Assembly: GCA_025558095.1 (NCBI GenBank)
Contig: JAIVFI010000045.1
Span: 1-64,000 of the forward strand
Length of the DNA: 64,000 bases
Direction: 5' to 3'
Source: Hyaloraphidium curvatum SAG 235-1
Lineage: Eukaryota; Fungi; Monoblepharomycota
Part shown: positions 1-64,000 of the stretch, in pieces
How positions within the stretch are numbered: position 1 is the first letter of the stretch
How the letters are laid out: every line of letters starts with the position of its first letter
The notes under the pieces: model-generated
The model's input: only the letters and a program-made list of their open reading frames with translations
The model's database searches: none
Told to the model about the DNA's origin: nothing
Position numbers and translations under genes: made by a program

Positions 1-78
1 GAGCTTCTTGTAAGCCTCGGTGAGTGAGAGCGTGCCGGTGCGGCCGAAGCCCGAGCCGGCGACGACGAGGTCGGCCAT
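1..78 (-). CDS. Sulfotransferase-family (Sulfotransfer_4-like) P-loop protein, 5' end only, runs off window
   Basis: Manual translation from the ATG at 78 gives MADLVVAGSGFGRTGTLSLTEAYKKL, matching the family's 'V.GAG.GRTGT.SL..AL..L' N-terminal motif. Confidence 0.7.
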   Translation of the reverse strand, partial: MADLVVAGSGFGRTGTLSLTEAYKKL

Positions 79-474
79 TCTGGCGGCGTCTTCGAGCGGG
101 GTCGGCTGGGAGACGGTCAAAGCGGCGTCCTCGGCGGGGGCTGCGGGGCCGGCGGGGAGGCGGAGATAGAGGGCGGAGGAACGTCGAGGCACGCTCTGCT
201 CTTGGGGGGCAGGAAGGACGCGTTGTGGCCGCGGTGGGGAAAGGTCCGACGGGAGGCAGCGACCGCGATGACTCGAGTCTGACTGGGCCACCCCTTTCCC
301 CGATTATCCGATCCGGCCATCATTCCAGTCGCTGGTCGATTGCGGAGCAGCAATCTTCGCCAATCACACACTTCGCGCTTTGGTCCATCCGGGCCCGGTT
401 GGCCACAGGCCTTGGAATGGGAGCCCGAAGCAAGAGGTCGCCCATCCCTCCTCACAGTGCCCCACCCCGCTGCG

Positions 475-1994
475 ATGGAGACCGGTCCGGCCACCGACAT
501 TCCCGCCGCGGAGAGCACCGACGCCGACTTCCAGGCCGACGAGTGGCTTGCGCTGTTCCCCGCCCCCTCGGAACCCGTCCCGACGTTCGGCGACGCGGAG
601 CACGGCGCCAACCCCGACGACGCGGCGCGCGCCGCGGACCCGCTGACGGCCGCAGCGATCCTCGATGACGTGTCGGGCCTCGTCCGTGCGGCGGCGTGGC
701 CCGCGTTCCGCGTCCACGGCGCGCTGCCGCCGCTGTTCGCCTGCGCCGCATTTGGCGTCTGGGGCGCCGCCATCGTCGCGCTCGTCGGCGTCGGCGCATC
801 GCTCGGCGCGGGGCAGTTTGCCGCCAAGGACGTTGCGCTGGGGATCGCCGGCCTCGCCGCCTTCCACGTCGGGAACGTCGTTAGCTTCGGCCTCTCCTCC
901 GTCGCCATGGGCACAAACGTCTCGCGCCTGACGGATTTCACGGTGCCCGCCGCCGTGTGCCGCTGGCTGCGGCTCGTGCGCCGGCCCAAGACCCGCCCGA
1001 TATCGCCCCTGGTGCGCCACGTGGCCGGCGACCGCTCGTGCCCGTGCCAAGAATGCTGCAGCTGGGCCGAGGGCGCCGCCGGCTTCTACTCCCTGCTCGA
1101 CGTGGCCACAAACACCGTCATGTCCTGGGTGCTCGGCATCTTCTTCGTGTACACCCCCGTCGTGACCTACGCCGGAGCCCTGTGGTCGACCTGGTACGGC
1201 ATCTTGCTTGGCATCGTCTGGGCCACCGTGTTCCCGGGCTACCTCCTCGTCAGCTTCGTGCGGCCCCTGGTGATCGACAACCTGGGCCGGGCGGACCTGG
1301 AGCGGCGCCTTCTCTGCCGCGCCGTCGGGATCGCCATGGGCGACCTCCTGGGCCGCTTCCGTCGCGCCGCGGCCGCCGGCAACCCCCCGCCGCGCCCGGA
1401 CCGCTGGAGCTACATCGGACTGCACTACCGGTTCGCCGCCCTCTGCAGCTCCTGGAGGCGGAGGGAGTCGATCTGGACCTCGCGCATCTACGGGCTCGTG
1501 CTGGTCCCCGTCGCCGTCCTCTTCGTCGGGCTCTGCGCGGTGGGGACCTCCTATGCACAGTGCGTACGCACGCCAGCTTAACCCCCCAGCCCCCCTCCCA
1601 GGCCGTCGGCCGCTGCATCCTCGCCTGGCAGCTCGTCCTCCTCGCCCACGCCGCGGTCTTCTTCGCCGTCAACGCCGTCAACCTCGCCTCGCGCAACCGC
1701 ACCATCGACGCCGTCGCGGCGGTGTACCGCGACGCGCAGCGGGAGCTCCGCGCGCTGGCCGTGCGCGCGGGGGCGGGCGCCCTGTCGGCCGAGCTGGACC
1801 TGCACGATCGCGCGCTGGGGAGCTTCCTGGACGTGACGAACCAGCGCGCGGGCCTGTTCGGGTTCGTGGTGACGTTCGGGAGCGTGAGGACGATGGTGGT
1901 GACGGGGATCACGGTCGCCGTGGCGCTGTTCACCGTGCTGCGCGCGCTGGGGGTGACGGCGACGCTGGAGAACTTTTGCCCCGCGACGGCTTGA
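475..1994 (+). CDS. Multi-pass membrane protein, GRL/DUF3537-like C-terminus; exons 475-1539 and 1602-1994
   Basis: ORFs 340..1581 and 957..1994 are joined in frame by a GT..AG intron at 1540-1601. There are several hydrophobic segments, and a paralog lies at 38890-40352. Confidence 0.75.
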
Positions 1995-2077
1995 GGTGGA
2001 ACCGGCAAGGACAGGTTGTGTACGAAGGGGACATGAATTGATTCTCCAAGCCGGATCGCGAGCACCGGCTGACCCCA

Positions 2078-3054
2078 TTACAGCAACGCTGTCTCCTTCC
2101 TTCCCATCATCGCGTCCCACTCGCCCTGCGTCTGCAGCGCCCTCGTCCTCTGCACCGGCAGGCTCCCCGACACCACCAACGTGTCCCCGTTCATCGAGTC
2201 GTCCTCGATCGCGCGCACGAAGCACCCGACCACCTTGTCCATGGGGGTCCAGCCGCCGGCGGCGCCGATGCTGTCGCGGAAGGCGCGGTCGACGTCCTCC
2301 TGCGTCTTGAGCTTGCCGCCCGAGGAGACCTCCCAGATCGGGGTGAATGTGTTGCCCTGCAACCTTGAGGTTGGGGCGCGCCGCAGGAAGCAAAGGAGGG
2401 ACACCCACGACGGCGATGTTGACCGCGCGCACGTTCTTGTACCGCTCCATCGGCCCCTTCATCTCCCCGAAGCTGGCGATGGACGCCGCGAAGGAGGCAA
2501 GCGCCGCCTTTGTCAGAACGTAAATGGGATCTTCGTGCCCCCTGAACTGCGACATGGAGCCCGTGGAGATGACCACGCCCGGCTTGCCGGCGCGGATGAA
2601 GTGGGTCAGGGCGAGGCGCGAGGCCAGCAGAGCCCCCGTCAGGTTGACCTGCAGGGATGAAGTGGGTCAGGGCGAGGCGAGACGCCGGCAATTCCCCCGT
2701 GAGGTAGACCTGGAGGGTCTTGAGCCACGAATCGTCGTCCTTGAGCACGTCGCGCAGGTAAATGCCCATCATCCCCGCGTTGTTGATCAGGCCGTCGAAA
2801 CCACCGAACCGGGCCGTGGTGGCGGCGACCAGAGCGCGCACGTCGTCCAACACGCCGAGGTCGGTGCGGACAAAGACGAAATCGTCAGGGCGGCCCGTGG
2901 CCGCGGCCAGCTTCGCGACCACGGCGGCGCCCTGCGCTTCGTTGCGGCCAGCGAGGACGAGCCTGGCACCGCGCGCGGCGAGCTCGGCGCAGACGGCCTC
3001 GCCGATGCCGAACGTGGCGCCCGTCACAATGAACACGTTGCCCGCGATTTTCAT
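2078..3054 (-). CDS. Short-chain dehydrogenase/reductase (15-hydroxyprostaglandin DH-like), 2 predicted introns
   Basis: Contains TGATFGIG, NNAG, VNLTG and YVLTK motifs. Introns are at 2649-2709 and about 2358-2408. Confidence 0.85.
2594..2717. repeat. Tandem duplication with 61-bp period; one copy forms the SDR intron
   Basis: 2594-2648 vs 2655-2709 are identical at 47 of 55 positions by manual alignment. Confidence 0.9.
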
Positions 3055-4282
3055 GGCTCCGGAAGGTGGAAGCGGTGGAATGGCGCGGGGGTGGAGACGG
3101 TGGCGGTTGCGCGGGAGACTCCGTGGGGGACGTCCCACTCGACCCTTCAAATCCACCAACGAAAACAAAACGAGAACAGCATTTTCTAGCCGGAGTGAAG
3201 GAAGTCCTCCAGTCGGCAACCCGCATGTTTGCGCTAGCCTCGCATAGCTCTGCGGCCCGCTCCCGCACCGCGCCTCGTGCGTCCGCCATCTCCGGCCTGG
3301 CTTTCAACACCTTCGTGAGGGTCCGCTGGCTGGCAGCCAGCCCGAGGGCGGCGACCTCGCGGTGCAGGCTGCGCCGTACCTCTGGCGCCCACATCACGTT
3401 CACGTCCAGCAGCATGCTCCTCTCATCATCCCCATCGTAGGCATCCAAGGTTAAGAACGCGTGCCTGTCCCGTGGCAGCTCCAGGTAGCGATCTGCTCGC
3501 GTGGTGCAGCTTTCCGCATGCGGAGCGCCCATCGGCCGTGCCGAGAGCCAGAAAGTCGCCGAATGTACGCGGAAGCTCCTGGATGTACTGATTGCGGACA
3601 AGCAGCCCGCTCGACGAGTGCTTTTTGGCCCCCGCGCGAGTGCGCCGTGTCAATGTATGGCCACTGAAGGGCGGCCAGTGCAGACCCCTCCTTCTACACG
3701 CAGCCCTGTCCAGCTTCCCGGCTCTCCTGCCATCCGGCTTGCCCCGGCAACCTGGTCGGCCCTCATGCGCGCGGTCCGCATTGCAACGCACGGCGGCGTC
3801 ACCCCGCACCCCGGCCACGGAGACCAGCTCCGAGCCCCGCAACACCGCTCCCGAACGTTGCCGCTCCACCTTCTGCCCCCGGCTCCGCGGGAACCGCGGA
3901 ACCTGGCCGCCGGATCCGCCGGATCGGAAGCCGGCCCGGAAACCCCCGCCCGCTTCCCCCTCCTCGGGCCGCGCGCGCACCCGCGGCCCCCCGCCTGCGC
4001 TTCGCGGCATGCGAACCAGGTGGCGAGAATCGGAAGAAACCGGATGCAAGTTTTGCCCGGCCTCCGGTGGAACATTCCACCAAGGTCCTTCCCGGAACAC
4101 TCACCAGCCCAGATTGCGACGTCAGAGTCGGCTCACGTGGGCGGATTGCGCTCCTCACCGGCATCCATCCGACCTCCTGCAGGGCTACCGGGTCGTGCAA
4201 CGCCTTCCTGAAGCCCCCGCCGGGCACCCCGCAGCAGCACCGCGTGCGCCCCACCGCAGCCAGCCCATCCAGCACGCACGCG

Positions 4283-4969
4283 ATGGAGATAAGCACCCTC
4301 CCCGTGAAACCCGCCACCCCTCCGCCCTCCCCCGGCCCGGAAGACGGCCCCCGCGGGCATGCCCCGTCCTCCGCCCTCAAGGACCGCTGCGTGCCCACCC
4401 CGTCCCCGGCGACGCCCCAGCGCACCCTCCCCGGCTTCCCGCGCACGCACGTGCGCGACCTCATCCCCGCGTTCCCGCACAGGGGGATCAATTACTACCG
4501 CACCGTGGACATATGGCTCGACGTCGCGCTGGCCACGGCGCTGCTGGACGACATGGCCGAGGCGGCTGCGGGGATGCGGCCCGAGGTCCTGATGGCCGTC
4601 GGGTCGAGGGGGTTCCTGTTCGCCACGGCGGTCGCGCAGCGGTTGGGGCTGCCGGTGGTGTGTGCACAGCCGGCGGGGAAGCTGCCCGGGCCGGTGCACC
4701 GCGAGGGGTACTCGATGGTGTACGACAGGGCCAAGGCGATGGAGCTGCCCTCGGACCTCGGCCACCTGGTCGCGGGCAAGAACGCCGTGGTGGTGGACGA
4801 TGCGGTGGCGACGGGGGGGAGCCTGCTGGCGGCCAAGCGGCTGCTAGAGGGCGCGGGGATGCGCTGCACGGGGTGCCTGGTGCCGTTCGAGGACGGCAGG
4901 CACGGGAAGCTGGAGGAGTACTTGGAGGAACTGGCGCCGCTGACAGTGACCTGGTTCGATCTCCTTTGA
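4283..4969 (+). CDS. Adenine phosphoribosyltransferase-like (type I PRTase)
   Basis: Contains SRGFLF, GKLPG and the PRPP-binding VVVDDAVATGGSL motif. Confidence 0.85.
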   Translation: MEISTLPVKPATPPPSPGPEDGPRGHAPSSALKDRCVPTPSPATPQRTLPGFPRTHVRDLIPAFPHRGINYYRTVDIWLDVALATALLDDMAEAAAGMRPEVLMAVGSRGFLFATAVAQRLGLPVVCAQPAGKLPGPVHREGYSMVYDRAKAMELPSDLGHLVAGKNAVVVDDAVATGGSLLAAKRLLEGAGMRCTGCLVPFEDGRHGKLEEYLEELAPLTVTWFDLL

Positions 4970-5488
4970 GAGTTCGGGGGGTTGCTGTTTGTTGGAGAGC
5001 TGAGGTGCGTTGCCCATTCGGTCAACGGTGCATCCTGCGCGAATGCGTCTGACGTCGCCGCGATCCCAGGTAGCCGACCGCTGCTGCCATGGGAACAACC
5101 CAATGCATGCTTCGTCAGCCCGTGACTCCCGCGCCTTTGCCACTTCCTGCCATTTGTAGATGGACCGACGAGGCCCGCAAGACACATCACGTGCCTCCGT
5201 TTTCCCGACGCATCGTCCGCCTCCGTCCCGGCCGCGTCCTCGGACTCGCCGCCCCTCCGTGCCAAACTCCCGAACACCAACAGCGGCATTCGTGCGCCCG
5301 CCACCGCGGGAACCACGCCGGCCACCCGGGTGCCGCAAATCTCGATCGGCGGGCGGCTGGCTGTGCCCGTTCTGCGGTCGAGTCACGCCGATCCTCATTG
5401 TTTGCCGGACCCTTCCTTCGTGCAGCACCGCCCCACGGCGTCCCAAACAGCACCGCCCTGCCGAATCTCGCCACGAAATCAGCACCGA

Positions 5489-5998
5489 ATGCCAATCGCA
5501 CCGAACGCACCGCCGCGGCGCGCGGAACCGCCCGCGCGCCCCGCCCCGCCGCCCGCGGACCCGCCCGCACGGCTGCCGCCCGCGCGCCGCGCCCCGTCGT
5601 CGCCGCTCGCCCCCGCGGCCGCCCGCCCCCCGTTCGCGCGGCGCCGCGTGCGCTTCTGCCAGACGGTGACCGTCGCCGCCACGTTCGCCGCCGAGGACTA
5701 CGAGCGCGGGTACTCCGCCGAGGAGGGCCTGCGGATCATGCGCGAGGGCGTGCGCGCGCTCGAAATGGAGAGGAGGGAGAGGGAGGCGTGGGCCGCCTTC
5801 GAGGAGGTCGAGCGGCCCGGGTCGGGCAGCATTCCCGCCGGCGTGCCGCTGGTCAACCCGGGGGACAAGGCGCCCGCGGCGCCGCAGCCGCCGCCCGGCG
5901 ACGCGGGGACCGTCAGGTGGCCGGACCTCAGGGCGTCGTGGAAGGGGCCGTGGTGGTTCCGCCCAGCGAGGACAAGGAAGGACGTGGTGGTGGCTTGA
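5489..5998 (+). CDS. Small putative PP1-binding protein (Bni4/neurabin-like motif)
   Basis: RRRVRF...TFAAEDYERG is an RVxF motif followed by the Y(D/E)R motif. Confidence 0.55.
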   Translation: MPIAPNAPPRRAEPPARPAPPPADPPARLPPARRAPSSPLAPAAARPPFARRRVRFCQTVTVAATFAAEDYERGYSAEEGLRIMREGVRALEMERREREAWAAFEEVERPGSGSIPAGVPLVNPGDKAPAAPQPPPGDAGTVRWPDLRASWKGPWWFRPARTRKDVVVA

Positions 5999-6157
5999 CC
6001 GTCGGATGGTGGGAATGGCCACGGCGACCGATTGGAGGGGAGACGGAGGGGCTCGTGACTCGGTGACTCAGGACTAGACGATTCCCGCGGGACGGGACGG
6101 AAGAGCCCGTAACGCTTCGAATTGGATCCGAACATCCGTTCTGCACCTACTGCGTAG

Positions 6158-8044
6158 CTACCCGACCACCCGCTGCAGCGGCGGCAGGAACGCCACCCTG
6201 GCCCGGGCAAGCGACTCGACCATCCGCCCTTCCTTGAGTATCACCCCGTCCGCGGGCGCCTTGCCCTCGTGCCCCCCCCCCTCGTCCGCAGCCCCACCCG
6301 GGTCCACGTGCGCCGTTCCGGCCTCTCCCAACGAACACCCCAACACCTCCGCCTCAAGGGCCCCCCTCATCTCCCTCGCCAACCCCCGCGCAAATGGCCC
6401 CTCCCGCCTCCCCAAATCCTCCAAAAACCCGACCGCCTCCCCCGCCAGCCTTACCAGCTCCCTCCACCCCTGCCTCCTCCCTTCCCCCTCCCCCGCCGTC
6501 TCGAGCGGGCCGGGATGCGCCATCCCCCCCGCGGCGCCGAGCGCCACCTTGCCCGCGATCACCACGGGCTCCAAGCACGCGTGGTGCACCCACCGCATCC
6601 CCGGCCCGGTGCCGCGCAGCGCCCTTGCGCCGGCGAGGATGCGCTGCGCGCGGAGCAGGGCGGCGGAGGGGAACGAGGCCGCGAGGAAGGACTCGGCGGC
6701 CAGGCCTTCGGCGAGCATGCAGCACTGCGCCGCGACGGATGCGCGGAGCGGGTTGCCGAGGTGCGCCACCCCATGCAGGAGGAGGGGCCGGAAGTCGCCC
6801 GCGGCGAGGGCGGTGCCGATCTCCGGGGGCAGCGCGGCGCAGACGGCCCCGAAAAAGGCCGAGGCGGCGCCGCTGGCCAGCGCGCGGCGCTCGTTGCCCG
6901 CGGGGAGGGAACGGAAGGACCACAGCGCGAAGCGCATCCACTGAGTCGCGAGGAGGAGGCAGAGGGTGGTGCCGGTGCCGGAGAAGGGGAGGGAGACGAG
7001 GGCGCGCACGGCATGGGAGGCGGAGGAGAGGTCGCGCGGGTCGGGGGGGAAGGAGACGGCAGGCTCGCCGGCGGAGCGGAGGGTGCGGAACCTGAGGAAC
7101 GCCTCGGCGGGCTCGGGGTCGTCGAACAGGTCGTCCGGCGCAGGCGCCGTCCACGGTGCGGCGAAATAATTGCTGACCACCTTCCACGCGTCCGAATGCG
7201 CGGCCACCCCGAGGTCCATCGACGCCAGCGGTACCCGCAGGCGGACCACCTGCTCGCGGAACAGCCACTCGTCCTCCGTCTCGGGCATCCGTGGAAATGT
7301 GCGCGCGAGGAGCGCCTCGCTGCACCGCACGGCGCGGGCGAGCAGCGGGAGCATGCTCCTCGGCGCACCTGCGAGCATCACGGTCTCGCACAGCGAGAGC
7401 AGCGCCTGGCAGGCCTCGAGGTCGTCGGCCCCTTTGGCCAGCAGCAGCTCCACGGAGCGGTCCAGGCAGTGCTTGGCCACGGCGTTGCGCTGCCGCTCGG
7501 GTAGGCTCAGTGCCCGGGATCCCATGCACGCGAGGGCGTAGGCCAGCGCCAGCGGTCTCCTGCCGCCGTATGTGGAGGTGTGTTCGCCGCGCATGGCGCG
7601 CTCGAACGACGGTCGATGGAAGACGGGGAACTGCGCGTGGTTCGCCGCCCAAACCGAGCTTACGGCGGCCGCGATCAGCCCGTCGAGCGGGGCGTCGCCC
7701 ACGTCGCGGGGCGGCGCCGCGGTGGGCGGCAGGGTCGGGCTGCCCGCCGCCGCGCCCGCCCGCGCAAGGAGCCGCACGCTCTCGGCCACCGCAGCGCGGA
7801 ACTGCGGGCTGCCCGGCCCGGCGCTGCCAACGGACAGCATCGATCCCGGCGGCGACCCGACCAGGGTGCCTGAGCTGCCCTCCCGGCCCACCACCAACAA
7901 CCCGTCCTCGCCGTCCTCGGCCTGCGACGCCCGCCGCCACGACTCGGGCACCCGCCGGAACCCCGGCACGACGTCCATGGGCGCCGCAGATGCCCGCATC
8001 GCTGCTGTCGGGGGCCTGTCGGTCGCCGATCGTTTGTTGGCCAC
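6158..8044 (-). CDS. Fungal-specific transcription factor middle-homology domain protein; 5' exons unresolved
   Basis: HAQFPVFHRPSF...LAYALACMGSR, LEACQALL and EWLFREQVVR are typical of Fungal_trans domains. Confidence 0.65.
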   Translation of the reverse strand: MANKRSATDRPPTAAMRASAAPMDVVPGFRRVPESWRRASQAEDGEDGLLVVGREGSSGTLVGSPPGSMLSVGSAGPGSPQFRAAVAESVRLLARAGAAAGSPTLPPTAAPPRDVGDAPLDGLIAAAVSSVWAANHAQFPVFHRPSFERAMRGEHTSTYGGRRPLALAYALACMGSRALSLPERQRNAVAKHCLDRSVELLLAKGADDLEACQALLSLCETVMLAGAPRSMLPLLARAVRCSEALLARTFPRMPETEDEWLFREQVVRLRVPLASMDLGVAAHSDAWKVVSNYFAAPWTAPAPDDLFDDPEPAEAFLRFRTLRSAGEPAVSFPPDPRDLSSASHAVRALVSLPFSGTGTTLCLLLATQWMRFALWSFRSLPAGNERRALASGAASAFFGAVCAALPPEIGTALAAGDFRPLLLHGVAHLGNPLRASVAAQCCMLAEGLAAESFLAASFPSAALLRAQRILAGARALRGTGPGMRWVHHACLEPVVIAGKVALGAAGGMAHPGPLETAGEGEGRRQGWRELVRLAGEAVGFLEDLGRREGPFARGLAREMRGALEAEVLGCSLGEAGTAHVDPGGAADEGGGHEGKAPADGVILKEGRMVESLARARVAFLPPLQRVVG

Positions 8045-8549
8045 GGTGATTCGATGCGAGGGACGCTATCGCGCACGTGCCGCTTGTTCTGGAACCGGCC
8101 CGCGGCGGGAACCGCGCGAGGTCCCTTCCATCCCTCGCACGGAAGAACAACGGACGCAAGAGTTCCTCCGCGGCTGCCGCTTCGCACCGACTTGTGGCAG
8201 CCGCGATCGGAGGATCGGATCGGAGGAGCGGGCCGCGGTCGCGGGGCGCGGGGGAAATGGGGGGGCCGGCGGAGGGGCGAGGGTCGAGGGACATCCCGCC
8301 CGAACCGCCGATGTGAACGGACGGACTGCACCTCCGGTTCTGGACCAAGATCAGCTCATTTGCCTTATCCGGCCCCTCCCCACGCGTCTCCAGCTGGAGC
8401 GGGGCATGGCGGCTGGGGAAGGTGTGGTGGCCATCGCCGGGCATGGGGTGTGAAGTCAAGTGTCTCGTGTGCGCCTCCTCGCCGACAAGGATGAGTTCAG
8501 CCGGCGGAACCAATCTCATTTTCGACAGGGTTTCCAACCGAACACGAAT

Positions 8550-9827
8550 CTACTCCGCCACGTCCTGACACACGAGCTTGTGCGACGGCCAGTCCGCAAC
8601 TTGGCACTCCTTGGAGCAGTACCACGCGACGCGACACCGGGAGCACTTTCGCAGTTCCGAACCTTCCGAGGCCTTCCAAGCGCACCCGTTCCTGTCGCAT
8701 GACTCTTCCCGAGCCTGCCTATCGAACGCCTCCAAGTCCCTCCTCTCCTCCTCGGCGTTCTGCACCAGGACCTCGGGGAGCCTGGTCTCGGGGCGGTACA
8801 GCGCGGCTGCGCCGTCCGGGTGGGACAGGGCCGCGAGGTTCATGTACGCCGTGGACATCTCGGTGACGTCGCGCGCCAGCTCCTGCCGCGCGTCGTAGTC
8901 CGCGATGGACCGGGGGTAGAGGATGCGCCCGATCTTGGCCGCCAGGAACTTGTTGGCGGGGCGGTAACGATCGGTGTCGAAGTCCAGGTCCACGACGACG
9001 AGCCCCCGGGCTTCCCGGGCAGGGTCCGAGACGAGCCGCTTCCACCGGTCGGGGCGCTCCCGCGCGGCGTAGAGCACGAGCGTCATGGTGGCGTTCGCAA
9101 AGTGAAGAACCTCCTTCGGCGTGTCGGGCGAATGGAAGGCACCGGCTTCGTCGAGCAGGATGAAAATGTCGCAAATGTCGGCCGTGAGCATCAGCAACGC
9201 GTCCACGAAGTGCAGGTCCTGGGCCAGGCGCCGCCTCACCGCGGGGATGAGGGCCAGCTTCAGCAGCACTGCGAGCACGTAGTGAGCAGACGCATAAGGC
9301 ACTCGGACGAGGGCTTTGTTCATGCTCTCCATCCAGTTCGAAGGCGGGGTCCTTCCGTCGAAGACCGACACCCACGGCCTCGGCGGGTGTCTGGCGTCGG
9401 GCCAGCGCACCGCCGCGCAGAACAGAATGTCGGGATTCAGAGCCGCCAAGGCCACGGTGCGGATGTGGCGGTACGATCCAACAAAGGCGCGGTGGAGCAG
9501 CGCGGCAGCGGGACCCGTTTCGTCCGAACCGAAGCGGTCCTTGTCGCCAAGGAGCGCCTTGTGCGCTTCGATGAGGCACGTGTCGGCCGCGGCAACACGG
9601 TGAATGACGTCCCCCTCGCGGTCCGAAGCCTCGCGCATGGCGGCGGCGACCTCCCGGTGGAGCTGGCTCCCGTTTGCGAACGGAGCTTCTCGCAGGCGAG
9701 CCGCGGAGGCCGTCAGGTCGTCGAACACCGCGGCATACTCGCTCATCGCCGCCGTAAGCTCCGCCAAAGCGAGTGCCGCCTCCGGAGGGAGAGCCTGCTG
9801 CGAATCGGAGGCTGTCGTGTCGCTCAT
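8550..9827 (-). CDS. MYND zinc-finger protein
   Basis: C-terminal CDRNGC...LRKCSRCRVAWYCSKECQVADWPSHKLVC. Confidence 0.9.
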   Translation of the reverse strand: MSDTTASDSQQALPPEAALALAELTAAMSEYAAVFDDLTASAARLREAPFANGSQLHREVAAAMREASDREGDVIHRVAAADTCLIEAHKALLGDKDRFGSDETGPAAALLHRAFVGSYRHIRTVALAALNPDILFCAAVRWPDARHPPRPWVSVFDGRTPPSNWMESMNKALVRVPYASAHYVLAVLLKLALIPAVRRRLAQDLHFVDALLMLTADICDIFILLDEAGAFHSPDTPKEVLHFANATMTLVLYAARERPDRWKRLVSDPAREARGLVVVDLDFDTDRYRPANKFLAAKIGRILYPRSIADYDARQELARDVTEMSTAYMNLAALSHPDGAAALYRPETRLPEVLVQNAEEERRDLEAFDRQAREESCDRNGCAWKASEGSELRKCSRCRVAWYCSKECQVADWPSHKLVCQDVAE

Positions 9828-9885
9828 TCTCCGTTGTTTACCGGCAAGGGCTTGACGCGTCGACTCGGGCGCTGCTTAGCTGGCG

Positions 9886-12318
9886 ATGTACGGCCGGCGT
9901 CGGGGCCGCCACGGCGTCGTCGGCCCGTTTTCCGGCGCACTCTTCCTGCTATGCGCGCTGCACGTGCGGGCGGGGCTGCCGGGACTCGGGCTGGCGGGCG
10001 TGGCGGGGCTGCCGGCGTTCGTCGCGTCGCAGGCGTTCGCGGCCGGCCTCGCCGTCCTCGCCCTGCTGGCCAGGAGCTATATCAGGCAGCTGAACTTGGG
10101 TTTCCGTCTGGCTGGAATGGCGTTGCTGGTCGGAGGCGTCGTGTTCAGCGCCCTCTTGCTGCCTATGGCCCACTGGGCGGCAAGGACCACGGGAGACACC
10201 GCCGACGTGCTGTTTGCCGACGAGGGCGCGACCCCGTTGCGGAGGTTGAAGAGCTCCTTCTTGAACGCGGTTGACGCGTCCCTCGCGATCGACGGCGCGT
10301 TGGCGGCTGTTGTCTTGGTGCTCCTCCTCCGCGACCTGCGGAACGTGCTCGGCGGGCGGTTCTTCCTGGAAAACCACAACAGTCCTCGATTTCTTGGTCT
10401 TCGGACTCCGCACCTTATTGCGCTCAGTCTGCTTGGCCTCCTTTTGGGCGCGCGTTGGCCGGCCCCGGATCCGAAGCTGCAGTCTCCCCTGCTCCTGGTC
10501 TTCAAAGGCGCCGCGGGCCAGTCTTCCGAGGACGTCGTGTCGTCGTTCGCCACCTCGATCGCTGACGCTGACGGACCCGTGGATTTCTTTTCCCTGCGCC
10601 ACGGCGCCGTGCCCCTCCCCCAAGAAATGCTGGACTCGCTCGCCCGCACCCGCAAGCGCTGGCTCTCCCTCGGCCGCACCCGCCCGCACGTCGTGCTGGT
10701 CCTCGTGGAATCCGTCGGGGCCCTGAACCTGCTCCCCGGCGGGCGGTGGGACCGGGAGCTGACCCCAAACATGTTCGCGTTCGCCGCCGAGGGTGCGCTC
10801 TTCCCGGCCGTCTACTCGCCCTTCCCCGCGACCATCAGGTCGCACGTGAGCATCATGACGGGCGGCTACGTGCTCACGTGGGGATCCGTCTACAAGGATC
10901 TGGGCCGCGAGTTCCTCGGCCCCACGATCCCGTCGACCTTCCGCGGCAAGGGATACAGGACCGCCTTCTTCTCGAGCGGCTACATGGACAGCGAAAACTC
11001 GGACGGCTACTACCGCGGGCTCGGCTTCGAAGAGCTGTTTTTCCCCGAGGAGCTCCCGCCCGACGACAAGAAGCGCCTCGAGATTTCGAGCTGGGGCATC
11101 GAGGAAGGGCACGTCGCGGACCGCGCGCTGGAGTGGCTGCTCGCGGACTCGGGGTCGCCGGCGCTCCTGGTGTGGAACCTCAACACCCCGCACCACCCGT
11201 ACCTTATCCCCGGCACCGCGGAGCCGTACGAGAAGGGCGCGGACGACAGGAGCAAGCACCGCTCGGCCATGCACCACGTCGACGCCGTGCTGGGCGACTT
11301 TGCCCGGCGGCTCAAGGACGCCGGGTTGGACAACACGGTCGTGGCGCTGGTCGGGGACCACGGCGAGGCCTTCGGCATCGAGCACGCGGGCAACTTCCTG
11401 CACCGCTCCTCGCTGTACGAGGAGAACGTGCGCTCCTTCGCCGTGCTCACCCACCTCGGCGGCGCCCTCGCCGGCAGCCCCGCGGTGGGCGACTTCCCCG
11501 TCGGCAACGGCGCGCTGCTGCCCACCCTCGCCGAGATGGCCGACGGCCGCCCCCGCGCGGGCTCGCTGTTCGCACCGCGGGCGCGGATCCTGTACTTCTT
11601 CAAGAACGCGGGGACGCAGCAGGTCGGGCTCCGGGACGGGGGGTGGAAGTTCGTCGCGGACCAGATGAAGGGCGGCGCGGTGCGGCTGTACAAGCTCGAC
11701 GCGGACCCGGAGTTCGTCCCCGCGTACCCGTCGCTGCCGCCGGAGGAGGACAAGGTGGCCCGCGCGGACGCCTGCGAGACCGAGGACGTCTCGGCGCGCT
11801 ACCCGGAGCTGGCGGCCGAGTACCTGGACCTGTGCAGGAGGTGGCTTGCCGCGGCCCAGAACGCGTGGGCGTCGCGGCTGCGCGGGAACACGGCGGAGGA
11901 CGTGGTGCGCGCGGAGGACCTGCTGGAGCCCGGGCCCAAGAGGATCGCGGTGGGGCACATGGAGGGCGGGGCGGGCTCGGACGAGGAGGACGAGGATGAA
12001 GAAGACGAGGACGAGGACGACGAAGACGACGACGGGGAGACTTTCGTGCCCAGCCTCGACGCCACCATCTCGGTCTCGGCCAAGCCGGCGATCTGGACCA
12101 AGAACGTGGCGTGGATCGAGGACACCAACGTCGTCTACGCCTTCCGCGGGCCGGAGGGGGAGGAGCGGAACGTGAGCTTCGTGCACAGCAGCGAGTGGAT
12201 GGACACGTACCTCTACCCGGCGGCGTCGCTGGACGGGATGCGGGAGGGGAGGTGGGAGGTGGTGCTCTGGCAGGGGGAGAGGAGGCTCTTGGGGATGAAC
12301 TTTACCGTGGTGGCGTGA
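9886..12318 (+). CDS. Membrane-anchored alkaline-phosphatase-superfamily enzyme (LTA synthase/sulfatase-like)
   Basis: N-terminal TM helices, then PHVVLVLVES, PATIRS (putative Thr nucleophile), TPHHPY and VGDHGE. There is an acidic tract near 11980-12035. Confidence 0.8.
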   Translation: MYGRRRGRHGVVGPFSGALFLLCALHVRAGLPGLGLAGVAGLPAFVASQAFAAGLAVLALLARSYIRQLNLGFRLAGMALLVGGVVFSALLLPMAHWAARTTGDTADVLFADEGATPLRRLKSSFLNAVDASLAIDGALAAVVLVLLLRDLRNVLGGRFFLENHNSPRFLGLRTPHLIALSLLGLLLGARWPAPDPKLQSPLLLVFKGAAGQSSEDVVSSFATSIADADGPVDFFSLRHGAVPLPQEMLDSLARTRKRWLSLGRTRPHVVLVLVESVGALNLLPGGRWDRELTPNMFAFAAEGALFPAVYSPFPATIRSHVSIMTGGYVLTWGSVYKDLGREFLGPTIPSTFRGKGYRTAFFSSGYMDSENSDGYYRGLGFEELFFPEELPPDDKKRLEISSWGIEEGHVADRALEWLLADSGSPALLVWNLNTPHHPYLIPGTAEPYEKGADDRSKHRSAMHHVDAVLGDFARRLKDAGLDNTVVALVGDHGEAFGIEHAGNFLHRSSLYEENVRSFAVLTHLGGALAGSPAVGDFPVGNGALLPTLAEMADGRPRAGSLFAPRARILYFFKNAGTQQVGLRDGGWKFVADQMKGGAVRLYKLDADPEFVPAYPSLPPEEDKVARADACETEDVSARYPELAAEYLDLCRRWLAAAQNAWASRLRGNTAEDVVRAEDLLEPGPKRIAVGHMEGGAGSDEEDEDEEDEDEDDEDDDGETFVPSLDATISVSAKPAIWTKNVAWIEDTNVVYAFRGPEGEERNVSFVHSSEWMDTYLYPAASLDGMREGRWEVVLWQGERRLLGMNFTVVA

Positions 12319-12558
12319 CGACCTCTTTCATGGTTGGTCTTTCTCTATCTGGGAACGAAAATGTCTTTCTTCAGCACTCCTTGTGCGACACGCGCGAGCT
12401 TCCCGCGCCGACGTCCGATCTACTAGGCACCACCTGCCATCCGGAGCTGGTCGATACGGCTGCACGTGTTGCAGTAGTACAAATGCCGATCTGCCCAGTG
12501 AGTGTCCTCGATCGCGCGACCCGTGCCCCGGCATAAGCAGACTCTCGCCCGCAACAGC

Positions 12559-14106
12559 ATGCCCAGCACCCTCAAGACCCCGGGCGTCTACATCGTCGAG
12601 AAGAACGCCTTTCCCAGCGCGGTGGTGGAGGTGGCCACCGCGGTGCCGGCCTTCGTCGGCTGGACCGAGCGGGCCGACAACCGGGGCACCTCGCTGCACC
12701 AGACGCCGTGGCCCATCTCGTCGATGGCGGAGTTTAGGACGTACTTTGGCGACGCGCCCACGGCCGGACACGTGCGCTTCACGCTCGCGCCTGCCGGCGG
12801 CACGGGCGACGCCGCACAGCCGCTGTGGGCGCGCGACGCGGCGCCGCTGGTGCTCGGCCGCACCGCATGCACCCTGCGGCAGACCGGCGGACGCTACCTG
12901 CTGTACCGTGCGATCGCGCTGTTCTTCCGCAACGGCGGGGGCCGCTGCTACGTCGTGTCGGCCGGGCCGTACGGCGACCTGGTGAACGCCGCCGCGCTCA
13001 CCGCCGGCGTGGACGCGCTGCAACGGGAGATGGAGCCCACGCTGCTCGTGATTCCCGAGGCCGTGCTGCTCCCGCAGTCCGACTGCGGGCAGCTGCAGCG
13101 GGCGATGCTGGCGCACTGCGGTTCCACGATGAAGAACCGCGTTGCCATCCTGGACGTGTGGGAGGGCTATCGCCCCCGCAGCGAAGACGGCGACGTGGTG
13201 GCCGCCTTCCGCGACGGCGTGGGCAGCGACTTCCTCGCCTTCGGGGCGGCGTATTACCCCTGGCTCAACACCGACCTGGTGGGCGCGCTGGAGCTCTCCC
13301 ACCGCCAGCTCGCGGCGGGCGACAGCCTGGACACCCTCATCGCCTGCCTGCACGAAGAAATCGCCTCGGACCCTTTGATCGACTCTGCAAAGAAGCCGGA
13401 CCTGGTGGCCTGGGTGGACAAGCTGAAGACCGTCACCGACGAGGCCGAAACCGCCACCTTGGTGAGGACAGTGCTCACCTTCAGCCCCGCGTTCGAGACC
13501 CTGCTCTCCGAGATGGCCAGGCGCCTGAACCTGCTGGCGCCGGCCGCGGCGCTGGCCGGCGTCTACACGATGGTGGACAGCAGCCGCGGCGTGTGGACGG
13601 CGCCCGCCAACGTGAGCCTCTCCAGTGTGATCAGCCCGGCCGTGCCCCTGTCGTCCGAAGAGCAAGAGGACCTGAACGTCACAATTACCGGCAAGTCGGT
13701 CAACGCCATCCGCAGCCTCGTCGGCGGGGGCGTGCTGGTGTGGGGTGCCCGCACCCTGGACGGCAACTCCCCGGACTGGCGCTACGTGAGCGTTCGACGC
13801 ACGATGATCATGCTGGAGGAGTCGATCAGGCTCGCCGCCGCGACCATGGTCTTCGAGCCCAACGAGGTCAACACCTGGACGACGGTGAAGTCGATGGTCG
13901 CCAACTTCCTCACCGGCGTGTGGAAGCGCGGCGGCCTGGCCGGCGCCGTGGCCGAAGACGCCTTCGGCGTGCGGGTGGGGCTGGGCGAGACAATGACGCC
14001 CCAGGACGTGCTGGAGGGCGTCATGCGGGTGACGGTGCTCCTCGCGGTGCAGCGGCCGGCGGAGTTCATGGAGGTGACGTTTCAGCAGCAGATGCAGAAA
14101 GGGTGA
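12559..14106 (+). CDS. Contractile tail sheath protein (eCIS Afp2/3, PVC/MAC-type), intact and intronless, 515 aa
   Basis: Motifs KTPGVYIVEK...ATAVPAFVG, FFRNGGGRCYVV, AAYYPWL, RGVWTAPAN, VWGARTL...WRYVSVRR, VFEPN and RPAEF. Confidence 0.93.
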   Translation: MPSTLKTPGVYIVEKNAFPSAVVEVATAVPAFVGWTERADNRGTSLHQTPWPISSMAEFRTYFGDAPTAGHVRFTLAPAGGTGDAAQPLWARDAAPLVLGRTACTLRQTGGRYLLYRAIALFFRNGGGRCYVVSAGPYGDLVNAAALTAGVDALQREMEPTLLVIPEAVLLPQSDCGQLQRAMLAHCGSTMKNRVAILDVWEGYRPRSEDGDVVAAFRDGVGSDFLAFGAAYYPWLNTDLVGALELSHRQLAAGDSLDTLIACLHEEIASDPLIDSAKKPDLVAWVDKLKTVTDEAETATLVRTVLTFSPAFETLLSEMARRLNLLAPAAALAGVYTMVDSSRGVWTAPANVSLSSVISPAVPLSSEEQEDLNVTITGKSVNAIRSLVGGGVLVWGARTLDGNSPDWRYVSVRRTMIMLEESIRLAAATMVFEPNEVNTWTTVKSMVANFLTGVWKRGGLAGAVAEDAFGVRVGLGETMTPQDVLEGVMRVTVLLAVQRPAEFMEVTFQQQMQKG

Positions 14107-14752
14107 GGATGACAGGATGGCTGCGGGCACCCGGATGGGCGTGGCGTAGTATCCATACGTCCCGTCGCTGCGGACACTTCCGTCGACCCCGATCCATGAG
14201 AACCCTGCGATGGAAGCCCCCGCACCGATCGGAAGTGAAAGTACTGCTGGCTGCCGGTGTGGCCATCGCACTGCTGGTCTACGGGCTCACCGGGATGCTG
14301 GTCCGGGTGCTCGGGGTCAGTCACTTCCCCTGCACTGTGGCTGAACCTCGAGCCTCATCGCGCTGAAGGCCGACCGCTGGCATCTGCAGCCCGACCTGGG
14401 CTTCGGCGGCCCGGTCGCGCGCAGCATCCAAATCGATGCACCCGACCCGTCACCGATGTGGACCGTGATTTCCAGCTTTCGGCTGAGGCACGCCCGTGTC
14501 CCACCTCAGCTCATCGGCAGCCTTACGCTCATACAGTACCAGAACCGAGTTTGTCCGACTGTTCACGGCTGCGTAGTGCGTTGTCGTGAAGTCCGTCCCC
14601 TTGTTCGCCGACACCCAGAGCCCTCGTTGCCAAACGTGCTATCTCTTCGGACCTCGATAACTCTGCTTATTGGTGCGGAATGGGTCTGATAGCTTTTGGC
14701 TCGGACCTCGGATCGAGTCGTCTTTGTTCGGTCGCACCGCTTTTTTGGATCT

Positions 14753-16945
14753 CTACCCCTCTTCCTCATAGGACGCTTCACCATCCGAACCATCATCGTC
14801 CCCCTTTCCCTCATACTCAACTGCACGGCTCGGAAGCACCTCAAACTGCCTGCTCGCCCCCTCCCATTCCCTCATCCCCCTGAGCCCCTTGGCCACCCCC
14901 CTCGCGCGGAACCTGTACTCCCCCCCCTCCGTCCCCCTCGCCACGGTCCACCTGCATACATGCTTGGACGCCGCCACCCCGTGCCGCCGCCACTCGAACG
15001 CCGTGTCGGGGTGGTCGTCGTCCAGCGCGGGCATCCACCCCGAGGCCGTCCGCCGCTCGACGAGGCAGTACCACGGCACCCTGTCAAACGCGTTGTTGGG
15101 GTGCGAACCGACAAAGACGGCCTCGGCGGCGGTACCGGCCGCGATCCGGCGGGCAGGCTGCTTGCCGACGTCGCCGTACCCGGTTCCGATCGCGGGGGCG
15201 TCGAGCACCACCTGCCCCCGTAGGAACACCCTGTTCAGATCACCGAGCCCCATGGCCGGCGGCCTGGCCGCATCGGGGAGCGCTCCCGGCGGCGCCCCGC
15301 GCGCCACGTGCGCCGCGACCTTCGAAAATTCCAGCTGCGCGGCCTCGAGCTGGTCTGGCCCGAAATGCGTGCTCGCGCCCTCGTACTCCTGCGCGCCGTA
15401 CTCCTCCCGTGTGGTCATGTACCCCGCGTAGGCGTTGGACACGCACGCGAGCTCGACCCTGGCCACACCGTGCCGCCGCGCGGCGGCGAGGATAGTTTTG
15501 CGGAGGCGGGCGCCGGCGACGGTGGTCACCTCGAAGGGCAGCGCGGCGATGGCCAGGGCGCCGATGCGGACGACCTGCACGGGTAGCACGCGCGGGGTGA
15601 GGGGGAACTTGCGGAGGAAGGAGGCCTCGCCGGTCGCGAGCACGATCTGCTTGGGGCCCTGGCACCGCTTGAGCGCCTTGGAGACGGGCTTCTGGGTGAG
15701 CAGACTGCCGACCCCGCGGAAGAGGCCCGACCAGATCTTGGAGGCCCGGCTGGTGATGTCGCCTTCGGGGATGAGCAGGAGGCCGCGGCCGTCTTCGGTG
15801 CCGGTGTACATGGCGCTACCGACGGCTGCGCTGCAGGTTGTGCGGCCGCCGGGGAGGGACACGTTGGCGAAATCGACGTAGCGCAGCGCGGACGCCACGG
15901 GCCCGTCGAGCTCCTCCGTCGCGGCGCGCAGGGCGGAGAGGGCCAGCTCGAACTGGCGCTTGCCGGCGGTGCGCATCGCCTCTGAGTCCCGCCTGCCGTT
16001 GGGGCCGACGAACTCGCCGCGCCCCTCGCCCCCCGAGCCCGGCTTGTCCAGCAGGTTGGGGCTGACGTCGCCCGAATCCGACTGGCCGAAAGCGGCCACG
16101 TAGCTTGAGCCCTTGTGCTGCTCGAGCAGCCACTCGGCGTACCCCTTGTTGTCGCCGGTGATGAGGCGATGGGCGCTCGAATACGAGGTCGGGTGCAGAG
16201 GGAAGAAGTTGAGCGACCCGATCTCCTTCTCCCTGCCGCCGCGGCCCCGCCGCACGAACCGCAGCAGCGTCATGCGCGTGTTGACGGGCTCGAAGCCGGG
16301 CTGCCTGGCCTCCGGGTCCCGCGCCTGGGCCGTGGCCGCCCGGTTGCGCTGGAGGACGCCCGGGCGGGTCCTTGCCTCGCCGACAAACACCCTCCCCGGG
16401 GCTGCCCCGGCGTCCGCCCGGGCGATCGCGTCGACCACGCCGGCCACGATGCGCTCGTAATGCGGGCGGCTGAAGCCGCCGATCGTCAGGTCGTACAGCA
16501 GCCACCCCTGGTAACCGCCGGGGCCGAGGTGCGTGTGCGTCGCGTGCAGCACGACGTTGTCCTCGCCGTACCGGCCGTCGGCGAACCGCGCCGTCAGCGC
16601 CCGCAGCACGCCGTCGCGGAGCACCTGCGAGAAGCCCCACAGGTCCGCGACGACGAACGCGACGCGTCCGCCCGCGCCGCCGACCACGAACGCGCGCGCC
16701 CACAGCCGCTGCTCGATGCCCGCGCCCGTCTGCGCGCTCTGCGCATAGCCCTGGAAAACCACCTCGGCGGGCGGGCCGGTTATGTCGGCCTTGCCGACGC
16801 CGACAGAGAGCGCGTCGCCGGGCACCGTGCACACGAGGGTCGCGAGGGCAAACGCCGCCGCGGAAATCCCCAGAAGCGGAACACAAAAGCTCCGATGCCG
16901 CAGTCTGGGACTCGGCCCGAACCGGGGCTGCGAGGCTCTGTCCAT
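14753..16945 (-). CDS. Neutral/alkaline non-lysosomal ceramidase
   Basis: VGVGKADITGP, RLWARAF, ATHTH.GPGG, HPTS, GDNKGYA, GDVSPN and EY..QEYEGAST.FGP, plus an N-terminal hydrophobic anchor. Confidence 0.92.
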   Translation of the reverse strand: MDRASQPRFGPSPRLRHRSFCVPLLGISAAAFALATLVCTVPGDALSVGVGKADITGPPAEVVFQGYAQSAQTGAGIEQRLWARAFVVGGAGGRVAFVVADLWGFSQVLRDGVLRALTARFADGRYGEDNVVLHATHTHLGPGGYQGWLLYDLTIGGFSRPHYERIVAGVVDAIARADAGAAPGRVFVGEARTRPGVLQRNRAATAQARDPEARQPGFEPVNTRMTLLRFVRRGRGGREKEIGSLNFFPLHPTSYSSAHRLITGDNKGYAEWLLEQHKGSSYVAAFGQSDSGDVSPNLLDKPGSGGEGRGEFVGPNGRRDSEAMRTAGKRQFELALSALRAATEELDGPVASALRYVDFANVSLPGGRTTCSAAVGSAMYTGTEDGRGLLLIPEGDITSRASKIWSGLFRGVGSLLTQKPVSKALKRCQGPKQIVLATGEASFLRKFPLTPRVLPVQVVRIGALAIAALPFEVTTVAGARLRKTILAAARRHGVARVELACVSNAYAGYMTTREEYGAQEYEGASTHFGPDQLEAAQLEFSKVAAHVARGAPPGALPDAARPPAMGLGDLNRVFLRGQVVLDAPAIGTGYGDVGKQPARRIAAGTAAEAVFVGSHPNNAFDRVPWYCLVERRTASGWMPALDDDHPDTAFEWRRHGVAASKHVCRWTVARGTEGGEYRFRARGVAKGLRGMREWEGASRQFEVLPSRAVEYEGKGDDDGSDGEASYEEEG

Positions 16946-17102
16946 GTTCGAGCGGCTTCGAGTGTTCGGAGAGACGACGGGTCCTCCGAAAAGCTCATCC
17001 GCAAAACCGTTCAGTGGTATGCCGGCCGGAGCCGCACTCCAGCCTACCCGCTCTTCCATCAATGCCCGACCTTACATATCTCGATGTAGCCAGTTCTTGC
17101 GT

Positions 17103-20100
17103 CTAGAAAGGAGTGTAATCCTTCGGGTACCGCGCGAGCAGCTGGGCGCCCTCCACCTCGGGCCACGGGTTGCCCTCGGTCCCGAACGTCTCCTTCAGCA
17201 GCTCGATCCTCAGCTCCGCCAGGCCCTTGATGGCCGAGCCCTTGCTGCTCCGCGTGCAGTCTCCCGCGGGCGGCTCGTCGAGGTACTTGTTCAGCACCTT
17301 GAGCGCCGAGCCGAGGGCACCGCGCCGGCGCTGCCGCCACACGTGGAGCGAAACCATCTTCGAGTCCTTTTCCGGCGACCCGGCCCCGTCGGCCCACTTG
17401 CTGTACTCCAGCCAGGCCGCGACGAGCTCGTCAAAAGGGTTCTTGTCCGCGGGAGCGCCTCCAGCCCTGACAGCTGTCTCCTCCAGCTCCGCCGCCGCCT
17501 TCAGGATCTGCACGCGCTTCAGCATGGCGGACACCATGGCATCCTTCCGCTGGTCCATATCCTTCTTGATCTGCTTCGCGGCGTCCGTCGACGTGTCCGA
17601 CTTGCCAGCGTAGTAGAGCGCGAGCTCGTTCTGGCCCGGACCTGCCGCGTCCGCGTCGCCAGATTTCCGGACGGTCCCGTTTGCCAGGCCGATGATCCGC
17701 TCCGCGAGCTCCACGGCCCTCTGCAGCTCGCCGTTCGCCGAAGCGGCCTTCTCCACGTCGAAAGGTTCGGCCTTGGCGGCATTTTCCGCCTCGCCGACGG
17801 CCGCAGCCTGCAGCGCGTCGAGCTTGGCGGCGAGCAGGGGCAAGTGGTCCGGGAATGACTCCTCCAGCTTCCTGACGAGCTCGTTGCGCCGCGCCACGTC
17901 CTTGAGCTTCGCGATCATGCCGATCTCGACGTCCCTGACGGCCTCGCGGAGCTGCGTGGCCTCGTCCTTCTCCTCCTTCGGCTTCCCGTTCTCCGACTTC
18001 GACTTGGGTCCCTCGGCCGGGACCACCATCGAGATCCCGACCAGCCCGCCGTCGATGCCCACGTTCCCGTTGTCGGTCGTCCCCGCCGGCCCGGCCCAGA
18101 CCTTGAGCTCGCCGACCAGCACGTCCCCCGGCGCGGCCTCCTTGGGCATTCCGTCCGCGGCGATGCCGGAAAGGAAAACCACCCGCCGCTCCCCCTTGGC
18201 GATAACGCGGTCCCCGAACCCGCCCTTGGAGCCCGCCACCAAAGTCCCCGCCGCCCCCGGGTACACCCCCGGCTTGACCTCCTTCACCTTGAGATCCATC
18301 ATCATCGGCCAGCCCTCCTTCAGGATCCGATCCAGCGCCGAGACGTCCGTGGAAAGCACCTGCGCGCGGACGGTGTACTCCCCGCCCTGCTTGGGCAGCT
18401 GCACCGCCTTCGGGTAGACGTCCCGCGTGGCGACCAGCTTGCGGGCCCAGTCGTGGATCATGCACAGGAAGCCGTCAAAGGGCGAGTCGTAGAGGAGGTC
18501 CGTGATCCAGGGGAAGTGGAAGGTGACGGAGCCGCTGTCAGTGGCTGGAACCTTGGGCTCGTAGACGAGGTTGAGGGCGTGCATCTGCTTGCCCGATGGA
18601 TGGACGTCCCGCGAGCCCAGTGGAACGATGGAGGAGAGGTCCTTGTTGAGGGCGACAGTCTTGCGCAGCGTGTCTGGCGACGAAACGCATGTCAGACTCC
18701 GCAGACCGTCGCAACCGAGACATCCCACCGAAGGACGGGTTGAGGTTGATCCGCTCCTTCCTCATCGGGCTCCACACCTCGACCCGCGCCGCCAGCGGCC
18801 CCGTGCCGCCGTTCACCCACAGCCCCCCGCCCCCGACGTTGGCCGTCCCCGCCACGCCGGCCCCGCCCGACACCCAGATCCCCCTGAACTCGACGTCGAC
18901 GTCCATCTCCGTCTCCCCGGGCGAGCTCCAGAACTGCGCCAGGCACACCTCGAGCACCTGCGACGCCGCCACCCGGAAGTGCCTCTGCACGACCGGCGGC
19001 TCGCCGTCCCCGCCGACGACGACGGCGTACTCGGTCTCGTTCCTCTCGGCGCGGGTCTGCGGGATCCCCGGGCCGCCCTGGCCGAGCTGCACCACGATCC
19101 GCGCCGGCGCGTCGCGGGGGCGCGGGCGTAGCACGAGGGTGGCGAAGTTGGCGTGGGGCGGGGCGGCGACGAAGCGGCGGATCACGGTGCCGGGGGAGAA
19201 TTTGAGGCCCGGGAAGCGCACAGTCCCGTCGTCCGGCACCGGGACCGGTTTGACCACCGCGATCGGGATCCGGAAAAGCGGGCCGCGGGAGTCGCCGTCG
19301 ATCGAGCCGCGGATCTCGGCGACGTGCAGGCCCGGGGGCAGCCCCGTGGGGTCCACGCGGATCGGGAAGGTCTTGCCGCCGCCGTTGAGGGCCACGTGGT
19401 CCGGGTGGCGGACCCAGTCCGGTGCGGCGGCGTCGGCATCCTGCGCGTCGGCCACGTGGGACGAGCGCGCCCCGCATTCCAGCCTGATGCGAAGGTCCAT
19501 GGCGGCCTTCATGCCGTTCCAGTTGGCGTTGCCGGGGTCGGCCACATCCCCGGGCCAGACGACGCCGATCGCGACCGAGGTGTGAACGGGCACGGGGTTC
19601 GGCGAGCGAATGTAGAGCCCGCGCGCCGCGTTGCCGGGACCCAGGGCCGAAGGGATCTCGGGGAAGGTGACTGGGTAGTCGAGGTCGTAGGGCGAGAGCC
19701 CGTGCGGCTCCCTTTCGAGGCCCTTGAGCCACTCGAGCGCGCGGGGCAGGTCGACGATGCCTTTCATGAACTCGTCGTTGACGGGGTTGGCGGTGTTCTC
19801 GAGGGCGCGGCGGACAGAATAGGGCGTCCACGAGATTCCGGCCTGACGGAGCGAGGAGAGGAGGAGCGCGGTGCCGCCGCTCGCGTTCGGGCTGCTCATG
19901 CTCGTGCCGTTCATAAGCTGCGGCACCATTGGCTGTCAACGACCGCCTCGCAAACCAGAGCAAGGCACCCACCTGGGTCGGCGCGAGGTTATACCTCGGC
20001 ACGCAGGTCACGGCCCCTCCCGGCGCGTAGACCCCCACCCCCGACCATCCGTCCGGCGCCGGCCCCCTCGAGCTCCATGTGTATACCTTCCCCACCTCGT

Positions 20101-21707
20101 CCCCCTCGGGCAGCACGTCCCCGAACAACCCGTACCCCGCGCGCATCATCCCCCCCGTCACCCACGCCCCGACACCAATCACCCCAGCGGCGGTCCCGCC
20201 GGGCGCCCCGACGGTTGTCAGCCCGGGTCCGTTGTTCCCCGCCGAGGCGAGGAAGGTGGTGTGCGCGTTGGTGAGGGCGCGGAGGAGGGTGGGGATGGCG
20301 CCGAGGGAGGGGAGGGAAGTGGGTTCGCCGTAGGAGAGGTTGGCGACGTCGGTGCGGGATGTGGGGCGGAAGGGGAGGGGGTTGGTGAGGTACGAGACTG
20401 CGATAGGGGTATAGCATGTCATCCGATGTGATTCAGCGGGGAAATGGCGAGATCACGTACTGGCGCGGGTGAGAGCCTGTCCCGTCTCCATGCTGCCGAG
20501 CCTCGTATCCCCGATCTTGAGGCTGACGATCTCGGCGGCCGGCGCGACGCCGTTCTCGCCACTGTCGTCGCTGTGGTAGGCGGCAGTGATGCCGGCGACG
20601 TGGGTGCCGTGGGCGCCGGCCAGGGTGACCAGCGACAACGTGGGCGGGGCTGAGGGAAGGTGCGGCGGGTAGATAGTGATTGATAGGGTGAGGAGGGAGG
20701 GGAGAACCAGGTACTGCTGGGCCACGTGGTACGAGGCGAGGACCGGTTGGTCTGCAGACGGTCAGCGAAGTGGGGCACAGTCACCGCACGGCTCGCAACC
20801 CACCACTGAGGTCCCCGCTCTCTGCGATGTCGACTACGGCGACCCACTTCTCCCCGTCGTCCCACACAACGCAGTCAAATACCGGCCCCGGGTCGTCGAA
20901 CTTGGCCATCATGTCCTTGAGCGCTTCTAGCCGGTCCTTGTAATCCTGCACCCTCTCCGCCTTGGTCAAGCCCTTCCCCACAGCCGCCTCCTTCTCCTTC
21001 TCGGCGTCCTCCTTCTGAGCGTCGAAGTCCGCCAGCTCGGCCGCAACGCGGGTGGCCAGCGCGTGGTGCTGCTTCTCGAAAGCGTCCCGGCGCTCCTTCT
21101 TGCTCTTGGCCACCAGGTTCTGCGGGAACACCTCGTAGCCGCGCTTGTAGCCGACGAAGAAGGTGCCCGAGGGGTTGGACCAGCCCGGGTTGATTTTGAG
21201 CGGGCGGCCGGACGGGCCGGGGAGGGTGCCGTCGTCACCGGGCGTGACGGGGCCCGAGAGCGGCACGTCGCCGCTAGATTCCAGCAAACAGCGCGTTCCA
21301 CCACCGCAGTCGACAGAAGAATATTAAAAAGTCGGAGATCAAGCGGATCTAGTCAGCCCGACCACGAGATGGGGCTCCAACGCGTCCCACCTCCCCGAGC
21401 AGTCCACGACGTCGACCACCTTCTTCCCGCCCCTCGGCCCCTCCCTCATGCCCGCTGCCGCCGGATCCACGCCCGTGTCGAGGATCGCAACGACGACGCC
21501 GCGGCCGTCCGCTTCGCCGGGCATTTTGTGCGCGGCGGTCGGCGTGCGCGGGACCAAATGTGCCGTCGGGAACGCCGGCGGCGCCATCGCGCGGAGCGGG
21601 TCGGGCCGGTCGGTGATCGCGATCGCCGACGCGCCGCGGAGGTGCGAAGCGAGCTGCAGGACGCGCGGCGCGCCGGTCATCCGCCGCGGGAGCGCGGTAA
21701 GCAACAT
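17103..21707 (-). CDS. TPP2: Tripeptidyl-peptidase II (S8), multi-exon
   Basis: Catalytic-triad segments AILDTGVDP, HGTHVAGI and NGTSMSSPN lie in successive exons. KIGDTRLGSMETG, NLSYGE and SAGNNGP are also present. Confidence 0.93.
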
Positions 21708-22021
21708 ACAGTTGCGGACGGCCGATCGGATCGTTGCTTACAATACCTGCCGTTACGCCGCCATACTCGCGGTGCCGGATTGAAGAGTGCGCGTTGCCCT
21801 TGGATAGGCCCCGTGCCGCGCCGGTGCCCCAGGGTGGATGGACGGCGTCCCGACGGCCCCTTCCCCTTCCCCATCCGGATGACTGGAGACACTCGCACTC
21901 GCCCGTTTTACCGTGTGCCGGATGCTGAAGAGCAGTATCGCCGCGTTCCAAAGTGTGATCGTATTCCATGGCATCCGCCTGTACGAAGGCGTTCTCGGAG
22001 CCGGGCCGGAAAGTGCACCCA

Positions 22022-24032
22022 CTAGCCGCCGCCCGCCGCCGCCTCCTTCGCTGCCGCCTTCGCCGCCGCCTTCTCCTCGGCCTTCGCCGCCGCGTTCGCC
22101 CTCCACTTCCCCCCGAACTTCCACACCGCCAGCACCCCCAGCCACCCCAGCAGGTTCAGCACCGCGAAGAAGGTCTGCGTCCACCCGTTGCCCATGGCCG
22201 CGATCATGTACGGCACAAAGATCGGCGCCGAGGCGGAGACGAGGTAGCGGAAGAGGTTGTTGGTGGAGATGATGGACGCCGAGGCCTTTGGGCTTCGCGC
22301 GACGGCGTCAGTCTCCTTCCGACGATGCCAGCTTAGCGGAGAACCCACTAGCAATCCACGAGGTACGTGTTGACGCTCGTGCTCGAGACCATCAGCCCCG
22401 CGCCCAAAAGCACCGTGCCCGATACCGGCACCGCCGGGTGCGCGAGCGCCTGCAGTCCCCACCCGTACAGCAGCAGGCCCGCGGGGAGGAGCACCGCGCC
22501 GAGCCAGGTGGTTCCCAGCCTCGCTTCGGGGGGCGGGGAGCCGCCCGGCGGCGTGGCGCGGTTCATGGTCCGGTCAGAGTACCACCCGCCGAAGAGGGAG
22601 CCGATGACGTTGCCGACCCCCTGCGCGACGTACAGCAGCCCGACCTGCGACTCGGTGAACCCGTAGGCGTTGGACATGGAGCGGCCAAAGAGGGTGGTGA
22701 CCCCGTACAGCGCCAGGAAGATGATGCAGACGTCCAGCACGACGAGGGAGACGTTGGCGTGGCGCAGCTCGAGGAGGTTCGAGGCGAACGAGGGGCGCGG
22801 GCGGGCGCCCTTGGGTCGGCGGAGGGTCTCGGGGAGGACAAAGTAGATGAGGACGAGGAGGATGGCGGAGACGATGGCGACGAAGCCGAAGATCCATCTG
22901 GGGGGTAAACGGGGTCAATCGTGGACGGCGGGGTACACGTCGGGGCCCCACCTCCACCCAGCGTACTGCGCCAGCGTACCCCCGATCACAGGCCCGATGA
23001 CGGGACCAACGAGCGGCCCTGAAGTGATTCATGGGCTCAGGACGTTGCGGGCGGGGCAGACAACCGCCTTGACCCACCCAGGTAAAAGGTCCCCAGCGCT
23101 TTGCCCCTCTCCGCGGCCGGGTAAATGTCCGAGATGCTCCCCGCGCCGATGGACAGCACGCTCGAGGACCCCGCGGCCTGCAGCATCCGGAACGCGAGCA
23201 GCATCCACACGTTGACGGAGCCCGCGCAGGCGGCCGACGAAACGACGAGCAGCGAGAGGGTGAGGAGGTACACCGGTCTTCGGCCGAGGGTGTCCGAGAG
23301 CGGGGCCCAGATGAGGGGGGCGATCCCGAGCACGACGACGAAGAGGGTGACGGTGAGGTTGATGAGCACCTCGGTGGTGCCGAGGTCGTTCTGGATGGTC
23401 TTGAGGGCGGGGAGGTAGATCGTCGTGCAGAGCGGGGCGACGAGGCCGGCGGAGGAGACGACGAGGAGGATGAAGCGCCGGCGGCCGGGGGTGAAGCGCT
23501 GCGCGGCCAGGGAGGCGGAGGAGCCCTTGGCGGAGGAGATGGGTGGGCGGTCGCCCGGGGAGAGGGCGGAGCCGGCAGGCGTGGTGGGGCCGCCCGTCGC
23601 GGGGACGGCCCCGGTGTCGATTTTGAGCGCCGCCGGCGGGCCCATTTCGAGGTCCAGGTCATCATCGTCGGAATCCGAGTCGCTGTACTCGTCGGGCGCC
23701 ACGTCGGCCCCGGCCCCGGCAGCAGTCGCGACGGAAACCGACCCCTCGCTCTTCCTGCGCTCCCTCGGCAGCGAGAACAGGTAGTCCCCGGCCTCGACGG
23801 TGCTCACGATCGACATCCTCCTCCGCGGCCCCGGCGGCACGAACGGCGCCGTGGCGCCCGTCACGGCCGACGGCCTGCGGGAGAGCGGGCGGCCCGCGGC
23901 CGCGGCGGCGGCGGCGGAGAAGCTGACGGCCATCGGCGAGGCGGGCGGTGTGCCGGCCGGCGCGGAAGGAGGCGGGGCGGCGGGAGGCGCGGGAGAGGGC
24001 GACGCCGGCTGCGGTGGCTTCGCGTCCTCCAT
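22022..24032 (-). CDS. MFS transporter (DHA1 drug:H+ antiporter-like), multi-exon
   Basis: [40 protein letters not shown] and PEARL. Confidence 0.9.
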
Positions 24033-24351
24033 CTTTCTCCGCCCGCGGCAGGAGGGCCAAGGGGGTGTTTCCGGGCTCCGGGAAGCAAACTACGGGCAAG
24101 CCACCGCGGTCTCCCGCGCCATGAAAGGCCCGACAGCCCGCGGATGATTTGCAGAGAGTGAGAATGGGCGTCGGAACAACAGCCGACGCCGCGGTGTTTT
24201 GGCGCGTCCTAAATGGCGTCGCCTAGTTGCGCTCCTTAGCGGGGCTAAACGGCGAAGCTCCGCCCCGCCGGCGGCGCTTCTCCACCGCGCTCCCCGAAAA
24301 GGAGCTTCCCATTCCGCCCGAAAGACCTCCTCGTACCCTGCGCGTCCCCCG

Positions 24352-24841
24352 ATGGACCACCTGTCGCACCCCCGCTTCTCGGACCCCGTCGATCCCGCCG
24401 TCGCACGTGCCTCCCCGCCCCTGGACCCCTCCCTCGCGCGCACGGTGCTCGACTACGTCAATTCCGAGCCGCGCATGGAACCTTTCCTCCTGGACTGGGT
24501 GCAGATGTTCACCGACGGCGATTGGGCGTCGCAGGCCGAGGCCGTCGAGGTCAACGAGGGGTACCTGCTGCTGAGGACGAAAAAGCCGGTGAACGAGTGG
24601 AACGAGCCGGCGGCGGAGGGGGAGGGCGTCGGGGAGGTGGCGGTGCCGTTTCCTAGACCAGGTGCGCGGTGGCCGGGGCCTCGTTGCGGCGGCGCGTTCT
24701 GATCTGCATTCCACCTTGCCCCGTGTTCAAGTCAAATCGCTCGCCGACGCCAGGCGCAGCCTGAAGGAGCTCATGGACATGGCCTCCTCGCGGCCGCAGC
24801 CTCAGGGATTCCTGGTCTCGCAGAAGCGCGATTCGCGGTGA
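24352..24841 (+). CDS. DUF2470-like small protein, one intron about 24662-24731
   Basis: The spliced product reads VAVPFPRP|VKSLADARRSLKELMDMA, a DUF2470-like C-terminus. Confidence 0.55.
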
Positions 24842-25401
24842 CCCCCGCGGAAGGGGCGGTGGATGGGGCCGCTCCTGGGTGGTTCTGTCGCCGGAGCTCG
24901 GACGTGGGATTAGGTTGGCGTTGCTTGCGGACGTGGATTGATGTTGCTGGTGTTTGCCGTGGTCGGAGACCAGTCTATTGCGCCGTGACCTCGTCGTTGC
25001 TTTGCTAGACCTGCCGTCCGAGCCCAGCGCCCCCCTCCATACGTTTGACACAATGGTTGCCGCCGTGCACTGCCTGGACCCGGGGTTTAAATGGTTTCGG
25101 CCCCGCCGTGCGGCACGCTCCTGGGAAATCGGCTCGCGGGGCCCACTTCAGACCCTAGCACACCCCTTCGTTTCCCGCATCCCGCGCTCCCGGAACCGGG
25201 CAACTGCGGCCAGAACATCACCCTACAGCACTTGCGAGCCGCATCCACCGATCGGGAGCCCCACGCGGCCGTCGGACGGCTTCCGGCGTGTCCCTCCCTA
25301 GGGAACCGGCCGAAGGCTGGGGAGGGACGTGCCGCTCCGGAGCCGCCCGGTGACACATCCCCCTCCCTAAACGCAGTATGGCGACGACCGCACGGAGAGC
25401 G

Positions 25402-26833
25402 ATGGGAAGGCGCGCCGCACGGCTTCTCGCCGCGGCGCTGCTCGCGGCGCTGCCCTTCGGCGCCGCCGCGGGCGACCGCAGCTGGCCCGCGCGCACCGCG
25501 GTGTCCGCGGCCGGCGGGCCGGTTCCGCACGGCCGCAATTCTTGGAAACAGTGCGCCGTGATGACAGTGCGGAATCCCGAGGGGATGGCAGCGGGGCGGT
25601 GGGCGGGCGCGCTGGCGGTGCGCGGCGGGGCGCTGCTGTCTGCCACGGGCGTGCAGCACACGGAGGAGGCCGCAAGCGGGAGATATCGGCTGAGGCAGGG
25701 CGATGGGACGCCCGACGTCGTGCCGGGCGGCGAGGACGCGGTCGAGTTCTGCGTGGCCTACGCCTCCTCGTGGTCCGCGACCGCCGACATCTCGTTCGAG
25801 CTCTCCTCGGAGGACGAGGACCTGTTCGTCGAGGTGCAGCCCGGCGGCGCGGGCAGGATGCTCATGAAGCGGCAGACGGCGTACGGGCCGGGGATGTTTG
25901 TCTCGGACTACTCGACCGGGCAGGTACGAGGAGCGGCTCCCAATTGCTTGGGCAGGGCCAGCCTAACCCCCCCTTTCTCAGTGCCGCTGCAAAGCCATGG
26001 GAGGCGGCGTCCCGCCCCCCGTGCAGGACGTTCCCCCGGCGAACGTGCAGGCGTCGACGATCGTGCGGACCTCAACGGCAACATCCACCGTGGCGGCCAC
26101 ATCCACCCAAGCATTCTCCACCTCGGTCACCTCGGCCACCGCCACCGCCACCCGCACTCCCTCCACCACATCTCGCACGCAATCCACCACATCCCTCACC
26201 ACCGCCGCCCCCTCCTCCACCCCAACCCTGATAGCCTCGGAGGGCTTCGACTACAACGACTGGAACGTCGCCGGCCGCGCCGGCGGCACCGGCTGGCAAG
26301 CGGCCTGGTACGCCAGCTCGGTGCACTTCACCTCCCTCGGCGTCACCTCCGGTGCGCTGTACTATGCCGGCAGCGCGTCGACGATCCGCGCCTCCTCGCG
26401 GATGCTTTCCACCCCCGTCAACGCGACGCGGTGCCGGCGCGCCTTCGTGCAATTCGAGTGCCAGTTTGGCACGCAGAACGGGTACGGCACGCCGACCTTC
26501 AGGCTCGTCAACGGCACGCACAACGTCGTGTCGGTGGGGAACAACGGCTACGGCGCGGCCAACTACGGCCTGCTCAACACCAACCTGGAGAGCGTCGCGC
26601 TGAGCAGCGTGCCGTTCAGCAACCGGCGGTGGGTGCTGGTCGAGCTGGACTACGCGGGGTCGGCGACGCGCATGTACCTCTCGGAGAGCGAGCAGGGGGT
26701 GGACCCGCCCCCGGCGGCGGCGGGCGCGGCGGCGAGCTTGGGCTACGCCCCCACGTTCGCCGGGTTCGACATCGTGGTGAGGGAGCTGGGGAGGCTGGAC
26801 AACATCAAGGTGTACTGCGAGCCCAACTCGTGA
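25402..26833 (+). CDS. Secreted protein with Thr/Ser-rich linker and C-terminal beta-sandwich-like domain; intron about 25924-25981
   Basis: Signal peptide MGRRAARLLAAALLAALPFGAAAG, followed by ORF 25997..26833 with an S/T linker. Confidence 0.7.
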
Positions 26834-26914
26834 GCGCGAGGGCGGGGTGGAGTGCGCGGGAAGCAATAGATTGCAAACACCGGGAAGCACACACAGGGCC
26901 GGTCCGGCAACCCA

Positions 26915-27997
26915 TTAGTGATCGATCCACAGCACGTTGGGCAGCGACCGCCAGAACGCCTCCTCCTCCGCGCCCTCGGGGGACCGCCACGGGTCGGGCC
27001 CCCACAGCGGGCTGTGCCGCAGCTTCTCGAACAGCACCCGCGGGAACTTCCCCGGATCGAGCGCCTCTCGGACGCGGGGAAAGTCGGCGGGCGCAACGGA
27101 CGGCCGCATGCCCAGCAGCCGCAGCTCGCCCACCCCCCGCTTCAGCCCCCCCGCGTCGAGCACCGCCGCGGTCGGCTGGAACCCCACCTCCACCCTCTCC
27201 AGGCGGGTGAACTTGGCCGCCGCCGTCCACGCCCGCGCATCGCACCCCGTCAGCTCCAGCTCCCGCAGGCTCCCCTCGGGCAGCGCGTCCAGCACGCGGA
27301 GCTGCACGGCGCCCAGCGCGATCCTCCTCAGCTTCGATGCGGCCCGGGGGTACCGCGCGAAATCGGGGAGCTCCGCCGCCAGCGACAGGAGGTGCAGCGC
27401 GTCCAAACCGGCGGCCCGCTCGAGCATGGCGTAGGTCAGGTCCACGTGCGCGCGGGTGTCGACCTCCACGCCCAGGGGGTTGCAGCTCAGCCGGACGTCC
27501 GTGACGGAGGGCGGCAGGTCCAGGTCGCGGAAGGGCGCGCAGGCGTCGCGGTACAGGTACAGCTCCAGGCGGGTGACCGAGGCGGGGATCAGGGGCCAGG
27601 CGGCGCGGGTGTAGGAGGCGGCGGCGGAGCCGAGGAGGAGGTGCGTGCAGGCGGTGCATTTCGGCAGCAGGCGCTTGAGCACGGCGAGGGGCACGCGCTC
27701 GAACACCTCCAGGGTTTTGACGAGGGAGAACTTGTTCCAGAACGTGTTTGGCACGCGGTCGGCCAGGAAGGCCCTCAAGAGGGCATCTCCGTTGCGCTGC
27801 TCGAACCAGTCCAGGGACAGCCGGCGCAGCAGCTCCGGCAGGCCCAACAGATAGCAATCGCGGGAGCACCGCAGGAAACGGGCCAACGTGGCGCGGTTGC
27901 CCGTCTTCGCGAGAAGGGCCGCGATTGCGGAAAGCAGTTCCGGAGGCAGCAACGGGCCAGCGGCGCGGCGTGCTTGCCGAGCGCTGCGGCGGGTCAT
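26915..27997 (-). CDS. F-box-like/LRR protein
   Basis: LLPPELLSAIA followed by LxxLxL repeats. Confidence 0.75.
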   Translation of the reverse strand: MTRRSARQARRAAGPLLPPELLSAIAALLAKTGNRATLARFLRCSRDCYLLGLPELLRRLSLDWFEQRNGDALLRAFLADRVPNTFWNKFSLVKTLEVFERVPLAVLKRLLPKCTACTHLLLGSAAASYTRAAWPLIPASVTRLELYLYRDACAPFRDLDLPPSVTDVRLSCNPLGVEVDTRAHVDLTYAMLERAAGLDALHLLSLAAELPDFARYPRAASKLRRIALGAVQLRVLDALPEGSLRELELTGCDARAWTAAAKFTRLERVEVGFQPTAAVLDAGGLKRGVGELRLLGMRPSVAPADFPRVREALDPGKFPRVLFEKLRHSPLWGPDPWRSPEGAEEEAFWRSLPNVLWIDH

Positions 27998-28102
27998 AGC
28001 TGCCGGCAACTTGAACGGAACGAAAAAGCTTCGCTGCCGCGGTGAAGAGGTCGCGGTCGGCTGCCGAAGTCGCCGAAGGGTTTGGTCGCAGGAGGCGTAA
28101 AC

Positions 28103-28372
28103 ATGCCTTCCGAGCCGTGCAGCCGGAGCCGTAGGAAGCAACCACTGCCGGAGCTTTCTGGAGCAGGGGAGTCCGCAGAGGAGCCCGATGGGCCCGTAGT
28201 GCCCCCCGAACTGCTCCTCCTCATCGGGAAGCGCCTCTCTCCGGGCTCGCGGACACTGGTCACGCTGGCCTCGTCGTCGCGCGCCGCCTACCTCCTCCTC
28301 GTACCCCTCCTGGTGCACGGGGAGGATGCAGTGGGCGAGGGCGAAGACGAACAAGGCGTCCTTGATCTCTGA
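28103..28372 (+). pseudogene. Truncated F-box-like gene fragment
   Basis: VVPPELLLLIG...TLVTLASSSRAAYLLLVPLL, then an unrelated tail and a stop. There is no LRR region. Confidence 0.55.
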
Positions 28373-28421
28373 CAGGAGCGCGAATTTGGATTAAAGCGAC
28401 ATGGAATCTACCATAGTGACT

Positions 28422-30728
28422 TCACGACACCGTCTGGCGGCCATTCCGAGCAAGGTCCCACTGCTCCAGCAGCAGCGTGAGCGAGAAGCTCTGCTCGGCG
28501 GCCGTCGTAACGCTGGCCTCCTCCTCTTGCTCGTCCGCCGTCTCGTCCCCTTCCTCCTCGTCCTCGTCCGGTGCCAGGAACGACCTCGCGTACTCGCCCT
28601 TGGCGAACGTCTCGCCCACCTCGTCCTCGTCCGAAAATACCACCCTCCGCCTGGCATCCGACCCCCTCCTGACGTCCAGGTGCCCCGGCATCCCCGGCAT
28701 CAGCTCCAGCTCCCCCTCCTCGCCATCGGGGGCCGGCTGCGAAGCGCATGTCCAGCACCGCCCGCCCGGGTTCCCGTGCGGGCAGTCCGCCGGCGTCTTG
28801 CGGGCGATGAGGAGCATCTTGGCTTCGCGGCGCGAGACCGTCTGCCGCTCGCCCTCGAGGAGGTCCCGCAGCAGCAGGCGCACGGGCTCGACCTCGGGGC
28901 GGTCGCCGGCGGCCAGCACGTCCAGGCACGCGCGGGCCGTGTGCTCGAGGGCGCGGTGGAGCTCGCCCAGGCGGGCAAAGTCCGCGCTGTGGGTGTCGGG
29001 GGCGACTGGGAAGCGGCGGAGGACAAAGATGGAGAACCAGGCGGCGGAAACGATGGCGCGGTCGACGTGGGGGACGATCCGCGCGCGCGCGATTACGGGG
29101 AGGGGGAAGGAGGCGACCAGCGCCCGGGCCATGGCGCCGAGGGAGAAGGCGCTGGAGCAGGCCTCGGCAAACGCGGAGGACCGCATCCAGGCGACGGTCG
29201 TCCGTTCGTCCTGGGTAACCTGGGATCCAACCTCGCTCTCCGAGTCCAGACTGATTACCGAGGGCGGGTGCGCCCCGCGTCGCCGGCGCGTGCGCCCCGG
29301 TGAACGTTTCGCACCCTCGACCAGGTCCGAAAAGGGCTCAGGCGAGACCAACAGCAGTTCCGTCCGCTTCATGAACCCGAGCACGGAAACGACGTCGATC
29401 AGGAACGGATCAGGAGACAGCGGGAACAGGACCCGCAGGGCAGACACGTCGAATCCGGCGTCCACGACGGCGCGCAATCTCGGGTCCAAGGACGTCCAAA
29501 TGGCCTCCTTTGCCCTGCGCAGGTGGTCGCGTTTGGCTTGGAAGGACGCCGACGACGGATGGTCCAGCACGTCGATTGCCCGCTGGGCACCCAGCCCTGC
29601 GCGGCCGGCGAGGAGGTCGTCGGCCAGCGCCAAATCCGCGAAGGAAAACCCCGCCACGTCCAGCTCGGCGCCAAGCGCACCCACGTGGTACGACAGAGTG
29701 TGAACCATGAAAGCAAGCGGGCCGTAGCCGGCCGTAACGACGTCGCCCACGAGCAGCGAGAGGCGCGCGGCAAGTTCGTCCGGAGCCGGCTGCGGCAGGA
29801 AGTCCGGGTCGAGGAAGCCGTAGCATTGGCCCATGTTCAGGCCGTGAAAGACGTCGTACAGGTCATCCGGCACCAACGCATTGGGTGGCCGCTTCGAGGG
29901 CGGGGGCAGCATCGACGTGCGCAGTATAGGCGCCCTGAGGCGCACCTCGGGCATCTCGCGCGGCATGTTGAACACGGTGGGCCTGTGGTTCAGGGTGGCG
30001 TGCGCCAGGTCGACAAACACGTCTCCGAGGAAGATGTCGATGTGCAATTGTGTCCATAGCCAATCGTCAAGTGTATGAGGGAGCGGCGAAGAGGTGAGGG
30101 CCGCTGCAGGCAGCCCAGAGGCCCTGAAGACGTCTGCCGCGTGGCGGAGCAGCCTGAGGACGGTCGGTTGGGAGCCGGCCTCGTAGTCCGCGGCCGAGGC
30201 GGCAAAGTTGAGGCCGTAGTGCAGCGCCAGCGTGGCCGGCGTGCCTGGTCCATGGCCCGTGTCGTGTGGGCTCACAGATGACAGATGTGGGCTCACGGAT
30301 GACGACAGATCCCCAGAGGCCGCACCCGAAACCGACGAGCCTCGGCCCCGGCCCGCCGAGGAGCCGAAGCTGCCCGTCCGTGACACCCCCGGCACTCCCT
30401 CCCCGTACGTGTGCCAGAAGTCCTTGAGCGAGGCCGCCAGGGCCGCTGTGCACTCGGCCTCCAGCACCTTGGTCTTGGCGGCGAGCTCCGGCACGTCGTC
30501 CGTCCCCAGGTGGGCGGCCCGGCCCAACTGAAACCGGCTGCCGATCCACCGCATCGCCGACACCACCGGCGGCGCGTGCGCGAGCGCGGCCCACCGCGGG
30601 TCGCCGCGGAACCCCGGCCGCCGCGCCTCCCAGAACGCCGCCCGCGGGAACATCGTGATGGCCACAGGCACCATTTCGAAGAATGTGGCAATCAGCGGGT
30701 CATTTCCCGCGTCGCCCTGGTCCGCCAT
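28422..30728 (-). CDS. Large protein, divergent fungal transcription-factor middle-domain-like
   Basis: Long ORF with host-like codon use. PLIATFFEMVP and LDDWLW are reminiscent of Fungal_trans domains, and the C-terminus is acidic. Confidence 0.6.
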   Translation of the reverse strand: MADQGDAGNDPLIATFFEMVPVAITMFPRAAFWEARRPGFRGDPRWAALAHAPPVVSAMRWIGSRFQLGRAAHLGTDDVPELAAKTKVLEAECTAALAASLKDFWHTYGEGVPGVSRTGSFGSSAGRGRGSSVSGAASGDLSSSVSPHLSSVSPHDTGHGPGTPATLALHYGLNFAASAADYEAGSQPTVLRLLRHAADVFRASGLPAAALTSSPLPHTLDDWLWTQLHIDIFLGDVFVDLAHATLNHRPTVFNMPREMPEVRLRAPILRTSMLPPPSKRPPNALVPDDLYDVFHGLNMGQCYGFLDPDFLPQPAPDELAARLSLLVGDVVTAGYGPLAFMVHTLSYHVGALGAELDVAGFSFADLALADDLLAGRAGLGAQRAIDVLDHPSSASFQAKRDHLRRAKEAIWTSLDPRLRAVVDAGFDVSALRVLFPLSPDPFLIDVVSVLGFMKRTELLLVSPEPFSDLVEGAKRSPGRTRRRRGAHPPSVISLDSESEVGSQVTQDERTTVAWMRSSAFAEACSSAFSLGAMARALVASFPLPVIARARIVPHVDRAIVSAAWFSIFVLRRFPVAPDTHSADFARLGELHRALEHTARACLDVLAAGDRPEVEPVRLLLRDLLEGERQTVSRREAKMLLIARKTPADCPHGNPGGRCWTCASQPAPDGEEGELELMPGMPGHLDVRRGSDARRRVVFSDEDEVGETFAKGEYARSFLAPDEDEEEGDETADEQEEEASVTTAAEQSFSLTLLLEQWDLARNGRQTVS

Positions 30729-31347
30729 CGCGGTCGCCGGGCGCGGGACGCGAGGTCGCTCAGAAAAGTCGCTGCGGCACCCTGTATCGTCCGGCCCCGC
30801 TCGGGCGTCATTGCGAATCCCTCGAATCCCACACACAGCCATCGATGAAGTGCCCGTCCAATCCGAAAGTGAGCTGGAACTGCAGACCGATGCAGTAGTT
30901 ATCCGGCGGTGATCCCCCCTTTCGTGTCCGAGCGCGGGAAGCACGTTGCTTGAAGGCGACCCGCTGACCGATCGTCTCCAAGGGGAGCATGCACGATCTT
31001 CAACAACTCTATTCTTAGCTCGGATTCGACCCACAGTTCTTTGCCCTTCATCCGAGTTTTGAGAGCATGCTGATGGTCGTGGTGAGGCCTCGCCGGACCA
31101 CGGAATGTCAAAGACCAATCCCAAAAGACGGCTCTTGAAAAGCGCGCCAAATCAGTCGCCACCCGGTGCAGACACTTCGGGGGATGGTCGCTCGCTTTGC
31201 CCTTTCGTTTCCTTCGTCGGAGCTGGGGGCCCAGCTGGCCGACCCGCTGCGCCACCGATCCTCATTCGCCCGCTTTTTCCCGATGCCCCCGATGCCGCCT
31301 AGATAGCCGTCGTTTCCCCCTTCAGCCCCTGCCGTCCTGTCTCCACA

Positions 31348-33297
31348 ATGGCGGATCCCCCGCTGACGGCGTACTGCGCCTTCCCCTCCCTCCCCTCCCC
31401 CACGGCGTTCCGACGCCCGCTCCGGACCATCGCGGCGTACAGCCCCGACGCCGTCGCGCCCTGCCTCGCCCAGGCCGAGCTGCTGGCCTCGCAGGGGCTC
31501 GCGCTCGTGGGAACGGTCGCGTACGAGGCGGCGGCGGCGTTCGAGCCGCGCGTGCGGACGGTGGGCGGGCGGGACGGCGACGAGCCGCTGGTGCTGTTCC
31601 GGGCGTACGAGCCGTCCGAGTGCTTTCCGGGGCCTCTGCCCCCCGCTGGCGTGTTTCTGACGGGGGAATGGATGCCCAGCGTCACGCGGGAGAAGTACGA
31701 CGCCTGCATTGCCGCCGTCCGCGAAGCTATCAGGGACGGAAACACCTACCAGACAAACTACACCATGCGGCTCCGGACGGACTTCTCCGGCGATCATCTG
31801 GGACTGTTTTCGCGGCTGGTAGAGATGCAGGCCTGCCGCTACGCGTGCTTCCTCGACGCGGGCCGGCGCAAGGTGCTCAGCGCGAGCCCGGAGCGCTTCT
31901 TCACGTGGGACCGCGCCGCGGGCACCATCGAGACGCGCCCCATGAAGGGCACCGCAGCCCGCGGGCTGGACTCGGCGGGGGACGCTGAGGCGCGGGAACG
32001 GCTGCGGGCAAGCCCCAAGGAGCGGGCAGAGAACCTCATGATCGTGGATTTGCTCCGGAACGACCTGTCGCGGATCGCGGAGCGGGGCAGCGTCCACGTG
32101 CCGTCGCTGTTCGCCGCGGAGATGTTCCCCACGGTGTGGCAGATGACCTCGACGGTCGCCGCCCGGGTGCGGGAGGGGGTCCGGCTCGCGGACGTGATGG
32201 CGGCGCTGTTCCCCTGCGGCTCCGTCACGGGCGCGCCGAAGCTGCGGACGATGGACATCATCGCGGACCTCGAGTGCTCCCCCAGGGGTGTTTACTGCGG
32301 CGCACTGGTGTACATTTCGCCGGGGGGAGGCATCGTCGACGCCTCGGTTCCGATCAGGACGTGCGTAGTGGACGCGCTGACGGGCACGGCCGAGTACGGC
32401 GTCGGCGGCGGGATCACGTGGGATTCGACCGCCGGGTCCGAGTGGGAGGAATGCTGGGCCAAGGCGCGGGTGCTGCTGCGGGCGTGCGATCCCTCCGTTG
32501 AGGTCGGGCCGCGGGCCGAGTTCGACCTCTTCGAAACAATGCGGATGGAGCCCGACGGGGCGGTGCTGCTTCTGGATCTGCACCTGCAGCGGCTCCGCGC
32601 ATCGGCGGAGTACTTTGCCTTCCGGACAGAGGATCTGGATCGGGACGTGGAGCAGGCCTTGGCAGCGATCCGGGACGATCCTTCCCGCGGAAGGACCGGA
32701 AAGCGGATCCGGTTCACCCTGTCGCGGGACGGCACCGTGGGGACCACCGTCGCCGCCCTCCCCGCGCCATTCAGCGGCGCCCAACGCGTCGTTCCCGCCA
32801 CGAGCCCGATTGATCCGAGCGGCGTCCGCCTCTACCACAAGACCACGGACAGGCGTACCTACGACGCCGCCAAGTCCTCCGCCGACGCCCTCCGCGCCGC
32901 GTGCGGGCAGTCCCCACCTTTCGACGCCCTGCTCTGGAACCCCGCGGGCGAAGCGACCGAGTTTTCGATCGGGTGCCTGGTCGCGGAGCTCCCCTCCCCC
33001 GACGCCCCCCGGCTCCCTCCCCTCGCCACCGGCACGCACAAGGACCTCTCCCCCGTGCACCCGTCGGCGTTCCCCTCCCCGCGCGAGGGCCACGCGTTGT
33101 TCACGCCGCCGGTGCGGTGCGGCCTGCTGCCCGGTGTGATGCGGGCGCGGGCGCTCGAGCTGGGGATCGTGGAGGAGAGGCCGATCGCGGTGCGGGAGCT
33201 GGAGGGGAGGAGGGCGTGGCTGCTGAACGCCGTGAGGGGGTGGGTCGAGGTTGCGGTGGAGGTCGAGGGGAAGGCTGGGGCGCTTGAAGGAGACTGA
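31348..33297 (+). CDS. pabBC: Bifunctional aminodeoxychorismate synthase component I / ADC lyase (PabB-PabC fusion)
   Basis: PabB part: YQTNYT, SASPERF, PMKGT, KERAENLMIVDLLRNDL, FPCGSVTGAPK. Class IV aminotransferase part: FETMR, HLQRL, HKTT, GLLPGVMR, NAVRG. Confidence 0.92.
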   Translation: MADPPLTAYCAFPSLPSPTAFRRPLRTIAAYSPDAVAPCLAQAELLASQGLALVGTVAYEAAAAFEPRVRTVGGRDGDEPLVLFRAYEPSECFPGPLPPAGVFLTGEWMPSVTREKYDACIAAVREAIRDGNTYQTNYTMRLRTDFSGDHLGLFSRLVEMQACRYACFLDAGRRKVLSASPERFFTWDRAAGTIETRPMKGTAARGLDSAGDAEARERLRASPKERAENLMIVDLLRNDLSRIAERGSVHVPSLFAAEMFPTVWQMTSTVAARVREGVRLADVMAALFPCGSVTGAPKLRTMDIIADLECSPRGVYCGALVYISPGGGIVDASVPIRTCVVDALTGTAEYGVGGGITWDSTAGSEWEECWAKARVLLRACDPSVEVGPRAEFDLFETMRMEPDGAVLLLDLHLQRLRASAEYFAFRTEDLDRDVEQALAAIRDDPSRGRTGKRIRFTLSRDGTVGTTVAALPAPFSGAQRVVPATSPIDPSGVRLYHKTTDRRTYDAAKSSADALRAACGQSPPFDALLWNPAGEATEFSIGCLVAELPSPDAPRLPPLATGTHKDLSPVHPSAFPSPREGHALFTPPVRCGLLPGVMRARALELGIVEERPIAVRELEGRRAWLLNAVRGWVEVAVEVEGKAGALEGD

Positions 33298-33473
33298 TGT
33301 TCGTCTTGGAGAGATCCCACTGGCATGCGAATCAGGCGAGGGAGCTGGAGCCGGAAGTGCCGAAGGGACCACCCCAGGGGAGGCAGTTAAGAAAAAGGAA
33401 GAAACATAAGCTTTCTTGTCCACACCGCATCGCATGCTCAAGTCATAAAGAGAGACGCCCATTCCTGTTCCGA

Positions 33474-36400
33474 TCATCGAGCTGATCGCTCGGCGGCGTC
33501 GAAGACCCCGCGGTAAAGTTCGAGGCGCGCCACGTCGACGCGTCTCTCCAACTCCAGCCAAGGCACGGGCCGGTCAGCGTCGCCGAGCCCCACGCCGTCG
33601 ACGAGGAAGAAGTGTCCGGCGTACTCTCCGCGTGGCTGGCCAGCGGAGGCGCGTACGTCGTAAAATGCGTCGATCAGCTCTCGGAGCAGATTGAATGCCG
33701 CATCGCGGTTGCCAAGCTCTCGCCCCTCGGGCGTCGTGAGGTCGGCGTGTTCAAGAATCGCGCTCATGGGCCGGCGCGGTTGACGGCGCGTCGTCCTGCA
33801 CGGCCTAGCAGACGATCGTCGCGGACGAGGCGTTGACCGTCTCCCCTTCTCATCCACACAATGCCACGGTACAGAAATCATCACGGCTCCTCCTCCTCCC
33901 CTCCCTCCGCCAGCAGCACCCCCGCAAAGTGGTTCGTCCCCACCAGCGGCTCCTTCTCCTCGATCAGCCGCACCAGGAGCCTCCTGCTCCGGGTCGCCAG
34001 CGGCTTCACCCTCGCCCGCGTGCCCAGCGCCGACAGCGTCTGCAGGAGGTGCTGCATGCTCCCGATGACGCGGAAGGCCTCGGCCCAGACCTCCTTCTGC
34101 GCGTCGTCGGGCAGCTCCGAGGGCTGCTCATCCCCAAGGTCCTCTTCCGCACCGGACACCAGCGGGAGGTCCGAGAAGCGACCCGCGGCGACCACGTCGG
34201 GTTTGGGCGGCGAAGCGGCAGGGTCGCCCTCGTGCCCGCCGGCGACGAGGGTGACGAGCGAGCCGATCACGGCGGCGTGCCAGCTGCCCGCGAGCTGCGA
34301 CTTCACGTACAGCAGCCAGACGACGTGGTAGAGGGCCTGGCAAAGGAGCGAGTGAGCTCGGGCTGGATGGGCACGCGCGGCGGGGGCAACGTACCGCGAT
34401 GTGCACGTTGAAGACGTGGAACGGCGTGCTCAGCTTGCCCTCCTCCCCCGCGCTCGCCATCATCTTGAGCACCGCGCCGCTCCTCAGGCACCCCTCCTTC
34501 CACCTCGCCGCCGCCGTCCCGCGGTCCCACTCGCGCGAGATCCTGTTCCCGGGCGGCGCGAGGAGCATACACTCGGCGGCGTGGTAGATGAGCAGTGCGT
34601 GGATGAGGACGACGGTGGAGCGCGGGGATTCGTGCATCGAGGCGTCGGCGCCCCGGGCGGCGGCGCCGAGCACGACGCCTTCGCGGTCCATGAGGCGGAC
34701 CGAGGGGTCCAGGCCGTCGTACTACGCAAAGAGGGTGTCGTCAACATGCCTGTTTCCAAACCAGCCATTGCGGAGAGGCCCACCCAGGTGTCCAGCCTGC
34801 GAATCAACGAGTCCAGGACCGGGTTCGACGCGTGCGGGTCCGAACGCGAGCTCGCGCACTCGATCCTGTAGCTCACGATGCTCCCGATGATGGAGTGCAG
34901 CCCGATGAGCGAGAACCACGCCGAGGCCGGGGCGCGCCGGCTCGAGGCCACGCCGAGGTTGCGCATGGCGTCAGCGAGATACCGCGCCGTCGCGGGGCCC
35001 GAGGCGAGGAAGCCCTCGCCACGGGGGAGGGAGAGCAGACATTCGGCGTCCGAGATGACGGGGAGCTGCTCCCAGATGGCCGCGAATTGCCTGTCGCAGA
35101 CACATTAGCACGATGTTCACCCCTCCTGCAGAACGGCCGTACCTGTCCAGGGTGTAGATAGCCCACCAGATCCTCCGCATCGTTTCCCTCTCGGGCTCCG
35201 TCCACCCCTCGCTCCCGTCGTCCGCCCCCCACCCGGGTCCCTCCCCCTCTTCGTGGTTCATCCCCAGCACCCTCACGATCCCCAGCGCGGTCCTCACCAG
35301 CCCGAACGTCGCCGGGCTCTCGAGCGACATTGAGATGGAGGGTATGACGCAGCACAGGAGCACGAGCACGTCGCGGACGCCTGTGCGGGGAAGCATCGAC
35401 AGCGGGCCGAGCTGCCCGCGGTCGACCGAGGTGAGTGCGTCGCGGCAGCGCGTGTGGAAGGCGACGACGGCCTTGCGGGGGGCGCCGGTGTGGTCGAAGG
35501 CAGTGGAGAGGGGGACGGATTTGAGGAGGGCGAACTGGGAAATGCGGGTCAGGCGCGGCGGACACAAGGCCAGTCGCGCTAACCCACGAAGGGGGCGTAC
35601 CGCGGGATCGACGACATGTGGTCGAAGAAGTAGACTCGGTGGAGGGGTGGCATGTAGGGGAGGATGATGCTGAAGAAGCTGTGGGTGCCACAAGGTCTCG
35701 TCAGTGTCGGAAAGCCCGACTCCGCCAGGTAAACCCACCCCTCGAAGACATCAAAGAACCCGGGCATGTTCCTGCACGGCGGGTAGGCGATGCTGTCCAG
35801 GAGCGTCTGCATGTCCTCGGGCGCGATCGAATGGACCGACGGCGCCGGCGAGCGGGGCGCCGGCGACCGGGGCACCGTCACGGACAAACCCGGGTCCGAA
35901 AGAGTCCGCTCGCGGGGCAGTGAGGCTACCGCGATGTTGGAGAGCGCCGAGAGGGCCGATGCCGCCATGTTCGTCTGGGCAGGGAAGGCGAACCCGTTCT
36001 GGCCGGAGCCGCCGTTGGCCGAAGGGAGGCTGGAGTCGGTCGACGAGAAACCGGGGCTCGGCGACCCAAAACTCGCTGGCTGGGGGAAAGACGCGAACAA
36101 GGGCGTCCTGTCCGGGCCCCCGGGGCGGTGCTCCGAGGCAGGTAACTGGAATCCGGTCCCGCCGAGTCCCTGGAACCCGTTGCCCGCGGCCCCCTGCAGC
36201 CCCGGTCCCTGGAATCCGGCATTTCCCGAACCCTGAAATCCGGCATTGTTCGCAGAAAATGAGTTCTTTGGCGGCGAGAAACCGCCCGGCGGCGGAAATG
36301 CCGCGAAGCCGGAGGGCGGGTTCTGGAAACCGGCGGAAGGTCCCCCGGAAAACGCCTGGCCGGCGAAGGCGGGGGCATCGAAGGCCGGAAACGAGATTCC

Positions 36401-36709
36401 GTGCGCCTCGGGGCCGCCGATCGAGCGCAGCTGCTGCGAAGCGCGCAGGGGCGGCGGTGCCTGCTGCACGCGGGCCCGCGGCGGCTCCTCGGGCTCGTTC
36501 CGGTGGCGGTCGCCGGCCCGCCGGTCCTTGCGGCCTCTCAGCAGCTTCGAGCGGTTGACCGTGTAGACGCAGTCGGGCGCGCCGGCGCGGAGGCACCGCC
36601 CGCACGGCGACCCGCTGTCGCACTTGATCTTCTCGAGCCGGCACCGCTCGCACGTCTTCTTCAGCGGCAGCGGGAACGGCTGCGCCACGCCGCCGCCCGC
36701 CGCCGCCAT
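33474..36709 (-). CDS. Zn(II)2Cys6 transcription factor, multi-exon
   Basis: KTCERCRLEKIKCDSGSPCGRCLRAGAPDCVY; a downstream exon contains ERETMRRIWWAIYTLD. Confidence 0.88.
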
Positions 36710-38889
36710 CGCAGCTCGGGCCGGCAGGTGTTCAGGGAGCTTTAAAGCAGGTTCAAGGGCAAGGGGACGGTGGCGGCGGCCGCCGCGGTCCGCATCGCCG
36801 TCGATTCCCGGACCCTGGCTTTGGCAAGAATGGCCTCTTCTCCACCCTAGAATGTACAGTTCAAGCTACGGACGGCTCCAATCAGGCGAATCCGCAGGTT
36901 TCCAAGCGGGACCGGCGCCGCCGCGCGTTCACGACCGCCCGAACCCAGGCGGGGATCGACTTTGTCCCGCGGCGAAGGCAGCCGCGGCCGTTTCGGCTAT
37001 CGGACAACTCGCAAAAGTAGCTGATTGGGCGATGGTAAGTTTCTCCGGCTGCCTTTTCCGGCCGGTTGGGCCGAGAAACGCCCATCTTCCCCAGAAGCCC
37101 ACACCTCCCGACGGTTCCGGGACGGCATCAGTCCTTCGGGCACGCCCGGCGAACGTCGAGCCCAAGTCTGCAAAGGCACTTGAACCTCGTCGAAGGCGAT
37201 ACCGTGCGCCCACAGTCCGCTCCGGTTTGTTGCGTTTGGCCCGATCGCCGGTACTGAGGGATCGCCCGGGCGGGAGATCGACGGAAACCCGTCCACCCCC
37301 CCATCACAACTCTTGAAACGAGAGCACATTCCGCAGGAAGACCCGTCAGGATCGCGTCTCCGATCCATCGACGAAGCCACGGTGCCCGCGCCACTCCGTT
37401 TGCCACCCCGGCCGTCCGTGGGCCCTGTCCCCACCTCTGGCCAGAAATGCCGTCGCGGCGGCCGACGGCGCGGGGACGGCGCGCACCGTTCTGCGAGCAC
37501 CGGCTGGCGGCGGAGAACCTCGCGAATGGATGTGATGGGCTTGTGCCGTGGAGCTTTTTCGTGCGGCCGGGGAGGCTGGCTCCGTCGCGGAGGTTCGGAG
37601 ACAAGTAGGGAGGCCGCTTTGCCGACGGTGGTTTCGGACCGCATCGGCCAGGCGCATCCACATTGAGTCAAAAGGGCGAGAGGATCTGCAGAGAACATAA
37701 CAGGAATCGGCTGCCCGAGCAATGGGACTAACCCCGACCTTTGTCGGGCGCCGGCGAGGAAACCCCGAGTAACGGTTAAGTTGTATGCCGGCCGGAGCCG
37801 CACTTCCGCCTTTGGAGGGCGGGACAACTCAAAGATCCGCAAGGGTCCGTCAACCTCGCTAGTAGATGGGCGAGAGAGAACGAGATCCGCGAACACCGGC
37901 GGCGGCCGGGCTACAAGCAGATCGCGAAGAAACGGAAGTGCTTCACGGTTCCCCGCCAAACAATCCGTCCCTAACCCGGAAAACGAGAAGCACGACCACC
38001 ATGATTACCAAGCCCCGCGATAGCGATCTGACGAAGAGGAGATGGAGCTTTGCATAGGAGGGGTCGGTTGAGCGCATTGTGGCCGACGACGGAAGCTGGA
38101 GGGGACCTACCTCGCCCGCGCGGCGCCTTCCGGAAAGGCGGATATGTCCGCCGACGCCGCTTCGAACCGGATCTCCGCATCTTCGAGCGCATTGCCTGCC
38201 TAGGCCATCGCCATGATCGCCGAAGGCAAGAGGAGCCAAAACGCGACTGCCCCGAGCGTTGGTTCCGGCGCCGAGCGGGCGGGAGCACTGCGACGCACCA
38301 CGCTTGCCCTGCCCCGAAAGAGGCAGGACATATACCGGAAGCCAGGCGACGACGGCGATGACGGCCAGGTGGAACGCGGTCTCTGGAAGGGTCCCGCTGT
38401 CACGCGCGACGCGTCAAGGACGCGTCCTGACGGCTCGAAGAGGTGCCTACGGAACGGGGGGCGAGCTCATCGAGCCAGCATGTTCATTCCCTCTGGGTAA
38501 GTCGGCTCGTCCGTCAGCGAATTTCGTGTCCAGTATCGACTTCTTTGAGCGTGTCGCGTTTGCGAGGGCGCAATAATCTTTCAAGCGGAGCTGCCTTCAT
38601 TTGCAAGGTACTCTTGTATTCCATCAACATTTTGCAGTGCATAGATGCGAAGATGGTCTATTCATGCGAGCGAAGCCCAGAACGTTGTCCTTCCGACGCA
38701 CCCACTCAATCGAGATCGGGGTCGCTGCAGGTGGCGTCCACGGCGGCTGGCAGGGCGGCCGGTGAGGTAAGTAGTCGGGTGCAGGGCACGGCTCAGTGCC
38801 TCTACGAGATGGAAGGGTAGAATTCGGGGGGCAGGGCTTCGCTTTTCGTGTCTATTGTTTTCGATTGAAAGTGGGTCCAACGGAATTAG

Positions 38890-40352
38890 TCAACCTCCGG
38901 GACAAAAATGTCTCCAGCGTCACCCCCAAACCCGCCCCCCTCAGGATCCCAAACATCCCCACGGCGACCGTCATCACGGTGGCCGCGAGGCCCCGCAGCA
39001 TCCCGAAGTCCACCACCAGCCCGAACATCCTCGCGCGCGCCCTCCCCGCCCGCTCCGCGAACACCCCCAGCGCACGATCGTGGTCCATCACCGCCGTCCG
39101 AGGCTCGGCAGGCCCGCACTCGAGCGCCACCACCGCCAGCGCGGACCGCGCGCGGATCCAGGCGTCCGCGACCGCGTCCACGCCCGCGTTCTGCGCGGCC
39201 ACGTGGACGAGCACCGTCCCGGCGAAGCAGGCGAACTGCGCGAGGGATGCGAGCTGCCAGGCTGCGATGCAGCCCGCGGCGGCGTTGAAGACAAAGGAGA
39301 GGACCAGTCCGAGACCCTAGAAGGCGATCCCGGTGGAGACAGAGGCCCAGGTATGGTTCCCTGTGCGCGTGATCCTGGGCCGCGCTGCGCCCCGCTAAGC
39401 GGCGCAGCCGGTCCAGCAGGTCGTCCAGGAGCAGAACCGAGGCACGGACCCGAAGCCTCGTCTCGTACCGTAGCGCAACGACTGTCGGAATATGGAACGC
39501 GCGTCCGTTGCTGGCGATTAGGATGAGCACGACGGATAGCACGCATAGTGCGTCGGTAAGAGCCCAAGCGGAGCGCCAGAACGAGGATGCGAAGGAGACC
39601 GCGGGCGTCCAGAGGAAGAAGGGCACAAAAAGGCAGTACAGGACGGCAAAGCCGATCACGTCGGCGAAGCGCGAGGCGGCGTCCCGGCGGTTGACGTCGC
39701 CGGCGCAGGGCAGGCAGGTGCAGTTGGCACTCCCGGCACGATGGGCTATGAGGAGCGACTGTGGCCTGTCTCTGGCCAGGGCCGACCACGTGACCATGTT
39801 GGCAGGCCAGGAGCTGGGCATGTAGTATTCCAGGAACAGTTGGCGCCGGCGGCTCGTCGGAAGCAGCTCGCGGCCGAGGCGGAGGTAGGCCACAATCAGC
39901 GCGGCGGGCAAAGAGGAGAGCTCGAAAGCAATTGCCAGTGTTCCCTCCCACAGGCTGCGGGGCGGGAAGTGGCCGCTGCTGGCGGCGAACGCGAGTGCGG
40001 CGGCCACGGCCGGCACGCGGAGCAGCATGCCGGCGGCGTAGCCTGCTAGCGGGCCCCACCAGCAAATCGGATCCAGCGAGCGCAGGAGCGCCGCGATGCC
40101 GGGGCGGCGCGTCTCCTTGCACGCCGCGAGCATCGACGGCACGTCGTGCGGCTTCGAGTCCCGCAAGTCCGCCGCGCCGTCGCGCAGGGGCGGACCGTCC
40201 AGCAAAGTTTGGGAGTCGTCGTCGTCTTCTTGCGGGAACAGCGCGAGCCACTCGTGGTCGTCGAGCGACGCCGGTTCCGGCGAGCGTTCACCGGATTCGG
40301 TGCCTTCGCCCGGGCCGCCGCCGTCCTCGGCTCCCCGTGGAATCGCAGGCAT
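38890..40352 (-). pseudogene. Disrupted paralog of the 475-1994 membrane protein
   Basis: Shares EWLALFP, C.C..C, HDRALG.F and FG.VV.FG with the paralog. It has a frameshift near 39340, an in-frame TAG at 39317-39319 and an extra T at 38904-38908. Confidence 0.65.
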
Positions 40353-40533
40353 GGCGAAATTGACTCCAGCAGACGATCGTGCCACGTGCGAAAGACCGCC
40401 TTCCGCCATATCGAATGGACGAAAGGTCCTGAAAGGTGCGGAGTCTGTTTCTGAGAACGACCCTCCTGCGCGCTGCGCGTGCATGTGTGGGAGTGTCCCC
40501 CACCGCCCCACTCCTCCCGCAGCACCCGCCAAA

Positions 40534-41651
40534 ATGGTCCAAGGCTCCGACGACGAGGTCCTCGTCTCGACCGTCGCGCAGATCCGCTACATCCGGTGCG
40601 CCCTCCGCTCCTTCCACCCGCTCGGGCTGACCCGCCACAAAGGTTCAACAACCCCAAGAAGCTCAACCCCGTCACTGGGGCGCAGATGACGGGGCTGTCT
40701 AAGGCGCTGCGGGACGCGAACGATGATCCCAACATTGTGTGCGTGCCTCGGTCGGAGTTGCCGAACCCCAGCCGACGCGACATTCCCCGCAAGGTTCACC
40801 GTGATCACCAACGAGGGTCGGTTCTTCAATTCGGGAGCTGATGTGCGTAAAAGACGCGATTCGTCGGGATGTGGACACGCCCCAACGCGTCTTCCTGCAG
40901 GTGACCGCGGCGCACCGGGACGACCCGCCCCCGTCGGGCGACGCGCACTACCAGATCCGCAAGAATTATTACGCCCATCAGTGGGTTTCTTGCTGCCGCT
41001 GCTGCGCTCGCGTTCTTAGCCCGGGACCGCGGAAAGGGACGCCATGTCGGTCGAGATCATGCGCCTGATCCTCGAGCACAAGAAGGTCCTCATCGTCGCC
41101 ATGAACGGCGGCGCCGTCGGCGCCGGCACGTGGTTCCCTGCCGCCGCAGACCTCCTCTACGTCTCGGACACGTCGTACCTGCTGATTCCCTTCTCGGGGG
41201 TGGGCACGGTGGCCGAGAACGGGATCGCGACCATGTTCGGGCAGGCGGCGGGATTCAGGAGGCCGCTGGAGATGCTGCTGTTCGGGACCAAGGTGTCCGC
41301 CGAGGAGCTGCTGAGCTGGGGAATCGCCAAGTGGGTGCCGCCTGGGCGGACACCTCGATCTGTGTTGACCCCCGGACGATCAGCCGTATCTTCCCCGCGG
41401 CCTCGTTCCACCGCGACCTCGAGGCCTTCCTCCTGCAGCAGCTCGAGGAGAACGACCACTGGTCCATGCTCGAGACCAAGCGGCTGGCGATGGAGCCGAT
41501 GAAGGACCAGCGGATGCTCGCGGCCTACCGCGCAATGGAGGCGCACTCCGAGAGCCTGGCAAACGGCAACCTGCAGCGCGGCATCCTGAAGCGGGCCAAG
41601 TATTTGCAGGAGCGTAACCGCAAGAAGAAGGAGCAGGCGGCGAAGCTGTGA
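40534..41651 (+). CDS. Peroxisomal enoyl-CoA delta-isomerase (crotonase family), 5 predicted introns
   Basis: FNNPKKLN, GRFFNSGADV and VAMNGGAVG; C-terminal PTS1 -AKL. Confidence 0.85.
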
Positions 41652-41880
41652 TCGGGTCGGATCCCACGGCGACTTGGAAGCCCAGACGCGGCGGATCGTA
41701 CTACCTTGCATGTGCTTCAAAGAAATGAGCTGTCTGGCATTTTCCTTGGACCCCTGCGGCCAGCGCGAACGTGATCCGGGACGGCACGTGAAAGGGTGGC
41801 GCTTGAAAAACGGTCGTCCCCCTCGCCGAAGTGGCCCCAAAGTCGGGGTTTCGCGGCGACTCATTCCCCCGCTTTCCAAT

Positions 41881-44800
41881 ATGGACCGACGCGACGACGA
41901 GCGGGAGGAGTTCCCGTCCATGGCCGCGGGCTCGCACTCGCTGGCGGGCCCGCAGTCGCGGGAGGTTGCCGCGGTGAACGCAGCCCGCCGCGACGTGCGG
42001 TTCGGCGGCCTCGCGACGGCGGCGGGCGCGGGCGTGGCGGCGCTGCTGCGTGCGCTGCGGGCGGCGCTCGGCGTGGCGGGCGGCGCGGCGTCGCAGGCCT
42101 TTGCGCTCTCGCAGCGCGCGACCGCCTTCGCCGTCGGAGTGCCGACGTTTCTCACCTCGCGGCTGCTGCTGCCCGTCGAGCGGACGTTTCTGAGGAATCC
42201 TGTGCTTTCTCCCTATTTGCTGACTTCTCTGGATTTATCCAAGTCGCTGGCCTCGCTGTCGATTTCGGCCCTGGACGGCACCGTGCACCTCTCGCTGCAG
42301 ACCGTCTCGGCGATCGCGCAGGTGCTCGCCGACTTTGTCTCTCCGGAGGGCTCCGCGGGCGCCGCCCCGGGCCAGGGCATGATTGCCGTGCTGCTGGCCT
42401 TTCTAGAGCTGGTCCGCCGCGAGACGCTCGGCCACGACGGCGTGCGCCAGCTTGGCATCCTGCAGCTGCTCCGCGGGATCGTGGCCTGGATGGTGATCCA
42501 GGGCATGACGCGGCAGATGTGGGCCGAGGGACTGCGGGGTGTGCGCAAGGTGGATGTGGACAGGGAGAAGCGGCTCAGCCTGCTGCGCTCGCGCCGGGGG
42601 GCGCACCACCGCGCCGCGAGCGCCACCAGCGCGGATTTCGGGGCGGCGGCGGGCTCCTTGAACCGGGATCAGTCGTCTTCCATCGACCCGGGATCCTTGG
42701 GCCGCGAGACGAACCACTCTCGTCGCGTATCGGGCGGATCCACGTGGTCGGCTTTCAGCCGTGTGACGAACTACACCACCTTTGTCCCTCCGGCGGGAGC
42801 TAGCTCCGTCACAGTGCCGCAGGCGATGCCCAGCTCACTGCACCGGGGCTCGAGCCTGCGCTCGGTGGACTCGCAGCCCGGGCAGGACATCTTTTCCGAA
42901 GACGGCGACGAGGATGTGGGACCCTCGATCTCGGCGCGCGGTTATTCGCCCGTCCTCCCGCACGACTCGGACTCGGAGATGGAGGACCTGCCCCCTTTCC
43001 CCATTGGCAGCGTCTCGGAGTACCCAACCTGGTCAGCCGAGCCCAATACTGTGCCGCCACCACAGCACCGCGCCTCGATCCAGCGCGACTACGGCTTCCT
43101 GCCCCCACCCGACAACCCGCCGCCCTCGGCAGGCGACCGCCCCGCCCCCCTGGACATCGAGCGCCTCGTCTCGCGCCTTCACGCGCTCGACTCGGAGCAC
43201 ACCCTTGAGGGCGAGGACGAGCTTCTGGACCCCATTGAGGGCGGCGGGGAGGAGCTCGAGGTGGTGCTCACGCTGCGGGACGAGGAGCGGGAGATGGACC
43301 TCGTGGAGGGGTACATCCCCGACGTTCCCGGCGGGGCGGTGGAGCCCGAGCCCGAGGACGTCGAGATGGAGGAGGAAGAGTGGCTGGCAAAGCGGCGGTC
43401 GTACCTCAGCCTGAAAAGCGAGCGCTCGGAGCAGGCGGAGGCGACGGTGCCGTCGTCGCCGACAGGGGTGAAGCTCGTCGAGGACCCGATGGACGAGGCG
43501 ATCCTGGTGCACGGCGGGCCGTTCGACCTGCGGCGGATCAGGCGGTACTCGGCGGTTTCCACCGGCGCCTACGGACCTGGGCTGAAGCTGTTTCGGGTCC
43601 TGTACGATCGCACCTTTGGTTCGGGTGCCAAGCCGCCCAAGGCGCGGAGCAAGAAGGACCCGCCGGACGAGGAGCGCCGCTTTTCGAAGCACTTCGAGGG
43701 CCGCAGGAGCTCCAGCGTTTCGTTCGCCCCGAGCGGCACGGCCACCCCGCGCGCGGGCGACTCGCTGCACCCGGACGAGCACCAGATTTTGGCCAACCAC
43801 GCCGGCACACGGCTCAGCGCCATCATTCACTCGTCCTTCATGGACGAGCAGCCCGCACGCGGCCTCGGACTGGGGATCGGCCAGATGCTGGGCGCCTTCG
43901 GCCCGGAAATGGCGATGCCCAACGGCCACGGCGCCGTGCCGCCCATGCGGTCCTCGCACTCGGAGCCGGGCGAGAACGCCGGCGCGCCGCCGGCCTCGCC
44001 CGACGGCGACGCGCACCCCGCGCCCCCGCTGCCCTCGGAATCTTGGAACCACCCCACCTTCTACATCCTCGCAGACCGCCCCGCACACTCGATCGTGGTT
44101 GTGCTCCGCGGCACCGCGACCGTGTCGGAGGTGATGGTGGACATGACGTGCGAGTACGAGGAGTTTTCCCTGGACCCCTCGTGGGCCGATGCCGAGCGCG
44201 AGCTCCTCGGCCGCGCCGGCGGCGCCCCCGCGCCCTTCCTCGTTCACGGCGGGATCCTCCGCGCCGCGCACCACCTCGCGGGCCGGGGCTCGAGGTTCCT
44301 GCGGCACCTGGCGCGGGCGCTCGAGGAGAACCCGGGGTTCACGCTGACGCTGGTGGGGCACAGCCTGGGGGCTGGGCTGGCGAGCCTGCTGGGTTGCATG
44401 TGGGTGGAGCGGGGGAAGTGGATGACGAGGAGGGGGATCGGGCTGCCGGAGGGGAGGAGGGTCAAGGTGTTTGCCTACGGTGGGTCTCTTCGGCGTTTCC
44501 TTGCGTCGCCTCGCTGACAACTTCCCACTTTGAAGGCAACCCTGCCGTCATGGACATCCGCCTCTCCCTCCTCTCGCGGCCGCTTATCACCTCGATCATC
44601 TTCGGCTACGACCTCTTCCCCCGCCTGTGCGTCGGCTCCGTCCTCGACCTCCGTGACGTCGTCCTCGCCCTCTGCAGCCCGCGCGACGGCGGCAAGCCCG
44701 GCATGTTCAGCGAGGTCACCGAGCGCGCCTTCAACTACATGCGCCGGTCCACGGCGGCCGCCGGCTCGCCGCGCGCGGAACACCCGGACGAGGCGAGCGA

Positions 44801-45149
44801 CAGCGGCACAGCCACGCCGACCGCCGAGTCGCCTCCCGCCAACGCTGAGGATCGGACCCCGCGCCTCGCGTCCACGGCGGTGGACCAGCTGGACCCCGAT
44901 CTCGCGTGGTTCTGGAGCCTGCGCAAAACCCTCTCCGCGGCGATCGACACCCGCCCCGACGGCGAGACCAACGAGAAGCTGTACCCCGCGGGCCGGCTGC
45001 TGTGGATTCGGCGCGATGCTGCGGGCAAGTACGACACGTCCGAGATCGTGGACCCCAGGGAGGTGCTGGGCAAGATCGAGTTTGCCGAGGGGATCGTGCT
45101 GGACCACATCCCGCTCATCTACGACGACGCGGTGCGCGCGGCGTGCTGA
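41881..45149 (+). CDS. Class 3 lipase (DAG-lipase-like), intron about 44480-44535
   Basis: VVLRGT, VHGG, LVGHSLGAG, YDLFPR, LYPAG and DH.P. Confidence 0.88.
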
Positions 45150-45292
45150 CTTGGTTGATGGACGGGGGCGATGTAATGTATGGATCTGAACAACTGAACT
45201 GAATTGACAGGGATCTATCTGCGAAGGAGCTCGCCTGAGCTCGCCTCCGAACGATGGCAGCGCCACCCCAGCAGGCTCTGGCGGCAAGTCGC

Positions 45293-46180
45293 TCATGCCC
45301 CAAAGAGGTCGGACCTGGGAAGCGGCGACTCGCGGAACGATATGCGGCCCTCCGTCACCCTCGTCCACATCTCCCGTTCCGGCGCGCCCACACGGCCGTG
45401 GGGGTAGTCGCTCGACATGAGCCCGACCACGACGACGGTCCCGAACCTCCTCTGCAGGATCCTCTCGGCGGAAACGAGGGCGTCGGGCGTCAGGTCCGCT
45501 CTCATGTGCCCGATGACGAGCTTCTTCGCTGACGGCAGCCGCGTTGCGATTGCAGCCAGGAGCGAAGTGCGGCCGCTGTACATCTCGGGCACCTCGAGGT
45601 TCTTTATGGAGCGAAAAGACGGTGGGGGCGACACTACAATGGCCTCCTCGGGAAAGGGAAAGCTGATATCGATCTTCGACGGTGCGAAAGCAAGACTGCG
45701 GAACAGAGGCTCGGCGCGTGAAACTTCCGTAATGGGCAGTCCCAGCAGCTTTAGCGCCGACACTAAGTGCGCCTGCGCCACGAGACGGTCGAAAAGGTCC
45801 TCCGACGTGCCGCGGGTGTCGATTTCTAGGGACTCCAGGTGCCTGCGGTTCCCAACACGCCGACGAACCCCGCGTCATTCTCGGGCATGTCACCCATCCA
45901 GCTGAGGTGCTTCAACCCCGGCGGCAGATCAACTTGCGAATCCAGATTAGCGTACCGGCTCTCCTCGTGGGGGGAGTACATGTTGAGCTTCTCCAGCTTT
46001 TCCAATCCGGAAATCAGCCTCAGCAGGACGCGGCTGTCCTCCCAATCGACCATCACAGCGAGTTCCCGGACGTTCCCAAAAGGACCCAGGCACGCGCAAG
46101 CTTCTTCCGAGCGCGCCATCTCGACGATGTCCAGCTTCCGAACCAGGTGGCCGTGGCCGTCTTTGGCGGACCACGACCGA
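45293..46180 (-). pseudogene. LRR (F-box family) remnant, 5'-truncated and frameshifted
   Basis: ORFs 45826..46119 and 45293..45781 are LRR-like and joined by a frameshift near 45840. Confidence 0.55.
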
Positions 46181-46182
46181 GA

Positions 46183-47708
46183 ATGGAACCCCAGCGTGGC
46201 GACGCAAGCGCCGCCCTGGAGGTGCCGGGTGGGAACAGCGAGAGCAACCCGCCAGGCCCGCCCCGGGACGACGCGCCGGGCTCGACAGGCCGCCGCGCTG
46301 GCCCGGCGCTTCCCGTCGAAATCGTCGACCGGATCATCTCACGTACGATCGACTCCCGCCTCTGCCCGCCAGTCATTTCGCCCCTTCGCTGGCCCGGTTC
46401 CCGCTGGACTGCCGGCGCCCGAACTGCGGATGCTTCGCGTGCCGACCCCGATGGGTCCCGCGCCACCTCGCGCTGGTGGGACAGGTTTGGCTGATAGCCG
46501 TGACACGGAGGCTTTGGCGACACGTGGAGCTCGGGGAAGGGGATCTCGAGGAAGGGGCTGTCACCAACCCCAAACGAGCGCCGCAGCGGCCGAATCAAGT
46601 CAATGAGCAAATGCTGGAGGCCCTGGAGTCCTCGCCGGGTGACTTGTACCTCTCCGCCGTTCGGACGCTGGCCTTCAGAGGATGCGAAACAAGTTGGCTG
46701 TATGCCCTGCGGCGTCTGGCTTCGTTGCTGCCGCGAATGACCAACCTGGCCGGCCTGTCAGTTCAGCTGGACGAAGATCACGGGCCGCTGGTGATTGATC
46801 TTCTGAAAGCCGCACGCAACTTGCCGGTGCGATTCTTCTTCGCGAGTTGCGGTGTAGGCTTCGAGGCGCTGGGACCGTGCCTGGAGGGATGGACACTCGA
46901 TGTCTGTTGCCTGTTCGGCCACCCGCGCGTCGGTGCGCCCGTAACCCGTGCTACTGCGTCCGTTCTTCTTGAGATCCAAACCTTCGACATTGATGCTCTT
47001 ATGGACGACGAAGCCCTCAACCGCATTTGGCCATCTCTTTCCGCCATAAGGAAGCTGTCGGTGCGCTTCCAGCCATCTGCTGGGGCGGCCGGCGTCAGGG
47101 ACATGCTGTCTAGCATGTCGCACCTCACCCACCTCTCCTTGGGATATACATCCTTCTGTTGGCCGCAACCCTGGCTTCTGGACCTGATTCGAGCGTCGAG
47201 AATGCCCTATCTTCAGCTTAACGGCATCAACTTTACGCGGATTCTGCACGGTGGTTTGTTCCGGGCCTAGGGTGCCCGGCCGATCATCGAGGAGCTGGTT
47301 TTGAAAGATCTCGAGCTCTACGTGTCGGCGCTTCCCGGCGGGCGCTCGGTTTGGGCGCTCGAGTTCGAACGGAAAACGAAGGATATTGGCGAGCTTGCTA
47401 AGGTTCTCCGCTGGGCAAGCCGTCTTCAGCGCCTCCGCTTGCGTGTCGCGTGTTCCAGCGGGCCCATCCTTCGCGCACTGGAAGCCTGCCGGAACGTCCA
47501 GCACCTGGATCTTTGTCACAGCGTAGTCGACGGGGTGGACTTCGCTGCGAAACTGCGCGAGGTGTTTCTTCCGGCGCTGCGTGAGCTTCGGGCTGGTCGC
47601 ATTGTCTGGCGAGAGGATCTCATCGAGATAATGCGCCTCCGGCCGGAGCTCGATGTTTTTGAGTTTGGGAAGAGGGTGGTTGTGGAGCTCGCGCCGCAGG
47701 TCGTCTAG
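46183..47708 (+). pseudogene. F-box/LRR pseudogene
   Basis: F-box ALPVEIVDRII, a frameshift near 46490, and an in-frame TAG at 47268-47270 between two same-frame LRR ORFs. Confidence 0.65.
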
Positions 47709-47857
47709 CGAGCTTTGCCATACTAAGGTCGGTCTTCTCTTTGTATTTTTGGTCTATGTAGAGCCATATGCCAGGGTTCTTCACGAAGGGCGACTTCGAA
47801 TCCTCTCGACGTGCGTGGTCCCGCGAGCGACCGTGGCTCCGTCCGTAAACACCTTCG

Positions 47858-50337
47858 ATGCGATCTGCCCTCCCGCGGCTTGCGAACCAGATCCGGCTAT
47901 ACCCGCTCGCGAATCGCGTTCTCGGTCTTCCTAGGCACGCTTTCCCCGCGCGCCGCTCCATTTCCGTCGCCGCCGCCTCCGCGATGCCGGCCGCCAATCC
48001 TCTCGTCTTCTCGCTCAGCCCCGCCGAGATCCGCGCGCGGGCGGACACCCTGATCGCCGCGTCCAAGGCGGTCGAGGACGCCGTCGCCGCGTCGGGCTCG
48101 GACCGGTTCGCCGAGGTGCTCCTGCCCCTGGCGTCGGCCGAGAACGAAATGGAACGCGACCACTCCAACTGCACGTTTTGGCAGTACGTACACGGAGACA
48201 AAGAGGTCCGCGACGCGTCGAGCGAGGCAGACAAGAAGCTGCGCGACTACGGGACCGAGGCCGGGCTGCGGGCGGACGTGTACGCGAGGGTCAAGGCGGC
48301 GCTGCCCGATGCCGCGAAGCGGGAACCCGAGGAGGCCAGGCTGGCGGAGAAGATGGCCCTGGACTTCAAGCGGAACGGGTTGGATCTGACGGAGGAGGAG
48401 AAAGAGAAGATGAAGAAGATCAAAATGAGGCTCAGCGAGCTGTCGATCGCCTTCTCAAAGAACGTCAACGAGGACAAGACGGAAAGGTTGTTTACCCGCG
48501 AGGAGCTCGAGGGCATGCCCGACGACTTTCTGGCCGGGCTCAAATCCGAGGAGAAGGACGGCGTTACCCTCTACCACGGTCAGTTCCTGCCGTTTCGCGG
48601 CCTTCATTGAGCACTTACCACTCTACCCTTCAGTGACCTGCAAGTACCCCGACATCATCCCCGTGATGAAGATGGCCAAGCGGGACGCCACCCGAAAAGA
48701 AATGGACCTCGCAAACAGCACCCGCTGCAAGGACAACATCGCCATCCTCACCGAAATGGTCAAGCTCCGTCGCCAGGCCGCCGCGCTGCTGGGCTACAGG
48801 ACGCACGCGGACTTTAAGCTCGAGGTCAAGATGGCCAAGACCGTGGCCGAGGTCGACGCGTTCCTGGAGGACCTGCGAACGAGGCTGAAGCCGCTGGCGG
48901 AGCAGGAGCTCGCCAAGCTTCTGGAGCTCAAGAAGAGGGAGAAGGAGGCGCGGGGCGAGCCTTTCGACGGCAGGATTAACTCGTGGGACGTGAACTACTA
49001 CAACCGGATGCTGCTCGAGACCGAGTACCAGGTCGACGACGAGAAGGTGCGTGTGCTCGCTGGCCCCTGACGAGGTTGTACACGGCCTAACTTCGTTCCC
49101 CGACCTCCTCCGACACTCCGACCCCTTCACTTACTCTCTACAACCACAAAGATCAAGGAGTATTTCTCGATGGAGGCCGTGACGATGGGAATGCTGGAGC
49201 TGTACGAGGAGCTGTTCGGGATCAAGTGCGTCGAGGTGCCCGGCGCCGAGACGTGGCACCCGGACGTGCGGCTGTTCGAGGTGTTTGACGCCGCGTCGGG
49301 CGACCTGTGTGGGCAGTTCTAGTGAGTTCGTCCTCTTTGTGTGGCCCACGAGATGCTGACACCTCTGGCAGCCTCGACCTCCACCCTCGCGACAACAAGT
49401 ACTCGCACGCTGCGTGCTTCGGCCTCGTCCCCGGCCATACCCGCGCAGACGGCACCAGGCAGCACCCCGTGGCGGCCATGGTCGCCAACTTCACCAAGTC
49501 CACCCCCGAACGCCCCTCGCTCCTCAAGCACAACGAGGTCGTCACCTTTTTCCACGAGCTGGGCCACGTGTTCCACCAGATCTGCAGCGTCACGCGGTTT
49601 GCGAGGTTCCACGGGACCGCAGTCGAGCGGTGGGCGCGACATGTGGGGCGTCTCGTCCAAGTGGTTCGCTGACTACGAGTGCCCGATGCCAGCGACTTTG
49701 TGGAGGCCCCCAGCCAGCTGCTCGAGAACTGGTGCTTCGAGGACCAGATCCTCAAGCGGCTCTCCAAGCACTATGTGACAGGCGAGCCCCTCCCCAAGGA
49801 GCTGTCGGAGCCCCTGTCAAAGAGCAAGAACGTCCTCGCCGGCCTGCTGAATCTGCGGCAGGTCTTCTTCGCCGCGTACGACATGAAGATCCACAGCATC
49901 TCGAGCGAGGAGGAGGAGGCCGCGCTGGATCTGGACGCGCTGTGGGCGGAGCTGAGGCCCAGGATCACGCTCATCGAGCAGCTGCCAAACACTTACCCGG
50001 CCGCGACGTTCGGACACCTCGCGGGAGGCTACGATGCGGGATACTACGGGTACCTCTACTCGCAGGTGTTCTCCGCGGACATCTACTACAGCAAGTTCAA
50101 GGAGAACGGCAGTGAGTCCATCCGATCTCGCTGTTTGCTCGACTGATCGCGGCCCGCGCAGTCATGGACCCCGCCACCGGCCGCACCTACCGCAACGCCA
50201 TCCTCCGCCCCGGCGGGTCCAAGGACGGCATGGACCTGCTCGTGGACTTCCTGGGCCGCAAACCCGAGAACGCCGCGTTCCTGCGGAGCCTCGGCTTCGA
50301 GCCGGACGCAAAGGAGGGGCCCAAGGCGGCGCTGTAG
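47858..50337 (+). CDS. M3A metallo-oligopeptidase (thimet oligopeptidase/saccharolysin-like), 5 predicted introns
   Basis: [23 protein letters not shown] and [15 protein letters not shown]; presequence-like N-terminus. Confidence 0.93.
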
Positions 50338-50435
50338 ATTGCGTGGAGAATCGGACATGCATAGATTTCCACGAAGAGCTATTGTACAGGTTACCAACAG
50401 CAAGACTGCGATCCCACGGTGAACGATCGACCAGA

Positions 50436-51128
50436 TCAGACCCTCCTGAAGCAGCGGCCGAACATCCTGAGGATGGCAAAGGTGGTGTAGAAGAAGATGC
50501 CGGAGCGGATGTACGACTTGTTCTCGGTGTCGGCCTGGGTGATCGGGGCGACGAAATCAGCGAAGTCGTGAACCGCGGCAGATCGGCGACCCGAACCCAG
50601 GCGTAGACGGCGTTGTACACCATGCGGAGCATGAGCACCATCGTGGCGTCCTTGGCGATCAGCGACTCGTCCACGCCGCAGATGTGGTTGGCCAGCACGG
50701 CGCTCGCGAACAGGGGCAGGTTCTCGAGGCCGTTCATGCCGGCGTTCTTGAGGCGGCGCGTCAGGGCGTACTGCGGGACGGTGCCACCATATCATCGGGA
50801 ATTGAGCGGGGACGGGGGACGGCGGACCTCGTAGGCGCTGAGCTTGGTCCGCGCGACGTCGCTGTCCTCCCGCGGGTGCGCCTTGTCCAGCGCCCCGCGC
50901 ATCATCTTAAGGACCACGTTGGCCGTGTGCGGGAGCATGGCCGTCGCCTGGGAGCGTCAGCGGAGGAGGAGGAAGGCGGTGGCATGGGCGCCCGGTCCGG
51001 GGGAGCGGTGGGTGGTCGGTCAGGTGAAGTGGCATCGGAGACGGCGGGGGGCCGCGGCGCACCCAGAACGCCGGGATGGCGGCGAGGCTTGCGGGCCGGT
51101 AGCCGAACAGCGAATTGTACTCGGACAT
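50436..51128 (-). CDS. MAPEG-family membrane protein, multi-exon
   Basis: The spliced reading is SLAAIPAFW|ATAMLPH...RRLKNAGMNGLENLPLFASAVL...RMVYN...SYIRS. Confidence 0.8.
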
Positions 51129-51289
51129 TATGCGGTGGAGGGGCGGAGGTCGCGGTTGTGAGTGGAGTCGATTTGCGTGCGGCCACGTCAGCGATCACTC
51201 GCTTTGCCGCGCGGCAGACTGCCTTCCACGTCGGTCCAATTCCAGGGGAGAAGTTGATTTGCTTCGGAAGTGACATCTGTAACATCGAG

Positions 51290-51350
51290 CGAGCAACCGG
51301 CCCATCCATTCTTTGGATCAACCGAGCAACCGGTCCATCCGCTCCTTGGA
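51290..51350. repeat. 33-bp-period tandem duplication of the nitronate monooxygenase 3' end
   Basis: 51290-51317 vs 51323-51350 are identical at 24 of 28 positions. Confidence 0.8.
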
Positions 51351-52505
51351 CTCCACGAGCTCCTCCATCATCTCCCTCACGACCTCCCTCACGCTCGTCT
51401 CCTCCTTCATGTCCGCCACGATCTGCCCCACGGGGTAGGTCAGGAACTCCTCCTTCCTCACCCGCTCGACCCTCGTGCGCCCCTCGGCGAACCACAGGTA
51501 GACCTGGTTCGGCGGCGGCAGCAAGGGGGGCGCGTCCGGGTCCGTGTCCCAGGTCTCGGAGAACTTGTTGCGCAGCGTGCGGCACGATTTGCCCGTGACG
51601 GTCTTGGTGAAGAGCGAGTCGTCCGGGCCGGCGGCAAACATCTTCCTCTTGATCTCGGGGGTGACCTCGGACTCGCGCGTCTTGAGCCAGATGGAGCCGC
51701 ACCAGACACCCTCGCAGCCGAGCGCCAGCGCCGCTGCGAGCTGCCGACCGCGTCCCACGCCGCCAGCCCCGAGCACCGGCATGGGATAAACGGCATCCAC
51801 GATGCGGGGCCACAGCACGAGCGAGCTGACGGTCCCCGTGTGCCCTCCCGCCTCGTGCCCGACCGCGATTACGAAATCGCACCCCACGTCCCGGTGCTTG
51901 ATCGCGTGCTTCGGGTGCCCCGCCATGGCGGCGACCTTGATCCCGCGCGCGTGGCACTTTTCCACCAGCGCGCGCGAGGGGCTGCCCAGCGCGTTGACGA
52001 GCAGCTTGATCGGGTGCTCCAGGGCAATGTCCACCATCCGCTCGCCCTCGTCGGGGGTGAACGTGAAGCTCTCCAGCATGGCCCGTTGGATCTCCTTCTC
52101 CTCGCCGGCGGGGAGGGGCGGCACGCCGGCGTCGTCCAGCATTTTCCTCACGTACTCCCGCTGCAGCGGCGGCAGCACCGCGTCCGGGTCCAGCTTCTGC
52201 GCCGCCGAGTCCTCGAACTTGGCGGGGTTGAGGATGTCGATCCCGTAAGGTTTGCCTCCCACGCGCTCGTCGATCCACCGCAGCTCCTCGCGGACGCGCT
52301 GCGGGCTCATCCGCGCCATGCCGAGCACGCCGAGGCCGCCGGCCTTGGAGACCTCGACGACGACGTCGCGCTGGTGCGAGAAGGCGAATATCGGGACGTC
52401 GATGCCGAACATCTCGCAGAGCCGGTTGGGGTTCTTCGACGTGGCGAGGCCGCGGGCGCCGCGGGGCGGCCGTGCGAGGACGCGTCCGGCGCGCGCGGCG
52501 AGCAT
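51318..52505 (-). CDS. Nitronate monooxygenase (2-nitropropane dioxygenase) family, with mitochondrial-type presequence
   Basis: PIFAFSH.RDVV..VSKAGGLGVLG, GHEAGGHTG and AGGVGRG; intronless. Confidence 0.9.
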   Translation of the reverse strand: MLAARAGRVLARPPRGARGLATSKNPNRLCEMFGIDVPIFAFSHQRDVVVEVSKAGGLGVLGMARMSPQRVREELRWIDERVGGKPYGIDILNPAKFEDSAAQKLDPDAVLPPLQREYVRKMLDDAGVPPLPAGEEKEIQRAMLESFTFTPDEGERMVDIALEHPIKLLVNALGSPSRALVEKCHARGIKVAAMAGHPKHAIKHRDVGCDFVIAVGHEAGGHTGTVSSLVLWPRIVDAVYPMPVLGAGGVGRGRQLAAALALGCEGVWCGSIWLKTRESEVTPEIKRKMFAAGPDDSLFTKTVTGKSCRTLRNKFSETWDTDPDAPPLLPPPNQVYLWFAEGRTRVERVRKEEFLTYPVGQIVADMKEETSVREVVREMMEELVESKERMDRLLG

Positions 52506-52947
52506 TTCGGTGGGGTTCCTTTGGGAAACGGGGGTCCGGGAGACGGCGTTCGTGGCAAGTTCGATCGCGCGCCGAAACGACGTGTCTGTGTCCCACACCG
52601 CGGTTTGCCCTCCCGGTCCCAGGGATCCAATGTTTCGCAAACGGTGGGTCAAAATGCTAAGCCGAAATCGACCCTCCCGACCACGATTCCCGTGTTGGAG
52701 CGTGTTTGATACATCATAGGTGATTCACTTGTTTTCCCGGAGTCGCAGAAGTCCGTGGCCATTCCGTGCTCAATTCGATGCGGGACGCGTCCGATGCGCG
52801 ACTCAAGATTGGTTTCGAATGGAGAATGAGCGACGAACGGTGCCGAAGTGGACAGCGCGATCGGACGCCTCGCCGGCATTGCGGGACGAGACGCGGGGGA
52901 CCGAGACGCGATAAACAGGACTGCATCCCGCCCCGATTCCCGGCCCC

Positions 52948-54033
52948 ATGACCTCCGCGGGCCGCTCCGGCATCGATCTGCCCGACATATGGATCCTCAT
53001 CATGGAGACGCTCGAGCGCGCCGGCCTCCGCCGCTCCCTTTTCGAGCTCTCGCTCGCCTGTCACGCGACCTTGGATCTCGGCGAACCCCTGCTCCACCGA
53101 CGTGCCGCGTTCGATTGCCGGCTTCCCGCGGGGCCGGCAAAGTTCCTCCTTGATCCGGACAAGTGCCGGCACGTGCGACATCTTTGCATCGTCTCCGATG
53201 GGGGATCCCCCGCGGCGGCGGTGCTCGCAAACTGCCTCCCGCACGCCGAATCGGTCGAGCTCAGGCTGTACAACCTGCCGCAAACCGCGTCCCCTGAGGC
53301 CCTCTGGTCGCCATTCGCCAACGCACCTCGACTGCGCACGCTGAGGCTGTCGAACGTGTCGCACCGCGACGAGCAGACAGCAGGGTGGTACCCCGGCGCC
53401 TCCTTCTTCCGAGGCCTCTTTTCCCTCCTCGACAACCCCGGAAATCACGGTCCCAGGATCCGAAATCTGCACCTTGCCGACGACACCGAGCCCGGCTGCG
53501 GCACCTGGGCCGCCCGCGAGCCGGGCACCTGGCCCGACGCGTTATCGGGCTTCCCGCGCGCGGCGGCGGCGCTGCGGACCGTGACCATGTCCAACGCGAG
53601 CCTGGCGAGCTGGGGGGCGATCGAGGCCCCGGGTGCCGTCGGGGTGAAGATCTACGAGCCGCAGGCGCTGGACCTGCGCGCGTGGTGCGAGCTGCGGCCG
53701 TTCCCGCGCCTCGGCGAGGTTCTGTTCGAGCACATTTCCACGCGGAGGCTGCTAGAGTTCCCGCGGCTGGGCGCCGGGCGCGTGTGCGTGGCCGTGCCCA
53801 GATTTAACCTGCCGCGGGACCAGTTCCCGCGGATCGCGGAATGGCTCGCCGACACGGGCGTCAGGGTCGTGCTGGCCACGCTGGACGATTCGCGGACGGG
53901 AGTGGTCAGGTACCGCGGGCGGGCCGAGGCGCTGGAGGAGCTGGAGGAGTGGAGGAGGCTGGAGGCGGAGATGCCGGGGCGGGTGTCGATCGGACGGGGC
54001 GGGTTCGGGTTCGAGGTCGTGGACAGCAGGTAG
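52948..54033 (+). CDS. F-box-like/LRR protein
   Basis: DLPDIWILIMETL followed by LRTLRL-type repeats. Confidence 0.7.
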   Translation: MTSAGRSGIDLPDIWILIMETLERAGLRRSLFELSLACHATLDLGEPLLHRRAAFDCRLPAGPAKFLLDPDKCRHVRHLCIVSDGGSPAAAVLANCLPHAESVELRLYNLPQTASPEALWSPFANAPRLRTLRLSNVSHRDEQTAGWYPGASFFRGLFSLLDNPGNHGPRIRNLHLADDTEPGCGTWAAREPGTWPDALSGFPRAAAALRTVTMSNASLASWGAIEAPGAVGVKIYEPQALDLRAWCELRPFPRLGEVLFEHISTRRLLEFPRLGAGRVCVAVPRFNLPRDQFPRIAEWLADTGVRVVLATLDDSRTGVVRYRGRAEALEELEEWRRLEAEMPGRVSIGRGGFGFEVVDSR

Positions 54034-54232
54034 CTCTAGCTGCCCACATTCTAATCTTTAACTTCCAAAAATAGGAATCTGACGCGCTGCGTCTAGAGCT
54101 TCGGTTCTGGGGTGCCGTTCCTTCCTGGGCGCGTAAACACGACCGTCTGCCCGCGAGAGATGCCCAGCAGGATGGACGAAACAAACACATCTGCCTGCCA
54201 GACGGTCAGAGGGTCCACGGACAGCGAGTCCG

Positions 54233-55111
54233 TCATCGGAGGGTGCAGAGATGGATCGTTGAAGTAGGCAACGATCTCGCTGGCAGCAATCGAATGTCAG
54301 CGGTAGCCATCGAGGGCTCGAGAGCGACGTACGAATGCTTCCACCCCTTGCCCTCGTCCGCGCTCCACACAGCCCACCGCTCCGCGTCCTCTGCGACCAG
54401 GGTCGGCAGTATCTCGTCCCTCAGCAGCGCCCCCCTGTCGCACAGATCCAGCAGCGGCCTCGTGCCGTTGCGCCACGCCACCGACTCGGGAATCTCGGGG
54501 TGCCCGTAGAACAGGTTCGGCAGGCTCGGCACCGGCAGCGTCGGGGGCGTCACGACGAGCCGCGGCGGAGGCGGCACGGCATGCAACGGCGGGCGGCCGG
54601 GCAGCGCGCCGGCGGAGGGGGACTCGGGCACGGTGAGGTCCCGCTCGAGGGAGATGTCGGCGTTGCTGGTGCCCCGGGCGGCCTCGGCGTCGCGTTTGAT
54701 CCGGGCAGGGAGGTCCGGCGAGTGGCGGTACAGCACGATCGTGCCACCGCCTTTCAAGATGCCCATGGCGGCCACGACCATTTCCAGCATCGACCATTCC
54801 CAGCCCAGGGGCAACCCATCGTCCTGCGCCTCGCCAGGGAGCACCACGCCGACGCTGTCCCCCTTGCGGTACGGCGACCACAAATACGCGACGCCGCGGT
54901 TGTCCCTCAATCCCCGCGCAAAGGCGTGCGACGACGACAGCAGCAGCCGCAGCGTGAGGCGGTGGCCCGACCGCGAGTCGTCCAGAAACAGCGCCCTGTC
55001 GAGGTCCTCGTCCGCGGGGGCCGACAGCGGCGGGAACAGCGCGTTGGTCACCGTCGGCACAAACAGCGAGCCGCCGCCGACGGTAAGCGATTCTAACGCA
55101 TCGGCGTCCAT
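54233..55111 (-). CDS. Protein resembling the N-terminal part of ANL/AMP-binding enzymes
   Basis: LFLDD..GHRLT...SHAFARGL...KGDSVGVVLP. No SSGTTG.PKG loop was seen. Confidence 0.5.
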   Translation of the reverse strand: MDADALESLTVGGGSLFVPTVTNALFPPLSAPADEDLDRALFLDDSRSGHRLTLRLLLSSSHAFARGLRDNRGVAYLWSPYRKGDSVGVVLPGEAQDDGLPLGWEWSMLEMVVAAMGILKGGGTIVLYRHSPDLPARIKRDAEAARGTSNADISLERDLTVPESPSAGALPGRPPLHAVPPPPRLVVTPPTLPVPSLPNLFYGHPEIPESVAWRNGTRPLLDLCDRGALLRDEILPTLVAEDAERWAVWSADEGKGWKHSYVALEPSMATADIRLLPARSLPTSTIHLCTLR

Positions 55112-55164
55112 CGCGGATCCCGCGGCCTGAACGGCCGCGATCCGATTTCCTCTGAGACGGGCGG

Positions 55165-55857
55165 ATGGGCACGAAATCCGAAGTTGCGGGTGCCCGGCAA
55201 CACCTCTACGCTCTCGCAATCGCCGCGACGCTCCTCCTTTCCGTCGGACTTGTTTCCCGCCTCGCGCTCCCGGGGGTCCGAGCGCCGCTCGCAGCCGCCC
55301 GCCGCCACCTCGCCGCGATGTCCGACCCCGAGGGGTTCGACCCCGTCGCCGACACCGTGGGCGCCGGGATCTACTCAGGCAAGGTCAAGCGCGATGCCTC
55401 GGGGCAGGTAATAATCGGAGAGCAATACAAGAGGCACAACCCGCACCCCGGGCCGGTGTACGCCGGGGGCGGGTTCACCGATATCGCGGAAGCGATCCAC
55501 CGGGGACCCGATGCCGTGAAGGCGCTGCTGGAGCGGGGAGCGGACCCGAATGAGATCATGACGGGCGGTGCTCGGCCGTTGCATACCTGCGGGATGAGCA
55601 GGCGCGGGCAGATGTCGACCGAGCTGCTGATCAAGGCCGGGGCGGAGATCGAAGCTTTGGACGCATACGGGTACACGCCGCTGCACAGGATGGCGAGCAA
55701 CAACTTGCCCGTGGGTGCAGAGGCTCTGCTCAGGGCCGGCGCGGATGCAAACAGGCGGAGCGGGCCGCCGTACGCGGGCGAGACGCCCCTGTCGATTGCG
55801 AGGAGCTCCGGGGCGCGAGACGTGGTGGAGGTGCTGAAGCGCTACGGCGGTCGCTGA
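55165..55857 (+). CDS. Ankyrin-repeat protein (alternative start at 55318)
   Basis: LLERGADPN, PLHTC, YGYTPLHRMA and GETPLSIA. Confidence 0.85.
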   Translation: MGTKSEVAGARQHLYALAIAATLLLSVGLVSRLALPGVRAPLAAARRHLAAMSDPEGFDPVADTVGAGIYSGKVKRDASGQVIIGEQYKRHNPHPGPVYAGGGFTDIAEAIHRGPDAVKALLERGADPNEIMTGGARPLHTCGMSRRGQMSTELLIKAGAEIEALDAYGYTPLHRMASNNLPVGAEALLRAGADANRRSGPPYAGETPLSIARSSGARDVVEVLKRYGGR

Positions 55858-55901
55858 CTGCACGTGTAGCCGGGGGGCATGTCACTCTCTGGGGAACTAG
55901 G

Positions 55902-57196
55902 CTACAGCTTGAGGGCGACTTTGCCGACGTTCTTGCCCGCATGCAGGTACTCGACCGCGTCCGGCACCCTCTCGAGCCCCGCCAGCCGCCCGCCGTCGTT
56001 GTCGATCGGCACCTCCAGCTTCCCATCGCGGATGAGGGACGCGAACATGTCGATGTGCGCGAGCGCCGAGGGGGTGATCCTGCCCTGCTTGTCGTACAGG
56101 AAGGGGCTGAGGAGCTGCGCGTGGCTCCTTCAGACCGGTCCGATACAGCGCCGCGGCAGCAGGACGTACCCATCCGGTTATCGAGACCGACCTGCTGAAA
56201 AGGATCGGGAAGACGGGCTTGAGGGTCGCCATGGCGACGTCCATGACCAGGGCGCCGCCCCCCGACGAGACCGATTTGGAATCGTCCTTGTAGTCCTGCA
56301 CGGAGCCGATGAGGAGGATGTGGCCGCCCTTGGCGGAGCCGATGGCGGAGGCGAGGAGCAGGCTTCCGCCGACGCACTCGTCTGCGAAGCACGAACGTGA
56401 GCTGATCGAGCAGACTGCCCAGATCGGCAGGGCACGCACAGGTGATGTCGACGCCGTCCGGGCACGACTGCTTGAGCACCTTCCTCAGGTCCTCGGTCTT
56501 GTAGTTGACCACCACGTCAACGCCCCACCGCTTCAGCATCGCGCGCTTGTCCTCGCTGCCGCACGTGGCGACCACCCTGTTGCCCGCCAGCTTCGCGAGC
56601 TGCGTCGCAAACAGGCCCGTGCCGCCGGCCGCCGCGGTGACGAGCACCGTCTGGGGCTCGTCGTCCGCGGCCACCAGCGCCTTGTCCACGTACTTGGCGA
56701 GCACGGAGGAGCGACACACTTTCATGCGCGCCGTCTTTTCCAGCGCCATCGATGCCGTCAGCCCCGACACGGCGGCGGCGAGCATCCTGGGGTCCGCGGC
56801 GTCGCCCGGGCCGCCGACGATGAAGCAGTTGGTCATGGGCAAAAGCACAAATTCGGCGTGGCACCCTCCCGGGGCGTTGAGCGCGGCGACCTTGACTCCG
56901 CGCGCGAAGCCGGCCTTCTCCGCCGCCGGCCCGGCGCGCACGACCTCGCCCACGCACTCGATGCCGGCGCCGTACGGCGGCTTCCTGCCGGGGTTGTAGC
57001 CGCCCGACGCAAAGAGCACCTCGGACGCCTGGATCCCAACGAACGCCGTGCGCAGGAGCACCGCGTCGGGCCGCCGGGCGAGGTCGTGCAGCAGGTCCGA
57101 CGTGCGGCCGGTGGTCAGCCGCGTGGCGCGCCGAAAGTCGCGGCCGAGCTCGACGAGCTCGATGCGGCGGTACGCGTCGGGCAGCGGCGAAGACAT
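55902..57196 (-). CDS. MDR-family oxidoreductase (prostaglandin reductase 3/ZADH2-like), multi-exon
   Basis: VLVTAAAGGTGLFATQLAKLAGNRVVATCGS, NYKTEDL and GKNVGKV. Confidence 0.88.
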
Positions 57197-57405
57197 TTCG
57201 AAAACGTGGAGGGGGAGACGTGAGATCGTGGGAGACGTTCCACGATTGACGTGCGATTGGCACGCTCCCAATGTGTTGCCTTCGCATCACCGCCTCTTCC
57301 AGAGCCTGCATTCGATCCGCTGTCGAAGCTAGCAGATCTTCAGGCAGAACTAGTATCTTGTTGAGAAATGACAGCATACATAATGTGGAGAGAGTCATCG
57401 AAATT

Positions 57406-59785
57406 TCATAGCAGGAAGACGAAGCAGAAAGAGACAAGTGCAGCAGCGCGCCAGGATGCTGTGAAGCAAGCGGATGCACCGCTAGGCCGGGAGAGTGTGG
57501 ACAAAGAGGGCACGGCGGTGGCGGTCCCGGCTTTCACGGTCGTCGCGCTGACCGTCGGCGCGGTGGTGGTCGGCGATGCAATCGCGCCGCATTCGGCGAT
57601 CTGTCGCCCCTGAAGAAAGTCCTTGGCGGTCTTGCACCACCCGCTATCCAGCTGCTCGCACCTGTATCCCATCTCATTGCGCGGATCCGGTTGTGGCTCT
57701 CCCTCCGCAAGCGTGGTGCACGAGTCATCGCTGAGCCACGAGCACTTCGTGCGGTCCGGCCCGCGGCACTGCACCGTCCCGCCCATGTCGAGGTTGCCCA
57801 GGGTCCGAACCACGACGCGGTTGCCCTTGTCCTCGCACGAGCGCATGCATTTCCACGGCCCGGCCGTAGGGCACTCCGCCTGCGGGTTCCCCGAGGCGAG
57901 GGTGCTCGCGGCGGCGCCGCACCACCCCAGCGTGGTCTGCGGGCACAGCACGCCGCCGCCGACGCGGGGAACGTCTTCGCCGGGGGCGAGCAAGGAGCAG
58001 TCGGGGTCCACGTACCAGGAACACGCGGTCGCGTTGGGCCCCGCGCACTGCACCCGCACCGGGTCCCGCGCGAGGAGACGCGCGGACACGTAGTTTCCCA
58101 GATCCTCGCATGAGCGGATGCAGGAGTAGCTTCCATCCGCAGTGGGCCTCGCCGGGGTGATAGTCGGCGCGCTGCCATCGACGCAGGCCCCGATGTCCGG
58201 GTTTGAGAAGGCGCAGGTTTCGTCGTAGAAGCCCGGATCAAACTCCCAGCACAGCTTGTTGTCGCCGCCCTGGATGCTGCAGGTCCCCATGTAGTCATCC
58301 ACTTCCGATGAAGGCGAAGGCCGTTTGGCAAGGAGCGGAACCGGTCCTGAGAAGTTGTTGCCGACCAGGTCCAACAGCTGAAGGCTCTCGAGCTGGGCCA
58401 AAGGGGGTATTGGGCCACTGAGCTTGTTCCAAGAAAGCGAGATGGCCTCAAGATCGGGCATGCCTGTGAGGAATTCCGGAAAGCTGCCGGTGAGCTTGTT
58501 CATCCCGGCGAAAAAGGTGTTCAGCGCCTTGAGCTCGGACATTGTGCCGGGAGGCTCGTTGATGTCTCCTGTGAGACCTTGCAGCTCAAGCATCAGGTAT
58601 GTCGGACCAACATTGATGAGGCATGACACAACTTGAACTTCGACTGCGAAAGAAGTGGTGAGCCAATGCAGTCACGCAGCAGCAGCACTCGTACGAACGG
58701 TAGGGGCATTTGTCGCCGCATTCAAGCATGCAGCAGTCGTCACCAGGCCATAGAATGTCATTCGAGGCGTTGTGGTAGACGAGCCACTCCTTCAGCAATC
58801 GGCACTGCTCCTTTGCCGACTTTAACCCTGGGATAGGTGGCTCAAGGAACTGGTAGTGCGGGCGCAGGGGAGCCGGCATCTGCGGGACCGCCCCTGACGG
58901 TGCCTTGCCCGCGCACGGCACGAGCCCGGTAGTGCACGACGCCGGCGTGGTCGCCGACCAATCCGATTGCAGGAAGGAGCAGAGCTTGCTGTTGGGCGTA
59001 ATCCGGCAGGTGGTGAGGCCCGGCGGCATGGCCGGAAGGAAGCCGGAGAGCTTCGTGCCCGAGACGTCGAGCGACTTGAGGTTCGGGAGGATCGTGTCCA
59101 GGCGCAGCAGCTGTCCCGTCAATCCAGTGCCCGACAGGTTGACGGACTGCAGCGTTGCCCCCCCTTTCTTGAACCACCGCGGAAAGGTCCCGCCGAGCTT
59201 TGGATTGCCGGAGAAGTCGATGCTCTTCCAGGCGTGCAGCGGCTTGCCGAGCGCCGTGTCGACGGCGCTGTGGTCGATGAAACCAAAGTCGCTCAGGTTT
59301 CCGACGAGCTCGTTCGGTCCCCATCTGATGGTCTCCAGGACGCCGTTGGTGCAGGTGATTCGCCGCGTGGTTTCAGCGTCGGAGGAATCGAAGTTGCAGC
59401 ACCCTTCTGCCAGGTACTCCGGAGAGATCCACAGGTACCGCTGCGCAACGCCGTGTTGTTCCAAAAAATATTGTAGCGGCCAACATTTCTGGAACCAGTA
59501 GGCGCTGAAAGCGCTGTCGATGAAGGGTGTAATGAACGGCTCCGGGCCGCCGAGCGTCATGGTGGGTTCTCCGTAGGGTAGCGTGAGGGTAGGGAGGTCA
59601 TTTATGATCCCGGACTGCCGACGTAACAGGGCGGCGCCTGCTACGGACGGCACGAGGCAGGGGAGGGCGAGGAGGGCACCGGCGGCAGCGGCGGCCCAGA
59701 CGGCGGTGCGCCGGCCGCGGCGACCCCGCGTAGTGCCGCGGGGACAAAGCGCAGCCGGCGCGCAAGTGTCCGATGTGCTCTTCAT
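57406..59785 (-). CDS. Secreted, probably GPI-anchored LRR protein with two Cys-rich repeats; intron near 58630-58690
   Basis: Hydrophobic leader, plant-type LRRs (LSWNKLSGPIP), two 'CxRSCED...VQCxGPxxTxCSW...C...GWC' repeats, an S/T stalk and a hydrophobic tail. Confidence 0.8.
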
Positions 59786-60463
59786 GTTCGCAAGTGTAGT
59801 TTGGAAGTCCCGTGGTGTGTGATTCACGTCCCTATGACGTCGATATCAATCGCGACCCTCCTTCGCCACATGCCATGTCACCGCTGCCACCGAGCTCGAT
59901 GAGAGCCGAAAAGACGAGATGTTCATCGAGTCGTCACCGACGCGGGACGGAACGTCGGCCCGGCCGCCGCGGCGGTGTGCGTGCGTGGGAGTGTTTTGGA
60001 ACCGCCGTCCGTCCGTCGCGGGGACCCCCCTCTCCGCCCGCCCCAGTCCCGCCTGCCGCCGGCCCGGCGAGCCCGCAAAAGTCCAGCGGGCATCCGGGAT
60101 AGGCCTATACCCTCGGCTCCGCGCGCGTCCCGCCGTCCGATGCTCGGCGGTCCAAGCCCCCACCACCACCACCGCTCGGGGCGCGCTCCGCGCGAAGCTA
60201 GCAGGGGAGGTAGCGGCCGGATTACGTGCCTGCCTGCGGCGGCCGGCAGCATGCCCGCTGACGCGGGGCTCGCTGGCGCTCGCGGGCCGCTCCGCGGCAA
60301 AGCTAGCTGGAGGACAGCGGCGGGTGACGACCGAACCTTGCGGGGACGCGGTTAGAGTCAGTGTCCGTTCGCGCACCGGTGTAGAGTCACAGCGGTGCCA
60401 GCAACGTACATCGGCCAACGCTCTCCATGACGTTGCGCAACTCGCAAAAGACCATGCACTGAG

Positions 60464-62665
60464 CTAAAGATCCCCCAGGTCCACGTCGGCATCCATCTCG
60501 AACCCTCCCCCGGTGCCGAGATCCGCGAGCCAATCCTCCACCCGCGCCGGATCCCAACCGGTCCCTTCCAACGCCCCCGACTCCCACGGCGAGCCGAAAT
60601 CCCCGCCCTGCCCATCGCCCATGAACTCCTCCAGCGACACGTCGAAAAGCGGGTCCTCCCCCGGCCCCCCGCCCTCCCCTCCCCACTCGGCCTCCCGCTT
60701 CGCCCCACCCGAGTAGTGCACCTCCTGCACCCTCATCATCCCCACCTCCTGTTCCGTGCTCCCCGCGTGCAGCGAGGCCAGGCAGTCGCCGCACCACGCC
60801 GCCGGCAGCGTGTCCGCGAGCGGGTCGGCCTCGACGAGGTAGCGCGCGTACCCCGAGCCGCAGCCGTGGCAGGCCATGAGCATGCTGCGGCGGTTGATGC
60901 CGTGGTTGAGGGAGACGAAGGTGGGGTACACGTCCGGATAGGGGGTGGAGGAGGCCGGCGCGAGCGGCGAATGGGTGTCGGGGCCGACGGTGAGGTTGGT
61001 GAAGGCGATGCGATGCTGGCAGCCGTGGTGGGCGCCGTGTACGAGGAGGTACGGGTAGTTGAGCCGCAGCTCCAGGCCCCCGAAGGTGCTCTCGGACATG
61101 TAGGCCACGCGGAGCGGGCGCATGGGCGAGTTCTGCGGGAGCCGCCTGTCGACCCAGTCCGCCGTCTCAAAGACGAACGCCTCCCACCCGGGCATGCGGT
61201 CGTTGACGAAGAAGGTGCCCTCGGCAAAGATGAAGCAGTGCCCGATGTTGTGCTGCGGCCCTTGCGGCGGCTCGTCCTGTTCGTCGGGGTCGCGGACCAC
61301 GTGAAGACCTTCCTCGGTCTTTGCCAGCGTCACCGGCCGCAGGTGCAGGTGCTCGGTGCGGCAAGGAAGTTTTTCGACGAAGTCGGCGAGGACGACGGTG
61401 TCGGCAACGCGGTACGAGATTATGGGGCGCTGCGGGCGCTCCGGGTTGAGCAGGTCCACGTGGACAAACATCGGGGGTGCAGGGGGGTCCGGCGCGGCCG
61501 AAACCGGTGTGCTGGCGCCGCTGGCGTCGGCATTGAGGTCGAAAGCGTCCCATCGGCTGCCGAGAGGCAGAGGCGGCGGGGGAGGCGCGTAGTTGAACGG
61601 CTGCCGGTGCTTGTCCTTGACATACTGGCGCCACTGCGGCTTGAGCACCTGCAGGCCCTTGCCGCCGAACGACGAGGCGGCGGCGTCCACAGCATCCTTT
61701 GCCGCCGGCAAGTGCTCTAGCACGCCTTCCACGCGGAAGTAGTCCACCCTCTGGAGCGCATGCTTGTCCATCGGTCGGAACTTCCGCTCCTCACGCATCG
61801 CGTTGATCTCCTGGTGGGCCTCCTTGGCCTTGCGCACGAGCTTTTCGGGGTCGAAGTCCATCGTGGCGAGGTAGGCAGTCGCCTTTTCCTCGCCAAAGTG
61901 CGTGACCAGGTTCGTCCTGATGGACTCGGCCGTCACCTCGGCGTTCGTGGCCGCCTTGCGCGTCAGCTCCTCCACAGGTACGCCCTGCTCCTTGGCCTGC
62001 TGCATCATGGCGGCGCTAGGCCTGCCCACGCGGCGCGTGTAGTTCGGTGTGGCGCGGTCCAGCTGCGCAGCCCGGACCTTGTTCTTGTTGAGGGAAAGTG
62101 CCGGCGTGCGGCCGGTGCCTTTCGGCTGCCCCCGCTCCTCTGCGAGTTCGGCCAGCGACATGTGCGGGTCCACGAAATCCTGCGGCACCGCGGGCGCCGG
62201 CTCGGGCTCCCCGACTCGCTGGGCCAGGATGCGGAAGCCCTCGTTGTAGAACGCCGCGATGTGCGCCGGCATTTTGGAGCGCCGCCCGGCAAAGACGGCG
62301 AGCAGCGCCTTCCGCGCCTGCGGGTCCGACCGGAATTGCGCGATCGGCTCGTCGATGTCGGCGAAGGCCGCGTCGATTGCGTGCCCGGCGGCCGCCAGCG
62401 CCGCCTCCCGCTCCGCCCCGTCCGGCCCGGCGACGCCTCCGAAGCCGGCATGCTGCCCCAAATCGCCGCCGTCGTCGGGCAAATCCAGGTTTCCGAGAGC
62501 CGCGGCCGCGAGCGCGTCGGCGTACCACGCCGCGAACGACACCGGCCGCCGCGTGGCCTTGCCCCGGTACGGGTCCGCGTCCGCCGTCGCCTTTGTCTTC
62601 GTCGGCTTCGGCGGGCGCCGGCGGCCGCCCCGCCGGCCCGCCCGGGTGTCCGAGTCGGACGACAT
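60464..62665 (-). CDS. SNAPC3: snRNA-activating protein complex subunit 3 (SNAP50)
   Basis: FIFAEGTFF.NDR, TF..L.LRLNYPYLLVH...CQH and the zinc finger CHGC...WCGDCLASLH. Confidence 0.8.
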   Translation of the reverse strand: MSSDSDTRAGRRGGRRRPPKPTKTKATADADPYRGKATRRPVSFAAWYADALAAAALGNLDLPDDGGDLGQHAGFGGVAGPDGAEREAALAAAGHAIDAAFADIDEPIAQFRSDPQARKALLAVFAGRRSKMPAHIAAFYNEGFRILAQRVGEPEPAPAVPQDFVDPHMSLAELAEERGQPKGTGRTPALSLNKNKVRAAQLDRATPNYTRRVGRPSAAMMQQAKEQGVPVEELTRKAATNAEVTAESIRTNLVTHFGEEKATAYLATMDFDPEKLVRKAKEAHQEINAMREERKFRPMDKHALQRVDYFRVEGVLEHLPAAKDAVDAAASSFGGKGLQVLKPQWRQYVKDKHRQPFNYAPPPPPLPLGSRWDAFDLNADASGASTPVSAAPDPPAPPMFVHVDLLNPERPQRPIISYRVADTVVLADFVEKLPCRTEHLHLRPVTLAKTEEGLHVVRDPDEQDEPPQGPQHNIGHCFIFAEGTFFVNDRMPGWEAFVFETADWVDRRLPQNSPMRPLRVAYMSESTFGGLELRLNYPYLLVHGAHHGCQHRIAFTNLTVGPDTHSPLAPASSTPYPDVYPTFVSLNHGINRRSMLMACHGCGSGYARYLVEADPLADTLPAAWCGDCLASLHAGSTEQEVGMMRVQEVHYSGGAKREAEWGGEGGGPGEDPLFDVSLEEFMGDGQGGDFGSPWESGALEGTGWDPARVEDWLADLGTGGGFEMDADVDLGDL

Positions 62666-62757
62666 CGGCCCAGCTGCGCAGTGCACTGGGAGCGTCGGTT
62701 TGTTTACGGGACCTGCGCCCCATCACTGTCCTCACGACCATACTTCGACCCAACGAT

Positions 62758-64000
62758 CTAGCATTCGCAAATACTCCCGGCGACATAGAATACTCCCCTG
62801 GTCAATTCCCGGCCCCAGAACCCTGCCTTTCCCACTCTCACGTCGCCCGTGTGTACTGGACCTTCAGGAACAGGTTCTTGGCCTCCTGCTCCAGGCTGAG
62901 CTCGATAATGTCCTTGGAGAGCATCTGGTAGTAGAGCGCCGCGTGGTTCTGGCCGTTGGGATTGGCAGCGTACAGGTGCAGGTTGTTGGCGGGGTCGATG
63001 ACGACCTGGAAGCGGGGAGGCAATCAGGCGAGGCGCTAGCTCCTGAAACGGGTGACCCACGTCGAAATATAGCTGCCTGTTCTCCCCCAGATCCACGAGT
63101 TCCGCTTCGCCCTTGCCGACTGGCACCGAGATGGGCGGCTTCTTTGGCGCGAAGCACCCACAGATCCCGCCCCCGCCCCCCTGGCGGAACGTGAGGTTCG
63201 ACTGCGTGACCTCCACGGTGACCGACTTGGCAAAGATCATGTCGACCAGGGCCTTGGCGCGCGTCGTCTCCCGCCCCTCCATCTTGAGCTTCTCCTCCGT
63301 CTCGTTGTCGAAGGTCTTGTTCCACTTGCCGTTGAAGTCGCGGAGCTCATGCTGGAAGGCGCGGGAGGGGGGGATGTACGCCTTGGCGAGCTGCTTGAAC
63401 TTTCTCTGTCGGCGGGGCGGGCGGGGCGTCAGATCATGCTGCGGTGCTGCAGGAAGGGGGACACCCACGATGTCGACGAGCTTGGTCTCGTCCGCCGGAA
63501 GCCCCTCGTGGAGCGGGATCTCGGACATCTGCGTCGAGCTGGCCCCGAGCGGCTTGTCCGCCGCGCCCGCCGCCGGCTCCGCGAGGGCGGAAGCGGCCGC
63601 GGCGGCCGCGACCGGAGCTGCCGGCGCAGCGGCGGGCTGAGCGGAAGCCGGGGCGGGCCTGGATGCTGCGGGTGCCGGCGCGGGCGAAGCTGAGGAGCTC
63701 GGCGCCGCGGCGGGCTTGGATGCCGCCGGGGCCGGCGCGGGTGCCGCGGCGGGCTTAGACGCCACCTGGGCGGGCGCCGGCGCCGCCGCAGGGCTCGGCG
63801 CCGGAGCCGGGGTCGGCGCGGGTTTCGTGGCTGCGGCGGGTGCAGGGGCCGGAACAGGGGCTGCAGGGGCGGCGGCGGCGGCCGACGCGGCAACGGGCTG
63901 CGGTGCCGGGGCGGGAGTCGGCTCGGGTGCCTGCGAGGCGGAGGAAGCTTCCGTCCTGGTGGGCTCGGCGGCGGGCGCGGCCCCGGCGGGAGCGTTGGGA
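62758..64000 (-). CDS. Pro/Ala-rich protein with globular C-terminal domain; 5' end outside window, exact 3' end uncertain
   Basis: PAPAA low-complexity tract, followed by spliced exons at about 63060-63405 and 62840-63006. Confidence 0.6.
   Translation of the reverse strand, partial: PNAPAGAAPAAEPTRTEASSASQAPEPTPAPAPQPVAASAAAAAPAAPVPAPAPAAATKPAPTPAPAPSPAAAPAPAQVASKPAAAPAPAPAASKPAAAPSSSASPAPAPAASRPAPASAQPAAAPAAPVAAAAAASALAEPAAGAADKPLGASSTQMSEIPLHEGLPADETKLVDIVGVPLPAAPQHDLTPRPPRRQRKFKQLAKAYIPPSRAFQHELRDFNGKWNKTFDNETEEKLKMEGRETTRAKALVDMIFAKSVTVEVTQSNLTFRQGGGGGICGCFAPKKPPISVPVGKGEAELVDLGENRQLYFDVGHPFQELAPRLIASPLPGRHRPRQQPAPVRCQSQRPEPRGALLPDALQGHYRAQPGAGGQEPVPEGPVHTGDVRVGKAGFWGRELTRGVFYVAGSICEC

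What the first reader, a model, noticed from the sequence alone, without database searches (positions are those of the whole stretch)
12559..14106. Intact orphan contractile-injection-system sheath gene in a eukaryotic genome
Seen: an uninterrupted 515-aa ORF with sheath motifs from the N-terminus (TPGVYIVEK) to the C-terminus (RPAEF). It has host-like GC-rich codons, A at -3 of the ATG and no Shine-Dalgarno sequence. It shares the contig with a MYND gene and intron-containing TPP2 and SDR genes. No tube, baseplate, spike or ATPase gene is visible in the 64 kb. Established: this sheath type belongs to bacterial eCIS loci (Afp/PVC/MAC), normally beside tube genes, and sheath proteins can self-assemble into polysheaths. 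Inference: a horizontally acquired, domesticated gene. It could be part of a dispersed eukaryote-encoded injection machine, or a sheath repurposed as a stand-alone filament.
Basis: partly seen in the sequence, partly recalled or inferred. Interest (0 to 1): 0.92.

Follow-up and report, generated by a model that had tools for sequence, protein, structure and literature searches.

The report
Solo bacterial sheath gene in eukaryote
A microbial eukaryote carries, transcribes and splices one bacterial "injection-syringe sheath" gene, taken from bacteria in which the gene already stood alone, so it is a real gene transfer but not a eukaryotic injection machine.

Summary
Window 12559-14106 (+) is an intact 515-aa contractile-sheath ORF. 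It aligns end to end with the solved SalCis2 sheath (PDB 9r9h, E 9e-166).

It lies in real eukaryotic DNA, between MYND/sulfatase and ceramidase/TPPII genes. Contigs of an independent public run bridge both junctions. One removes a 60-nt GTGAGT...CAG intron that ends one base before the ATG.

The transferred piece is about 2 kb (12558-14523). It is 76-81% identical in DNA to one bacterial contig (L001) and includes a decayed stub of that bacterium's downstream gene.

The genome (31.9 Mb) has one sheath copy. I found no tube, VgrG/gpD, gp25, PAAR, cap or CIS_tube match, so a dispersed eukaryotic injection machine is not supported.

New point: the three closest bacterial relatives (67-71% identity) are also solo sheath genes. 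They form a fully supported clade with the window gene inside Burkholderiales-type SalCIS-like operon sheaths. The orphan state therefore predates the transfer.

"Host-like codons" is uninformative, because donor-type bacteria have the same GC3 (about 0.9).

Function is not shown. The likeliest role is a tube-less, self-assembling sheath polymer. A transcribed passenger gene is a serious rival.

The parts
12559..14106 (+). Intact 515-aa SalCis2-type contractile sheath CDS in a single exon
   Evidence: ORF. Pfam PF17482 above cut-off. Residues 4-514 align with PDB 9r9h at E 9e-166. Single copy in the genome.
12558..14523 (+). Bacterium-derived DNA fragment of about 2 kb, the extent of DNA similarity to bacterial contig L001
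   Evidence: blastn: 12558-14108 matches L001 10000-11559 at 79.6%; 14134-14344 matches L001 11726-11936 at 76%; 14345-14523 matches L001 12243-12428 at 81%. The genome search reproduced all three segments. No similarity upstream of 12558 or downstream of 14523.
12498..12557 (+). 60-nt spliceosomal intron (GTGAGT...CAG) in the 5' leader, ending one base before the bacterial-derived DNA and two bases before the ATG
   Evidence: One contig of run X1 joins 12497 to 12558 and skips 60 nt with GT..AG ends. It has 598 and 195 matching letters on the two sides and no mismatch. Sequence read.
12319..12497 (+). Host-derived leader exon, which is at the same time the sulfatase 3' trailer; holds an in-frame stop at 12475 and an out-of-frame uATG at 12483
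   Evidence: The same X1 contig runs from about 11554, inside the sulfatase CDS, through to 12497. ATG and stop scan. The transcription start is not mapped.
14134..14523 (+). Decayed remnant of the donor's downstream gene (L001 11788-12255, 155 aa, one TM helix); about 306 nt are deleted internally, leaving a 56-codon stub at 14196-14366
   Evidence: blastn. The stub is 54% identical to the first 56 residues of the L001 protein. The X1 sheath contig ends at 14293 inside it, so it serves as 3' UTR.
14382..14752 (-). Ceramidase 3' UTR, whose last 142 nt (14382-14523) lie in the bacterial-derived DNA
   Evidence: X1 contig of 1562 nt covers 14382-15943 without mismatch and bridges the 3' junction at 14523.
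9886..12318 (+). Upstream host neighbour: membrane sulfatase / LTA-synthase-like gene, same strand, stop 240 nt before the sheath ATG
   Evidence: Pfam Sulfatase 6e-26. No relative above 37% identity. Joined to the sheath in one X1 contig.
14753..17062 (-). Downstream host neighbour: neutral ceramidase, convergent with the sheath gene
   Evidence: Pfam Ceramidase_alk 3e-126. Best hits are oomycete ceramidases at about 40% identity.
8550..9827 (-). MYND-finger gene, a eukaryotic marker 2.7 kb upstream
   Evidence: PF01753 at 2.4e-11.
17103..20422 (-). Tripeptidyl-peptidase II gene, a eukaryotic marker with an inferred 55-nt GT..AG intron near 18675-18729
   Evidence: PF12580, PF12583 and PF00082 on two ORFs in different frames. 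The frame shift is resolved by a 55-nt GT..AG stretch.

Best explanation
A bacterial DNA fragment of about 2 kb was inserted into the nuclear genome of a GC-rich microbial eukaryote. It lies between the 3' ends of two convergent host genes. It carries a SalCis2-type contractile-sheath gene and the start of the donor's next gene. The donor was a GC-rich, probably Burkholderiales-like bacterium in which the sheath gene already stood alone, away from any tube or baseplate genes. Shown: the insertion is real; it is transcribed; the transcript has a host-type 60-nt intron just before the ATG; the co-transferred neighbour gene has decayed while the 515-codon sheath frame is intact; and no other injection-system part was found in the genome. 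Inferred: the protein, if made, acts alone. It keeps both terminal 'handshake' (donor-strand) segments and 95% of the family's near-invariant residues. It should therefore polymerise into a tube-less, contracted-type sheath cylinder (a polysheath). That would be a cytoplasmic structural polymer, not a syringe. Its use to the cell is unknown.
For: Membership and intactness.

Eukaryotic setting.

Integration:
- X1 contigs bridge the 5' junction (through the spliced intron) and the 3' junction.
- DNA-type run X2, from a second study, shows depth of about 6-7 on both the sheath and its flanks.
- No donor flank DNA occurs elsewhere in the assembly (positive control).

Origin from a solo lineage:
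- The window gene forms an SH-aLRT 100 clade with three bacterial sheaths (L001, L007, L088). None has a CIS gene within about 10 kb or up to the contig end.
- DNA synteny with L001 runs past the ORF.
- A second solo pair (L014, L018) lies in genomes with no tube match at all, while the same profile found tubes in three control genomes.

No machine: no tube, VgrG/gpD, gp25, PAAR, cap or CIS_tube match in 31.9 Mb. Controls rang for gp25, gpD and PAAR, and for the tube profile.

Constraint:
- 141 of 148 near-invariant columns are kept.
- Only one 3-codon indel separates the gene from L001, and codon-position identity is 0.81/0.84/0.72.
- The neighbouring co-transferred gene lost about 306 nt.

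Self-assembly precedent: SalCis2 forms sheath assemblies off the baseplate in a cap-adaptor mutant (PMC13266070). Recombinant T4 gp18 forms polysheaths (PMC9230969).
Against: - No protein evidence exists.
- The transcription start is unmapped. The only contig covering the 5' end also contains sulfatase coding sequence, so the sheath ORF may be reached only by read-through of the upstream gene.
- In the spliced RNA the ATG context is weak (C at -3), and an out-of-frame uATG lies 15 nt upstream.
- A crude three-point NG86 estimate gives dN/dS of about 0.5-0.6 on the window branch, against about 0.33 on the bacterial sister branches.
- The window ranks 6th of 93 for changes at near-invariant positions, including R52P and loss of the Lys in the WKAPAN motif.
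- Run X1 is labelled RNA only by guess. Its RNA nature is inferred from the GT..AG joint, contig ends at gene boundaries and gene-specific depths.
- Genome-wide absence of tube genes could not be tested for the three closest bacterial relatives.
Confidence: 0.5

Rival explanations
1. Transcribed passenger. The transfer is real, but the gene has no function in the eukaryote. It is transcribed because it landed in the trailer of an expressed host gene, and it is slowly decaying. The open frame persists because stop codons are rare in 69% GC DNA and the transfer is not very old.
For: - Long chance ORFs overlap the gene on other frames.
- The contig is continuous with the sulfatase CDS, the ATG context is weak and a uATG is present.
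- dN/dS is raised on the window branch, and 7 near-invariant residues are changed.
- The co-transferred neighbour gene is already broken.
- No orthologue from another eukaryote shows retention over time.
Against: - A canonical intron sits exactly at the 5' edge of the insert, so the ORF begins two bases into an exon.
- There are no frameshifts and only one in-frame 3-codon indel over 1545 nt, while the adjacent 0.4 kb suffered a 306-nt deletion.
- 95% of near-invariant residues are kept, and third codon positions diverge most.
- Transcript depth is similar to or above that of the ceramidase neighbour (weak evidence).
Confidence: 0.38
2. Dispersed eukaryote-encoded contractile injection system. 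Tube, baseplate, spike and ATPase genes sit elsewhere in the genome and work with this sheath.
For: Only the intact, well-conserved sheath itself. It keeps nearly all residues conserved in operon sheaths: 232 of 241 columns in the solo clade.
Against: - No match in the 31.9-Mb, 55-contig assembly to a tube profile, VgrG protein, PF05954, PF04965, PF05488, PF14065, PF19266 or PF06841.
- Working positive controls exist for the tube profile and for gp25, gpD and PAAR.
- The transferred fragment is only about 2 kb and comes from a lineage that is already solo.
- No other first-stage note on this genome mentions a tube or baseplate.
Confidence: 0.03
3. Contamination or assembly chimera. The sheath belongs to an associated bacterium and was mis-joined to a eukaryotic contig.
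For: The composition matches GC-rich bacteria, and the nearest relatives are all bacterial.
Against: - Contigs of run X1 cross both junctions without mismatch, and one is spliced.
- A second study's run shows equal depth on the gene and its flanks.
- Host genes lie within 240 nt and 650 nt of the ORF.
- No donor-like flank DNA occurs anywhere in the assembly.
Confidence: 0.02

Closest known systems
SalCis2, the sheath of the Salmonella enterica subsp. salamae contractile injection system (PDB 9r9h/9r9i; PMC13266070)
   Same: Alignment is full-length (residues 4-514 against 3-518, E 9e-166). The length is the same, about 515-519 aa. It is the single-sheath-protein type. The N-terminal KTPGVYIVE and C-terminal RPAEF..TFQQ donor-strand segments are conserved.
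   Different: SalCis2 sits in an operon between the cap/cap-adaptor genes and the tube genes, and it polymerises on a tube and baseplate. The window gene has none of these partners in its genome. SalCis2 Lys43, one of the X-loop salt-bridge residues named in the paper, aligns with Thr44 here by my reading of the alignment.
Solo sheath genes of uncultured GC-rich bacteria (P0002 on L001, P0003 on L088, P0013 on L007)
   Same: These are the closest relatives: 67-71% protein identity and up to 79.6% DNA identity. They form one fully supported clade with the window gene. All stand alone among unrelated genes. L001 even shares the downstream gene.
   Different: They are bacterial, with no intron. 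In L001 the downstream 155-aa gene is intact. Whether their genomes hold a CIS locus elsewhere is unknown.
SalCIS-like operons of Burkholderiales and other bacteria (e.g. L005 Rubrivivax MAG, L004, L038 Roseateles)
   Same: The sheaths are 55-66% identical and of the same length and architecture. This is the next-nearest clade in the tree.
   Different: They have the full set of neighbours: Pvc16_N cap, cap adaptor, two gp19-type tubes, CIS_tube, VgrG, PAAR, gp25 and large baseplate proteins.
Polysheaths of phage T4 gp18 and off-pathway sheath assemblies
   Same: A sheath protein without tube or baseplate polymerises on its own (PMC9230969; 'low-energy assemblies' of SalCis2 in PMC13266070). 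This is the behaviour predicted here.
   Different: Those are by-products of a disturbed assembly. Here, the solo state would be the normal state. This is not tested.
Afp / PVC / MAC extracellular injection systems
   Same: Homologous C-terminal sheath domain (Pvc2-4 and Afp2-4 at E 1e-35 to 1e-48).
   Different: Those systems use two or three short sheath paralogues of 350-450 aa. Similarity covers only the last 200 or so residues. The window protein is not of that subtype.

Membership tests
Contractile tail / CIS sheath protein family (Pfam Phage_sheath_1 + Phage_sheath_1C) | Sequence match to the sheath C-terminal domain above the curated threshold | tested here: met
   PF17482 scores 35.8 bits against a cut-off of 26.9. 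PF04984 scores 22.9, below its 31.4 cut-off.
Contractile tail / CIS sheath protein family (Pfam Phage_sheath_1 + Phage_sheath_1C) | Full-length collinear homology to a sheath of solved structure | tested here: met
   PDB 9r9h (SalCis2): E 9e-166, residues 4-514 against 3-518. AlgoCIS and tCIS sheaths score E 1e-99 and 1e-91.
Contractile tail / CIS sheath protein family (Pfam Phage_sheath_1 + Phage_sheath_1C) | N- and C-terminal donor-strand ('handshake') segments that link subunits | tested here: met
   Both termini align without truncation. Bins 1-50 and 476-515 match the operon consensus at 68-80%. This is sequence level only; no assembly was tested.
Contractile tail / CIS sheath protein family (Pfam Phage_sheath_1 + Phage_sheath_1C) | Polymerises as a contractile helix around a tube | not testable with these tools
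   Needs expression and EM. No tube partner exists in the genome.
Complete contractile injection system locus (eCIS / SalCIS type) | Tube protein (gp19/Hcp-like) encoded with the sheath | tested here: not met
   No match to PF06841 or to a profile of four cognate tubes in the whole genome. The same profile found tubes in 3 control genomes, and the tube queries found them in more than 70 bacterial loci.
Complete contractile injection system locus (eCIS / SalCIS type) | Spike and baseplate (VgrG/gpD, PAAR, gp25, CIS_tube hub) and cap | tested here: not met
   No match to a VgrG protein, PF05954, PF05488, PF04965, PF19266 or PF14065. Controls rang for PF05954, PF05488 and PF04965, but not for PF19266 and PF14065.
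Complete contractile injection system locus (eCIS / SalCIS type) | AAA+ loading ATPase (Afp15/Cis15) | not tested
   AAA+ proteins abound in any eukaryote, so a family search would not discriminate.
Bacterium-to-eukaryote horizontally transferred, expressed nuclear gene | Nests within bacterial homologues, with no vertical eukaryotic relatives | tested here: met
   For all four with genomic context among the ten closest (P0002, P0003, P0006, P0007), plus P0009, P0013 and P0014, the context is bacterial; top hits without context were not checked. Clade with bacterial solo sheaths has SH-aLRT 100.
Bacterium-to-eukaryote horizontally transferred, expressed nuclear gene | Physical linkage to host genes in data other than the assembly | tested here: met
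   X1 contigs bridge 12497/12558 and 14523. X2 depth is equal on the gene and its flanks. All are Logan contigs, not raw long reads.
Bacterium-to-eukaryote horizontally transferred, expressed nuclear gene | Eukaryotic transcript features (spliceosomal intron, polyadenylation) | tested here: inconclusive
   A 60-nt GTGAGT..CAG joint is seen in one contig. Poly(A) and the cap site were not observable. The library type of X1 is not on record.
Bacterium-to-eukaryote horizontally transferred, expressed nuclear gene | Purifying selection after transfer | tested here: inconclusive
   The frame is intact, 141 of 148 invariant residues are kept and the neighbour gene has decayed. Against this, the branch dN/dS is about 0.5-0.6 by a crude method, and there are no eukaryotic orthologues.

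The most novel reading that the evidence does not exclude
Sheath proteins of contractile injection systems have a second, partner-free life. A small lineage of solo sheath genes persists in bacteria and has been passed on to a eukaryote. There it is spliced and expressed, and it builds a stand-alone tubular or contractile polymer. That would parallel the bacterial R-body proteins said (from memory, not checked here) to build cryptophyte ejectisomes. The recurrent loss of the same near-invariant residues only in solo sheaths, such as the Lys of WKAPAN, would mark the surfaces that once held the tube, cap or baseplate.
Probability: 0.25. Interest if true: 0.85.

Novelty: new variant of a known kind. 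Interest (0 to 1): 0.62.

Why it matters
My two library searches found no report of a contractile-injection-system sheath gene in a eukaryotic nuclear genome, nor of a conserved solo-sheath lineage in bacteria. This is a limited search, not proof of absence.

The case is unusually clean for a bacterium-to-eukaryote transfer. Both breakpoints can be placed to within a few bases. A decayed co-transferred gene gives an internal neutral control. It also shows how a promoterless bacterial ORF can become expressed: it was inserted into the trailer of a host gene, with an intron ending at the insert's edge.

If the protein is made and polymerises, it would be a new kind of eukaryotic cytoplasmic polymer. 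It would also offer a simple system for studying sheath assembly without a tube or baseplate.

If it is only a passenger, the finding is an ordinary single-gene transfer, though a neatly documented one.

Tried and rejected
- Codon usage or GC3 as evidence of amelioration. Rejected, because host genes and donor-type bacterial sheaths have the same GC3 and similar RSCU distances.
- Looking for window-clade members with genome handles among 400 genomes of the order of G003. None exceeded 64% identity to P0002, so genome-wide absence of tube genes could not be tested for the closest bacterial relatives.
- The listing of cluster members gave no organism names for the solo relatives.
- A partner gene shared among solo-sheath loci. 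None was found except the L001/window downstream gene.
- Clade-specific remodelling of a surface in the solo clade. Only 9 of 241 operon-conserved columns changed, all conservatively.
- YN00 dN/dS failed numerically, so only NG86 is reported. It is biased by the extreme codon bias.
- Rfam and tRNA scans of the window found nothing.
- The protein atlas gave only bacterial sheath clusters.
- Identifying the host.
- Not run: complex prediction, because two full copies exceed the size limit and a pass would add little beyond the close homology to a solved polymer. Structure prediction was skipped for the same reason.
- Compliance points. The spliced leader was joined only inside a local script, to list ATG and stop positions.
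Full report
**1. The observation**

Window 12559-14106 (+) is an uninterrupted 515-codon ORF. Openness alone is weak evidence in this 69% GC stretch. The reverse strand carries a 647-aa ORF and another forward frame a 513-aa ORF over the same DNA.

The homology is decisive.
- Pfam Phage_sheath_1C is above its curated cut-off.
- Residues 4-514 align collinearly with residues 3-518 of a solved sheath, PDB 9r9h, at E 9e-166.
- 9r9h is SalCis2, the single sheath protein of the Salmonella enterica subsp. salamae contractile injection system. Its authors place that system in eCIS clade Ib with AlgoCIS (PMC13266070).
- Afp and PVC sheaths match only over the last 200 or so residues.

**2. The setting is eukaryotic and the gene is integrated**

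The window is the first 64 kb of contig C45 of a 31.9-Mb, 55-contig assembly. Around the gene lie:
- a MYND-finger gene (8550-9827, -);
- a membrane sulfatase / LTA-synthase-like gene (9886-12318, +);
- a neutral ceramidase (14753-17062, -);
- tripeptidyl-peptidase II (17103-20422, -);
- further on, an SNAPC3 gene.

The TPPII reading frame is restored by removing a 55-nt GT..AG stretch. The ceramidase is most like oomycete enzymes, but only at about 40% identity. The host is therefore a microbial eukaryote without close sequenced kin in the databases.

Three public runs of the same organism, from two studies, hold the stretch. Laying them gave three results.
- (a) A 1139-nt contig of run X1 covers about 11554-12497 and continues at 12558-12752. 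It skips exactly 60 nt whose ends are GT..AG. The sequence reads GTGAGT...CAG.
- (b) A 1562-nt X1 contig covers 14382-15943.
- (c) Contigs of the DNA-type run X2 have the same depth, about 6-7, on the sheath gene and on the ceramidase and TPPII genes.

X1 is labelled RNA only by guess. Four things are what a transcriptome gives: the canonical splice joint, contig ends at 14293 and 14382 between the two convergent genes, gene-specific depths (about 53-66 for the sheath, 16 for ceramidase, 161 for TPPII), and a TPPII contig that runs 366 nt into the ceramidase gene.

Contamination or a chimeric join is thus refuted for practical purposes. In addition, nothing resembling the donor's flanking 10 kb occurs anywhere in the assembly. 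The same search finds the sheath segment at 76-81% identity, which serves as a positive control.

**3. Extent and source of the transferred DNA**

The nearest proteins are all bacterial or metagenomic, at 71% identity or less. At the DNA level three segments match the contig of the nearest one, L001, which carries P0002 (reproduced).

| Window | L001 | Identity |
|---|---|---|
| 12558-14108 | 10000-11559 | 79.6% |
| 14134-14344 | 11726-11936 | 76% |
| 14345-14523 | 12243-12428 | 81% |

- The two downstream pieces are the ends of L001's next gene, a 155-aa protein with one TM helix and no Pfam family. About 306 nt between them are missing in the window.
- What remains is a 56-codon stub (14196-14366), 54% identical to the protein's N-terminus.
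- Similarity starts at 12558, one base before the ATG and directly after the intron's AG. It stops at 14523.
- The insert is therefore about 1.97 kb and lies between the 3' ends of two convergent host genes.
- The sheath transcript contig ends inside the stub, at about 14293. The ceramidase 3' UTR ends 142 nt inside the insert.

L001 also carries a NiFe-hydrogenase operon. Its large subunit is up to 84% identical to genes in genomes of the order that holds a Rubrivivax MAG. This fits a Burkholderiales-like donor but does not prove one.

**4. The orphan state is older than the transfer**

I fetched the genomic context of the closest relatives.
- P0002 (71%), P0003 (70%), P0006 (67%) and P0013 (67%) are each a lone sheath gene among unrelated, mutually different neighbours.
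- P0007, P0009 and P0014 (62-66%) sit in full operons. The order is cap, cap adaptor, sheath, two gp19-type tubes, DUF5908, CIS_tube, VgrG, PAAR, gp25 and large baseplate proteins.
- Among 80 species-representative genomes, almost all loci are full operons and a few are solo.

In a maximum-likelihood tree of 93 sheaths, the window protein forms an SH-aLRT 100 clade with the solo genes of L001, L007 and L088. The clade sits on a long stem (0.32), inside a clade of Burkholderiales-type operon sheaths. The tree was a "quick" search, and the four GC-rich rows have deviant composition. The DNA synteny with L001 confirms the closest relationship independently.

A second solo pair (L014, L018) lies in genomes of 4.7 and 4.1 Mb with no tube match at all. 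The same tube profile found tubes in three other genomes, including two whose solo sheath is evidently a second copy.

So solo sheath genes exist in bacteria, and one of them was the source here. The eukaryote did not inherit a locus and then lose the rest.

**5. No injection machine in the eukaryote**

The genome holds one sheath copy. It gave no match to any of the following:
- a profile of four cognate tube proteins or PF06841;
- a cognate VgrG or PF05954;
- gp25 PF04965 or PAAR PF05488;
- the cap PF14065 or CIS_tube PF19266.

Built-in controls rang for PF04965, PF05954 and PF05488. The tube profile was validated, and the single-protein queries were validated on more than 70 bacterial loci. 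PF14065, PF19266 and PF06841 had no ringing control, so on their own they show little. The AAA+ ATPase was not searched, because eukaryotes are full of AAA+ proteins. None of about 2,700 first-stage notes on this genome mentions a tube or baseplate (unchecked notes).

**6. Is the gene kept by selection?**

For:
- One 3-codon indel and no frameshift against L001 over 515 codons.
- Identity of 0.81/0.84/0.72 at codon positions 1/2/3.
- 141 of 148 columns that are at least 97% conserved in the family are retained.
- The adjoining co-transferred gene is broken.
- In the solo clade as a whole, only 9 of 241 columns conserved in operon sheaths are changed, all conservatively.

Against:
- A crude three-point NG86 estimate gives dN/dS of about 0.5-0.6 on the window branch and about 0.33 on the L001 and L088 branches. 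Absolute values are inflated by the codon bias.
- The window ranks 6th of 93 in changes at near-invariant positions.
- The three rows that deviate most are solo sheaths too, and a fourth is among the five above the window (the other two have no known context).

Five of the seven near-invariant columns changed in the window are otherwise changed almost only in other solo sheaths. The Lys of the WKAPAN motif is K in 90 of 93 rows, and the three exceptions are the window, L007 and L018. This fits constraints that lapse when partners are gone. It could also simply reflect the generally looser constraint on solo genes.

Codon usage says nothing about residence time, because host and donor-type bacteria share a GC3 of about 0.9.

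**7. Expression caveats**

The 5' end of the sheath transcript is not mapped. The spliced contig also contains at least 760 nt of sulfatase coding sequence, with the sulfatase stop (12316-12318) intact. It may be an assembly of overlapping transcripts, or a read-through RNA. Overlap of neighbouring transcripts is seen elsewhere here, for TPPII and ceramidase.

In the spliced leader:
- an in-frame stop at 12475 excludes an N-terminal extension or a sulfatase fusion;
- an out-of-frame uATG lies at 12483;
- the main ATG has C at -3.

Translation is therefore plausible but unproven.

**8. Mechanism**

Shown: a real, single-gene-sized transfer of a complete sheath gene from a solo bacterial lineage; transcription; splicing; absence of partners.

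Inferred: the protein keeps both donor-strand termini and the conserved core. It should therefore polymerise by itself into a tube-less, contracted-type cylinder. T4 gp18 does this as polysheaths (PMC9230969), and SalCis2 does it off the baseplate (PMC13266070).

I put about 0.5 on a stand-alone function of this kind and about 0.38 on a transcribed passenger. A dispersed machine and an artefact get a few per cent each.

**9. Novelty and score**

The protein is a new member of a known family. The situation is a new variant: a solo sheath lineage in bacteria and an expressed, intron-fronted copy in a eukaryote. I found no report of it in the paper library (limited searches).

It stays above average because the transfer is unusually well resolved and the solo-sheath idea can be tested directly.

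Noticed in passing
L014 (8001-9542) and L018 (1898-3439); genomes G001, G002: Two Betaproteobacteria MAGs (4.7 and 4.1 Mb) carry a solo SalCis2-type sheath gene. They have no tube-protein match anywhere in the genome, while the same profile finds tubes in control genomes. Solo sheaths may therefore be a recurrent bacterial phenomenon.
   Followed up: partly
window 13597-13599 (Thr347) and matching alignment column: The Lys of the near-invariant W-K-A-P-A-N motif is K in 90 of 93 sheaths. The only three exceptions are solo sheaths: the window (T), L007 (T) and L018 (N). R52 and I504 show the same pattern, with their only other deviants also solo. These may be partner-contact residues freed from constraint.
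   Followed up: partly
window 9886-12318 (+): The upstream sulfatase / LTA-synthase-like membrane protein has no relative above 37% identity. Its named relatives are bacterial MdoB/LTA-synthase-like enzymes, so it may be an older, separate acquisition. It shares an X1 transcript contig with the sheath gene.
   Followed up: partly
window 16737-17103 (-): The TPPII stop (17103) and the ceramidase ATG (17062) are only 40 nt apart on the same strand. An X1 contig shows the TPPII transcript running 366 nt into the ceramidase coding region, so overlapping tandem transcription units seem normal in this compact genome.
   Followed up: no
window about 18675-18729 (-): An inferred 55-nt GT..AG intron in TPPII (GTGGGA...CCAG, with a CTGAC branch-like motif) restores the reading frame between two ORFs. 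Its size matches the 60-nt intron in front of the sheath gene.
   Followed up: partly
window 15944-16032 (-): There is an 89-nt gap between two X1 contigs inside the uninterrupted ceramidase ORF, and one contig carries 23 unmatched letters at that edge. This could be an assembly break, a variant or an alternative splice. It is unexplained.
   Followed up: no
window 12328-14271 (-) and 12825-14366 (+): ORFs of 647 aa and 513 aa overlap the sheath gene in other frames. They are by-products of GC3-rich coding DNA and a reminder that ORF length alone proves nothing here.
   Followed up: yes
L001 11788-12255 (+): The donor-side downstream gene encodes a 155-aa protein with one TM helix and no Pfam family. 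It is not found next to the other solo sheaths, so it is probably not a functional partner.
   Followed up: partly
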